From positions 1 to 57,382 of the IMG/VR virus record IMGVR_UViG_3300010384_000007: DNA of 57,382 bases; one strand, given 5' to 3'. The stretch is from a virus. Taxonomy: Duplodnaviria > Caudoviricetes. Positions within the stretch are counted from its first letter, which is position 1. Each line of letters begins with the position of its first letter. The notes below the pieces were generated by a model. It worked only from the letters and a program-made list of their open reading frames with translations. It had not been told where the DNA came from and ran no database searches. The translations under genes were made by a program, and so were the position numbers. Below, one piece after another: positions 1 through 57,382 of the stretch.

Positions 1-77
1 CCTCCTGGTGGCGCATCACGGTGTGGGGTAAGCAGGCCGAAGGGCTCGACTCGCTGGCGCAACAGGGGTTGCTCGCC
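1..77 (+). repeat. Terminal direct overlap with 57306-57382 (74/77 identical)
   Basis: Direct comparison shows mismatches only at positions 14, 20 and 23; positions 24-77 are identical. Confidence 0.97.
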
Positions 78-284
78 AAGGGCGCGGCGGTCGAGGTGAT
101 CGGTCGCGTCGATGCCCGCGAGTACACCGACAACCAGGGCAACCGTCGCACCTCGCTGGACGTGAACGCCTCCGACGTGACCTTCATTGCACCGCCTCGC
201 GACCAGGCAGGAAATGGGCATCAGGCGACTTCCCAGCGCCGGTATCAGGACGCGCCGCAGTCATTCGACGACGTGCCGTTCTAG
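3..284 (+). CDS. ssb: Single-stranded DNA-binding protein, 3' part
   Basis: KGAAVEVIGRVDAREYTDNQGNRRT motif and the acidic C-terminal tip DDVPF. Confidence 0.93.
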   Translation, partial: SWWRITVWGKQAEGLDSLAQQGLLAKGAAVEVIGRVDAREYTDNQGNRRTSLDVNASDVTFIAPPRDQAGNGHQATSQRRYQDAPQSFDDVPF

Positions 285-293
285 GCCGGAAGG

Positions 294-1109
294 ATGGACG
301 CAATGGGCTGGGTCAAGCTCGATGATGGGTTCTTCCGGAACCCCAAGGTGCTCCAGGTTGGGAGGGATGCCAAAGTGCTCTACCTCGCCGGGCTCTGCTA
401 TTCCGGATCGGCCCTCACCGACGGCTTCATACCGGCCAACGCTCCCAAGGTGCTCGCCGCTGACGCTGAGGTGGCATCGGCAAAGAGGCCGGTTGAGGAA
501 CTGGTGCAGGCCGGGCTTTGGATTCCTGTCGAGGGAGGTTTCCAGGTCCATGACTACCTGGAGTTCAACCAGAGTGCGGAAAGAGTTCGCGCGAACAGAG
601 ATGCAGCGAAGGAGCGCATGCAACGCAATCGTTCGCAAAATGTTCGCGCGAACAAAACGCGAAGTTCGCGCGAAGTTCGCGAACAAGATACAGATACAGA
701 TACAGATACAGACGTGGGGGATACCCCCACACCCCCAGCGCGTGCGGGCGCGACCCCGAAACCGAGCGGGTATTCGCCGGAGTTCGAGACGTTCTGGCGA
801 GCGTATCCCTCCGGTCACGGCGCGAAAAAGCAGGCATGGGAGCAATGGCAGCGGCTCGCCAAGGACGAGGAGACCCAGCACGCCATCGTTGCGGCCCTTC
901 CGGCGTGGAAGGCGAGCGACCGGTGGCAGCGGGGCTACGTCAAGGACGCCCAGCGGTGGCTCCGTGATCGGCAGTGGCTCGACACGCCGCCTCCGCCGCC
1001 GGAGATGGTCCCCGTCGCAGGGACGCCGCTCCGGGCGGTGCCGCCACGCGACATCGGCCTGAGTAACGACGATCTCGAACGCATCGCGAGAGGGGAGCGG
1101 TTGGCGTGA
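294..1109 (+). CDS. Phage replication initiator / replisome organiser
   Basis: N-terminal WVKLDDGFFRNPKV, central low-complexity linker and C-terminal FETFWRAYP...WL domain; sits between ssb and a helicase-loader-like gene. Confidence 0.8.
   Translation: MDAMGWVKLDDGFFRNPKVLQVGRDAKVLYLAGLCYSGSALTDGFIPANAPKVLAADAEVASAKRPVEELVQAGLWIPVEGGFQVHDYLEFNQSAERVRANRDAAKERMQRNRSQNVRANKTRSSREVREQDTDTDTDTDVGDTPTPPARAGATPKPSGYSPEFETFWRAYPSGHGAKKQAWEQWQRLAKDEETQHAIVAALPAWKASDRWQRGYVKDAQRWLRDRQWLDTPPPPPEMVPVAGTPLRAVPPRDIGLSNDDLERIARGERLA
585..713. repeat. Putative replication origin (iteron-like palindromes plus an A-rich tandem repeat)
   Basis: GTTCGCGCGAAC at 585-596 and 642-653, variants at 664-675 and 675-684, then (AGATAC)x4 at 686-709, all inside the initiator gene as in lambdoid origins. 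Confidence 0.65.
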
Positions 1110-1642
1110 ATACGCAAGAGATCGCGGTGCTGCTGCGCGTGTTGCGGTCCGTGTGGCCGAAGACCGAGCTCAACCCAGACACCGTGCAGGCATACGAGTG
1201 GGCGCTCGACGACGTGCCATTTCACGACGGCGAACGCGCCGTCAAGGTCTGGATTCGCACCGGGAAGTTCTTCCCCAAGCCGGCCGAACTGCGCGAGATC
1301 GTGAGCAAGGCGGCGCTCGGGGAGAACGAGATTGCCGAGTCCGCGTGGGTGGAGGTGCAGCGCGAGATCAAGCGCGTCGGCTTCAACCGGCCCCGCATCT
1401 TCACCGGCGGGCGCTTCCTGGAGCCCCCGACGCGGGCGTTCAGCTCGCCGCTCATCGAGCAGGCGGTGGCCTCGGTTGGCTGGGACATCCTCTGCACGGC
1501 GGACGACGTGAGCAAGGTCCGCGAGCAGTTCCTCTGGACCTACCGGGCGATCCGGCAGCGTGACCTCGCGACATTCCAGCGGGGGGAAATCGAGCAGGGC
1601 ATGGCGCTCCCGGGCGGTGCCCCGGTCAAGGAGATCGCCTAG
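1106..1642 (+). CDS. Replicative helicase loader/inhibitor (G39P-like)
   Basis: W..ALDD.PF and KFFPKPAELRE motifs; directly follows the initiator. Confidence 0.65.
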   Translation: MNTQEIAVLLRVLRSVWPKTELNPDTVQAYEWALDDVPFHDGERAVKVWIRTGKFFPKPAELREIVSKAALGENEIAESAWVEVQREIKRVGFNRPRIFTGGRFLEPPTRAFSSPLIEQAVASVGWDILCTADDVSKVREQFLWTYRAIRQRDLATFQRGEIEQGMALPGGAPVKEIA

Positions 1643-2011
1643 ATGGTGACGCAGGCACTGACGGCGCTGATGCCCGGAGAGGGGCGGCGCCAGCTGACAG
1701 AAGGCGAGCGATACGAGGTCGATCTGGTGCTCGAAGCGGCGGCGGACTGGGAGTCCGGGCTACTCCCCTGGCAGGACGCCGCCAAGGTCGGGGAGCTGCA
1801 CCGGGGATCGCGTCCCAGCGCGGCCTACACCAGGTTCGTGGCGGCGCATGTCACCCCGCGATCCGATCCGCGACGGGCGGCGCTGGAGCGGCTCCAAGAG
1901 CACCTCGACCGCATGCAGGGCCTCACGGTCGATGACCGGGGCACCCTGACCCGCAGCGAACTGAACGACATAACGGAGGCGCAAGCGCGCCTGGAACGGA
2001 TGGCAGCATGA
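1643..2011 (+). CDS. Hypothetical protein
   Basis: Abuts the upstream stop codon; RBS present. Confidence 0.6.
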   Translation: MVTQALTALMPGEGRRQLTEGERYEVDLVLEAAADWESGLLPWQDAAKVGELHRGSRPSAAYTRFVAAHVTPRSDPRRAALERLQEHLDRMQGLTVDDRGTLTRSELNDITEAQARLERMAA

Positions 2012-2099
2012 CGACAAACATCCACGGCATCGACGCCATCCTCGCCGCCCTGGAGCGGTCCGGGATCGTGCCGCCCGCAGACCAGCAAGGAGCCGAGCA

Positions 2100-2408
2100 G
2101 TGAGCAGCCACCCCACCTTCACCCCCGCCGGACACTCCGGCTTCGACGGCCCCCACCCCGACCTCGCCACGCTGGCCGACCTGCGCCGTGGGCTCTACTA
2201 CCGGCCCGAACCCGTCAAGCCAGTCGTGCCGCGCGGCAGCCGCCATCCCAAGCGCAGCCTGACCGACGAGCAGGCGACCGAGTTGATCGCCCGCTGGAAG
2301 GCCGGGGCAACCGGCAAGGCCCTCGCCACGCGGTACGGCATCTCCCCGAGCACGGTGTCCAAGATCGTCACCGGGCAGGGCTATCGCTGGATTCGGAGGG
2401 ACGCATGA
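2100..2408 (+). CDS. HTH DNA-binding protein
   Basis: C-terminal LTDEQA...GATGKALATRYGISPSTVSKIVTG. Confidence 0.65.
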   Translation: MSSHPTFTPAGHSGFDGPHPDLATLADLRRGLYYRPEPVKPVVPRGSRHPKRSLTDEQATELIARWKAGATGKALATRYGISPSTVSKIVTGQGYRWIRRDA

Positions 2409-2553
2409 GCAAGAGCTACCCCAGCGGCACCCGCGTCGTCATCGTTCGCTCCGATCTCTACCGGGGCAAGGCCGGGACCACGCTGACGATCCGGCTGGAC
2501 ACCGGCGGGCAGGTCAACCTGCGGCCGGGCGCGATCCGGCGGGAGGCGGGCCG

Positions 2554-2769
2554 ATGACCCTCCCCCAAGCCACCAACCTCCCCATCCGCTCCACGCTGGT
2601 CTACGGACTTCGCGACGGCGGGACGGCTGCCGAGGCCTGCCCGGTTGGCAGTGAGGCGGCCCAGGCGGCCATCCAGCGGGCGATCCAGCAGCTCAGGGAC
2701 CCCAAGGCCCGGAAGCGTGCCCAGCGCACGCCGCCGGTCGGCAAAGCAGTGCGGAGGGCAGCGCCATGA
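2554..2769 (+). CDS. Hypothetical protein
   Basis: Coupled ATGA overlaps on both sides. Confidence 0.5.
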   Translation: MTLPQATNLPIRSTLVYGLRDGGTAAEACPVGSEAAQAAIQRAIQQLRDPKARKRAQRTPPVGKAVRRAAP

Positions 2770-4004
2770 TTGCCTATGACGAGGGTGGTGTTGTCGTCTG
2801 GCTCGGCGATTGCCGGGACGTGCTGGCGACACTGCCGGATGCGTCCGTGCAGACGGTCGTCACGTCGCCTCCGTACTACGGGCTCCGAGACTATGGCGTC
2901 GATGGGCAGATCGGTCTGGAGCCGACGGTCGATGCTTACGTGGCTGAGATGGTGTCCGTGTTCCGGGAGGTGCGCCGAGTGCTCGCTGACAACGGGACGC
3001 TGTGGCTCAACCTCGGGGACAGCTACGCTGCGGGGAGTACCGGTCGAAACGACGCGGGACGGAACCTTGGCGGAGGTGGAAACCGGGAGGGATCGGGAAA
3101 TCCTGGAGGTGGACAGGCGCGTCCTGTTACCGTCGGCCTGAAACACAAAGACCTGATCGGCATTCCGTGGCGGGTTGCTTTCGCGCTGCAAGCGGACGGC
3201 TGGATTCTCCGTCAAGACATTATCTGGGCCAAGCCCAATCCGATGCCCGAGAGCGTGACGGATCGCTGCACCAAGAGCCATGAGTACCTGTTTCTGCTGA
3301 GCAAGGGGCCGCGCTACTACTTCGACGCGGCGGCGATCGCCGAGATGGCGACATGGGATCGCCAGCGATCCAAGATGCCGGACGGTTGGGATACGGGACC
3401 AGGTGGACACGGATCGTTCCACCGCAACGGGCGAGAGCGGGGTGCGCCCGCGAGCCACAGCGGGAGCCGCTTTGACGCGGGCAAGACGGCGGATCACCAG
3501 CTCGGACGGGCACAACAGGGCACGCGCTTCGGTGGCCGCAAGTACGGCGACAGCGACGTCGACCAGGACCGCACCAAGAGCGGCAACCTGTATGACGGCC
3601 TCGAGCGCCGGAACAGGCGAGATGTCTGGACCATCGAAGCGACCGGCAACCGTGATCGGGAGTGTCTGGCCATCATCACGTCGGACCTTGCGCCCGCCGA
3701 CAAGCTCGACGCCATCAAGGCCATGATGGGTGGTGCGCAATCGAGCGTTTGGCGGATTGCCCCGAAGCCGTTTACCGATGCCCACTTTGCGACTTTCCCG
3801 CCGAAATTGGTCGAGCCCTGCATCCTCTCGGGTTCCCGTCCTGGCGACGTGGTCCTCGACCCGTTCGCTGGCAGCGGCACGACGTTACAGGTTTCCAAGC
3901 ACCTCGGACGGCGTGCGGTCGGCATTGAGCTCAATCCCGAGTACCTACCGATGATCGAGCGACGGCTCCAGCAGGCCGTCCTGCCGCTAGGAGATGCCGC
4001 ATGA
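2766..4004 (+). CDS. DNA N4-cytosine/N6-adenine methyltransferase (beta class)
   Basis: TSPPY catalytic motif precedes the VLDPFAGSGTT SAM-binding motif; IIWAKPNPMPES and HFATFP also present. Confidence 0.93.
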   Translation: MIAYDEGGVVVWLGDCRDVLATLPDASVQTVVTSPPYYGLRDYGVDGQIGLEPTVDAYVAEMVSVFREVRRVLADNGTLWLNLGDSYAAGSTGRNDAGRNLGGGGNREGSGNPGGGQARPVTVGLKHKDLIGIPWRVAFALQADGWILRQDIIWAKPNPMPESVTDRCTKSHEYLFLLSKGPRYYFDAAAIAEMATWDRQRSKMPDGWDTGPGGHGSFHRNGRERGAPASHSGSRFDAGKTADHQLGRAQQGTRFGGRKYGDSDVDQDRTKSGNLYDGLERRNRRDVWTIEATGNRDRECLAIITSDLAPADKLDAIKAMMGGAQSSVWRIAPKPFTDAHFATFPPKLVEPCILSGSRPGDVVLDPFAGSGTTLQVSKHLGRRAVGIELNPEYLPMIERRLQQAVLPLGDAA

Positions 4005-4345
4005 CCACCTTCGGCGAGGTCCTCGACACAGAGCTGCGCCGGCGCGGCATCAGCCAGTTCCGCTTTGCCCTCCAGGTCGGTGTGGACCATAGCTACATTA
4101 GCCGCCTGCTTGCCGGGACGCGGCACCCGTCCCCGGAGATGGTGCTCCGGATCGTGGAGGCCCTGGGGATCGCGCCCGACGAGCGAGAGGTTGCCCGCTT
4201 CCTGGTCCTCGCCCTGATCCCGGGGCGCTACCAGCCGCTGCTGCTGGCCGGGCTGGCGCCGAACCGGGAGGACGCGGACGAGCTGTGGCAGGTCGTGAGC
4301 CGGACGCTGACCGAGCAGTGGCAGCGCAGACGGGAGGCGGCGTGA
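4001..4345 (+). CDS. XRE-family HTH protein
   Basis: GISQFRFALQVGVDHSYISRLLAGTRHPS. Confidence 0.8.
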   Translation: MTTFGEVLDTELRRRGISQFRFALQVGVDHSYISRLLAGTRHPSPEMVLRIVEALGIAPDEREVARFLVLALIPGRYQPLLLAGLAPNREDADELWQVVSRTLTEQWQRRREAA

Positions 4346-4450
4346 TGAGCGATGGACTCTGGTTTGTGTCCGGGATGATCGCAGGAGCGGCCCTGATGCT
4401 CCTGGTGATCCTCGTAACGGTGGAGGCGTCACTGAGGGAGGGCGAGAGCG

Positions 4451-4651
4451 ATGAGTGAGGTGGCCGATGCGATGATCCGGGCAGCGGAGCAGCGGGAGAA
4501 CCTCTACTCGGTGTACGAGATGCCGGACGGCACGCGGCACCTGAGCCCGTATCTGATCCGGGATCGGGAGGCGATGGAACGGGAGCTGGCGGAGAACGCG
4601 GCGCGGAATCAGCGGATCAGGGAGCAGCGGGAGGGCAAAAGCAATGACTGA
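4451..4651 (+). CDS. Hypothetical protein
   Basis: GGAGG RBS; coupled to the next ORF. Confidence 0.55.
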   Translation: MSEVADAMIRAAEQRENLYSVYEMPDGTRHLSPYLIRDREAMERELAENAARNQRIREQREGKSND

Positions 4652-4892
4652 TACCCTCGCCGACCTCATCGGAGGAACACCAGGACATGCACCCGCAACC
4701 ACGCTGCAGAAGAAGGTGCTTCGGGATTTTGCGAATGACCTCCGGATCAACGCGGGGCTCCTGAACGACTACCTGCAAGAAGTGCTCGGAAACACCGAGG
4801 CGACCATCGACACCATCACCAAGCGCGACGCCTCGATTGCGATAGGAGCATTGCAGCGTCGCAGGCAAGACTGGAGGGCAACCGATGACTGA
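4644..4892 (+). CDS. Hypothetical protein
   Basis: RBS and overlapping gene packing. Confidence 0.55.
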   Translation: MTDTLADLIGGTPGHAPATTLQKKVLRDFANDLRINAGLLNDYLQEVLGNTEATIDTITKRDASIAIGALQRRRQDWRATDD

Positions 4893-5205
4893 GCACACCG
4901 ACTACGGCCTGAGCGACGACGTGCTGAACCGGGCGGCGGAGCATGTATTTGAGGTCGCCGTTCGGGACAACTGGCCAGACCCTCGCGACGAAGACCCCGG
5001 TGAGATGATCCAGCGCATTGTGGCGACAGCACTCCCTGTGCTGATCCCGGCAGTCCACGACGACGCAACCCGCCGGATCAAGGCGTGGATTTGCCAGCGA
5101 GCCGTCACGTCTCCCAGCGACGCCTACAACGAGGGGTACCAGGACGCCCTTGCCGACCTGTGGGAGTACCTGTCGGCTACCGAGGAGGCACCCGATGCCA
5201 AGTGA
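4885..5205 (+). CDS. Hypothetical protein
   Basis: GGAGG RBS and overlapping gene packing. Confidence 0.6.
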   Translation: MTEHTDYGLSDDVLNRAAEHVFEVAVRDNWPDPRDEDPGEMIQRIVATALPVLIPAVHDDATRRIKAWICQRAVTSPSDAYNEGYQDALADLWEYLSATEEAPDAK

Positions 5206-6121
5206 GCCGAGTCTGTACGAGCGGCTGCGGGAGGCGGCGGACCTCCCGAAAGAAGCACGGGATCACTGGATCGTTCTGCACTACAACATAGAATCCACAG
5301 AGAGGATTGTTGTGCTCACATCAGAGCGTCTCGCCGCCATCGAGCGCGACATGCTGGCCCCGCTGCGGGATGAGAACGCCGCCCTGCGCAGGGCGGGCCA
5401 TACGCTACGGGAGGCGGCGGTGAAGGCGTGGATAATAGAGGACTCCGCTGCCCTCTACGACGCCATCAACGTATGGGACGCGACGGTTGACCCCGAGGTT
5501 GCCAAGGAGTTCCCGGGCATCCTCGCCGCCGACCGCGCCGGGGAGACGCCAACACCGAAACAGATCGAGGCGCTGGATGACCTCGCAGACGATGCAATAC
5601 GGGCGCATCATGCGGGTGAGACGGTCAATATCCGGGACATCACCCCCAGCCCTACCGATGCGGCGGCGAAGGATGAGGATTACGAGCCAAACATCCTTAT
5701 CAAGGGCAAGACCGTGGCGAAGCTGAAGTGCTTCGACGAGAAGACTCTTTCCGGCTTGGTAGAGTCCATCCCCGACCTCGAACGCTGGGCCGCCGACACC
5801 TCCAACGAGCTGGCGTCCATCCGGGAGTGGCAGGCAGGCCACCAGGAGCGCCTTGCCGACCTCGAACAGCGCCTCGACGCCCTGTCGCCCGACCCCACCT
5901 CCGCTGACTGGCAGGCGGGCTGGGCGGCTGGCCACGAGGCCGGGTACCGGAGTGGGCGGGAGAGCGCCCTGTCGCGCGGGACGGAGGTGGTCACGGATGA
6001 AATGATCGACACGTTCTACATGCACATGCAGTGGCCGGTGGGACTGGGCGATACGGATCAACGCAAGCGTGTCCGCGCCGGGCTGGAAGCGGCACTGCGG
6101 GCGGGAGGGGCGAAGAAGTGA
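5195..6121 (+). CDS. Hypothetical protein (mosaic, coiled-coil segments)
   Basis: AGGAGG before ATG 5195; long ORF in the operon. Confidence 0.6.
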   Translation: MPSEPSLYERLREAADLPKEARDHWIVLHYNIESTERIVVLTSERLAAIERDMLAPLRDENAALRRAGHTLREAAVKAWIIEDSAALYDAINVWDATVDPEVAKEFPGILAADRAGETPTPKQIEALDDLADDAIRAHHAGETVNIRDITPSPTDAAAKDEDYEPNILIKGKTVAKLKCFDEKTLSGLVESIPDLERWAADTSNELASIREWQAGHQERLADLEQRLDALSPDPTSADWQAGWAAGHEAGYRSGRESALSRGTEVVTDEMIDTFYMHMQWPVGLGDTDQRKRVRAGLEAALRAGGAKK

Positions 6122-6540
6122 AAGCAATCACCATTCGCCAACCATGGGCCTCGCTGATCGCCCTCGGAGCCAAACGTATCGAAACTCGATCCTGGCAGAC
6201 GCACTACCGGGGGCCGATCGCGATTCACGCCAGCGCCACGTTCCACGCCAGTGACCGGGATATCGCCATGCTGACCCCGGAGATGGCCCCGCACCTCAGC
6301 AAGATCGGAGTCGGCAATCTTCCGCTCGGATCGGTCATCGCGACGGCCACGCTCGTGGACTGCATCCAGACGTGCACGCCAGAGATGGACGCTCTGCTGG
6401 GCAGTCTGAGCGAGGACGAGCAGGCGTTCGGCGACTTTCAGCCCGCCCGTTACGGGTGGCTGCTCGATGACGTGACGTCAATCACGCCGGTGCCTGCCAA
6501 GGGACGATTGGCACTGTGGGAGTGGGAGGCCCAGCCATGA
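6118..6540 (+). CDS. ASCH domain protein
   Basis: KAITIRQPWASLIALGAKRIETRSW...RGPIAIHAS and KGRLALW. Confidence 0.9.
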   Translation: MKAITIRQPWASLIALGAKRIETRSWQTHYRGPIAIHASATFHASDRDIAMLTPEMAPHLSKIGVGNLPLGSVIATATLVDCIQTCTPEMDALLGSLSEDEQAFGDFQPARYGWLLDDVTSITPVPAKGRLALWEWEAQP

Positions 6541-6932
6541 AAGCCACGATCACGATTCCGGGGGACCTTCCCCCGGAACTCTCCCCCAACGCCCGACCCA
6601 ACCGCTACGCCAAGGCGCGGATCGTCAAGCAGACCCGCGAGATGGCGATGCTGGCAACGCTCGGATCGCTCGACGTCCAGGCGGTGCGGTCGCTCATCGA
6701 GCCGCCGGTCACGGTCAGTTGGACGATCGGTCTGCGCAAGGGCGCCAAGCACCGCGACGCCGACAACATCGTCAGTAACGCTAAGGCGATCCAGGATGGC
6801 GTCTGTGACGCGCTGGGCGTCAACGACAAGCATCTGGTGCTGGGGACGGTGGTGCAGGAGCGGGACCCGGCTGGGGTGGGATACGTCCGGGTGGAGCTGG
6901 AGTGGGACGAGGCGGGGGAGGTGGCCGCATGA
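6537..6932 (+). CDS. RusA-like Holliday junction resolvase
   Basis: RDADNIVSNAKAIQDGVCDALGVND acidic motif. Confidence 0.75.
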   Translation: MKATITIPGDLPPELSPNARPNRYAKARIVKQTREMAMLATLGSLDVQAVRSLIEPPVTVSWTIGLRKGAKHRDADNIVSNAKAIQDGVCDALGVNDKHLVLGTVVQERDPAGVGYVRVELEWDEAGEVAA

Positions 6933-7570
6933 CCCCATCAGCCCGTGTCACCAAAGCCACGAAGGCGCTGAAGGCCAGCGAGCAGGCCTACGTGCTCGCT
7001 GCCGACATCCTGCGCGAGTTTCCGGACGAGACGGAGCGGCTGCGGCTTGACGAGTACCACGCGCTGTTCCGCCGGTTGGTGCAGGACGCCGAGCGGGCGA
7101 GGGAGAGGGGGGGGAGGCCGGTGAGTGACGCCCCGTCTCTTCAGGAGATGCGTGACGCTGGCATGTCGTGGCGTGAGATTGGGAATCAACTAGGTATCAG
7201 TCGTCAAGCGGCACAGCAGGCATTCCGACGCAAGACGATCGATGCAGAGATCCGATCCCTTTCGTTCGCAGGAGTGTATGACATAGACATTCGCAGCAAA
7301 CTGCGGGTCAGCCAGCAACAGATAGATCGCGTGCTGCGAGGACTCCGGGGCGCGAATCCATCTACCTCGCCAACACTGCCGCTGCATTACAAGTACGGGG
7401 AGGCGCCGGAGGTTGGTGACCGTGTGCACCGGCATGGCAGCGCCCATCGTACATCGTCCGTTGTTGCTATCTTCGGCGACGGAATAGGCATCGTACGGGA
7501 TGGCGTAGATACGCGACTCCGACGGGTCACCCCTGAGAACTTTGTGCTCATTGGCAGGAGGGAGCCATGA
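6929..7570 (+). CDS. HTH-containing hypothetical protein
   Basis: GMSWREIGNQLGISRQAAQQ; may be two fused genes (internal GTG near 7121 with RBS). Confidence 0.55.
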   Translation: MTPSARVTKATKALKASEQAYVLAADILREFPDETERLRLDEYHALFRRLVQDAERARERGGRPVSDAPSLQEMRDAGMSWREIGNQLGISRQAAQQAFRRKTIDAEIRSLSFAGVYDIDIRSKLRVSQQQIDRVLRGLRGANPSTSPTLPLHYKYGEAPEVGDRVHRHGSAHRTSSVVAIFGDGIGIVRDGVDTRLRRVTPENFVLIGRREP

Positions 7571-7785
7571 CCGCGAAGCCCGGCCCCTGGACGTGCCTCC
7601 GTTGCCGCTGCGAGCTTGGCCGCGTCACCAAGTCCGGTGATCTCATCGTCACCGCCCGACCGGCCATGATCGACGTCACCCGGCTGGCCGTCGTGGTCCG
7701 CTGCCCGGACTGCGGAGAGCCACGGGCGTTCACGGGCAGACGGGTGGTGGCCGACATTCCAGCGGCTTCCCCAATCGCGGCCTAG
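7567..7785 (+). CDS. Zinc-ribbon protein (Mu Com-like)
   Basis: WTCLRC...RCPDC pairs in 72 aa. Confidence 0.55.
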   Translation: MTAKPGPWTCLRCRCELGRVTKSGDLIVTARPAMIDVTRLAVVVRCPDCGEPRAFTGRRVVADIPAASPIAA

Positions 7786-7789
7786 CGGG

Positions 7790-7805
7790 TATACTTGACC
7801 GTAAT
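7790..7805 (+). promoter_or_regulatory. Putative late promoter (-10 TATACT plus CGTAAT)
   Basis: Intergenic, upstream of terS; motif shared with 16245, 22743 and 36269. Confidence 0.55.
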
Positions 7806-7824
7806 CGAGCGAGATGGCGTGCGC

Positions 7825-7883
7825 AGCCGTCGCTAGGTCTGTAAGGATGATCCTTACGGTCTGGTGGCGGCTTTTCTGTTTCT
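7825..7883 (+). terminator. Intrinsic terminator/attenuator in the terS leader
   Basis: About 22-bp stem with G-U pairs (AGCCGTCGCTAGG.../...TCTGGTGGCGGCT) followed by TTTCTGTTTCT. Confidence 0.7.
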
Positions 7884-7892
7884 GGTGGCGAG

Positions 7893-8372
7893 ATGGCGGA
7901 TCGAACCCGGAGTAGCACTAAAGCGAGTAGCAATGCGCTCAATGCGATTGAGCGGCAGGTTCAGGCTGTCTCGCTCCGGAAGCGCGGGTACACCTTCCAG
8001 CAGATCGCTGACGAGCTTGGTTACGCCGGGCATCAGGGGGCGTACAAGGCGGTCATGGCCGCCCTGAAGAAGACGCTCAAGGAGCCGTCTGACGAACTCC
8101 GGAACCTCGAACTGGAGCGACTGGACGCCATGTGGCAGTCCCTTTGGCCCGCCATCGAACGGCAAGACAAGTACACGCCCCGGACGGTTGAGGTGGCGCT
8201 GAAGGTGATGGACCGGCGGGCGGCGTTGCTCGGGCTAGACGCACCGCAGAAGCGGGAAGACAAGCTCACCGTCGAGTACCGCGAGTTGGTGCAGGAAATG
8301 GCTGGTGCGGCCGGCCTTGACACTGACGACGTGATGCGAGAGCTCGAAGCCATCCTGGGCGGTGGCCGATGA
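7893..8372 (+). CDS. terS: Terminase small subunit (HTH type)
   Basis: GYTFQQIADELGY HTH and RRAALLGLDAP; directly upstream of TerL. Confidence 0.8.
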   Translation: MADRTRSSTKASSNALNAIERQVQAVSLRKRGYTFQQIADELGYAGHQGAYKAVMAALKKTLKEPSDELRNLELERLDAMWQSLWPAIERQDKYTPRTVEVALKVMDRRAALLGLDAPQKREDKLTVEYRELVQEMAGAAGLDTDDVMRELEAILGGGR

Positions 8373-9874
8373 ATACCGCGCTGACGCCGAGACAGGCAGT
8401 AGCGGGGGCGATCTGGCGGGTGCAGCGCAAGCGGGCCAACCCGGCCCGGTCGTCGCTGATGGCGTTCAACCGGGCGATGTCGCCGGGGTACATTGCGGGC
8501 AAGCATATCGACGCGCTGGTTGCCGCGCTCGAAGCGGTGGAGCGGGGAGAGCTGGCCCGGCTTATCGTGACGATGCCGCCACGCCATTCGAAGAGCTTCA
8601 ACGTCTCCGAGCATTTCCCGGCGTGGTTCCTGGGGCGCAATCCCGACAAGCGCATCATCGCCTCATCGCATACCGCACAACTCTCCTACACCTTCAGCCG
8701 CCGGGTACGGAACAAGCTGGCACAGGCAGAGTGGCCGTTCCCGGAAGTTCGGGTTGCCGGGGACAAGGGGGGCGTAACAGCGTGGGACATTGCCAGGCGA
8801 AAGGGTGGATACCTCTCCGTTGGCGTTGGTGGGTCGCCAACGGGCCACGGCGCTGATCTGATCCTGATCGACGACCCGATCCGTTCTGCGGCAGACGCTG
8901 ATTCCGAGACGGTACGGGAGGGTGTCTGGGAGTGGTATCAGGGGACGCTGCGCACCCGGCTTCAGCCGGGTGGCGCAATTATTCTGACCGCAACACGCTG
9001 GCACGAAGATGATCTGACCGGACGCTTGCTTTCCGAGATGGAACATGGCGGCGAGCAATGGACGCATATCCACATGCCCGCGCTCGATGATGAGGGATCG
9101 GCGCTCTGGCCCGAGTACTGGCCGGTAGAAGCTCTGGAGAAGATCAGGCAGTCTGTTGGTTCCCGCGTCTGGCAAGCGCAATACATGGGGGCTCCGGCTC
9201 CCGCCGAGGGCGGCACGTTCAAGCGGCACTGGTGGCGCTACTGGCAGCCGCGCGGCATGGCCCTCCCGCCGGTGCCGGTCCGCTTCCCCGATGGCTCCGT
9301 CCGCCCAATCGCGGCTGTCGAACAGCCGGCCTGGTGGGACAAGTCGGCGCAGTCCTGGGACATGACGTTCAAGGAGACCAAGGAGGGCAGCTACGTCGTC
9401 GGGCTCGCCGGCGCGACACATGGCCCGGACCTCTTCATCATGCCCCGCATGTTCCGCGAGCGAACGGATTTCCCCGGCACCGTCAACGCCGTGGTCGACC
9501 TCGCTCAGTACTACCCCGACTTCCTCGCCAAGTACATCGAGGAGAAGGCGAACGGCGCCGCCGTCATCGACACGTTGAAGCGATCCGTTGGCGGGCTGAT
9601 CCCGGTGCAGGTCGAAGGCAGCAAGGAAGCCCGCGCCCACGCGGTGACGCCACTTGTTGAGGCCGGGAACGTCTACCTGCCCCATCCCGCCCTTGCGCCG
9701 TGGGTCGAGGACTTCATCGCCGAATTGGCCGCGTTCCCGAACGGCGCGCATGACGACCAGGTAGACGCCTTCACGCAGCTCGCCCGGCCCCTGATCGGGA
9801 CCAGCCAAACAACCGGCCCGCTGCAGGACAGCCCGCTCCTGCGCTCCCTGCAACGCCAACGAGGAGTCAGGTAG
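8369..9874 (+). CDS. terL: Terminase large subunit
   Basis: MPPRHSKS Walker A, LILIDDP Walker B, TRWHEDDL, IEEKANG and FPNGAHDDQVDA nuclease motifs. Confidence 0.96.
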   Translation: MNTALTPRQAVAGAIWRVQRKRANPARSSLMAFNRAMSPGYIAGKHIDALVAALEAVERGELARLIVTMPPRHSKSFNVSEHFPAWFLGRNPDKRIIASSHTAQLSYTFSRRVRNKLAQAEWPFPEVRVAGDKGGVTAWDIARRKGGYLSVGVGGSPTGHGADLILIDDPIRSAADADSETVREGVWEWYQGTLRTRLQPGGAIILTATRWHEDDLTGRLLSEMEHGGEQWTHIHMPALDDEGSALWPEYWPVEALEKIRQSVGSRVWQAQYMGAPAPAEGGTFKRHWWRYWQPRGMALPPVPVRFPDGSVRPIAAVEQPAWWDKSAQSWDMTFKETKEGSYVVGLAGATHGPDLFIMPRMFRERTDFPGTVNAVVDLAQYYPDFLAKYIEEKANGAAVIDTLKRSVGGLIPVQVEGSKEARAHAVTPLVEAGNVYLPHPALAPWVEDFIAELAAFPNGAHDDQVDAFTQLARPLIGTSQTTGPLQDSPLLRSLQRQRGVR

Positions 9875-9875
9875 T

Positions 9876-11462
9876 GTGGCACATCTCCTGGAGCGCATCA
9901 TGACCAGCATTCGGGCCGGTGCGGCCGCGTGGACCCAGTACGACAACGACAACCCGGGCCGGACGCTCCCCGACCTCTACTCCCTGCGCTGGGCCATGTA
10001 CTCCGGCTCGCTGTTCGATGACCTCAACCAGTGGTCGGAGCTGATGCGCGACCGGCGCGTCTACGCCAACACGTCCTACCTGTACAAGCACGTTCCGGCG
10101 GTCGTGAACTTTTACGCCACGACGGTGTACCAGGGCGATCTGAGCACGGACGGCAAGCCGCTGCCGGACGGGACGCGGGGTGCGATTCCGATCGATCCGC
10201 AGGTCAGCACGGACGCCGAGGCGGCGCAGCTGCTCCGGGCGATCAGCGAGCTCTGGAACGCCTGGAACTGGCGGCAGGGCATGGCGATCCGACCGACCAT
10301 CGGTGCCGCGCTGGGCGACTGCTACACCGAGCTGTACGACGACATCGACCGAGGGTTTGTCTATCCCGTGACCATCTGGCCGGGGTACGTCACGGAGCTC
10401 ACGCTCGACGCAGTGGGCAACGTCAAGGCCTACACGCTGGAGTACCAGGTCACGGAGGTGGACGCGAAGGGCAAGCTGACCGAGACCTACACGTTTACCA
10501 AGCAGGTGGACAAGGAGGCGTTCCGGTACTTCAAGGACGGTCGGCCCTGGGCCTTTGCGGGGATCGGGCCTGCCGTGCAGCCGAACCCGTACGGATTCGT
10601 GCCGATGGTGGCCGACCGGCACACCGTCAATCCGTTCTCCGAGCGCGGCATGGCAGCAGCCGACAGTGCGATGCAGGGGTTGTTGCAGCTCAACAGCCTG
10701 CTCTCGCACGGTCGCGACCTGCAGCACAAGATCTTCAACGCGCCGATCGTGATCCGCTCGGGGCAGAGCCTGGCCCCGAGCAACCCGAATATCGACCTCT
10801 CCGGGCCGGTCGGCAGCCAGACGGCCGATGAGAACGCCCGGGCGATGGCGGAGACGCTGAACTACTGGCAGGGCGACAAGGACGCCGGCATCCAGCAGCC
10901 GGAGGCCGACGTCGCCGGCATGCTCGCCATGATCGAGTTCATCCGCGACGGCATCCTCGCCGAGAACCCTGAAGCCTCCTTCTTTCGCGAGCTCCGGAAC
11001 ATGAGCCAGGTGACAGCGCCCGGCGCTGAACGGCTGCTCGGCGATGCGGCGGCCCGGTGCCGGAAGGCGCGGGCTGGCTACGACGCCGGGAGCATCAAGG
11101 CGTTCCAGATGGCGATCGCCATGCTCGGCTGGCGCGCTCATCAGCGTGTGGGCATTGGTTGGCAGGGACCGCTGACCAAGCGCCAGCAGGTGTTCCTGCC
11201 CTACGACTTGGCGAGCTACAAGGCGGGGCTGATGGACTTCGGCATCTCCGACCGCCCGGTGATCCTGCCGACCGAGACGGAGCGGATCGACCTGCTGGCC
11301 CGGACGGCGGAACTTGGGCAGTGGGGGCTGACGCAGTTGGGCAAGAGCCCCGCCGAGATCACCATGATCCTGAACGATCAGGCCCGACACGACTTGCTGG
11401 CGGGCGACCTCGCGCCGCTGGTCGATGAGAGCGCAGACAGCGCCGAGGAGCACGCAGCATGA
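9876..11462 (+). CDS. Portal protein
   Basis: 528 aa directly after TerL; NPYGFVP motif typical of SPP1-like portals. Confidence 0.82.
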   Translation: MAHLLERIMTSIRAGAAAWTQYDNDNPGRTLPDLYSLRWAMYSGSLFDDLNQWSELMRDRRVYANTSYLYKHVPAVVNFYATTVYQGDLSTDGKPLPDGTRGAIPIDPQVSTDAEAAQLLRAISELWNAWNWRQGMAIRPTIGAALGDCYTELYDDIDRGFVYPVTIWPGYVTELTLDAVGNVKAYTLEYQVTEVDAKGKLTETYTFTKQVDKEAFRYFKDGRPWAFAGIGPAVQPNPYGFVPMVADRHTVNPFSERGMAAADSAMQGLLQLNSLLSHGRDLQHKIFNAPIVIRSGQSLAPSNPNIDLSGPVGSQTADENARAMAETLNYWQGDKDAGIQQPEADVAGMLAMIEFIRDGILAENPEASFFRELRNMSQVTAPGAERLLGDAAARCRKARAGYDAGSIKAFQMAIAMLGWRAHQRVGIGWQGPLTKRQQVFLPYDLASYKAGLMDFGISDRPVILPTETERIDLLARTAELGQWGLTQLGKSPAEITMILNDQARHDLLAGDLAPLVDESADSAEEHAA

Positions 11463-13303
11463 CGACGATTACCGGGCCGGTCCTCAAGCCGGACAACGTG
11501 ACCATCTGGACTGGCCTGCTGATCGCCTTCCACGCCAGACCCGGCGACTATGGTGCGTCGTCGGTGCTGCCCGAACCGCTGGTCAAGACGAGGACGGACA
11601 GCCTCGGGGCCTTCTCGGTCGATCTGCCTGCGGGCGAGTATGTCGTCAGCTATCCGGAGTACAGCGAAAGCTACTTCGAGGCGCAGACGGCGCCGGAGAC
11701 GCGGTTCAGCATCACCGTTCCGGCGAGTGGGCCGGTGAGCTTGCAGGTGCTCCGCAACCAGACGTTGCAGCAGGCCGGCGGGTACGTCACCCGCGCGGCG
11801 CTGGGGGCGGACGTGGCGGCGGCGACTGACGCTGCCATCGGTGGCGGCTGGGGGCACACGGTTGCGATCACCGGAGACAGCAAAGCGGCGGGGGCGGCCG
11901 ATGCTGTCAACCGGTCCTACTTCCGGGCGTGGGGGATCTGGACCGGTGTCGCGGCCAACGGCAAGATCGACATGCCACACATCTGGGGACATGGTGGCTG
12001 GACCTCGGCCCAGCTGCTCGATGTCTTCGATGCCGAAATCCTGTCACTCAATCCCGATGTGGTCATCGAGGACATGGGGACCAACGACTCCCTCGATGGC
12101 AACAATTCCGCGGCTGGCACGATCGCAAACATCGCGGAAATCCACCGGCGAACTCGGGCGGCAGGTGCTGCCCTGGTGATGACGACGCTGACGCCATCCG
12201 GGTGTCCGGCGGTACCGACTCCGGCGGCACCGACCGTGGTCGTCGAAGCGACTGGCGGGACCATTGGCGCGTCCAGTCCGCAGTACAAGGTGGTGTGGGC
12301 CAATGCGCTTGGCGCGACCCTGCCCAGCCCTGCTGCGACGGCAACCGTATCCAGCGGGACGACCAACGCCGTGGTCATCGAGGTGCCGTATCGCGATGAT
12401 GTGATCGGATGGGACCTCTACAAGTCCACTGACGGCGGCACGACGTTCTTGCGCCTCGCCCAGGTGCGTGGCTCCGGGGGCCAGGGACGATACGCCTGCT
12501 GGTATCGAGACACGGGGAGCGGGACGCCTGCGGGCTCACCTCCGGCGAGCAACACGACCGCGAAGGCGATGCTGGCCGCAGATCGCCGCAAGATCCTCAC
12601 GATCAATGCCGCCAAGCGTGCCTATGCGGAGGCTAACGGCGTCCTGTTGGTGGACCTGTATCGTGTAGTCGTTGACCCACTGACGGGTGCATGGGCGGCA
12701 GGGCTGACCGTGGATGGGACTCACCCATCGAGCCTCGCCTGCAAGCTGCTGGGAGAGGCGGTATGGGCAGCCATTGCGTCACGCATCCGACCGCGCGTCA
12801 CGATGGGGTCGTGGGACAACGCCGATCCGCTCAACCTCGTCCCGGACAACAGCGGCAATCCCAACGGACTCCTACTGACCAACGACGGGACTGTCCCATC
12901 CGGGATGGGAGATTACGGCGGCAGCACGTCCGGGCTGACCAGGACCACGGGGACACGGAGCGGGCACACGGGCGCAGCGTTTGCCGTGACCCGGACAGCA
13001 CACGAGCCCCGGTATTGTGGGCTACCGGCCAAGGCGGTCACACCGGGGCGTGTGATCCAGGCCGCTATCACCATCGAGATGGTCGGGGCCGGCGCAATCG
13101 GGGTGGTCAAGTGGGGATACAACCCGGCAAACCTGCACTGGCGATACACCTTTGACCAACCGATCGGCCCAACGCGCATCCAAACGCCTCCTGTGGTGGT
13201 GCCCGCCGGGGTCACGGCCATCTATGCTGAGGTTGACCTTGGCTCGGAGGCTCCCGGCACGATCGCGGTCAGCGACCTTGTGATCTACGATGTGACACCC
13301 TAG
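11459..13303 (+). CDS. SGNH/GDSL-hydrolase-domain virion-associated protein
   Basis: ITGDS, GHGGWTS, DMGTND and DGTHP blocks; Ig-like N-terminus and beta-rich C-terminus. Confidence 0.78.
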   Translation: MTTITGPVLKPDNVTIWTGLLIAFHARPGDYGASSVLPEPLVKTRTDSLGAFSVDLPAGEYVVSYPEYSESYFEAQTAPETRFSITVPASGPVSLQVLRNQTLQQAGGYVTRAALGADVAAATDAAIGGGWGHTVAITGDSKAAGAADAVNRSYFRAWGIWTGVAANGKIDMPHIWGHGGWTSAQLLDVFDAEILSLNPDVVIEDMGTNDSLDGNNSAAGTIANIAEIHRRTRAAGAALVMTTLTPSGCPAVPTPAAPTVVVEATGGTIGASSPQYKVVWANALGATLPSPAATATVSSGTTNAVVIEVPYRDDVIGWDLYKSTDGGTTFLRLAQVRGSGGQGRYACWYRDTGSGTPAGSPPASNTTAKAMLAADRRKILTINAAKRAYAEANGVLLVDLYRVVVDPLTGAWAAGLTVDGTHPSSLACKLLGEAVWAAIASRIRPRVTMGSWDNADPLNLVPDNSGNPNGLLLTNDGTVPSGMGDYGGSTSGLTRTTGTRSGHTGAAFAVTRTAHEPRYCGLPAKAVTPGRVIQAAITIEMVGAGAIGVVKWGYNPANLHWRYTFDQPIGPTRIQTPPVVVPAGVTAIYAEVDLGSEAPGTIAVSDLVIYDVTP

Positions 13304-13353
13304 CCCCCAGGAGCACGCCATGACACCAGCGACCATCACCACCGAGGCCGAAT

Positions 13354-14292
13354 GTGCTCACCCGTGACCGCCAGCTCTACACGTTGCTCCGGGACGGCTT
13401 CGCCCTCGTGGATGGGTTCTCCCGGTCGCTCGGGGCGGCCTTGCGGCGGGCGGTGCTCGACTTCCCGGCGGCCATCACCCGTAGCACGACGGGATGGCTG
13501 ATGCGCCAGATCGACGGGCTGCTCGGCAAGGCGTTCGGCCTGACCAAGGCGGCGGCGCTGACCTCCGAGTTGTTCGGCGCGATCCTGACGTCCACCGATC
13601 GGGGGGCGCTCCGGCCCTTCGAGGCGCTCTGGCAGCGCATGGAGCGGGCCGTCGAGCGCAAGGGCGCGGGGCTCTGGGGGCGGGTGAAGGCCGGGATGCT
13701 GCGGCAGGGCCTGGAGAGCAACGACCCGCTCGCCCGGACGCTGGCCCGCTTCGAGGCGGACCGGCAGGCGTTCGCCCGCTCCGGCAAGCTGGACGCCAAC
13801 CGGCGATGGGTCGAGGGCGACGGGACGCGCTACCGGCTGTCGGACCGCATCTGGCGTCAGGGGCAGAAGGTCCGCCGGGAGATCGACCGCACGGTCCGGG
13901 AGGGCATCAAAGCCGGGCAGACGCCGGACCAGATCGCGCGCCGGATCGAACGCTACGTCGCACCGGGGCAGGAGGGGCAGGCCGCTCGCCACGCCCGGCT
14001 GCTGGTGCAGGCGGAGACGGCGCACGTCTACCACGAGGCGGAGAAGCAGGCGGCGGAGATTGCCCCGGACGTGGTGGGGCTGCGGTGGGTCCTGTCGGCC
14101 AGCCATAGCTACGACGACGAGTGCAACGACTACGCGGAGGACGAGAGCGACGGGCTAGGGCCGGGCGGCTACCGGCCGCGCAACGTGCCGGAGATGCCGC
14201 ACCCGAGATGCGCGTGTCGCCGGGCGCTGATCTTCCGCGAGGACCTGCGGCTGGGCGACTATCTGATCGAGAAGTACGGAGGCACGATGTGA
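13354..14292 (+). CDS. Minor head / head morphogenesis protein (MuF/gp7-like)
   Basis: ARLLVQAET, LRWVLS..H..DEC and PHPRCACR motifs; start uncertain (see findings). Confidence 0.75.
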   Translation: MLTRDRQLYTLLRDGFALVDGFSRSLGAALRRAVLDFPAAITRSTTGWLMRQIDGLLGKAFGLTKAAALTSELFGAILTSTDRGALRPFEALWQRMERAVERKGAGLWGRVKAGMLRQGLESNDPLARTLARFEADRQAFARSGKLDANRRWVEGDGTRYRLSDRIWRQGQKVRREIDRTVREGIKAGQTPDQIARRIERYVAPGQEGQAARHARLLVQAETAHVYHEAEKQAAEIAPDVVGLRWVLSASHSYDDECNDYAEDESDGLGPGGYRPRNVPEMPHPRCACRRALIFREDLRLGDYLIEKYGGTM

Positions 14293-14480
14293 TGGAGAGT
14301 GCGGAACAGAGGGAGGGCGTGAGGTTATGGGATTCGGCGCCAACCGGACTTGCGGCAGCGACGGCTGCAAGGATGGTGCGGAGCCAGCAGCGGACGGAGC
14401 GTGGCGTATGGGTCAACGGCTTCATAGTTGGGATGAACGTTTCCGTGCTCATTGTCTGGATTGTGATGGTGTTGCGATGA
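14292..14480 (+). CDS. Small membrane protein
   Basis: C-terminal hydrophobic segment GFIVGMNVSVLIVWIVMVL; coupled start. Confidence 0.45.
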   Translation: MESAEQREGVRLWDSAPTGLAAATAARMVRSQQRTERGVWVNGFIVGMNVSVLIVWIVMVLR

Positions 14481-14559
14481 CCACCTCCCTCTGCGACTAC
14501 TGCCCGGACGAGACGGATGACGACGGGTACGTGTGCCCGGTGTGCGGAGGGACGTACTG

Positions 14560-14733
14560 ATGATCGCCCGGACCCAACCCGTCGGCGTCAAGCTGAAGCC
14601 CGATCCGCCCGAGGATGACGCCACCAAGGTCAAGCGCATGTCCGCCACCGTTCGTCGTCACTTGATCGCCATCAGCAAAGTTGCCGACGAACTGGAACGG
14701 ATGGCGGAAGAGCAGGAGCGGAAGGCCGCCTAA
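14560..14733 (+). CDS. Hypothetical protein
   Basis: GGAGG RBS; ends convergently with the RHH gene. Confidence 0.5.
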   Translation: MIARTQPVGVKLKPDPPEDDATKVKRMSATVRRHLIAISKVADELERMAEEQERKAA

Positions 14734-14873
14734 CCTTTCCCCCGGTTATCCAGCGCCTTGCGCAGCAGATGGACGATCTGCGCGTTCAGTGAGCGATCCT
14801 CCGCCGCTGCCCACTTCTTCAATTCTTCCCATAGCTCTGTTGGCAATCGAAGCACCAAGCGTGTCACCTCCAT
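14730..14873 (-). CDS. Arc/Mnt-like ribbon-helix-helix regulator, 47 aa (absent from the ORF track)
   Basis: Hand translation MEVTRLVLRLPTELWEELKKWAAAEDRSLNAQIVHLLRKALDNRGKG*; AAGGAGG RBS; LRLP...RSLN.QIV Arc signature. Confidence 0.88.
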   Translation of the reverse strand: MEVTRLVLRLPTELWEELKKWAAAEDRSLNAQIVHLLRKALDNRGKG

Positions 14874-14893
14874 GGGTGTATCCCTCCTTGCCG

Positions 14894-14942
14894 ACAGTAT
14901 CACGCCGACATCGTTGCAATACTAGTATCATGATGATACTGT
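14894..14942. promoter_or_regulatory. Divergent promoter/operator region
   Basis: AT-rich; perfect inverted repeat AGTATCA-TGA-TGATACT at 14924-14940 and an extra half-site ACAGTATCA at 14894-14902. Confidence 0.65.
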
Positions 14943-14965
14943 AGAGATGTCACCTTAGGGTGTCA

Positions 14966-15135
14966 GGCATGGTGAGGTCCGGCGTGGTTTGGCATGGTGT
15001 GGCGTAGCGAGGCATGGCTTGGCAGGCGGGGCGGGGATGGGTTGGGCTTGGTGGGTCAGGCGAGGCTAGGCAAGGTGAGGCAGGCTAGGCGGGGCGCGGT
15101 TTGGCAAGGTGTGGCGGGGCACGGCAGGTTTGGCA
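14966..15135 (+). ncRNA. GGY-NN pentamer array (putative guide-like ncRNA)
   Basis: 30 pentamers plus 5 tetramers, 33 of 35 starting GGY, with variable NN; GGCA tetramers at 15021, 15079, 15123 and 15132. The repeat is certain; RNA function is inferred. Confidence 0.75.
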
Positions 15136-15155
15136 GTTCACAGGAGGCGCACTAG

Positions 15156-15743
15156 ATGGCAACGGCAGGCATCAGCATTCCGGCTCCGGACATTCGCACG
15201 GTGACGTTTCGCATCGAGGGCACGACGCCGCTGATCTCGCACAAGTGGAGTGAGAAGGCGAAGAAGGCGATGCTCGACAAGCAGATGAAGAAGGCGGCCC
15301 CGGCAAAGGAAGCCAAGAACCCGGAAAAGGATTTCGAGGATTCGATCTATCGCCTGCCGGATGGCGGCTGTGGGTTCCCGGCTATCGGGTTCAAGGCAGC
15401 GATGGTGCGGGCGGGGAAGTCGCTCGGTCTGGCGATGACCGATCTTCGCGCTGCTTTCCACATCAATGGCGAGCGCGGCGTGGACGGTGAAGACCTCATC
15501 CGCATCATCGGCGATCCGTCTCCCCGCGAGGACATGGTTCGCATTGCGATGGGCACTGCAGACATCCGATACCGAGCTGAGTTTGTCGGTTGGTCTGCCG
15601 ACATCACGATCAAGTACAACGCGCGAAATATCAGTGACGAGCAACTTGCCGCGCTGCTGATGCAGGCGGGGTTCGGCACTGGCGTCGGAGAATGGCGCCC
15701 GGAGAAGGACGGATCGTTCGGCATGTGGGAGTTGGCAGCATGA
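15156..15743 (+). CDS. Stand-alone Cas7/RAMP-like protein
   Basis: N-terminal beta strand FRIEGTTPL, FPAIGFKAAM helix and C-terminal Gly-rich loop AGFGTGVGEWRPEKDGSFG; AGGAGG RBS. Confidence 0.72.
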   Translation: MATAGISIPAPDIRTVTFRIEGTTPLISHKWSEKAKKAMLDKQMKKAAPAKEAKNPEKDFEDSIYRLPDGGCGFPAIGFKAAMVRAGKSLGLAMTDLRAAFHINGERGVDGEDLIRIIGDPSPREDMVRIAMGTADIRYRAEFVGWSADITIKYNARNISDEQLAALLMQAGFGTGVGEWRPEKDGSFGMWELAA

Positions 15744-16216
15744 TCTACGAATGGCGCAAGCATGGAGCACCTGGAGCGGGTGTAGATGCGCAGACGGTCG
15801 GAGAGGCCATCGCCAGCATTGCCGAACGGGAAGGGATGTGTACCCCGGCCCGTTTGGTGCAGGAAGCAGGAGGCGGTGCAAGGGACTTGCACCGCCTCTT
15901 CACCTGGGACGACGCGGAGGCCGCACAGCGGTGGCGCGTCCAGGAAGCTCGCAACGTCATCAATGCTATTGTTGTTCGTGTCGAGCGCAATGGGCAGGAA
16001 ACGGAGGCGCCGGCATTCGTCAGCGTGGGGCGCATCGCTGAAACGCAAGATCGAGGGGCGGGGTATCGCCCGGTCCAAGTTGTCGTACAGGACCCGGAGT
16101 TTCGTGCCGAGGCGCTCCAGGAGGCGATCAAGGACTTGAACGCGATCCGGAGGCGGTACGAGGCAATCAAAGAGCTTTCTCCCGTCTGGGACCTAGTGGA
16201 CCGTATCGCCGCTTAG
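15740..16216 (+). CDS. Phage protein partnered with the RAMP-like gene
   Basis: ATGA overlap with the RAMP gene; LHRLFTWDDAEAAQRWRVQEARNVI motif; function unknown. Confidence 0.75.
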   Translation: MIYEWRKHGAPGAGVDAQTVGEAIASIAEREGMCTPARLVQEAGGGARDLHRLFTWDDAEAAQRWRVQEARNVINAIVVRVERNGQETEAPAFVSVGRIAETQDRGAGYRPVQVVVQDPEFRAEALQEAIKDLNAIRRRYEAIKELSPVWDLVDRIAA

Positions 16217-16241
16217 GACGTATTCACGTACGCTATGACCG

Positions 16242-16259
16242 TGCTATGATGAACATAAC
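16242..16259 (+). promoter_or_regulatory. Putative extended -10 promoter for head genes
   Basis: TGcTATGAT followed by gaaCATAAC. Confidence 0.55.
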
Positions 16260-16292
16260 CGCATAACGGCCACCCGGCGCATTGCGTCGGCT

Positions 16293-16352
16293 CGCCCTCT
16301 GTCGTTCGTGGACGCAGGCTTTGCCTCCCTCCCGAGCAGCAGAGGGCGTTTT
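16293..16352 (+). terminator. Leader hairpin/terminator
   Basis: CGCCCTCTG...CAGAGGGCG followed by TTTT. Confidence 0.55.
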
Positions 16353-16456
16353 GCGTTCCGGCCACCGTGGAGCCGTCAATCCCGGAGCCAGACGTACCAG
16401 CCGTCGCCTTGCTGGAGCCACCGGACCGGGGCGGATAACCCGGAGGAGACCACCCG

Positions 16457-16999
16457 ATGACGGACACCACCACGACCACCACCGAATCCACGACGACCGA
16501 GACGACCGAGCCGAAGAAGATCGAGTTCTCGCCTGAACAGTCGGAATGGATCTCCAAGAAGATCGCGGCGGAGTTGAAGTCAGATCGCGAAAAGCGGGAC
16601 GCGGCGGCGGCTGACGAGAAGCGCAAGGCGGATGAAGCCCGTCAGCGGGACGAAGCCACCAAGCGTGGCGAGTTCGACAAGGTCAAGGCCGATCTGGACC
16701 AGGCGATCGCCGCGAAGGATGCCCAGATCGAATCCCTGACCGCTGAGCTGACTACCCTGCGCGAGCAAGCGGAACGCGACTACAAGGCCGCTGTGGCCAA
16801 GCTGCCCGAGGACTACCGGGCGATGGCGCCAAACGATGACGAGCCGATCACGGAGCGACAGACGTGGCTTGCCAAGGCCAGCCAGCTTGCCGAGAAGCGC
16901 ATTGCGGACACCCCACGAGGCAACGGTGGCAACCCGCCACCGAGCGGCGGCGGACAGGGCCCCATCGAAAGCCCCGTCCCCAAGTCGAAACTGATGTAA
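16457..16999 (+). CDS. Capsid scaffolding protein
   Basis: Acidic Thr-rich N-terminus, coiled coil and Gly/Pro-rich C-terminus; lies before the capsid genes. Confidence 0.8.
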   Translation: MTDTTTTTTESTTTETTEPKKIEFSPEQSEWISKKIAAELKSDREKRDAAAADEKRKADEARQRDEATKRGEFDKVKADLDQAIAAKDAQIESLTAELTTLREQAERDYKAAVAKLPEDYRAMAPNDDEPITERQTWLAKASQLAEKRIADTPRGNGGNPPPSGGGQGPIESPVPKSKLM

Positions 17000-17009
17000 G
17001 GAGCGACGC

Positions 17010-17453
17010 ATGGCCGATCTGACGGTCACTCCCGCCCGGCTGCGAGAAGGCGAGGCCGTCCTTGGACGCCGACAGCCAACCGTGGCCGATGAGTCTATCA
17101 GCCGAGGGCAGCTGGTCTATCGCAAGACCAACGGCCGGGTCGCCAAGGCCCGAGCCAATGCCGTCGGCACCGCCAAGGCAATCGGCTTCGCCACGAGCGA
17201 CGCCAACGCCGGGGATACGGTCGAGGCGCTGAAGGAGGGCATCCTCTTCGGATTCGACCTCTCTTCGGTCAACCCCGGGGCCACCCTCTACCTGTCCACC
17301 GCGACCGCTGGTGCCGTGCAGGACACCAAGCCGACCGGCACCGGCAATGTCGTCTTCCCCGTCGGCTCGGTGCAGCAGATGACGGACGTCAACGGGACCA
17401 AGTTCTTGTACGTCGACATCTCGCTTAGCGCCGATCCCGTCGCGCTGCCGTAG
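17010..17453 (+). CDS. Capsid decoration/cement protein
   Basis: ISRGQLVY, AIGFA and PGATLYLS motifs; between scaffold and major capsid protein. Confidence 0.7.
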   Translation: MADLTVTPARLREGEAVLGRRQPTVADESISRGQLVYRKTNGRVAKARANAVGTAKAIGFATSDANAGDTVEALKEGILFGFDLSSVNPGATLYLSTATAGAVQDTKPTGTGNVVFPVGSVQQMTDVNGTKFLYVDISLSADPVALP

Positions 17454-17470
17454 CCTGAAAGGAGCCCTCT

Positions 17471-18538
17471 ATGAGCCTGTTTGGCGGCATCCTCAAGGTT
17501 GACAGCACGAAGCCGCTCAACCTCATCAACGATGCGGACCTCACGTCCGCCATGAACGCCGTGCTGGAGAAGTACCAGCAGGCCCGCGACGAGGCGCAGA
17601 ACCTCTTCGTGGTCGAGCAGACGACCAAGCCGAGCGAGCGCGTCGTCCTCGCTGGCTACGACGAGGGGCAGACCCTCGGTCCGGACGGACGGCCGATCGA
17701 GACGCACACCGCCGGCGACTTCACCGTTGCCTATCCGATCATCCGTCTCGGCTGGGCGCTCGGATGGAACGAGGAGACCTACGCCCGGAAGACGGTGGCG
17801 GACCTCGATCGTGAGGTTGCGGCGAAGACGGCGGGCAACGCCAAGCGTCACGCCCGCGAGATTCTGAAGGCGATCGGCAACAACACCAACTACACCTACA
17901 AGGATGTCGACTACGGCGACCTGACGATCCGGCGCCTCGCCAACAGCGACGGCACCCTCTACCCGGCGGCGGTCAACTCCGACACCGAGGCGGAAGACAA
18001 CCATTACCTGGTGTCCGGCTACGCAGCGGGATCGATCAGCCCGACGAACAACCCGTTCGTCACGCTGGCGGCCGAGGTTCGCGAGCACGTCGACCTGGCT
18101 GCGCCGGTGGTCGCGTTCATCAACTCCGCCCAGCGCATCCAGGTGCTCACCGGCATCACGAACTTCGTGGACACGCCGGTGAGCGGTATCAGCCCGGCGT
18201 ACGGCGAGCAGGTTGCCAGCGAGCTGGCGGGCGTCAACGTCCCCGGCACCTTCCTCGGCGTCGATCCCAACTCCGGCGCCTACGTCTACATCTGGGACCG
18301 TGTCCCGGACGGCTACATCGTCGCGGGCGTTGTCGGTGCCGATGCGCCGGTCAAGCGCCGCATCCCCGAGTACGCGAGCCTTGCGGGTTTCCGGCTCGTG
18401 GACGAGCAGAAGAACTGGCCCTTCTGGAAGCAGACGTGGGTCGAGCGGTTCGGCTACGGCGTCGCCAACCGGCTGGGCTTCGCGGTCATGCAGCTGACGA
18501 CCAACGGGTCCTATACGACCCCGGCGGCCTGGAGCTAA
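17471..18538 (+). CDS. Major capsid protein
   Basis: 355 aa, position, strong RBS and C-terminal ERFGYGVANR motif. Confidence 0.8.
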   Translation: MSLFGGILKVDSTKPLNLINDADLTSAMNAVLEKYQQARDEAQNLFVVEQTTKPSERVVLAGYDEGQTLGPDGRPIETHTAGDFTVAYPIIRLGWALGWNEETYARKTVADLDREVAAKTAGNAKRHAREILKAIGNNTNYTYKDVDYGDLTIRRLANSDGTLYPAAVNSDTEAEDNHYLVSGYAAGSISPTNNPFVTLAAEVREHVDLAAPVVAFINSAQRIQVLTGITNFVDTPVSGISPAYGEQVASELAGVNVPGTFLGVDPNSGAYVYIWDRVPDGYIVAGVVGADAPVKRRIPEYASLAGFRLVDEQKNWPFWKQTWVERFGYGVANRLGFAVMQLTTNGSYTTPAAWS

Positions 18539-18549
18539 GGAGGGGCCTC

Positions 18550-18783
18550 GTGGCATCGACGATCGGGATGGCGTTGCGAGCGGACGCGGCACAGGGCCGG
18601 ATTGCTGAGGCGATCGACGCCCTGTCGGCTCGGCTCGGCGTCGAGATCGCGCCACTGCCGTCGGATCACCGGGACCCGATCGCGGAGCCGACCCTGCGGC
18701 TGGAGTGGATCGCGGAGACGCTGGAGGCGCTGGCCGAGGCGGTGCCCGCCAAGCGGACCGCCAAGGCGAAGGGTGACGCATGA
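18550..18783 (+). CDS. Hypothetical protein
   Basis: AAGGAGG RBS with GTG start. Confidence 0.55.
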   Translation: MASTIGMALRADAAQGRIAEAIDALSARLGVEIAPLPSDHRDPIAEPTLRLEWIAETLEALAEAVPAKRTAKAKGDA

Positions 18784-19169
18784 GCTTTGATGCCTCCCTT
18801 CCCACGCTGAAAGACCATCTCCGGCTGGCGCTGTACGACATCGACCCGGCGAACGAGTTTCAGCCGGATACGACGTACGAGGCCAAGCTGGCGCTCTACG
18901 GCGCGGTCGAGGTCGAGTCGCTCGCCTACAAGCGGGCGAAGGCCGACATGATCGAGCCGGTCGCGAACGCGATGGATCGCCAGCCGTCGGGGATCAATCA
19001 GCAGGGGGTGGGAGGCATCAACTGGCCGGAGCAGGCCAAGACGCTCCGTGCCATGCTCGATGGCCTGCGCAAGGAGATCGCCGCCGTTGATGCAGCGGTC
19101 TCCCAGGCGGGCGTCGGGCAGATGATCGGCGTGCGCGCGCGGTATCTGGCAGGGGGGCGGACATGGTGA
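18780..19169 (+). CDS. Head-tail adaptor
   Basis: Position, size and the DHLRLALYD motif. Confidence 0.6.
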   Translation: MSFDASLPTLKDHLRLALYDIDPANEFQPDTTYEAKLALYGAVEVESLAYKRAKADMIEPVANAMDRQPSGINQQGVGGINWPEQAKTLRAMLDGLRKEIAAVDAAVSQAGVGQMIGVRARYLAGGRTW

Positions 19170-19573
19170 GGCCCTACCTGACACCGGGCACGGCGGGCCA
19201 GATCACCGAGGCGTTCTCGCGGCTGGACGCGACGTTCCGGATGTTCTGGGCGGATGCGTTCGTGGTCATGCGCCGGGCACTCGTCGATGACGGCCGGGGC
19301 GGCAAGACACAGACGTGGCAGCCCGTCACGCAGTCAGCAGGTGTCCCAACTGTCGGGCGTCTGCTCTCATCCAACCGGATGGGCGGGGAGCGCGTCGTTG
19401 CCCAGCAGGTCGTGGGCCGGACGCAGTACGACTTCCGGCTGGACGGCCGGGTGGATATCCAGACCGATGACGAGCTGGTCGTCAACGGCACGCGGCGGTT
19501 CGCGGTCGTGGCGATCGACCAGCCAAACCCGGACGATCTGGCGATGACGATCACGCTCGAAGACAGGACCTAG
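19163..19573 (+). CDS. Head closure protein
   Basis: DDGRGGKTQTW and DIQTDDELVVNGTRRFAV motifs. Confidence 0.65.
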   Translation: MVRPYLTPGTAGQITEAFSRLDATFRMFWADAFVVMRRALVDDGRGGKTQTWQPVTQSAGVPTVGRLLSSNRMGGERVVAQQVVGRTQYDFRLDGRVDIQTDDELVVNGTRRFAVVAIDQPNPDDLAMTITLEDRT

Positions 19574-19583
19574 GAGGCAGACC

Positions 19584-19760
19584 GTGGCAACCAAGCCCGT
19601 GGTAGCCCGGCTCCCGGACGGCCGGGAGTACGGATTCGAGTCCGACAAGATCGCGCTCCGGGAGCACCCGGACGCGAAGATTCTGCGCTACCAGAACGGC
19701 GATATCTACGAGGAGCCGGAGAAAAAGCCGGCCAAGGCCGACGACGAGAAGAAGGCGTGA
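19584..19760 (+). CDS. Small hypothetical protein, 58 aa (absent from the ORF track)
   Basis: AGGAGG plus GTG; MATKPVVARLPDGREYGF...; GTGA overlap with the next gene. Confidence 0.65.
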   Translation: MATKPVVARLPDGREYGFESDKIALREHPDAKILRYQNGDIYEEPEKKPAKADDEKKA

Positions 19761-20086
19761 GCGCCATCATCTCCGTCGTCTTCAACCGCCTGATCCCGAT
19801 GGGCGATGGCGTCGCGGCGAAGGTCGCAGCCACCAACGCGCAGGTGGCACAGCGGTTCGTCGCGGCGGCGGACCCCAAGACGCCCAAGGATACCGGACGG
19901 CTGGTGAGCACCAAGGTCGTCGAGTCCACGGGGGCTGGCGCCTCAATCACGTACACGGCGCCGTATGCCGGGTACCAGGAGTTCGGGACACGATACATCG
20001 CCCCGCGGGCGTTCGCGTCAGGCGCGGCCGATGAGGTTGCCCCCTGGTACATGGCCGAACTGGGCCGCGCGGTGGAGGGGCTCTGA
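19757..20086 (+). CDS. HK97 gp10-like neck/tail protein
   Basis: TPKDTGRL and APYAGYQEFGTRYIAPRAF motifs. Confidence 0.85.
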   Translation: MSAIISVVFNRLIPMGDGVAAKVAATNAQVAQRFVAAADPKTPKDTGRLVSTKVVESTGAGASITYTAPYAGYQEFGTRYIAPRAFASGAADEVAPWYMAELGRAVEGL

Positions 20087-20517
20087 TGCTCGGGGCGCGG
20101 ATCGTCGATCCGGTCATCTACACGGAGCTTTCCGGCCTCTCCGCCGTCACGGCGGCGGTGGCCGGCCGGATCATCAACGGCCCGGTCGTGCCGCAGGGCG
20201 TCGCGCTCCCGGCCTGCAATTTCTGGATGGAGCACTCCGTCTACAACACGCCGGAACTCGACACGTCCGCCCCGATCTACCAGGAGACCCTGCGCTACGT
20301 CATCCGCTTCCTCGTGCAGGGCGCGTCAGACGAGCCGGTCCTTGCCGCAGCCGAGGCGGCACTGGCTCACTTCCACGGCGCGCGCTTCGACGTCCCCGGC
20401 GGGACCGTCTGGTTCAGTGCGCAAGGGGAGTACCCGCTGACCGCTTTCACCGAAGGCGGCGACCAGTACCGGCAACTCGGCACCGTCTACACCGTAGAGA
20501 TCACGTCAGGAGGCTGA
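20086..20517 (+). CDS. Tail terminator protein
   Basis: Position before the tail tube gene; VAGRI..G.VPQG..LP motif. Confidence 0.65.
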   Translation: MLGARIVDPVIYTELSGLSAVTAAVAGRIINGPVVPQGVALPACNFWMEHSVYNTPELDTSAPIYQETLRYVIRFLVQGASDEPVLAAAEAALAHFHGARFDVPGGTVWFSAQGEYPLTAFTEGGDQYRQLGTVYTVEITSGG

Positions 20518-20518
20518 C

Positions 20519-21517
20519 ATGGCCCGATCCGTCGTCAATCAGGTGGTCCTCCTGCAGAAGGAGACCACGCCCGGCACCGCAGCCGTCAACGCGATGAAGC
20601 GGCTGCTGTCGATGAAGCTCACGCCGTCCTACAACGTGGACGGGACCCAGAGCTTCAAGGCCAGCGGCCACAAGGTCAACACCATCGTCCAGCTGGGCGA
20701 CATGTGGAGCACCTGGAACGTCGAGGGCATCCAGGACTTCAACAATATCGGCTTCGTCTTGGCCAGCATCTACGGCCCGCCGACAACTACCACGCCGTCC
20801 GGCGGCACGACGAGCAAGCAGCACGTCTTCAACCTCAACCCATCCGGCGCCGATCCGCAGGTCAGCTACACCGCGCAGTACGGCGACAGCGTGCAGGCGC
20901 TCCAGTCGACTTACTTCATGTTCCAGGGGCTTGACCTTGGGATCGAGCGCGGCAACCTGTCGTTCAGCAGCTCGGCGATCAGCCGCAAGTACACCAAGGG
21001 CGCAACGCTCGCCACGACCGGCGTGACCGACGTGCCCGCTGTGCCGATCCCGCAGCAGGGCTACGACGTCTTCGCCGACGACACATGGGCCGACCTGGGG
21101 ACGACCAAGCTGCTCGCCGCCTACTCCGGCAACGTCTCCAACGGCGACAAGTTCGTGCCGGACCGGCCGCTCAACAGCGCCGTCTCCGGCTTTGAGACGC
21201 TGATGGAGGCGGAGGATATCAGTTACAGCGGATCGCTCACGCTCGGGATGGATACCGCCGGGGTGGCCATGCTCGACACGATGGAGGCGGAGGCCGTCAA
21301 GTTCCTGCGCTTCAAGGCGGACGGCCCGCTGATCGAGGCGACCGTCAAGTACTCGATCATGTACGACCTCGCGGTCCGCATCACCAACGTCGGGGAGATC
21401 ACCAAGGCACCGAACAGCCCGGCCGTCTCCCTGCCGTTCGACTTCGAGTTCATCAAGGACCCGACCAGCGGCAAGGTCGCCCAGGTCACGTTGGTCAATA
21501 CCATCGCATCGTACTAG
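20519..21517 (+). CDS. Major tail (tube) protein
   Basis: KETTPGTA N-terminus and VTLVNTIASY C-terminus; position. Confidence 0.82.
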   Translation: MARSVVNQVVLLQKETTPGTAAVNAMKRLLSMKLTPSYNVDGTQSFKASGHKVNTIVQLGDMWSTWNVEGIQDFNNIGFVLASIYGPPTTTTPSGGTTSKQHVFNLNPSGADPQVSYTAQYGDSVQALQSTYFMFQGLDLGIERGNLSFSSSAISRKYTKGATLATTGVTDVPAVPIPQQGYDVFADDTWADLGTTKLLAAYSGNVSNGDKFVPDRPLNSAVSGFETLMEAEDISYSGSLTLGMDTAGVAMLDTMEAEAVKFLRFKADGPLIEATVKYSIMYDLAVRITNVGEITKAPNSPAVSLPFDFEFIKDPTSGKVAQVTLVNTIASY

Positions 21518-21552
21518 TCATAACGTAGCGCCGCAGAGCGCAGGAGCCGTCC

Positions 21553-21885
21553 ATGCCGAAGCTGAGCAGCATCCAGCGGGAGACGACCAAGGAGGTCGTC
21601 ATCCCCTTCGACGACGAGACGCTGACCATGACGATCGTGCCGTCCAAGGTGACGGTCGGCTGGCAGCGCAAGGCGAGCGAGCTGAGCAAGGCGAACGACC
21701 TGCCCGGCATCGCGGACCTGTTCTTCTCGGTCGTCAAGGACTGGGACCTGACCGATGACGCGGGCGCAAAGATTCCGCTGGATGCATCCGGGACCGATCA
21801 GCTCTCCATCGAGGTCTTCGTCGGTCTGATGGATAAGATGGTGGAGGCCCAGCGCCCAAACGACGAGACGACCTCGACCTCATAG
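21553..21885 (+). CDS. Tail assembly chaperone (G-like)
   Basis: VKDWDLTDDAGAKIP motif; between tube and tape measure genes. Confidence 0.8.
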   Translation: MPKLSSIQRETTKEVVIPFDDETLTMTIVPSKVTVGWQRKASELSKANDLPGIADLFFSVVKDWDLTDDAGAKIPLDASGTDQLSIEVFVGLMDKMVEAQRPNDETTSTS

Positions 21886-22109
21886 CGTGGGCCCTGGCGC
21901 ACCCGGATGAGTACGAGGTCAACGTGGGGCTGGGACTCTCCGACCCGTTGCCCGACTACGTGAGCATCGTGATGGAGGCCCGGTCGTGGGGCGTGACGCC
22001 GATGGAGTACCTGGAGTTCCCGGCCTACTGGGCGGAGGCGGGCCGGATCGTGGCGGAGGCAGAGGACGAGGCCCGGCGGCAGGTCGAGGCGCGGAGGGCG
22101 AAGGGATGA
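21855..22109 (+). CDS. Tail assembly chaperone GT extension via -1 frameshift
   Basis: Slippery C CCA AAC at 21855-21861; the -1 frame is open to the stop at 22109. Confidence 0.78.
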   Translation, partial: PKRRDDLDLIAWALAHPDEYEVNVGLGLSDPLPDYVSIVMEARSWGVTPMEYLEFPAYWAEAGRIVAEAEDEARRQVEARRAKG

Positions 22110-22300
22110 CGGAGCAAGACAAGCCGGGGAAGCTCAAGTGTCCCCGGCGTCTCCATGCCAAGATCGACCGGGGCGTGATCGAAATCCACTGCCGGTCCTG
22201 CTCGACGCCGGAGGCCACGGTCTACCACCGCTGGGACGTGCAGACGCGGGACCGGCTGCCGGACCGGGTAGAACGGGGGCAGCAGCGTGAGGCGGCCTAG
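22106..22300 (+). CDS. Mu Com-like zinc-ribbon protein
   Basis: LKCPRRLHAKI...IEIHCRSC; ATGA overlap. Confidence 0.6.
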   Translation: MTEQDKPGKLKCPRRLHAKIDRGVIEIHCRSCSTPEATVYHRWDVQTRDRLPDRVERGQQREAA

Positions 22301-22328
22301 CACGATCACGGCAGCGCAGGTCATGGTC

Positions 22329-22655
22329 TCATTTGGGGAGGGCAGCGCCGCAGTTCACGCAGAACTCGTGGGCCTTCCCCGTCTGATTGACCGCGCCACA
22401 GCGGAAGCAGCGTACAAAGCCCTTCTGGAGCGTTGTCCGGGTATAGGTGACGACGAGTTCCGGCTTCGGGGGGAAGATGAAGGCAAAGATCACCCCCATC
22501 AGCAGGATGCGCCCGCATCCCCGGCGCGGCTGGCGCTCCGTGACCTGTGCTGCGACCCAGCCGTCTTTCGCAAGTTTCGCGGCGTCCCGCGAATAGTCCT
22601 CGGGCTTGGTATAGACGCGGACCATTGACTCCTGGCGCTCGGCGGGGTGGGGCAT
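22329..22655 (-). CDS. Moron-like membrane protein with a C-terminal zinc ribbon
   Basis: One TM segment, CFRC...CVNC; AGGAG RBS; opposite strand within the tail operon. Confidence 0.65.
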   Translation of the reverse strand: MPHPAERQESMVRVYTKPEDYSRDAAKLAKDGWVAAQVTERQPRRGCGRILLMGVIFAFIFPPKPELVVTYTRTTLQKGFVRCFRCGAVNQTGKAHEFCVNCGAALPK

Positions 22656-22742
22656 CGGTCTCTCCTGGTGGCGCTCGTTTCCATCCCCTGCATCATACCA
22701 GCATTGCCCGGCGTGCCATCTATCGCAGGGCGGAGCGTCGGG

Positions 22743-22757
22743 TATACTGGACGTAAC
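22743..22757 (+). promoter_or_regulatory. Putative late promoter for the tape measure operon
   Basis: TATACT-gga-CGTAAC. Confidence 0.5.
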
Positions 22758-22822
22758 GTTAGTCCCTCGGTGTGCCCCTGAGCGCGTGAGGCTGTCAGCC
22801 GCATCCGCCCAGGGGCATTGTC

Positions 22823-25800
22823 GTGGCCGTCACCGCCGCCCAAGTCAAGGTCGAATTCAGGTCCGACGGCGCCGACAAGGTAGCCGGGGACCTGCGTTCG
22901 CTTGGCAAGGCGACCGACGACGCGGCCAAGAAACAGGGCTTCCTCGCTAGCGCGGCCAGTACCGCGATGGGCGTGGTGGGCGGGGGGCTCATCCTCGGGG
23001 CCATCAGCCAGGTTACCGCGTTCGGCAAGTCCGCCATCGGCGCCGGGCTGAGCTTCGAGCAGGGGATGGCAAACGTCGCCGCCGTGACGGGCGCAACGGG
23101 TACGGAACTCAAAACGCTCTCCGACCTCGCGCTCAAGATCGGCAAGGACACGGCGTTCGGCGCGAACGAAGCGACGCTGGCGATTGAAGAACTCGCCAAG
23201 GCCGGCGTCAGTACTCAGTCCATCCTGAACGGTGCGGCTGATGGGGCTGTGGCTCTTGCCGCTGCTGGTGGGGTTGCGCTTCCCGAAGCCGCCGCCGTTA
23301 TGTCTGCGGCGCTCAACCAGTTCGGCCTCGACGGCACACAGGCGACGCACGTTGCTGATCTACTCGCCGCAGCGGCGGCTACATCGGCGACGGGCGTCTC
23401 CGAGCTGGGCGAATCCCTGACCTACGTTGGCACCACCGCCCACGCGCTCAGCATCCCAATCGAAGACATCGTGACGGCGCTGGCGGCGATGGGTGACCAG
23501 GGTCTCATCGGCTCGATGGCCGGCACTGCGCTGAACCAGGCGCTCCTGCACATGACAAGCCCGACCGATACGGCGCGGGCGGCGATGGACGCGCTGGGGG
23601 TCAGCTTCGTCGATGTCAACGGGGCAATGAAGCCACTGCCGCAGATCGTTTCCGAGCTTGCTGCGGCGACTGCAGGGCTGAGCGATACCGCCCGGATGGA
23701 CTACCTCACGGATATCTTCGACGTGCAGGGCGCCCGAGCGATGAATGCGCTGCTCGCCACGCAGACCGATGCGGCAAAGGCCGCGGGCAAGAGCTGGGAA
23801 GACTACTACGCCTCGGTCAACCAGTCCGGTGCGGCTGCCCAGCAAGCCGCCGCGCGCATGGATAACACCCTCGGCTCCATCGAACAGTTGAAGGGCTCGC
23901 TCGAAACGCTGGCGATCATCGGGTCAATGATGGTCCTGCCGATGTTCCGCAGCATGATCGACGGGGCGGCGAAGGGGGTAGACGCCTTCACCGGCTTCAT
24001 CACCGCGATTCAGTCGCTCATCGGCGGAGGCAATGATCCGTTCACGGCAATCAGCCTGGCGATGCGGGGCTTCTTGACCAGCCTCTTTGGCCTTCGCGCC
24101 ATGAACCAGCTCATGCCGATGGTAGACGGACTGCTGGACGGCTTGCAGATGCTTGCGGACGGTGCGCAGGCCGCTGCGGCGGTCGTCGGTCCGATGCTCG
24201 GGGCAGCGTTCGCGTTCCTTGGAGACCACCTTACCGATGTCGTGGCGGCCCTCGGCGGCGTGCTCGCTGTCTTTGGCGGACTACTGGCGTGGAGCGCGCT
24301 TACCGCAGTCGTGGCGGCGCTTGGCGGGGCATTCCTAGCCCTGCTTGGTCCGCTCGGCCTCTTGATGGCGGCCGGTGCGGCCCTCGGCATCGCCTGGAAC
24401 CGAAACCTCTTCGGTATCCAGCAGAAAGTTGGCAAGGCGTTCTCTGCTGTTGCCACCGGCGCTAAGACGACGTTCGCGATCTTCCGTTCACTGACCGGTG
24501 TGATGAACCCGGTGGCTGCGGTCGTCGGCACGGTCGGGACGGGACTCGCCATCCTCGCTGCCCGCTTCCCGGCAATTGCCGGCCCAGTCGGTGCTGTCGC
24601 CAACGTCTTCAATCGCCTTACCGGCGTGCTGGACGATGCGGGTCAGCAGCTCAGCGCGTTCATGGACCAGGGGCTCAACCCCGTCGCGGCGGCGGCTGGG
24701 GTAGTTGCCGTTGGCTTCGCCAAGCTCGCGGATATGTTCCCGCAGTTCTCCGGATTCTTCTCCGGCATGCGCGACCAGTTCTCTGGCTGGATGGGCGTGG
24801 CGCAAGACCTCGGCACGGGGCTGGTCGATCTGTTCCGGGGCGACCTCTCCGGGGCCATGCTCGCGTTCGGCAACGCGGCGACGCAGGTCTGGGACAACGT
24901 CATCAACGGTGCGCAGACGCTCTGGACGGGCGTGCAGGAACTCGGAGGCGCGCTCTGGGACGCGGTGACCGGCGTCGATTGGGATGCGGTTGGCGCAACA
25001 GCCGGATCGCTCCTGTCGTCCGCGCTCAACCTTGCCATCAGTGGGACAGAGGCGCTGGGGGGCCTTGCCGCCAACCTGCTCGGCGGTCTGCTCAACACGC
25101 TCGTCTCGGTGGACTGGGCGGCGGTCGGAAACACGGTGAAGGGTTACCTCTCCAATGCCCTGAGTCTCGCCGTGGATGGGGTGCAGGCGTTGGCGGGGCT
25201 TGCGTCCTCGCTGCTTGGCTCCCTGCTCAATACCCTTTCCTCGGTCAACTGGGGTGCGGTTGGCGATACGGTCAAGGCGTATCTGTCTTCGGCGCTCAGC
25301 CTGGCTGTGGATGGAGTCCAGGCGCTCGCCGGTCTGGCCGATAGCCTGCTTGGTGGGCTGCTCAACACCATCAGTGCGGTGAACTGGGGCGCGGTCGGAG
25401 ACACGCTGCGGCAACTCTTCATGTCCGCGATGGCCAACGCCTTCTCGGCAGGGCAGTCGATCGGTGATGCCATTGGCGGCGGGATCGACCTCGCCGCGCA
25501 ACTGCTTGGTTGGCTGACCGCGCAGATGGCCGATGTGGATTGGGATTCGGCGGGGCAGACGTTCGGGCAGTTCCTCGGACACGCCATTCAAGGCATTTTC
25601 ACCGGTGGGGTCGCCCTCGTCGGTCTGGCCGGAGAGTTCCTTGGCGGCATTCTCAACAGCCTCGCGGATGTGGATTGGGATGCTGTCAAGAGCACGATCG
25701 GGCAGTTCCTCGTTGCGGCTGTGAAGGCTGCCGGGGAGTTCCTGAAGGGGACGTTCAAGGGGCTTTGGGATGGCCTGACAGATGGTTTGGAAGAGCAGGT

Positions 25801-26968
25801 GTCTCGGGCTCGAGATACGATCTTCAACTTCCTGAACGACATTATCGGCGGCATCAACAAAGTCATCGGTGGGTTGAACAAGCTACCCGGCGTGGATATC
25901 CCTGAGATTCCGCTCATCATCACGCCCAAGGTACAGATGGAGGGGCTCGGAGCCAGTGTCGCCGCGTGGGCAAAAGACCTTGGTGCGAAAGCCGCCGACG
26001 AAATGGCAGCAGCCTTTCAGAACCGGCTCAACACAGGCGCGATTGCAGGAAAGAACGCGGTCAATTGGGCGCGGAACCTCTATCCGGAGCCGACACCTGA
26101 GGCTGTCCCCGTTGCCCTCCCGCCGGGCATTGGCAATATCGGCCAGCTCGGCATGGGCAAGTACGACCAGACCGGCAATCGCGACATCACCATCACGATC
26201 AAGCAGGTGGGCGCCGAATCCGTCGCGGCCGCTGCGGCCATCGCCCAGGCAGCCATTGCCGCGATCCCGACCTCCTGGACGTCCTTCATTCTCCAAAGTG
26301 GCGCGGAGAGTGTGGCTGCCGCCGCTGTGGTCGCGCAAGCCGCCATTGCGGCGATCCCGACCAGCTGGACGACGTTCATCCTGCAGACGGGCGGCGAGGC
26401 GGTGGCCGCCGCCGCGGCGATCGCCCATGCGGCGATTGCCGCCATCCCCACGAGCTGGACGACGTTCTTTCTATACTCGGGCGCTGATGCCGTGATCGGC
26501 GCTGCCCATGACGTGGCTGCCGCCATTGCCGCGATCCCGAGCAGCAAGACCATCACCATCAGCACGGTCTCTATCGGCACCCCGAAGGCGTCCGGCGGCT
26601 ACGTCAACGGCGCGCTGACCCGGCTGGCAGAACTTGGCCCGGAACTGGTTTCGTTGCCAGGAGGGCAGTGGATGATGGCGCTTCGGGATGCCCTCTACCC
26701 CACGCCGATGGGCTCCTACGTCTACACGGCGGGACAGACGCGGGCGATGCAGGCCAGCCTGACGACGGTCGGCGCGTATGCGAGTGGCGGCTACGTCGGT
26801 GGGCGGCGGGGCGGATCGGGCGGTTACGGCGGGACGACCGTCGTGGTCGAAGTCCACGGCAACGTCTACGGCATGGACGACCTCGACCGGCAGGTTGGCG
26901 GCCGGGTGATCCAGGCGCTGGCCGAAGAGAGCGCCCGCCGCAACCGGGCACTGGGGGTGAGGCGATGA
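22823..26968 (+). CDS. Tape measure protein (TP901-type core)
   Basis: 1381 aa, Ala/Gly-rich; FEQGMANVAAV and GSMAGTAL core; VDWxAVG repeats; about 30-aa AAIAAIPTSWT repeats. Confidence 0.93.
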   Translation: MAVTAAQVKVEFRSDGADKVAGDLRSLGKATDDAAKKQGFLASAASTAMGVVGGGLILGAISQVTAFGKSAIGAGLSFEQGMANVAAVTGATGTELKTLSDLALKIGKDTAFGANEATLAIEELAKAGVSTQSILNGAADGAVALAAAGGVALPEAAAVMSAALNQFGLDGTQATHVADLLAAAAATSATGVSELGESLTYVGTTAHALSIPIEDIVTALAAMGDQGLIGSMAGTALNQALLHMTSPTDTARAAMDALGVSFVDVNGAMKPLPQIVSELAAATAGLSDTARMDYLTDIFDVQGARAMNALLATQTDAAKAAGKSWEDYYASVNQSGAAAQQAAARMDNTLGSIEQLKGSLETLAIIGSMMVLPMFRSMIDGAAKGVDAFTGFITAIQSLIGGGNDPFTAISLAMRGFLTSLFGLRAMNQLMPMVDGLLDGLQMLADGAQAAAAVVGPMLGAAFAFLGDHLTDVVAALGGVLAVFGGLLAWSALTAVVAALGGAFLALLGPLGLLMAAGAALGIAWNRNLFGIQQKVGKAFSAVATGAKTTFAIFRSLTGVMNPVAAVVGTVGTGLAILAARFPAIAGPVGAVANVFNRLTGVLDDAGQQLSAFMDQGLNPVAAAAGVVAVGFAKLADMFPQFSGFFSGMRDQFSGWMGVAQDLGTGLVDLFRGDLSGAMLAFGNAATQVWDNVINGAQTLWTGVQELGGALWDAVTGVDWDAVGATAGSLLSSALNLAISGTEALGGLAANLLGGLLNTLVSVDWAAVGNTVKGYLSNALSLAVDGVQALAGLASSLLGSLLNTLSSVNWGAVGDTVKAYLSSALSLAVDGVQALAGLADSLLGGLLNTISAVNWGAVGDTLRQLFMSAMANAFSAGQSIGDAIGGGIDLAAQLLGWLTAQMADVDWDSAGQTFGQFLGHAIQGIFTGGVALVGLAGEFLGGILNSLADVDWDAVKSTIGQFLVAAVKAAGEFLKGTFKGLWDGLTDGLEEQVSRARDTIFNFLNDIIGGINKVIGGLNKLPGVDIPEIPLIITPKVQMEGLGASVAAWAKDLGAKAADEMAAAFQNRLNTGAIAGKNAVNWARNLYPEPTPEAVPVALPPGIGNIGQLGMGKYDQTGNRDITITIKQVGAESVAAAAAIAQAAIAAIPTSWTSFILQSGAESVAAAAVVAQAAIAAIPTSWTTFILQTGGEAVAAAAAIAHAAIAAIPTSWTTFFLYSGADAVIGAAHDVAAAIAAIPSSKTITISTVSIGTPKASGGYVNGALTRLAELGPELVSLPGGQWMMALRDALYPTPMGSYVYTAGQTRAMQASLTTVGAYASGGYVGGRRGGSGGYGGTTVVVEVHGNVYGMDDLDRQVGGRVIQALAEESARRNRALGVRR

Positions 26969-28401
26969 CCGTGCGCACCGAGGCGTTCACCGGCTTCGGC
27001 GACGACCCCAACTGGAGCGTCAAGTTCGGTGTCCAGGGGCAGCCGGGCGCGGAGCGGGACTGGGCTTCCGGCCCGCGCGTTGCCGAGTTGGTCCCCGCGA
27101 CGGGCAACCGGACGATCCGTCAGCGTCGTGGCCGCGATCCGTGGACAATCGAGCTGGAGCTGCTGTTCGACGACTCCGACGCCCTGGAGGCGATGGATGC
27201 ACTGGTCGGGCAGAAGGCGACGCTCCGCCTGCCGTGGGGACATACCAAGCGCGTCGGCGGCACGCTGGAGGTGATCGGGTCCGAGCAGTACCTCACGCTC
27301 CCGGACACCTACCTGGCCAGCCTGGACCGGCACACGGGCTACATCAGCTACCCGGGCGGGATGCGGCGGGCGATCGCCGTTTTCAAGCGCGACTACATCG
27401 ACCCGCCCGCCTTCGTCCCGCCGGTCTGGCCTGCCCCGCCGTACCCCGGCGTGCGCAACCTGCCCGACCCGCTGCTCTTCCTCACGCAGCCGCTCTCCCG
27501 CAACGCTGCGGGGCCGATCAGCGCGGCGAGCGGGGCGGCTCGCCCGGCCGCGCTGGGCGGGTTCGGCGCGTGGCGGATCATCCCCGGCGCGCAGAACGCC
27601 GTCTGGAACCCGCGCTTTGTCGGCACGACCAACTGGACGGCAGACGGCGGCACGGCCTCGCTGACCGCCAACGGCGACGGCACGGCGCGGATGCAGGCGT
27701 CGGCCCTGTTCGACGGCATCAGCCAGGCGGCGGGGACGGGCCTTGCCGCGACCGCGGGGGATACCGTCACGGTCGCCGTGCGGATGCGCTCCCGGACGAC
27801 CAGCAAGAGCGTCACCCTCCAGATGTACGCCAACAACAGCAACAGCTACGCGAGCAACACCGCCGACCACAACAGCGGCGCCGTCACGGTGACGACGACG
27901 TGGCAGACGTTCAGCCGCACCCGCACGCTGACCGACGCCAGCACCGCCTACATCTTCCTCCGCCTCTCGCTGCCCGGCGCCGGGGCAGTCGATATCGACC
28001 TCTCCGAGCCGATCGTCACCAAGGCGGGGAGCGTGCCGGAGTTCGTGCCCGCCGTGGACGGTATGGGCGTCCTGCTCGCCGGGGATCAGTGGGACGGCAC
28101 GGCCAACGCCAGCCCAAGTACCCGGACCGCGGGCTCGGTTGGCGGGGCACTGGCCTCCTTCGGCTCGCTCTACCTCCGCTACTCCACCGACGGGACAACG
28201 GTGTCCAACACCGTGCTCACCGCGCCGGGCACGTTCGGCTCGGGTGCGGGGACGGTCAGCTACTCCGGCGGCACCCTCGCGATCACGTCCGGCTCGCAGG
28301 TCTGGCTCGCGGCGGCGATTGCCTACCCCGGCACGCTGACCGCCGGGCAGAAGACCTATCTCGACAGCCAGCCCACGTCCGCGTTGACGTGGGCCATGTA
28401 A
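26965..28401 (+). CDS. Distal-tail-like protein with a carbohydrate-binding extension
   Basis: ATGA overlap with the tape measure gene; NAVWNPRF...VTVTTTWQTFS CBM-like segment. Confidence 0.55.
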   Translation: MTVRTEAFTGFGDDPNWSVKFGVQGQPGAERDWASGPRVAELVPATGNRTIRQRRGRDPWTIELELLFDDSDALEAMDALVGQKATLRLPWGHTKRVGGTLEVIGSEQYLTLPDTYLASLDRHTGYISYPGGMRRAIAVFKRDYIDPPAFVPPVWPAPPYPGVRNLPDPLLFLTQPLSRNAAGPISAASGAARPAALGGFGAWRIIPGAQNAVWNPRFVGTTNWTADGGTASLTANGDGTARMQASALFDGISQAAGTGLAATAGDTVTVAVRMRSRTTSKSVTLQMYANNSNSYASNTADHNSGAVTVTTTWQTFSRTRTLTDASTAYIFLRLSLPGAGAVDIDLSEPIVTKAGSVPEFVPAVDGMGVLLAGDQWDGTANASPSTRTAGSVGGALASFGSLYLRYSTDGTTVSNTVLTAPGTFGSGAGTVSYSGGTLAITSGSQVWLAAAIAYPGTLTAGQKTYLDSQPTSALTWAM

Positions 28402-28410
28402 GGGGACCGT

Positions 28411-28737
28411 ATGGCGCTCACCATCAACCAGATCATGACAGCAGCCCGCGACATCAACAGCCCGTACGCCAACCAGGTGATGGGCGCGCTGATCCTCCAT
28501 GCCGACTGGCAGCGGCAGGGCAGTGCGGGGGAGAACGGGCGCACGGCGGCGACGGTGGCGTTCGCCCAGGACGTGCTCAATGCCCCGGACGCTTACACCT
28601 TCCGCTTCGCCGCCCGCTGCGGGCTCAACCCGACGATCCGGGACAACCAGGAGGACATCAACACCGTGCCGGACAGCGTCGTGATCCCGCTGATCGAGCA
28701 GTACTTTCCGCGCTACGCCCCTGAGGTAGCGTCGTAA
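28411..28737 (+). CDS. Hypothetical tail-region protein
   Basis: RBS and operon packing. Confidence 0.6.
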   Translation: MALTINQIMTAARDINSPYANQVMGALILHADWQRQGSAGENGRTAATVAFAQDVLNAPDAYTFRFAARCGLNPTIRDNQEDINTVPDSVVIPLIEQYFPRYAPEVAS

Positions 28738-30341
28738 TGGTTGCCTCGCTGGCCTCCCCGCAGAGCGTCCTGGACGCCCTCGATACCGACCTCCGGCTCT
28801 CCGTCTGGATCGGCGGGGTGCTGACGGACGTGCTCAGCGTGTCGGGCCAGCACAGCGTCGACGCCGCCAAGGCGGTCGCCAAGGTGGTCCTTCCCCTGCC
28901 CCGTCCGGCCTGGGTGGTGCCCAACGCGACCGTCGAAATCCAGGCCGGGCACAACGACTACGTCGGCACCGTCTTCTCCGGCTACGTCCCGGAGTGGGAG
29001 GGCGCGATCTCCGAGCGGGGCCGGCTGCTCACCCTCTCGGTGGACGGCTGGGCGGGGCTGCTGGCCGAGCCAGACCGCTACGACTGGGAGATGCAGGGGC
29101 CGGTCAGTGCCCGCTCGGTCTTCGTGGCGCTCTGCGAACGCAAGGGCGTGCCCAGCTACATCGCGGAGACGGTCCTGGCGCCGGACGGGCAGACGGAGAT
29201 CATGCTGGGCGGCAACCAGCAGATCGACGACGGCAAGGTGATCTTCAAGGGTGGCAGTTCGCCGCTTGCCACGTTCAGTCGCCTGGTGGAGGCCTTCGGC
29301 TACCGGGTCTACGACACGCCGTCCGGCGCAGTCAAGCTCTCGCGCGTCTCCGGCGCACCGAACGCCGATCCGGTCGTCACGTTCCGGGACGGGGTGCATC
29401 TGCTGGACGCCTCCCGGCAGTACAGCGTGCGGGACGTGGTGACCTACTACGACGTGCAGGGGCCGACCTACGAGGATGCGTTCGGGGCGAAGGTGCCGAT
29501 CCGCTCCATCCCGACGGTGGACATTGCCGACCCGGCGGTGATCGGTGGGCATCGCTACAAGCTGGAGCGCAACAGCGACCTTGTCCGCCAGGACCTTGCC
29601 GACGCCGCCCGCAACATCCTCGAGACCGACGGCGGAGCCGACGCGCCGGTCCGCTGGAAGGCGGTGGGGACGCCCGGCCTCTCGGTGGGCGACGCGGTGG
29701 CCATCGCGGACTCGACCGACCTGGAGGCGGACGGCGTCTATTGGCTGCTCGGGATGGACTGGGCCGTCGATGACGCCTACGTCGCGACGTATCGCGGCTG
29801 GCGGGGCGGCGGGACGGCACTGCCGAGCCTGGTGGACAAGGTGACGATCCCGATCCAGACCGCGCCCACACATCTGGGCGACGAATACGTGCCCTGGTAC
29901 GCCGTGCCGTCGCCCTACGGGACGGAGCGCGTCTGGACGATCACCCTCCCAGACAAGGTGTCTGTGGCGAACGTCGTGGGGTACGCGCACGGCGCAAACA
30001 GCCAGTACGTCGATGGGGCGCCGGTCGATGACCTGGCCGTAACCAAGTGGGCGATCTGGAAGGCGGGCACCGATCGCAACGACAAGAAGAACAAGGCCGA
30101 AAGCTCCGGCACGATGCCCCCGATGGCGGAGGACTACGCGCTCCGGCGTCCGTACGGGTCGGGCCTGACCTGGTGGAGCCGCTTCGCGATCAACTTGCGC
30201 AGCGTCGAGGCGGGCAGTTACGACCTCGTGCTGACGTGCGGTGACAACGCGGGCGTCGACGATTTCGAGGTTCAGCAGGTCGCGCTGGACCTGTACGGAA
30301 CAATCGAACCGGCCGTTGTGCAAGAACGGGGGCAAGCATGA
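28737..30341 (+). CDS. Baseplate hub / Tal-like minor tail protein
   Basis: VEIQAG, VFSGYV, GYRVYDTPSG and GTPGLSVGD hub-like motifs. Confidence 0.65.
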   Translation: MVASLASPQSVLDALDTDLRLSVWIGGVLTDVLSVSGQHSVDAAKAVAKVVLPLPRPAWVVPNATVEIQAGHNDYVGTVFSGYVPEWEGAISERGRLLTLSVDGWAGLLAEPDRYDWEMQGPVSARSVFVALCERKGVPSYIAETVLAPDGQTEIMLGGNQQIDDGKVIFKGGSSPLATFSRLVEAFGYRVYDTPSGAVKLSRVSGAPNADPVVTFRDGVHLLDASRQYSVRDVVTYYDVQGPTYEDAFGAKVPIRSIPTVDIADPAVIGGHRYKLERNSDLVRQDLADAARNILETDGGADAPVRWKAVGTPGLSVGDAVAIADSTDLEADGVYWLLGMDWAVDDAYVATYRGWRGGGTALPSLVDKVTIPIQTAPTHLGDEYVPWYAVPSPYGTERVWTITLPDKVSVANVVGYAHGANSQYVDGAPVDDLAVTKWAIWKAGTDRNDKKNKAESSGTMPPMAEDYALRRPYGSGLTWWSRFAINLRSVEAGSYDLVLTCGDNAGVDDFEVQQVALDLYGTIEPAVVQERGQA

Positions 30342-30802
30342 GCAACGAAGCCCTGGCGCAGGCCATCCGCGACAGCGGTCTCCTGGACGAGCTGATGCCC
30401 GCCGACCAGTTGCGCCACAACGAGGCCATCCGGCAAGCGATCGATGAGGCAGGACGCATTATGCCAGACGCCGCCGCACCACTCCGTACGCCGCTCACGC
30501 TCGACTGGTCCACGATCGACGGCCGGGCCAAACGGACGGCGCAAGCGGGCACGCTCGTGCTGGTCTGGGCGCACGCCGTCACCGCACCGAGCTCGGGGCC
30601 GTGCGTCATCCAGTACACGATGGAGACCCGCCAGCAGGGCGCGACGCCGATGGCCACCGTCACGATCGCGCAAGGGCAGGTGATCGGCGAGACCGTCCTG
30701 GCCCAGCCCCTCCCGGCAGGGGCCTACCTCAACCCGACCGTTACCAGTGCCGGGGGCGCGTCTGCCGTCTCGACCGGCGTCGTCATCAAGGGAGGCAGCT
30801 AA
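30338..30802 (+). CDS. Minor tail protein
   Basis: Position; beta-rich composition. Confidence 0.5.
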   Translation: MSNEALAQAIRDSGLLDELMPADQLRHNEAIRQAIDEAGRIMPDAAAPLRTPLTLDWSTIDGRAKRTAQAGTLVLVWAHAVTAPSSGPCVIQYTMETRQQGATPMATVTIAQGQVIGETVLAQPLPAGAYLNPTVTSAGGASAVSTGVVIKGGS

Positions 30803-30805
30803 GCC

Positions 30806-31201
30806 ATGAGCGACAAGGTGCTCTACATCAAGCAGGGTGAGACGCTCACCGGGTGGATCAACCTCTGGCACGAGGACAACACGCTGATCGATCCACCGAC
30901 CGAAGGGCCGGGCTACACCATCGGCTGGGCACAGGTCCGAAACACGGTCTCCACGGACCCGGATAGCGTGGTGCTGCTGGAGCTCTCCACCGACAACGGG
31001 GGGATGACGCTCGGGACGATCACGGATAGCGACGGCGTCGATCACTCGGGGTCGTTCTATGCCTCCCCGGCGGCCACGGCTGCCTTGCTGCCCTGGGGGG
31101 AAGGGCTCTTTGAGATCTGGATGCGCGACGCGGGAAACACGGACGCCCAATGCCTAGCGACGATTCCGTGCGTACTTTCGCCCGCAGTGGCGGTGGAGTA
31201 G
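30806..31201 (+). CDS. Minor tail/adaptor protein
   Basis: LYIKQGET, AQVR and LELSTDNGG motifs common in tail-fibre adaptors. Confidence 0.55.
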   Translation: MSDKVLYIKQGETLTGWINLWHEDNTLIDPPTEGPGYTIGWAQVRNTVSTDPDSVVLLELSTDNGGMTLGTITDSDGVDHSGSFYASPAATAALLPWGEGLFEIWMRDAGNTDAQCLATIPCVLSPAVAVE

Positions 31202-31210
31202 GAGGGACGA

Positions 31211-31831
31211 ATGAGTATCGCCAAGGTTGAGGTCATCTTTGGAAAGACCGGGTTGCCGGGCGGGGGTGTCACTTCGGGCCAACTCGCCAGTGCCGTCGCC
31301 GACCGTGCCCCGGCCAGTGCCTCGTATATCACCAAGGTCGCGGAGTCTGGGCTCTCCGGCGAGACGGCGCTGGCCAGCCTGAGCACCGGGCTGCTCAAGG
31401 TGACGACCGGCACCGGGGCGCTCTCCACAGCGACCGGCAGCGACCTGCCGAGCCACACCCATACCGGCGTGGCCGCAGGGGCGGGCTATCTCATCGACGG
31501 CGGCGGCGCGACGATCACGACCGGCGTCAAGGGCGACCTGCCGCCCATGCCGTTCGCCGGGAGCATCACCGGCTACGCGATCCTGGCGGACCAGAGCGGG
31601 AGCCTGACCGTCCAGCTCTGGAAGGACACGATGGCGAACTACCCGCCGGTGGTGGGCGACCTCGTGCTGACGATGACGCTGACCTCTAACACGCGCGTCC
31701 CGACCTCCGGCGCCTACACGGCCGTGACCGCGATCCCGTTCGCCGTCGGCGACGTGCTCCGCGTCAACGTCAGCAGCGCCACGACCGTGCAGCGCGCCAC
31801 CATCGGCCTGCTGCTCACGAGGGACATCTAG
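31211..31831 (+). CDS. Tail fibre-like protein
   Basis: DLPSHTH and IDGGGATITTGVKG...ILADQSGS motifs. Confidence 0.6.
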   Translation: MSIAKVEVIFGKTGLPGGGVTSGQLASAVADRAPASASYITKVAESGLSGETALASLSTGLLKVTTGTGALSTATGSDLPSHTHTGVAAGAGYLIDGGGATITTGVKGDLPPMPFAGSITGYAILADQSGSLTVQLWKDTMANYPPVVGDLVLTMTLTSNTRVPTSGAYTAVTAIPFAVGDVLRVNVSSATTVQRATIGLLLTRDI

Positions 31832-31832
31832 C

Positions 31833-32438
31833 ATGGCCCAGTTCGTCCGCGACAGCTTCACGGGATCGGGATATGCCAATCTCGACATTGGCCGCAATGC
31901 CGATGTGGGCGGCAAGTGGGACCGCAACCCGGACACGCCGGACACCCGCTGGTACCTGTTCGACAACCGGGTCCATTGCGGCGTCGCCGGGGCGGTCTAC
32001 AACAACGGCATCCCGCAGAGTGCCGACTACTACGTGGAGTGCGACTACACGATCTATTCCGACATCCTCGGGGCGGGCATCACGGTCCGCCAGAGCACGA
32101 GCAACCTCACCGCCTACGTCACCCGCTACGAGTACGGGCAGTACATCCTCGCCAAGTTCGTCGCGGGCTCCTATGCGCAGATCGGCTCGTGGGCCGTCTC
32201 GCACTCGGGGCAGCACAAGCTCCGGCTCACGGCGACCGGCACGACCATCAAGGTCGACGTGGACGGGGTGACGCGGATCAGCGTCACGGACAGCAGCATC
32301 ACGGCGGCGGGCAAGGCGGGGATGGCCAGCGCCGGGGCCAATGATGTGGGGAGCGGCAAGCACATCGACAACTTCGTGGCCGTGGACGGGGCGGCCGCCA
32401 GCGCAGCGCGGAGTTATGTCCTCGGGATTATTGGATAG
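31833..32438 (+). CDS. Beta-sandwich (lectin-like) putative receptor-binding protein
   Basis: SADYYVE, GTTIKVDVDGV and SVTDSSITAAGKAG segments. Confidence 0.55.
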   Translation: MAQFVRDSFTGSGYANLDIGRNADVGGKWDRNPDTPDTRWYLFDNRVHCGVAGAVYNNGIPQSADYYVECDYTIYSDILGAGITVRQSTSNLTAYVTRYEYGQYILAKFVAGSYAQIGSWAVSHSGQHKLRLTATGTTIKVDVDGVTRISVTDSSITAAGKAGMASAGANDVGSGKHIDNFVAVDGAAASAARSYVLGIIG

Positions 32439-32565
32439 AGCCCAGAAGGGCCACGTTGTCAGCGTCTCGTCAGTCCCTCCGGCCAGCGAGCGCCAGCAAC
32501 CCACAGAGCCGGAGCGCAGCAAGGATGGACTATGGCGACACGCACCACAGCAGCAGGGGGACGTG

Positions 32566-32865
32566 ATGGACCCCGCCCTCGTGTATTCCGCCCTTACCGC
32601 AGCGGTGATCACGCTCTTTGGGGTGATGGTCAAGGAGCGGGCGGACCGGCTCGCCGAGAAGGATGCCCGGATCGCGGAGAAGGACGAGCAGATCGCGGAG
32701 CTCAAGGACGAGAACGACTCCTTGCGAAAGCGAACCGATACCTTCGACGACATCCTCTCCCGCAACACCGACGCCCTCAGCCAGTCCGCCGAGTCGATGA
32801 CGCAACTGGTGTCCGCGATCCAGCAGGGCAAGATCAGCGTCTCCACGAGCGAGACGCCGCGATGA
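32566..32865 (+). CDS. Membrane-anchored coiled-coil protein (lysis cassette)
   Basis: N-terminal TM followed by a coiled coil. Confidence 0.6.
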   Translation: MDPALVYSALTAAVITLFGVMVKERADRLAEKDARIAEKDEQIAELKDENDSLRKRTDTFDDILSRNTDALSQSAESMTQLVSAIQQGKISVSTSETPR

Positions 32866-32952
32866 GGCAGCAGTCGATCGATGTCGCCGAACGGATGCGC
32901 CGCAATGCGGACGATCTGATGGCCCTGCTGGCCGATCTGGATGGAGGCCGCC

Positions 32953-33303
32953 ATGACCATCAATGAGGCGATTGCCTACGCGAACGTCGCCCTCGCCGTT
33001 GGGCTGCTTGCCCTCGGCACCCTGCTCTGCTGGCAGGCCGCGACGCGCCGGAGCTTCTGGTCCTGGCCGCCATCGGCGCTGGTGGCCCTCGGGCTGGGGT
33101 TCCTGCTGCCAGGGCTCGTCTCGCTCCAGCAGGTCTTCTTCCGGGTAGGCGATCTTCCCTCCCCGCTCGACCGCAACGAGTGGGGGACGCTGGCCTTCCG
33201 GGTCCTGGTTGCCGCCTACGTGCTCGGGCTCCTGATGCGCGTCTGGCGGGGCAAGCTGCTCACCGGCCGGGACCGGCGCCGGATTGCAGAGGGGTCAGGA
33301 TGA
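32953..33303 (+). CDS. 3-TM membrane protein
   Basis: Three hydrophobic segments; GGAGG RBS. Confidence 0.65.
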   Translation: MTINEAIAYANVALAVGLLALGTLLCWQAATRRSFWSWPPSALVALGLGFLLPGLVSLQQVFFRVGDLPSPLDRNEWGTLAFRVLVAAYVLGLLMRVWRGKLLTGRDRRRIAEGSG

Positions 33304-33482
33304 CCAGCCGGGACGAGCGACGCCGGGCACGCGATCCGGTCTGGTGGCAGATGGTCCGGGCGCGACTGGCCCGGATCAAGGTAGCGATGGCCATCCAGCG
33401 GGTCAACGCCCTGATGGAGACGTCGCCCAACCTGATCGAGCGGGAGATGCTCGATCAGCGGAGACGGAAGGAGGACCAATGA
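33300..33482 (+). CDS. Small hypothetical protein
   Basis: ATGA coupling on both sides. Confidence 0.5.
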   Translation: MTSRDERRRARDPVWWQMVRARLARIKVAMAIQRVNALMETSPNLIEREMLDQRRRKEDQ

Positions 33483-33835
33483 CCGAGCAGACCATTCTCA
33501 CCATAGCGCTCACCGCTGGGGCGCTGGGGTTCGCCGCCAAGGGAGTCGCCACGACGGCGTTGTGGTGGCTGATGCGCAAGGCGGACGACGCGACGGCGCT
33601 CGGCCCGGCGCTCAAGCGCCAGCAGGGCGCGCTGGCCGTCCAGGCGTTCGTCGTCGCGGCGGTCTTCGGCTACTTCGCCTCAGCGATCGGCGGCAACGGG
33701 GCGTGGGTGCCCGCGCCGGTGCGGAGCGTCTGCTACGTCGTGATGGCCGGGCTGGTGATCTGGGCGGCCATCCAGTGCGTGCGGGTGGTCTTCGCGTATT
33801 TCGATGGACTGGGCGGCACGGACGGGCTGTCATAA
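33479..33835 (+). CDS. 3-TM membrane protein (holin candidate)
   Basis: AGGAGG RBS; hydrophobic segments; precedes the endolysin. Confidence 0.6.
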   Translation: MTEQTILTIALTAGALGFAAKGVATTALWWLMRKADDATALGPALKRQQGALAVQAFVVAAVFGYFASAIGGNGAWVPAPVRSVCYVVMAGLVIWAAIQCVRVVFAYFDGLGGTDGLS

Positions 33836-33851
33836 GGAGCGCCGAAGCGCG

Positions 33852-35411
33852 ATGAGCTACACAACCAGCACCACCATCAAAGGACCGAGCCGGGGCGACC
33901 CGGACGTCATCCACCAATGGGCGAAGGCAAAAGGGTGTGCCCGCCCGGACGACGTGAAGCGCTACCTCGACACCCTCTCCAAGCTCTGCCGGTCCGCCGG
34001 GATGCGTTTCGAGGTCCTGGTGGCCCAGGCGATCCACGAGGCGACGGAAGACGGGATCCCGTGGAACTCGTACTGGTGGAAGGAGCGCTGTAACTGCATC
34101 GGCATGGGAATCACCGGAGACCCGGCCCAGAATGCCGCGAGCGTGGACTTTCGGACCGGCGACCGGGTTGCGAGGGCGCACGCTGCCCACGCTTGGCTGT
34201 ACTCGGTAGGCACGTCACTCCCAACTGGCCTGAGCAAGCAGGACGATCCGCGTTGGGATGCGGCCATCGAGGCCGGGTACGCGGGCATCGCCCCCACGAT
34301 GGCTGGGTACACCAACCGGTACGGGATCGACGCTGGATACGCCGACAAGTGGGTTGCCCGGCTCAATGCGCTGGACGCCGCCGGTCTGCTCACCGCCCCA
34401 TCCACCACGACCACCCCGGCGCCCAAGCCGGCAGGAGACACACCCGTGCCTACTACCACTCCGACCTCCTACGCTCCGGCGAAGGTCAAGCAATACCTGA
34501 AGGACGCGATCGGCAAGAACCTCGTCGTCCGCAATGCCGACGGCGTCTTCTTCCTCGTCAACGCCGATGTCGTCGCCGTACGGACCACGCCACGACTCCA
34601 GGAGCCGAGCGACACAGCGCTCCGGATCGGCGGGGATCTCAACGCCGGGGAGCCCGCCCATGCTGACTGGGCGTGGGTCGATGCTGCTGGCAAGCTCTGG
34701 CTCTACTCCAACTGGAACACCGTCTTCAAGGGCGAGGATTTCGCGCCGAAGGGTGCGCCGATCGTCCTGCCCGATCCGGAGCCGACCCCGACGCCGGACA
34801 AGCCGATCGACCTCTCCAAGATCACGGCGGCGACGTACAAGCTGGTCGATGATCCGGCCGTCTTGCTCCCTTCGAACCTCGAGTGGATCGGCACCAGCAA
34901 CTTCTTCGCCAATCGCTCGGGCGCCGGTGACCCGCTGGCGATCATCTACCACTGCACGGACGACCTCGTGCTGAGCAACACGATCTCGTGGTTCCAGGAC
35001 GGGAGCTCCAACGCGAGTTCGCACTTCGTCATTGCGCGCGATGGCAAGGTCTACCAGTTCGTCAGCTCCAAGGACGGGGCGTGGACCAACGGCGACTACA
35101 ACCAGTATCGCACCGACATCCCGTGGCTGGTGGAGACGATCCGATCGGGCGTCAACGTCAACAACCGCACGATCTCGTATGAGTTCGTGGCGACCCCGAG
35201 CACGCCGCCGACCGAGGCGCAGTATGTCAGCGCGATCGCGCTCTCCCGCTATTTCTGTCATCCGAAGGTCTACGGGATCGCGACGGATCGGGGTCATCAG
35301 ATGCGCCACGCGGACATCAACAGCGTGAGCCGCTCCTACTGCCCCGGCCCAAACTTCGACCTTGAGCGGATTATCAAGGAGCTTGGCGGCGATCCGACCA
35401 AGATGGCCTAA
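33852..35411 (+). CDS. Endolysin: glucosaminidase/lysozyme-like N-terminal domain plus C-terminal amidase_2
   Basis: VAQAIHE in the N-domain; IIYHCT, SSHFVI, AWTNG, ISYE, RHADI and CPG amidase motifs. Confidence 0.88.
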   Translation: MSYTTSTTIKGPSRGDPDVIHQWAKAKGCARPDDVKRYLDTLSKLCRSAGMRFEVLVAQAIHEATEDGIPWNSYWWKERCNCIGMGITGDPAQNAASVDFRTGDRVARAHAAHAWLYSVGTSLPTGLSKQDDPRWDAAIEAGYAGIAPTMAGYTNRYGIDAGYADKWVARLNALDAAGLLTAPSTTTTPAPKPAGDTPVPTTTPTSYAPAKVKQYLKDAIGKNLVVRNADGVFFLVNADVVAVRTTPRLQEPSDTALRIGGDLNAGEPAHADWAWVDAAGKLWLYSNWNTVFKGEDFAPKGAPIVLPDPEPTPTPDKPIDLSKITAATYKLVDDPAVLLPSNLEWIGTSNFFANRSGAGDPLAIIYHCTDDLVLSNTISWFQDGSSNASSHFVIARDGKVYQFVSSKDGAWTNGDYNQYRTDIPWLVETIRSGVNVNNRTISYEFVATPSTPPTEAQYVSAIALSRYFCHPKVYGIATDRGHQMRHADINSVSRSYCPGPNFDLERIIKELGGDPTKMA

Positions 35412-35470
35412 CCCCACCGGGCGGCAGGAGACAGCCGTTGCCGCCCACGCTGAACATAAGGAGCACCACC

Positions 35471-35809
35471 GTGGCCCAGCAGACCCCGAACGTCCCCGTC
35501 CCGGCTAACACCGATCTCGCGTACGAGCCCGCCCTGACTATCGGCGAGCTCTTTGCGAACAAGGCGACCCTGAAGGCGCTGATCGTGGCCGTCGTCGGCG
35601 CCCTCGTGGCGATCGGCGTCAACGTCCCGGATGGCCTCGCCGACAACGTCGTGACCATCCTCAACATCGTCGTGCCGATCGTCGTGGCTCTCTACGGCGG
35701 AGCTCAGCTGCGCGCCCAGGCCAAGGCCCAGGCGGCGAAGACCCGGGAGGCCGTCTACGCCCCGGCGACCGTCAAGCAGCTGGTGGACGAGGCCGCAACC
35801 AACGCCTAA
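35471..35809 (+). CDS. Holin-like 2-TM protein
   Basis: AAGGAG plus GTG; two TM segments; follows the endolysin. Confidence 0.7.
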   Translation: MAQQTPNVPVPANTDLAYEPALTIGELFANKATLKALIVAVVGALVAIGVNVPDGLADNVVTILNIVVPIVVALYGGAQLRAQAKAQAAKTREAVYAPATVKQLVDEAATNA

Positions 35810-35835
35810 ACCGCAAGATCGGAGAAGACGAGAAT

Positions 35836-35859
35836 GCCCCGGCTTGCTACGGCCGGGGC
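35836..35859. terminator. Hairpin between convergent genes
   Basis: GCCCCGGC-N8-GCCGGGGC. Confidence 0.6.
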
Positions 35860-35890
35860 GTCATCTCTTCCAACGAGGACGACGTAAGGG

Positions 35891-36127
35891 CTACTCGTCA
35901 CGCGCCCTGGCAATGGCTGCCCGCAGCTTGGCCCTCATCTTGTCATCAAAGATGGGCGGACCAGGGCAGTCCACGGCGGAAGCCGGTCGGGGCGGTAGTG
36001 GCTTTGGGAGACTCTCCGCAAGATCGTAGTGGGGGACAGGGTGTGACGTGTGCCACGGCTCGGAGAACCAATCTTCGTCCCCGCCGCCGATCATGGTATG
36101 GCCGTCAATGGTGATGTCACCGCGCAT
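35891..36127 (-). CDS. Hypothetical protein
   Basis: GGAGG upstream and a minus-strand TATACT at 36194-36199. Confidence 0.5.
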   Translation of the reverse strand: MRGDITIDGHTMIGGGDEDWFSEPWHTSHPVPHYDLAESLPKPLPPRPASAVDCPGPPIFDDKMRAKLRAAIARARDE

Positions 36128-36199
36128 CCCTAAGCCCTCCCGTCGCCTGGACGTCGCCCCGTCGGTGGCATCCAGGCGCGTGTGCGTGTCCTGAGTATA

Positions 36200-36307
36200 G
36201 CGGACAGCTTCCGTCCTACCATGCTGTTTCGATCCCCGAAAAGGCGGACATATTCCGTCCTACTATGCTAGAATACCCGTAACGTCTGTTACGTAACAAG
36301 CGTTACG
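36200..36307. promoter_or_regulatory. Promoter/operator region of the cas operon
   Basis: 26-bp direct repeats at 36200-36225 and 36244-36269 (23/26 identical), TGcTAGAAT at 36266-36274, and two CGTAAC-N4-GTTACG palindromes at 36278-36293 and 36292-36307. Confidence 0.7.
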
Positions 36308-36316
36308 AGGTCGCCT

Positions 36317-37075
36317 GTGCCGCCACTCTCCGCCACCCGATTCGTCGCCGACTGCCTTGGCCTCTTGCCGTTCCCGGCCTCCGAGGGCGGGCCGAAGATG
36401 AGTGAGGCCTCCGGCGAGCGGTGCTACGTCTGCGGCCTGCCGGACGATAAGCCGGGGTGGGACCGGCGAACGATGCTCGGGGATACGTGGACCAATGGCC
36501 ACAAGGTCAAGGCCCCCGAGTCCGTGATGATCTGCCAGGCGTGTGCGGCGACGCTGCGCGGGGAGTCGTGGGCGGTGTACGCCGAACGCAGGGCCGATCT
36601 CGGGCTCAAGGCGAAGCACCCGATCTCGTGGAAGAGCTACCCGCACGCGATCTGGACGGGCACGCACCTCATCCCACGCGGAGAGGCGTGGCGCGACCTG
36701 TTGCTCAACCCTCCCGAGCCACCCTTCCTCTTCGCGATCCCGACCAGCGCGCAGAAGCACATCCTCTTCCTCGCGGCGGTCGCGACCTCCCGTGACCGGT
36801 ACCCCGTGCAGGTCGAGGAGGACACGGTCTGGGTGGACCGCGAGGCGTTTGCGCAATGCCTGGCAGCTGCCGAGGTGCTGTTGCTCCTCGGGTTCAGCCG
36901 GGACCAGGTCGAGACAGGACGCTATCACCAGGAGTCCATTCGCCGGGCAGGGTTGCGTGCCTTCCGCGATGCCGAGGCGGCGTTCGCGCCGTGGCGGATT
37001 GCCCAGCCAGCATGGGCTCGCCTCGCGGTGATGGTCGGCCATCGTCCGGAAAAGCGGACAAAGGAGGACACATGA
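36317..37075 (+). CDS. csf1: Type IV CRISPR-associated Csf1 (Cas8-like)
   Basis: CYVC...ICQAC zinc finger, LLNPPEPPF and QKHILF motifs; first gene of the operon. Confidence 0.82.
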   Translation: MPPLSATRFVADCLGLLPFPASEGGPKMSEASGERCYVCGLPDDKPGWDRRTMLGDTWTNGHKVKAPESVMICQACAATLRGESWAVYAERRADLGLKAKHPISWKSYPHAIWTGTHLIPRGEAWRDLLLNPPEPPFLFAIPTSAQKHILFLAAVATSRDRYPVQVEEDTVWVDREAFAQCLAAAEVLLLLGFSRDQVETGRYHQESIRRAGLRAFRDAEAAFAPWRIAQPAWARLAVMVGHRPEKRTKEDT

Positions 37076-37614
37076 TCGATACCGATATTGGCATATTCGG
37101 CTTCGAAACCGACGACCAGGACGAGGCGATCGCCGCACTGCTGATCTATGCGGTCTATCGCAGCCGCGATATCCGCAAGTTCAAGGTCACGCCCGATATG
37201 TGGGGGTTGATCTGCCGGGAGGCGAAGAGTGCTGCCAAGCGGTCACGAACCCTCGGGGAATGGGTTGAAGATTTCAAGAAGCCGCCTATTCATTGTTCGA
37301 CGATCTCTCCGAAGTGGATAGCAGTCGGAATAGCTGGAGAGATCGTCCTGACGCCGATACAAGGCGGCGGATTCATACAACTTGCCGATCGGGGCGAGCG
37401 ACAAGAGTTGCTCCCCGCAATCCTCCGCCGGACCGACCACAAAAAGGTCATCCGCAAGTTGTACCGGGAAACGGAAATGATGGTCGAGCTTGCTCGGGGG
37501 CGAACGATTCGCGAGAAGCCGATAGAGGCGCGGTTCGGCCGGGAGATCGAAGCGGACGACCTGCCCGATGATGTGCTGGACCTGGAGGAGGTAGGACGAT
37601 GGATGCGCGCCTGA
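37072..37614 (+). CDS. Type IV-B small subunit (Cas11-like)
   Basis: AAGGAGG RBS; helical 180-aa protein between csf1 and csf2, the usual cas11 slot; call mainly by synteny. Confidence 0.62.
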   Translation: MIDTDIGIFGFETDDQDEAIAALLIYAVYRSRDIRKFKVTPDMWGLICREAKSAAKRSRTLGEWVEDFKKPPIHCSTISPKWIAVGIAGEIVLTPIQGGGFIQLADRGERQELLPAILRRTDHKKVIRKLYRETEMMVELARGRTIREKPIEARFGREIEADDLPDDVLDLEEVGRWMRA

Positions 37615-46863: not shown

Positions 46864-47111
46864 CCAAGCCCGACATGGACCGCGCCGATGTCATGCTGGC
46901 CGCGTGCCGGTACGCGATGCCTCGCGAGACCTACATCGGCTCATCCGTCCGCCGCTACATCCTTGCGCACATGCACCAGTGGCCGCAGTGGGAGCGCGAC
47001 CGGCTGGCGATCATCATTGACCAGCAGGAGCACGAGGGCTCGCTTGGTGATGAGGTGGCCGACCGGCCGGGTTGGCTCGCCCTGCGGGATGCGTTGCGGG
47101 GAGGGGAGTGA
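46860..47111 (+). CDS. Hypothetical protein
   Basis: GGAGG RBS; ACRYAMPRETYI. Confidence 0.6.
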   Translation: MTKPDMDRADVMLAACRYAMPRETYIGSSVRRYILAHMHQWPQWERDRLAIIIDQQEHEGSLGDEVADRPGWLALRDALRGGE

Positions 47112-47512
47112 TGCAATACGCCCACTACTCTGTCATCAAGTACGTCAGCGACTTTGCCCGGAACGAGCCCGTGAACATCGGCATCGTCGCATGGTTCGAC
47201 GGCAACGTTGAGATCCGCTTCAGTGAGCAGGCATTCGCTCGGGTGTTGGCGGCAACTCCGGACTTTGCACCCGATGCCTTCGACGGCTATGCACACTACA
47301 TTCGGCAACGTCTGATCGTCAACTGGCCGAAGAATGACGACGACGCTCACCGCTTTCTGTGTCACTGCGTGCGAGGGGCAGAGGTGGTGACCGATGCGTT
47401 CAAGACCGCCATTAACGAAGATCTCCCCATCCCGATGGCCTTGGCGGAGAACGTCGACAGGCTCATGCAACGACTAGTCGAGGTCACGCCACGAGAGGCC
47501 GCCAATGCCTGA
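47111..47512 (+). CDS. DUF3037-domain protein
   Basis: YSVIKYVSDFARNEPVNIGIV N-terminal signature. Confidence 0.75.
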   Translation: MQYAHYSVIKYVSDFARNEPVNIGIVAWFDGNVEIRFSEQAFARVLAATPDFAPDAFDGYAHYIRQRLIVNWPKNDDDAHRFLCHCVRGAEVVTDAFKTAINEDLPIPMALAENVDRLMQRLVEVTPREAANA

Positions 47513-47954
47513 CCTTTGCGTCCTTATCACCGGCACCCGCTACGCCACCCCGGCCGACTGGCGCGATGCCGTCCACGGCGTCCTTGCCCTCCACCTCGCC
47601 CAGATCGGAGACGGCACGCTCCACCTGGTCCACGGCGGGGCGCGAGGAATCGACACGATTGCCGCGCAATGGGAACAGGAACGTCGGGGACGATGGAATA
47701 TCAGCTATGAGGTCTTCCATGCCGACTGGGACGCCCACGGCCGCGCAGCCGGTCCGATCCGCAACGCGTTGATGCGCGATCGCCTGCTGGACTTGCAGCG
47801 GATGGGCTTTGATGTGGCCGTCTGCGCGTTCACGGACGACATAACGCAGAGTCGCGGCACGGCCTCGATGTGCCGACTGGCCAGCGCGGCGGGGCTGCCG
47901 GTGACGGTGTACGGGCGGGATGGCACGGGGCGGGCGTTTGGGGGTGGGCAGTGA
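47505..47954 (+). CDS. SLOG-family (DUF2493/YspA-like) protein
   Basis: VLITGTR, VHGGARGID, ADWDAHGRAAGPIRN and SRGT motifs. Confidence 0.85.
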   Translation: MPDLCVLITGTRYATPADWRDAVHGVLALHLAQIGDGTLHLVHGGARGIDTIAAQWEQERRGRWNISYEVFHADWDAHGRAAGPIRNALMRDRLLDLQRMGFDVAVCAFTDDITQSRGTASMCRLASAAGLPVTVYGRDGTGRAFGGGQ

Positions 47955-48307
47955 CGGATCATGTGAGCAGCGATGACCTTGCACGGGCGCTTCGCTCGGC
48001 ACTCGACGCATACCAGCAGTTATCCGACATTGCTGGTCAAGACACGTTTCAGTCAATGAGCGATACCTACGAGGAGGCTAGAGCCGCGGAAGCTGTGCTC
48101 GACCGTTACAGAGGGCAGCGCCAGAAAGACCTCGCCAAGTACGCCGCCGAACTCATCGGCAATCGCGACTCGTACATGCTCCGGGCGCGGTGGGCGAAGG
48201 AACGAGGGAAAGATGAGAATGCAAGGCTGTTCGCGGCGAAGGCGCGGGACTACAACGCACTGGCCGTCAGGATGAGGCGCGAGGTAAGGGGCTTGGAGGC
48301 CAGCTAG
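47951..48307 (+). CDS. Hypothetical protein
   Basis: GTGA coupling; apparent paralog of 46504-46863. Confidence 0.6.
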   Translation: MTDHVSSDDLARALRSALDAYQQLSDIAGQDTFQSMSDTYEEARAAEAVLDRYRGQRQKDLAKYAAELIGNRDSYMLRARWAKERGKDENARLFAAKARDYNALAVRMRREVRGLEAS

Positions 48308-48514
48308 CCAACAGCAACGCCCGGCGCGTGATGCGACCGGGCGGAACTGTGCCATTGTGAGAAACCCGAAGACTAGGTGGACTGGTTACCACCCCGCGAC
48401 GACCCGTAGGCCGAACACGCCTTCGCGCATCGGGAAAAGCAGGGCGGCACTCCCGCTTTGGGCTCCCGGTTGTCTGCCAGCGGGCCGGGATGCCGCTGCC
48501 CTCCTCGGGAGGGG

Positions 48515-48567
48515 GAAGCCGTGAGGGAGTCGAACCCTCGGTCATGACCCGTCCAACACACGGCTTC
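48515..48567 (-). ncRNA. Truncated tRNA-like element (acceptor stem plus T-arm, no anticodon arm)
   Basis: GAAGCCGT...ACGGCTTC stem stacked on GAGGG-TTCGACT-CCCTC. Confidence 0.55.
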
Positions 48568-48811
48568 GGAAATGGTCCCCGGCGAGCGCACCAACGCCAC
48601 TCGCGACGCAGTGTTCAGTCGGGGCCAACGACAGAAGGGCGCGCCGTCGCCGCAAAGGAGCGGTCGGGCTTCTGTCGTTCAAGCAGAGCCTACTCGGAGC
48701 ATTGGCCCGTTTCGGTCCCGCGCTCCCATTGTAGCAGGTGGCCGGACACTGCCGACTATCCAAGCTGGCCCTTTGGTTGATTCGATACCGAGAACAGGAA
48801 TTCGTTTCACT

Positions 48812-50308
48812 TCACGTAACATCCTCCAGGAACTCCGCGAAGTGGCGCGGCAGTCGAATCTCCATCCCCTCCTTGGTGCGAACCGCCGTCGCCTCCAATG
48901 CGCGCATGATACGGGCCGTATGCTGTGGAGCAAGGGCGGCGGCGCTGGAAAACGTCGCGCGCAGGCCGTCCAGCGTGGCGGCGATGGCTTCGATGTCCCT
49001 GCGGTCGGGCTCGGCAGGCAGGAGGGTGATCTCGCTTTCGATTCCGGCCACCTTGCCTCCGAGCATCGCATCCTCTCGCTCCCACCGTTCGACGTCCAGC
49101 GTGCCGCGTCGGTAGAGGAGGAGGAGGCGATCGCGCTCCTCGTTGGCCGCAGCAAGGCGCTTCTCCAGGCGCTTGCGCTGGAGGAGGATGTCCGGACCAC
49201 TCGCGGCATAGATCCGCTGCTGGCGAGCGAAGACGGCATCCACGGTCGTCATGGTGTCCAGCATGGCCCCGAGCCGGGCGATCACCTCTCGCTCTGCCTT
49301 CGCCTGCACGATCGACCGGGGCCGGAAGGTACAGGCCGGGTAGTTGCGGGGGCGCTGGAACTGCTCGCGGGCCGGGTCTGCCGAGCACTTGAACTGCCCG
49401 TAGGCCGACCGGACGCCGGTGGACGTGCGCGGATCAGGTCGCACCCGGTGCGTGATGAGGTGCATCGGCGCCCCACATCCGCAGCGAATCAGGCCCTCCA
49501 GCCACGAATACGACGACTTGGTCCGGATCGTCCTGCGGCTCTCCAGGTACGCGCAGAGGCGCTCCCACCGCTCCCGGTCGATGATCGGCTCATGCGCGCC
49601 CCACGTCTCCACGTCGGCAGTCCGGACACACCCCGCGATGGCGGGCGTCTTGACCGTGTTCCGGACGACGTTCGGCTCCCACGTCCGGCCGTCGACGCCC
49701 TCCTCATTGAGCCAGCGAGCCACCCGCCAGAGCGACCACCCATCCTCCAGCCGCTCGACGATGGCCAGCACCCACGGCCGGGCATCCTCATTGACCACCA
49801 GCCGCCCCACGCGGTCTTTGGCGAAGCCGTACGGCGTCTTGCCGTGGGGCTTCCCCCGTCGCGCCCGCTCGCGGAAGCTGGACGACAGAAACGCGCCCAT
49901 CCGCCTCCGCTCCGCCTGCGAGACCACCCCGAGGATGCCACGCACCAGGTCGTCCTCTGCGTGCGGCTCGGTTGCGCTCTCGAAGCGCACATCCGGCGCG
50001 GCCTTCTTGAGTCGCCGCCAGATGCCCTCTTGCAGCCAGTTGTCCCGGGCGAAGCGGGAGACGGCGTAGACGGCGATCACGTCCGGGCGCTCGGAGGCTA
50101 CCCGGCGCTCCAGCTCGGCAAGGCCGGGACGGTTGGGGTCCCACCCCTTCTCGTCGGCATCCACGATGACCGGCTCCACGACGACGCCCTCCCGCTGGGC
50201 CACCATGAGCCGGAGGGCGCGCTCCTGAAACGCGAGGCTCAGACTCTCGGACTCATCGCCCTTGGTGAGCGACTGGCGGCAGTAGAGGAGGTAGCGGTCT
50301 CCGGGCAT
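48812..50308 (-). CDS. Large serine integrase/recombinase
   Basis: YCRQS catalytic motif, RPGL, VSRFAR, TPYGF recombinase domain, HEPII, CGCG zinc ribbon and coiled coil. Confidence 0.95.
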   Translation of the reverse strand: MPGDRYLLYCRQSLTKGDESESLSLAFQERALRLMVAQREGVVVEPVIVDADEKGWDPNRPGLAELERRVASERPDVIAVYAVSRFARDNWLQEGIWRRLKKAAPDVRFESATEPHAEDDLVRGILGVVSQAERRRMGAFLSSSFRERARRGKPHGKTPYGFAKDRVGRLVVNEDARPWVLAIVERLEDGWSLWRVARWLNEEGVDGRTWEPNVVRNTVKTPAIAGCVRTADVETWGAHEPIIDRERWERLCAYLESRRTIRTKSSYSWLEGLIRCGCGAPMHLITHRVRPDPRTSTGVRSAYGQFKCSADPAREQFQRPRNYPACTFRPRSIVQAKAEREVIARLGAMLDTMTTVDAVFARQQRIYAASGPDILLQRKRLEKRLAAANEERDRLLLLYRRGTLDVERWEREDAMLGGKVAGIESEITLLPAEPDRRDIEAIAATLDGLRATFSSAAALAPQHTARIMRALEATAVRTKEGMEIRLPRHFAEFLEDVT

Positions 50309-50336
50309 GTGACACCTCGTCATGTCTTGTTCAGGA

Positions 50337-50350
50337 AGAACATATGTTCT
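50337..50350. promoter_or_regulatory. LexA (SOS) box AGAAC-ATAT-GTTCT
   Basis: Perfect palindrome matching GAAC-N4-GTTC; between the divergent integrase and 50407 genes. Confidence 0.72.
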
Positions 50351-50406
50351 ATTCTGGCCTACATGGTACTCATTCGCAATCGTCGCCAAACCACACAGGA
50401 GCCAGC

Positions 50407-50790
50407 ATGCCGCGCGAGCATCTGATCGGTCACGTGCATTTTCATGACACCGTCAACCACATCCTGCTGCACACCGGCATGGAGATGTATGCGGACGACC
50501 GGAAGGCGATCGTCTGGTTTCGGAACCCGGAGCGACCAGAGCTTGACCAGCGCATCGTCTTCCCTCGCACGTTGCAGGTCTGGACAATCCACACCCTGAT
50601 TTGTACGTGGCGAGAGGTCTACGGGGTGCAGGACCTCGGCAAGGAGCGAATCCCGGACCTCGAAAGAGTGTTCTGCACCAACTGCGGCGGAACGGGATGG
50701 ATCGAAGACGGGGACGGCAACCAGTTCGACTGCGCCGTCTGCGAGACGAAGGGGTATGTCGAGCTGCCGTTGCGGAGCAAGGGAGTATGA
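50407..50790 (+). CDS. Zinc-finger protein (CxxCxGxG)
   Basis: AGGAG RBS; CTNCGGTG...CAVCETKG. Confidence 0.65.
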   Translation: MPREHLIGHVHFHDTVNHILLHTGMEMYADDRKAIVWFRNPERPELDQRIVFPRTLQVWTIHTLICTWREVYGVQDLGKERIPDLERVFCTNCGGTGWIEDGDGNQFDCAVCETKGYVELPLRSKGV

Positions 50791-50794
50791 CCAT

Positions 50795-51160
50795 CTACGG
50801 CTCATGTTTTGCGATGTGCTTGACGCCCGCATGGACCATCACCTTGGGGTCAGGACGCCGAACGCCGGCACCGCCAAGTGTGCCATCCGGACGAAGATAG
50901 AAGTGCACCAGGCAGACCTTCCGTCCGGTATGATCGATGTAGTTCAGCATGATCGACCGCGTTCCTGCTGGCTCGTCCGGGCTGCTGGGCTTTCGCTCGT
51001 CATGAAGGCAAGCCAGGAACTCCCCATTCAGGAAGCGTTCGTAGTACTGTTCATCATTGAAGAGTTGCCGTACGAGACGCTCCGACTCCTCAACAGAACG
51101 GAAAAAGTCTATGAACGTCAGCGACTTGGCATCGCAATACAACCTGACTGGTCTTGGCAT
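50795..51160 (-). CDS. Hypothetical protein (lower-GC immunity-region gene)
   Basis: In series with the repressor operon. Confidence 0.55.
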   Translation of the reverse strand: MPRPVRLYCDAKSLTFIDFFRSVEESERLVRQLFNDEQYYERFLNGEFLACLHDERKPSSPDEPAGTRSIMLNYIDHTGRKVCLVHFYLRPDGTLGGAGVRRPDPKVMVHAGVKHIAKHEP

Positions 51161-51382
51161 TCAGTCCCTCTCCGACTTCGCGGTCTGGATCTTCGCGAAC
51201 GAAGACGCCTTCCTGGTGTCGGACGACGACGGACTTGTCGACGCATTCCTTGACGTCGAAATGCTCGCTGCTGAGTGGAGCGGCGGCCACATCTCCGACA
51301 ACTTGTTTCGGTCGCGCATCGAAGATGTCCTGTTCGGGGCAAGGAACACTGGCACTCTACCCAACAAGCGTCGCGGGGTCAC
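51161..51382 (-). CDS. Hypothetical protein
   Basis: GTGA coupling to the upstream gene; abuts the next gene. Confidence 0.35.
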   Translation of the reverse strand: MTPRRLLGRVPVFLAPNRTSSMRDRNKLSEMWPPLHSAASISTSRNASTSPSSSDTRKASSFAKIQTAKSERD

Positions 51383-51888
51383 GCTGCGCCTTCGTCAGGG
51401 CGCTCTGGCGGAGAGACAGGGGAAGCCCTCATCTCGAAGTCGACACCAACCAATTCGACTCCCTGGAACACGAGGGAGAATCGATAGTTTCCGAGGCGCG
51501 GTAGGTCCATCCTCGGGGTCACGGTCAACTTCAGCTGCTCGACACCTTCAGGGATTGTCAGCTGGGCGGAGAACATTCTGAGCCCACCCTGCTCAGATGT
51601 CACCTCATACGCCAAGACCCAGAATGTCTCACCGACAAGTTCCTTGAGCCCACTCAGGCCTATCGCCAGGGTGGGCTCAATCGTGTATGGGGGCTCGGCG
51701 CCATTCGCGGCCCAATAATCGATCACTCGAATAAGCGACTGAACACCATCTTCCTCCGTCAGCACCTTCTCACAGAGCAAGAAATGCGAGACGGACGGTC
51801 CCTGTATCCCGACAAATTCTGGCCATTCGATCTGCTCCTCACTCAACTTCTGCCTCCTTCCCCTTCCGTTCCACTTCATCGGGATCAC
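51379..51888 (-). CDS. Hypothetical protein (DUF6941-like beta-sandwich)
   Basis: FLLCEKVLTEEDGVQSLIRVID and GNYRFSL. Confidence 0.6.
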   Translation of the reverse strand: MIPMKWNGRGRRQKLSEEQIEWPEFVGIQGPSVSHFLLCEKVLTEEDGVQSLIRVIDYWAANGAEPPYTIEPTLAIGLSGLKELVGETFWVLAYEVTSEQGGLRMFSAQLTIPEGVEQLKLTVTPRMDLPRLGNYRFSLVFQGVELVGVDFEMRASPVSPPERPDEGAA

Positions 51889-52279
51889 TAAGCGTCGGCC
51901 GCATATGCCGCTGATAGTTGCGTACCAGCCGGAGCGACGGCTTTACCCCGGCGCTGGCCTCGGGGTCTGACCAGTCGATCTCCGCGATCAGCTCGCGGAT
52001 GTCGGGCGGGAGGGCGGAGTCCGGTGTCAACGTCGCACCTGCGCCTAAAGCCTCTTCCTCAGTCAACTCTCCAGCCGCAATCAGCAATTCGATGTGTGAA
52101 ACACCGAGCTCCCGCGCCAACCTGCGTCGCGCGTCCAGCTGGGGCAGGGACACTTTCCCACTCAACCAAGTGCTGATCGTTTGAGTCGAGAATCCCGTAG
52201 CCCGCGAAAATGCGGCTTGGTTTCCTCCATATGCCGTGTTGATCCGATCCCGCACGAGCGCGGCAAGCGTCTTCTCCAT
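51839..52279 (-). CDS. CI-like XRE repressor (no peptidase domain seen)
   Basis: NQAAFSRATGFSTQTISTWLSG...LARELGVS; divergent from the early operon. Confidence 0.82.
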   Translation of the reverse strand: MEKTLAALVRDRINTAYGGNQAAFSRATGFSTQTISTWLSGKVSLPQLDARRRLARELGVSHIELLIAAGELTEEEALGAGATLTPDSALPPDIRELIAEIDWSDPEASAGVKPSLRLVRNYQRHMRPTLSDPDEVERKGKEAEVE

Positions 52280-52308
52280 AGCTCCAAAGATAGTGTGTCC
52301 AATGACTA

Positions 52309-52338
52309 TTGACGCCACATCGCATTCCGTTGTATGAT
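52309..52338 (+). promoter_or_regulatory. Early lytic promoter
   Basis: TTGACG-N18-TATGAT in the repressor/cro-position gap. Confidence 0.6.
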
Positions 52339-52377
52339 TGATCTAACATCAAGCGGACATGGATACAGGAGCAACGT

Positions 52378-52572
52378 GTGAGCGAAACCAAGGAAGTCAA
52401 GTCCCTCGAGGACCTAACGACCACTGCGGCGTTCGTCGTTTCGGTCCGGCACGTTGCATGGATTCGTGACGAGGCGAAGCGTCGAGGCATGAACAAGTCG
52501 GAGCTGGTCCGCGCACTCCTCGATCAGGCGATTGGCAAATCACCCCGTCTCGTCGAGCAGGAGGCCGCATGA
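52378..52572 (+). CDS. Ribbon-helix-helix (CopG-like) protein in the cro position
   Basis: WIRDEAKRRGMNKSELVRALLD; AGGAG RBS. Confidence 0.72.
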   Translation: MSETKEVKSLEDLTTTAAFVVSVRHVAWIRDEAKRRGMNKSELVRALLDQAIGKSPRLVEQEAA

Positions 52573-52758
52573 CCACCAAACCCGCCCCGTCGCCTCAGTT
52601 CCTGGCCGCAGCGGAGGCGCTGGGCCTCACCCCCGAGCAGTACGCAGAGCAGTTCCTCCTTGCCCTCGAACAGGAGGTCCGGGAGATCGGAACGCGGAAC
52701 AAGCAGACCCTCGCCGATCGTGACGCCGTCCGGCCGCAAGCCGCGTAAGGAGCCCGCG

Positions 52759-53103
52759 ATGAAGCCCACCCCCTCCGACCCGTTCGCCCACGTCCCGGCC
52801 GGTTCGCAGGTCAGCATCTTCGTCTGGCACGGACGGCGGGAACGCTGCGAGGGCCGCCTCTCCCAGTCGTTCGGCACCGACCACAAGGCCGCGAAGGCGT
52901 ACTTCGCCAAGCACGCGGGCGGCGAGAACGTCGCCAAGGTGCAGGTGGTCGCCAAGTGGTACGCGGACGGCGCGGTGCCGGAGCGGCGGATGGACTGCTA
53001 CGCCAACGGCCGGATGACGGTTCGGCAGAGCGACCTGGCATGGAAGCCCCGAAACCGCTTCCCCGACACGGACGCCTTCGCTGATCTGTTGGACGCGGCA
53101 TGA
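52759..53103 (+). CDS. Hypothetical protein
   Basis: AAGGAG RBS. Confidence 0.6.
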   Translation: MKPTPSDPFAHVPAGSQVSIFVWHGRRERCEGRLSQSFGTDHKAAKAYFAKHAGGENVAKVQVVAKWYADGAVPERRMDCYANGRMTVRQSDLAWKPRNRFPDTDAFADLLDAA

Positions 53104-53783
53104 TCCTCGTTCCTCTTTCCCTCTTCCGGCCCTCCGGGGCCTCCGACCGGCGTCTGCGCGCGGCTGCCGCACCTCCCTCTGCGGCCTCCCTCAGCCACCC
53201 CACCACCAGACGCCGGTCCGAGGCTCAGGTCTCGGCTGTCCACTCGCCCGTCGGTAAGGAGGTCCACGTCATCACCTTGGCTGCCCCGGTGGGGCCTGAT
53301 CGTCTGGATGGGCACATCGAGCCGTCCTACGACCAGCCTTTGCACCCTGCCGGTCGGCAGCTCCGACCTGGGTCCATTGTCCCCCCGCCCGTCGTCGTGC
53401 GCATACCCGCACACCAGGAGCATCCCGCAGTGCCCGCAGAAAGTGGACTGGTCCGCCTCCAGGAGGAGATCGAGGACCAGCAGGATCGGATCATCGCCCT
53501 TGACGCCTATGTGGTCGCGGCCGCATCGGATGGGGTCTTCACCGCCGAGGAGTTTGCCGAGTACCGGGCACGTCGCAACGGCGTGCTGGTCAAGCAACAG
53601 GAGGTATGCCGCGACGTGGGATTCATGGCCGACGCGCTCGGCCTCGTCAAGACGCTGCTCCATATCGGAGCAATCACGCCCTGGGCGGCACGGCAGGCCC
53701 GCGAGCGGTCCGAGGATCGGCTTCGCCTGCTGGAGACGCCGCCGAACATCATCCCGTTTCCCGTCAGCGACCGAACCGCCTGA
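53100..53783 (+). CDS. Hypothetical protein (start uncertain)
   Basis: C-terminal half looks like genuine coding sequence. Confidence 0.45.
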   Translation: MILVPLSLFRPSGASDRRLRAAAAPPSAASLSHPTTRRRSEAQVSAVHSPVGKEVHVITLAAPVGPDRLDGHIEPSYDQPLHPAGRQLRPGSIVPPPVVVRIPAHQEHPAVPAESGLVRLQEEIEDQQDRIIALDAYVVAAASDGVFTAEEFAEYRARRNGVLVKQQEVCRDVGFMADALGLVKTLLHIGAITPWAARQARERSEDRLRLLETPPNIIPFPVSDRTA

Positions 53784-53838
53784 AACGCAGAAATCTCGAC
53801 GTCTGCCAACGTCGAGATTCCCAAGGAGCTGTGAAGAA

Positions 53839-54129
53839 ATGTCCTCCTCATTGTACCAGATGACCTCGAAGCATCGACCGTCCCCGAAGTCAGCGCGTCC
53901 GACGCATGCGCAGCGGCGTGCCGAACGGGAGCGTGAGCTTTCGGCCCAGGCGGACCGGCTCTACAGCGACCTGTTCACGGCGCTCGCCAACGGCAACCGG
54001 GGATTCGCGCATCGCGTGCTCGACAAGATGGTTGATCTGCGCGGCGAGTACTTGGACGTGATCGCCACGGCTCAGACCGAGGCGGGAGAAGAGGCGCAGG
54101 CGTTCGACTGGAACAACACCGCAGCGTAA
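53839..54129 (+). CDS. Hypothetical protein
   Basis: AAGGAG upstream. Confidence 0.55.
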   Translation: MSSSLYQMTSKHRPSPKSARPTHAQRRAERERELSAQADRLYSDLFTALANGNRGFAHRVLDKMVDLRGEYLDVIATAQTEAGEEAQAFDWNNTAA

Positions 54130-54179
54130 CGGATGAGGGCGGGTACCTCCGGGTGCTCGCCCTCGTCATGGAGACGACG

Positions 54180-55178
54180 ATGGCCGCACGACCGAACGAT
54201 ATCCAACTAGTGGATCAGTCCGCGGTGACGGATTACGCGGATGAGGGCATGTTCTCCGACCGGCGTCTGGAGTTGATCCGGCGTCAGGTTGCGAACGGGG
54301 CACCGGAAGACCTCTTCCGGGCCATGATCGAGATCGCCCGCGTGCGCGGCCTCGATCCCCTTGCCAAACAGATCAGCCTCATCAAATTCGGCAATCAGTG
54401 GCAGATCACGACCACGATCGACGGGTACCGTGCGATCGCTGAGAGCACGGGCGCATACGCCGGCAGTGATGAGCCGGTCTTCGGCCCGGCGACGATCACG
54501 CTCCGGACCGGGCGGGCCGTCCCGGAATGGGCCGCTGTCACGGTCTGGAAGATGGTGCACGGCCAGCGCGTCCCCTTCACCGCCAAGGTCTTCTGGGAGG
54601 AGTACACGGGCGACAACCATACCTGGAACAAGATGCCGCGCACGATGCTGGCGAAGGTCGCCGAGAGTCATGCGCTTCGGAAGGCGTTTCCGAAGGTGCT
54701 GTCCGGGATGTACACGGGCGACGAGATGGACCAGGCATCGGTCGAGGCGACGGCGCGGGTCGTGGATCGGGAGACGGGAGAGATTCGGCCGAGAGCCGCC
54801 ATCGCTCCGGCCGCCGATTGGGACGGCGCCAGCAAGCTCTTGCACGCCACCGCGGCGGAGTACGGCATCTCCCACGACGACCTGCATAACTGGGCGGAGG
54901 ATCGCCGGTTCGGCAGCGTGAAGAATGCGACCGAGGAGGCCATGCGTAACCTCGCCAAGGACATCCGGCAGCGTCCTGCGGATGCGCAGCGGTACTTCGC
55001 CGGACTCCGGAAGCCCGCTGCCTCCGACCTTGTCGAGGTCGAGCATCGGCCCGTCAACACCGCCCCGGCAACGATGGATGAGGTCGAGGCGGCGCTCGAC
55101 GCGAGCACCCCGGCCAGCGCCGAACTGCCCGGCCTCTCGGGCACACCAACCTCCGGCAGTGAAAGGTTCCTGAACTGA
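54180..55178 (+). CDS. bet: Bet/RecT-family single-strand annealing protein
   Basis: GLDPLAKQI, TIDGYRAIA and WNKMPRTMLAKVAESHALRKAFP motifs. Confidence 0.92.
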   Translation: MAARPNDIQLVDQSAVTDYADEGMFSDRRLELIRRQVANGAPEDLFRAMIEIARVRGLDPLAKQISLIKFGNQWQITTTIDGYRAIAESTGAYAGSDEPVFGPATITLRTGRAVPEWAAVTVWKMVHGQRVPFTAKVFWEEYTGDNHTWNKMPRTMLAKVAESHALRKAFPKVLSGMYTGDEMDQASVEATARVVDRETGEIRPRAAIAPAADWDGASKLLHATAAEYGISHDDLHNWAEDRRFGSVKNATEEAMRNLAKDIRQRPADAQRYFAGLRKPAASDLVEVEHRPVNTAPATMDEVEAALDASTPASAELPGLSGTPTSGSERFLN

Positions 55179-56125
55179 TGAGCACGATTCCCATGCCGAC
55201 ACGGTCAGTCATGCCATCGCTGCGCGAACGGGTTCGACGGGCCGCTCCACGTCCCACAACGACACGGATTCTCCGGCCAAGCGGCGAGGCCATTCTCGAA
55301 TGGATCGGCGTCAACGATCTGATGGTTGACGACTACCAGCGGAAGGTCAGCACCAAGCGCGTACACGAGATCGTGCGCAACTTTAACTCCGACACATTCG
55401 GCATCATCACCGTTGCGCTCCGTGAGAACGGCGACCTCTACGTTGTCGATGGGCAGCATCGCGTGTCGGCTATCAAACGGATGCAGGGCGAGGGCGAGAA
55501 CCAAGAAGTGCTCTGCGTTGTGATCTCGGGATGGACATCGACCGAAGAGGCCAAGTTCTTCTCGGAAAGCCAGCGGTCCCGCGCCTCGATTACCCCTGGC
55601 CAAGCGCACCATGCTGAGGTCTTCGCCCACGACCCGACGGCCGCCGCCATCGACGCGGCGGTCCGGAAAGCGGGGTATCACATCGCCCCGCAGGATGACT
55701 CCGAACGGAGCGGGCGAATCAAGGCGGTTGGCGCACTGTATCGCATTGCCAACACCTACGGCGTGGAGTTCTTGGAGTGGGCGCTGGTGCTGTGCGCGTC
55801 GTCGTGGGGATCGGTGAATGCGCCGATGGAGCCCACGATCAACGGGGTCACACAGTTCTTGGTGATGTATCCCAGCGCTGACATCAAGCGACTCGCCGCC
55901 AAGATGGGTGCGGTATCGGAGGAAGAGCTGATCGCCAAGGGGCGCGAGATCGCAACCTCGATGGGCTATCGCGTCCAGGAAGGGATCGCGAGGGAACTCT
56001 TCAATCGCTACAACACCAAGATGTCCTCCCATCGGTTGACCGGATTCGAGGACCAGCTCGAAGGCGTCCGGCGCTATCAGAAGCGTGCAGGGGTTGCGCC
56101 TCGCACGCCGGGCGCACAGCGATGA
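55178..56125 (+). CDS. ParB-like/DGQHR-motif protein (DUF6551-like)
   Basis: YQR and YVVDGQHR motifs. Confidence 0.8.
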   Translation: MSTIPMPTRSVMPSLRERVRRAAPRPTTTRILRPSGEAILEWIGVNDLMVDDYQRKVSTKRVHEIVRNFNSDTFGIITVALRENGDLYVVDGQHRVSAIKRMQGEGENQEVLCVVISGWTSTEEAKFFSESQRSRASITPGQAHHAEVFAHDPTAAAIDAAVRKAGYHIAPQDDSERSGRIKAVGALYRIANTYGVEFLEWALVLCASSWGSVNAPMEPTINGVTQFLVMYPSADIKRLAAKMGAVSEEELIAKGREIATSMGYRVQEGIARELFNRYNTKMSSHRLTGFEDQLEGVRRYQKRAGVAPRTPGAQR

Positions 56126-56868
56126 TCGCCGTGCAAACCCGGTTCGCCTACAGCGACCTTGCCCCCGACACGCGCAGCATCGTGGAGGCGGCAACTGACC
56201 GCCTCCACACCCTCGAACGCAAGACCGGCGAGCAGATCATCGAGATGGGGCAGGAGCTCATCCGGGTGAAGCAGGCGCTTGGCCACGGCTTGTTCGGAGC
56301 GTGGCTCAATGCTGAGTTTGGGTGGACGGATCGGACTGCCCGAAACTTCATCGCTGTAGCCGAGAAATTCGGAGGCATATCGGAAAAAATTTCCGATTTC
56401 GCTCCCACCGCTCTGATCCTCCTCGCATCCAACAGCACCCCTCAGGAAGTCCGCGACGAGTTCGTCGCAAAGGTTGAGGCCGGGGAGCGGGTTACCCATC
56501 AAGAGGTAAAGCAGCGGCTCTCTCATAAGGAGACGCAGCGCATCGCGGAGGCGATGCGGAAGCCGACGAGGCAGACAGGGCAGGAGATCGATCCGACCCC
56601 CCGAACATCGGACGACGAGCCCCTCTCCGACCTTCCGTACGTCATGGTGGACCCGCAGACCGGCGAGATCCTCGAAGACCACCAGAACCGAGAAGATGTC
56701 CCGATATCGGCGCAGAAGTCAGCGCCAACACGGCGACCCGCGGAATCGACGGACTCCCTCGAACAGCGGGCACATGCCGTGGCGGCCGATCTCATCGCCG
56801 GTCACGGAGCAATACAGGCGGTACGCATCGCCCGCGCGATCATGGTGCAAACCGGAGGGCAGGCATGA
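56122..56868 (+). CDS. DUF3102-like protein
   Basis: IIEMGQELIRVKQALGHGLFGAWL.AEFGW..RTARNF. Confidence 0.8.
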   Translation: MIAVQTRFAYSDLAPDTRSIVEAATDRLHTLERKTGEQIIEMGQELIRVKQALGHGLFGAWLNAEFGWTDRTARNFIAVAEKFGGISEKISDFAPTALILLASNSTPQEVRDEFVAKVEAGERVTHQEVKQRLSHKETQRIAEAMRKPTRQTGQEIDPTPRTSDDEPLSDLPYVMVDPQTGEILEDHQNREDVPISAQKSAPTRRPAESTDSLEQRAHAVAADLIAGHGAIQAVRIARAIMVQTGGQA

Positions 56869-57164
56869 CCGACGCTGACCTCTGGACGATCGCCCGCGCC
56901 GGATACGAGGCATCCCCCAGCCGCGCCAAGCAGGCATGGGACGCCGCGCCATCCACAGTCCGGTACTGCTGGTACCTCGGTGCCAAACACGTCGTCAGCC
57001 CGGAGGGATCACTCAAGACCCTCCGGCACCACATCCACCCCGGCCTCGACCTGACCCCCTGGCACAAGCTCAACGCTATCCAGGTCCAGCAATACCGCAA
57101 TGTCTACGGGGCGATGCTCAGCACCGCCAAGCGCATCACCGCACGCAATCGCGTGGCGGCGTAG
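56865..57164 (+). CDS. Hypothetical protein
   Basis: GGAGG RBS; ATGA coupling. Confidence 0.55.
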   Translation: MTDADLWTIARAGYEASPSRAKQAWDAAPSTVRYCWYLGAKHVVSPEGSLKTLRHHIHPGLDLTPWHKLNAIQVQQYRNVYGAMLSTAKRITARNRVAA

Positions 57165-57172
57165 GAGACCTC

Positions 57173-57382
57173 ATGGCCAACAAGGCAACGGCGATCATCG
57201 CTGGCTATCTCGCAGCCGACCCGGAGACCAGGTTCACGCCGAACGGGCAGAACCTGCTCACCTTCTCCATCCCCACCTCGACCAAGAAGGGCGGCGAGGA
57301 ACTCACCTCCTGGTGGCGGATCACCGTCTGGGGTAAGCAGGCCGAAGGGCTCGACTCGCTGGCGCAACAGGGGTTGCTCGCC
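57173..57382 (+). CDS. ssb: Single-stranded DNA-binding protein, 5' part (continues at 78..284; about 138 aa in total)
   Basis: AGGAG RBS; MANKATAIIAGYLAADPETRFTPNG...WWRITVWGKQAE OB-fold motifs; in frame across the end overlap. Confidence 0.93.
   Translation, partial: MANKATAIIAGYLAADPETRFTPNGQNLLTFSIPTSTKKGGEELTSWWRITVWGKQAEGLDSLAQQGLLA

Follow-up and report, generated by a model that had tools for sequence, protein, structure and literature searches.

The repeat array and its genomic surroundings

The source record is the genome of a tailed phage of 57,382 bp, with an estimated completeness of 98% and a GC content of 65.8%. This whole stretch of DNA was analysed, and it is called the window in the following. 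A run of short, G-rich repeats occupies the gap between a small gene of the ribbon-helix-helix (RHH) type and a gene for a protein of 195 amino acids, termed vipr below. The main features of this region are the following:

8369-9874: large terminase (TerL), upstream of the array
11459-13303: GDSL-domain protein, upstream of the array
13354-14292: Mu F-like head morphogenesis protein, upstream of the array
14730-14873, minus strand: divergent RHH (Arc/CopG-like) gene, 47 amino acids; Pfam RHH_5 (9.3e-09) and Arc (3.3e-07), PHROG Arc-like repressor families
14894-14942: inverted repeats, made up of a perfect 17-bp palindrome, AGTATCAT-G-ATGATACT (14924-14940), and a further half-site, ACAGTATCA (14894-14902); two pairs, both 100% complementary
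14915-14943, plus strand: possible weak promoter, TTGCAA-17 nt-TACTGT, read by eye and below the threshold of the promoter scan
14966-15135, plus strand: GGYNN array, 170 bases, 35 head-to-tail units (30 pentamers and 5 tetramers)
15156-15743, plus strand: vipr, 195 amino acids, predicted Cas7-like RAMP; phrog_4652 ("unknown function"), PHROG match 1.9e-32
15740-16216, plus strand: accessory gene, candidate vap, 158 amino acids; phrog_15946, PHROG match 2.9e-24; its ATG overlaps the stop codon of vipr (ATGA)
16457-16999: putative scaffold gene, assigned by position, with no significant family match; downstream of the array
17010-17453: cement-like protein, downstream of the array
17471-18538: major capsid protein, downstream of the array

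The product of the RHH gene is likely a local transcription regulator, and the inverted repeats between this gene and the array are operator-like and may serve as an operator. A plus-strand promoter of the sequence given above would start the array transcript near position 14950; this assignment is made with low confidence. The promoter scan around the array returned two sites only, both on the minus strand (14966-14938 and 14953-14924). No homologue of the RHH gene was found by tblastn in 160 related loci, and the gene lies outside the conserved cassette described below. Relatives of TerL were only 33-46% identical and occurred in metagenome-assembled genomes of Acidobacteriota, Verrucomicrobiota and Clostridia; a search of four acidobacterial genomes with the Vipr profile gave no match. 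The sequencing runs listed for the sequence were five DNA runs, with shares of at most 0.21, and no RNA run was among them.

Within the array, tetramers divide the pentamers into blocks:

14966-15024, plus strand: unit 1 (block 1), 11 pentamers (14966-15020), one of them degenerate (AGCGA), closed by GGCA at 15021-15024; the NN bases of 14966-15020 are AT GA CC GT TT AT GT GT GA AT TT
15025-15082, plus strand: unit 2 (block 2), 10 pentamers and an internal tetramer, GGTG (15050-15053), closed by GGCA at 15079-15082
15083-15126, plus strand: unit 3 (block 3), 8 pentamers (15083-15122), closed by GGCA at 15123-15126; the NN bases of 15083-15122 are TA GG GC TT AA GT GG AC
15127-15135, plus strand: end of the array, GGTTT GGCA, without a structured tail; the ribosome-binding site AGGAGG comes next (15142-15147)

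The blocks, NN lists and closing GGCA units had been given in the original prediction, and all proved correct when the sequence was read again. Four of the five tetramers are GGCA, the fifth being GGTG; unit 2, which contains the latter, may be damaged or may consist of two short units. All pentamers start with GG (29 of 30) except AGCGA, and the third position is C or T except in one pentamer, GGATG, while positions 4 and 5 vary freely. G accounts for 89 of the 170 bases, and the G-to-G autocorrelation has its maxima at lags 5, 10 and 15 (70, 62 and 59), compared with values of 33-47 at the remaining lags up to 14.

The pattern (GGYNN)x4+GGY matched 11 times in the 57,382 bases of the window, always on the plus strand and within the array; over 100 dinucleotide-preserving shuffles the mean was 0.03 matches, and none of the shuffles reached 11. 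With a six-unit pattern and at most one mismatch, the whole genome contained 16 matches on the plus strand, all at 14961-15130, and none on the minus strand. The array is not a product of chance, and it is the sole array of its kind in this phage genome. Tandem Repeats Finder reported only weak rows of period 5 and period 10 at this place. The predicted fold of positions 14950-15160 was no better than that of shuffled sequences (z-score -0.69). A scan of positions 14000-16000 against Rfam yielded no family at the gathering score and no hammerhead, and blastn of positions 14300-16300 against phage records gave no match.

The adjacent genes and their relatives

An AlphaFold2 model of the 195-amino-acid protein, built with 50 relatives, had a pLDDT of 89.3 and a pTM of 0.83. 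Foldseek returned 65 matches in the PDB at E values of 0.001 or less, the top rows being taken by CRISPR effector chains, either of type III (Csm/Cmr) or of type VII (best match 8do6_E, 1.3e-05, TM 0.56). When the model was compared with 48,161 chains by VIA-align, CRISPR-associated chains made up 37 of the 38 top rows, among them 6s6b_I of a type III-B Cmr complex (Z 11.5), 9g9a_D of a Csm complex (Z 11.3) and the Csm3 chain 6ae2_B (Z 10.5). The product of 15156-15743 is thus predicted to fold as a RAMP of the Cas7/Csm3 type. Conservation within the family is highest in a glycine-rich segment near the C-terminus; two of its glycines, G172 and G176, are the same in all of 50 sequences, and three others (G178, G186 and G189) in nearly all.

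Proteins of this kind are described as part of VIPR systems in three bioRxiv preprints of 2026, the authors of which are mostly common (10.64898/2026.04.26.720920, 10.64898/2026.04.26.720927, 10.64898/2026.10.15.759431); a literature search with the names of repeat motifs produced nothing relevant beyond these. In VIPR, a RAMP of about 20 kDa (Vipr) is combined with guide RNAs (vrRNAs), which contain 9-16 YNNGG repeats with fixed GGY and hypervariable NN, and with an accessory gene, vap (10.64898/2026.04.26.720920). Vipr is a minimal RAMP, in which an RRM core is accompanied by a glycine-rich loop and a thumb. Seven types with various array designs are distinguished, the system of Escherichia phage SUSP1 being of type II (10.64898/2026.04.26.720920). 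One protomer is bound per repeat, and the residues which hold G1, G2 and Y3 are named (10.64898/2026.04.26.720927); the Vipr protein of SUSP1 is YP_009199429.1 according to the Methods of the third preprint (10.64898/2026.10.15.759431).

A profile of 50 members of the window's clade matched YP_009199429.1 over the full length (residues 1-187) with 61.7 bits. The SUSP1 residues in contact with GGY, namely H17, K33, R138, D177, W178 and R179, correspond to H29, K45, R140, E179, W180 and R181 of the window protein; R140 and R181 are invariant and H29 and E179 nearly invariant across the 50 clade sequences. Conservation does not extend to two residues of the Y3 pocket of SUSP1, E71 and M72, in place of which the window protein has I77 and G78. 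By analogy with SUSP1, Vipr of the window would bind one GGY per protomer.

The model of the accessory protein had a pLDDT of 88.1. Its structural matches were weak and concerned winged-helix proteins (VIA-align Z 4.5-6.4); Foldseek returned none at E values of 0.001 or less, and no similarity to vap1 of SUSP1 was detectable.

A search of IMG/VR with the 195-amino-acid protein yielded 114 relatives, 80 of which were kept, with identities of 47-62%. Arrays were detected as runs of at least seven GG steps. Period-5 GG arrays, of up to 91 units, were present on the gene strand in 65 of these 80 loci, and short GG chains on the opposite strand in only four; many of the 15 loci without an array end just after the vipr homologue. 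The arrays are situated upstream of the two genes, between them or, most often, downstream. The reverse approach, in which IMG/VR was scanned for ten GGYNN units followed by GGY, gave at least 120 viral stretches with unrelated NN content. Among the first 80 of these loci, which had been fetched by the DNA pattern alone, 60 contained a protein recognised by the Vipr profile, and the single window protein found a relative by tblastn in 29. By sequence comparison, this type of array and the Vipr family belong together.

The accessory gene was found by tblastn beside the vipr homologue in 60 of the 80 loci fetched with the protein; its family occurred in only 17 of the 80 loci fetched with the DNA pattern. 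No gene of the window other than these two recurred in related loci by tblastn, except for one weak terminase match, and the pair of vipr and accessory gene can therefore be regarded as a mobile cassette.

The grammar of the arrays was surveyed in 87 arrays from relatives, which comprised 2,124 units with 1,727 steps of five nucleotides and 210 of four. Position 3 of the 1,727 pentamers was C in 1196, T in 416, A in 105 and G in 10 cases, and NN was unconstrained. GGCA accounted for 175 of the 210 four-base units. Distances from one GGCAGG to the next clustered at values of 5k+4 (44 nt in 21, 49 nt in 42, 54 nt in 50, 59 nt in 39 and 64 nt in 13 cases), from which it follows that the units consist mostly of 9-11 pentamers and a closing GGCA.

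Two loci (L019 and L020) encode Vipr proteins which are 100% identical and had no perfect block in common, and no blocks were shared between pairs of loci with Vipr proteins of 97.8% identity or less. Invariance of NN among relatives, named in the original prediction as an argument against a guide function, was thus not found; NN differs even between loci with identical Vipr. Alignments contained whole blocks which were inserted or deleted at GGCAGG junctions, as well as a few scattered differences inside otherwise conserved blocks. The putative guides, as judged from such comparisons, turn over quickly.

Relatives in cultured phages were sought by tblastn. The 34 records obtained, among which a phage may appear both as a RefSeq and as a GenBank copy, came from phages of Mycobacterium (27) and Gordonia (5), one cyanophage and one Pseudomonas phage. 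In Mycobacterium phage Quico, a GGCA-staggered array is located just upstream of the homologue and adjoins genes for a repressor, Cro and an antirepressor.

The stretch 14966-15135 is very probably a VIPR vrRNA array of the tail-less, "staggered" kind, located just upstream of vipr and its accessory gene. Array and genes would make up a mobile cassette with two genes, which sits among the head genes of an uncultivated phage of 57 kb. This assignment is based directly on the array itself, its conservation in relatives, the RAMP fold of the model, the homology to Vipr of SUSP1 and the conservation of the contact residues. One of the VIPR architectures given in the first preprint is that of tail-less "staggered arrays with overlapping vrRNAs" (10.64898/2026.04.26.720920). 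RNA sequencing confirmed the hammerhead and the single-vrRNA designs; the staggered design is not on the list given there (10.64898/2026.04.26.720920).

Searches for targets

The natural targets of VIPR are competing phages and satellites (10.64898/2026.04.26.720920). Units 1 and 3 were used for searches of sequence collections; unit 2 was left out, since its internal tetramer makes the spacing of a target ambiguous. The exact pattern of unit 1 with skips of one nucleotide had no match in viral contigs (IMG/VR) and none in JGI metagenome contigs, and neither did its two sub-patterns of nine units. With up to three mismatches allowed, unit 1 had no match in 50 whole viral records which carry VIPR. 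Unit 3, with 16 specified bases, had 26 exact matches (17 distinct 23-mers), compared with 14 (14 distinct) for the control pattern read backwards, and all matches of unit 3 were in contigs of 33-58% GC; this is no meaningful excess over the control. When 327 guides from relatives were compared with the 1.6 Mb of fetched loci at skips of 0-3, the results for a skip of one base did not exceed those for skips of 0 or 2, nor those for guides that had been shuffled. Within the phage genome itself, the best NN match was 73-75%, equal to that of shuffled sequences, and none was present at 80%; in the characterised VIPR systems, as the preprint describes them, there are likewise no self-targets (10.64898/2026.04.26.720920).

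In 401 genomes of the class to which the nearest TerL relative belongs, unit 1 had nine matches with up to three mismatches, compared with four for the control. One of them comprised 21 of 22 bases (G304:C20:21138-21169), for which the chance expectation in this search was roughly estimated at about 0.01. It was considered as a natural target and is probably due to chance, for several reasons. It lies inside one of three tandem paralogues on a bacterial chromosome, which encode proteins of about 195 amino acids with a hydrophobic, signal-like N-terminus; the skipped base is at codon position 1 and not at the wobble position; the contig has a GC content of 55%, the phage 66%; unit 3 had matches in the same genome at the level of the control only; and no relative of the capsid protein was found there.

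The power of these searches is low, since they were restricted to exact matches or to small databases, and within these limits no convincing natural target was found. The excess of gapped matches over controls anticipated in the original prediction was accordingly not seen in the collections scanned.

The absence of a match would also be expected if the array were decaying, i.e., if it consisted of former guides, or if it were a decoy which soaks up or redirects the Vipr proteins of competitor phages. This explanation is favoured by the defects in unit 1 (AGCGA) and unit 2 (the internal GGTG), and decoy and redirecting vrRNAs ("solo" vrRNAs) have been reported (10.64898/2026.10.15.759431). However, the array adjoins an intact vipr with conserved contact residues, internal degeneracy is frequent in vrRNAs (10.64898/2026.04.26.720920), and the searches for targets had low power. 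This explanation thus appears improbable, with a small share of the likelihood left to it.

Interpretation and comparison with known systems

The position of the array, with the possible promoter directly before it and the ribosome-binding site of vipr directly after it, could suggest that it acts in cis, as the 5' leader of the operon, and not as a set of guides in trans. It might for instance be an untranslated region which titrates a protein or forms G-quadruplexes and in this way tunes expression or stability. Its high content of G, and the fact that the searches gave no target, would be in line with this. Against it, GGG is avoided, as is evident from the rarity of G at position 3 in relatives (10 of 1,727 pentamers), which is the opposite of what selection for quadruplex stability should produce; a G-quadruplex array as such was rejected on the same grounds. 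A fixed role as a leader also does not fit the arrays of relatives, which may be upstream, between or downstream of the genes, and the homologous vrRNAs of SUSP1 act in trans (10.64898/2026.04.26.720920). A leader function is therefore quite unlikely.

The short tandem units and the weak rows of Tandem Repeats Finder might point to a microsatellite formed by slippage, or to some other simple repeat that is neutral. This reading can practically be dismissed, since three positions are fixed while the variable ones are unconstrained, and since at least 120 viral stretches have the same design with NN contents that are unrelated, the design being tied to one protein family.

Several other candidates were dropped. 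A coding repeat is not compatible with a period of five, which is not a multiple of three, or with blocks of 49, 54 and 59 nt, which break the frame. An R-loop origin, a Rho-resistant spacer and ribosome standby sites were considered and likewise abandoned. The trp leader RNA of Bacillus, a cis-acting attenuator, contains about 11 conserved triplets at a spacing of five nucleotides, which are read by an oligomeric protein, TRAP. A TRAP-like attenuator leader was suggested by the 11 units at 5-nt spacing in block 1, and was dropped after the VIPR preprints had become known; in contrast to the array, the triplet of TRAP is GAG or UAG and its leader is a cis attenuator, and no TRAP-like gene is present at the locus.

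The reading as a VIPR vrRNA array leads to the following proposal, in which the binding of GGY by protomers, the gapped pairing of NN and the silencing of competitors are transferred from what has been characterised in SUSP1 and P. fulva. The array would be transcribed from the plus strand, and Vipr protomers would bind to the transcript, one per pentamer, each sequestering GGY and leaving NN exposed. The NN bases would then pair with double-stranded DNA, every third base of which is skipped, and a filament would form by which a mobile element in competition with the phage is silenced at the level of transcription. In other phages it was shown by experiment that NN pairs with double-stranded DNA with a skip of one base, generally at the codon wobble position (10.64898/2026.04.26.720920). 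The view of NN as a gapped address which skips every third target base at the wobble position, put forward from the sequence alone, agrees with these results, and would apply to the window by homology to the characterised systems.

The step of four bases at GGCA leaves a single base between successive GGY motifs and should break the 5-nt register of the filament. Such breaks would split one transcript into guide units of about 9-12 repeats each, in the window 11, about 10 and 8. That GGCA is the boundary between guide units is suggested by its conservation, the regular spacing and the exchange of blocks at GGCA sites, and agrees with the legend of fig. S18, according to which staggered vrRNAs overlap by 1 nt, the end of one being the start of the next (10.64898/2026.04.26.720920). 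A register break at GGCA had been postulated from the window alone; conservation of this tetramer in the 87 arrays of relatives now speaks for it, and so does the same legend.

A further suggestion, which we regard as possible but somewhat short of probable, is that this clade employs no structured cap and perhaps no processing signal. A repeat shortened by one base (GGCA) would then be the whole punctuation, one long transcript would yield several independent complexes of about 10 protomers, and guides would come and go as modules at these marks. If this is true, no simpler means of separating guides from one another would be known from any RNA-guided system.

The window adds an uncultivated phage of high GC content to the VIPR family and leaves the known mechanism unchanged. 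The survey of relatives provides numbers for the staggered array, the least-characterised architecture, in that the break is almost always GGCA and exchange at the breaks concerns whole units; the GGCA-staggered design is also present in cultured phages of Mycobacterium and Gordonia.

In comparison with the VIPR system of SUSP1, the window has a Vipr protein of about 195 amino acids from a common family (61.7 bits), in which most of the GGY-contact residues are retained, and GGYNN repeats with variable NN beside a two-gene phage operon. In SUSP1, vipr is situated between two long intergenic regions with GGTNN repeats, one array being upstream and three downstream, in agreement with the first preprint (10.64898/2026.04.26.720920). 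These are four discrete vrRNAs, each with a non-repeat 3' stretch, whereas in the window a single continuous array, which lacks tails, is subdivided by GGCA. The 3' stretch of SUSP1 is a tail of about 40 nt, which is conserved and contains a pseudoknot (10.64898/2026.04.26.720920). Structured tails of this kind cap each vrRNA in the characterised type II clade but not in every type, and the window array has no counterpart of them. The repeats are mostly GGT in SUSP1 and mostly GGC in the window, and the accessory proteins are not detectably related. Compared with the range of 9-16 repeats which defines VIPR guides, unit 3 is one repeat short, the other two units being within it. The likeness to the staggered arrays of fig. 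S18, as far as its legend describes them, lies in the unit of four nucleotides within a register of five, which fits an overlap of 1 nt.

VIPR is a newly reported form of RNA-guided DNA recognition and a proposed ancestor of CRISPR effectors, and a comparison with class 1 CRISPR-Cas systems is therefore of interest. No CRISPR repeat-spacer array was reported near the locus by Tandem Repeats Finder and no cas-like genes other than vipr were among the neighbours, which are phage head genes and the RHH regulator. Vipr of the window resembles the backbone proteins Cas7, Csm3 and Cmr4 in its predicted RAMP fold (Z 9-11.5) and, by analogy with the characterised VIPR systems, would share with them the binding of one protomer per short RNA segment and the periodic flipping-out of bases. 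It would differ from class 1 CRISPR-Cas in its period, which is five nucleotides and not six, in the presumed pairing of only two of every five guide bases, and in being carried by a phage.

A possible regulator and other genes of the phage

Next to the pentamer array that precedes vipr, the following feature was located in the window:

14730–14942, divergent Arc/CopG-like ribbon-helix-helix (RHH) gene and the gap between it and the array; the gap holds a 17-bp palindrome and a third half-site

The product of this gene may be a regulator of the VIPR operon in the window phage. In 160 related loci searched by tblastn, a homologue of this gene was found beside the cassette in none. Elsewhere in the phage, three further features were noted:

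9876–11462, putative portal gene, assigned by position only, with no family match
11459–13303, gene for a GDSL/SGNH hydrolase-domain protein of 614 aa, flanked by the putative portal gene and the Mu F-like head gene
26209–26472, tandem repeat of 90 bp (2.9 copies, 74% matches) within an open reading frame of 1,381 aa (22823–26968)

The location of the hydrolase gene is unusual for an esterase. The 1,381-aa reading frame is probably the tape measure gene.

The chromosomal match in a bacterial genome

In the 21-of-22 match to the first array unit (G304:C20:21138-21169, corresponding to L264 9939–9970), the skipped base falls on codon position 1. The match is probably due to chance, but by our own estimate the odds of such a chance match are low, at about 1%.

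Array architectures in relatives

Two loci represent further array architectures, with block size unchanged compared to the GGCA type: in L091 (5911–6150) the punctuation is not GGCA, but GGACTTTAG, which comes after about 11 pentamers, and in L093 (8312–8560) each block is followed by an AT-rich spacer of about 35 nt in place of GGCA. In an IMG/VR provirus record (L111, minus strand, about 4314), sequences resembling tRNA 3' ends (GGTTCGACTCC...CCA-like) are followed immediately by GGYNN arrays. Since candidate tRNA genes and arrays seem to alternate in this element, its guides might be freed by tRNA processing.

GGCA-staggered arrays in cultured mycobacteriophages

A GGCA-staggered array with the same gene pair as in the window is present in a cluster of cultured phages that infect Mycobacterium smegmatis, e.g., Quico (L216, NC_028751.1, 37270–37640), where both genes (QUICO_57 and QUICO_58) are annotated as hypothetical and, together with the array, adjoin repressor, cro and antirepressor genes. 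This cluster would be a handy bench model.
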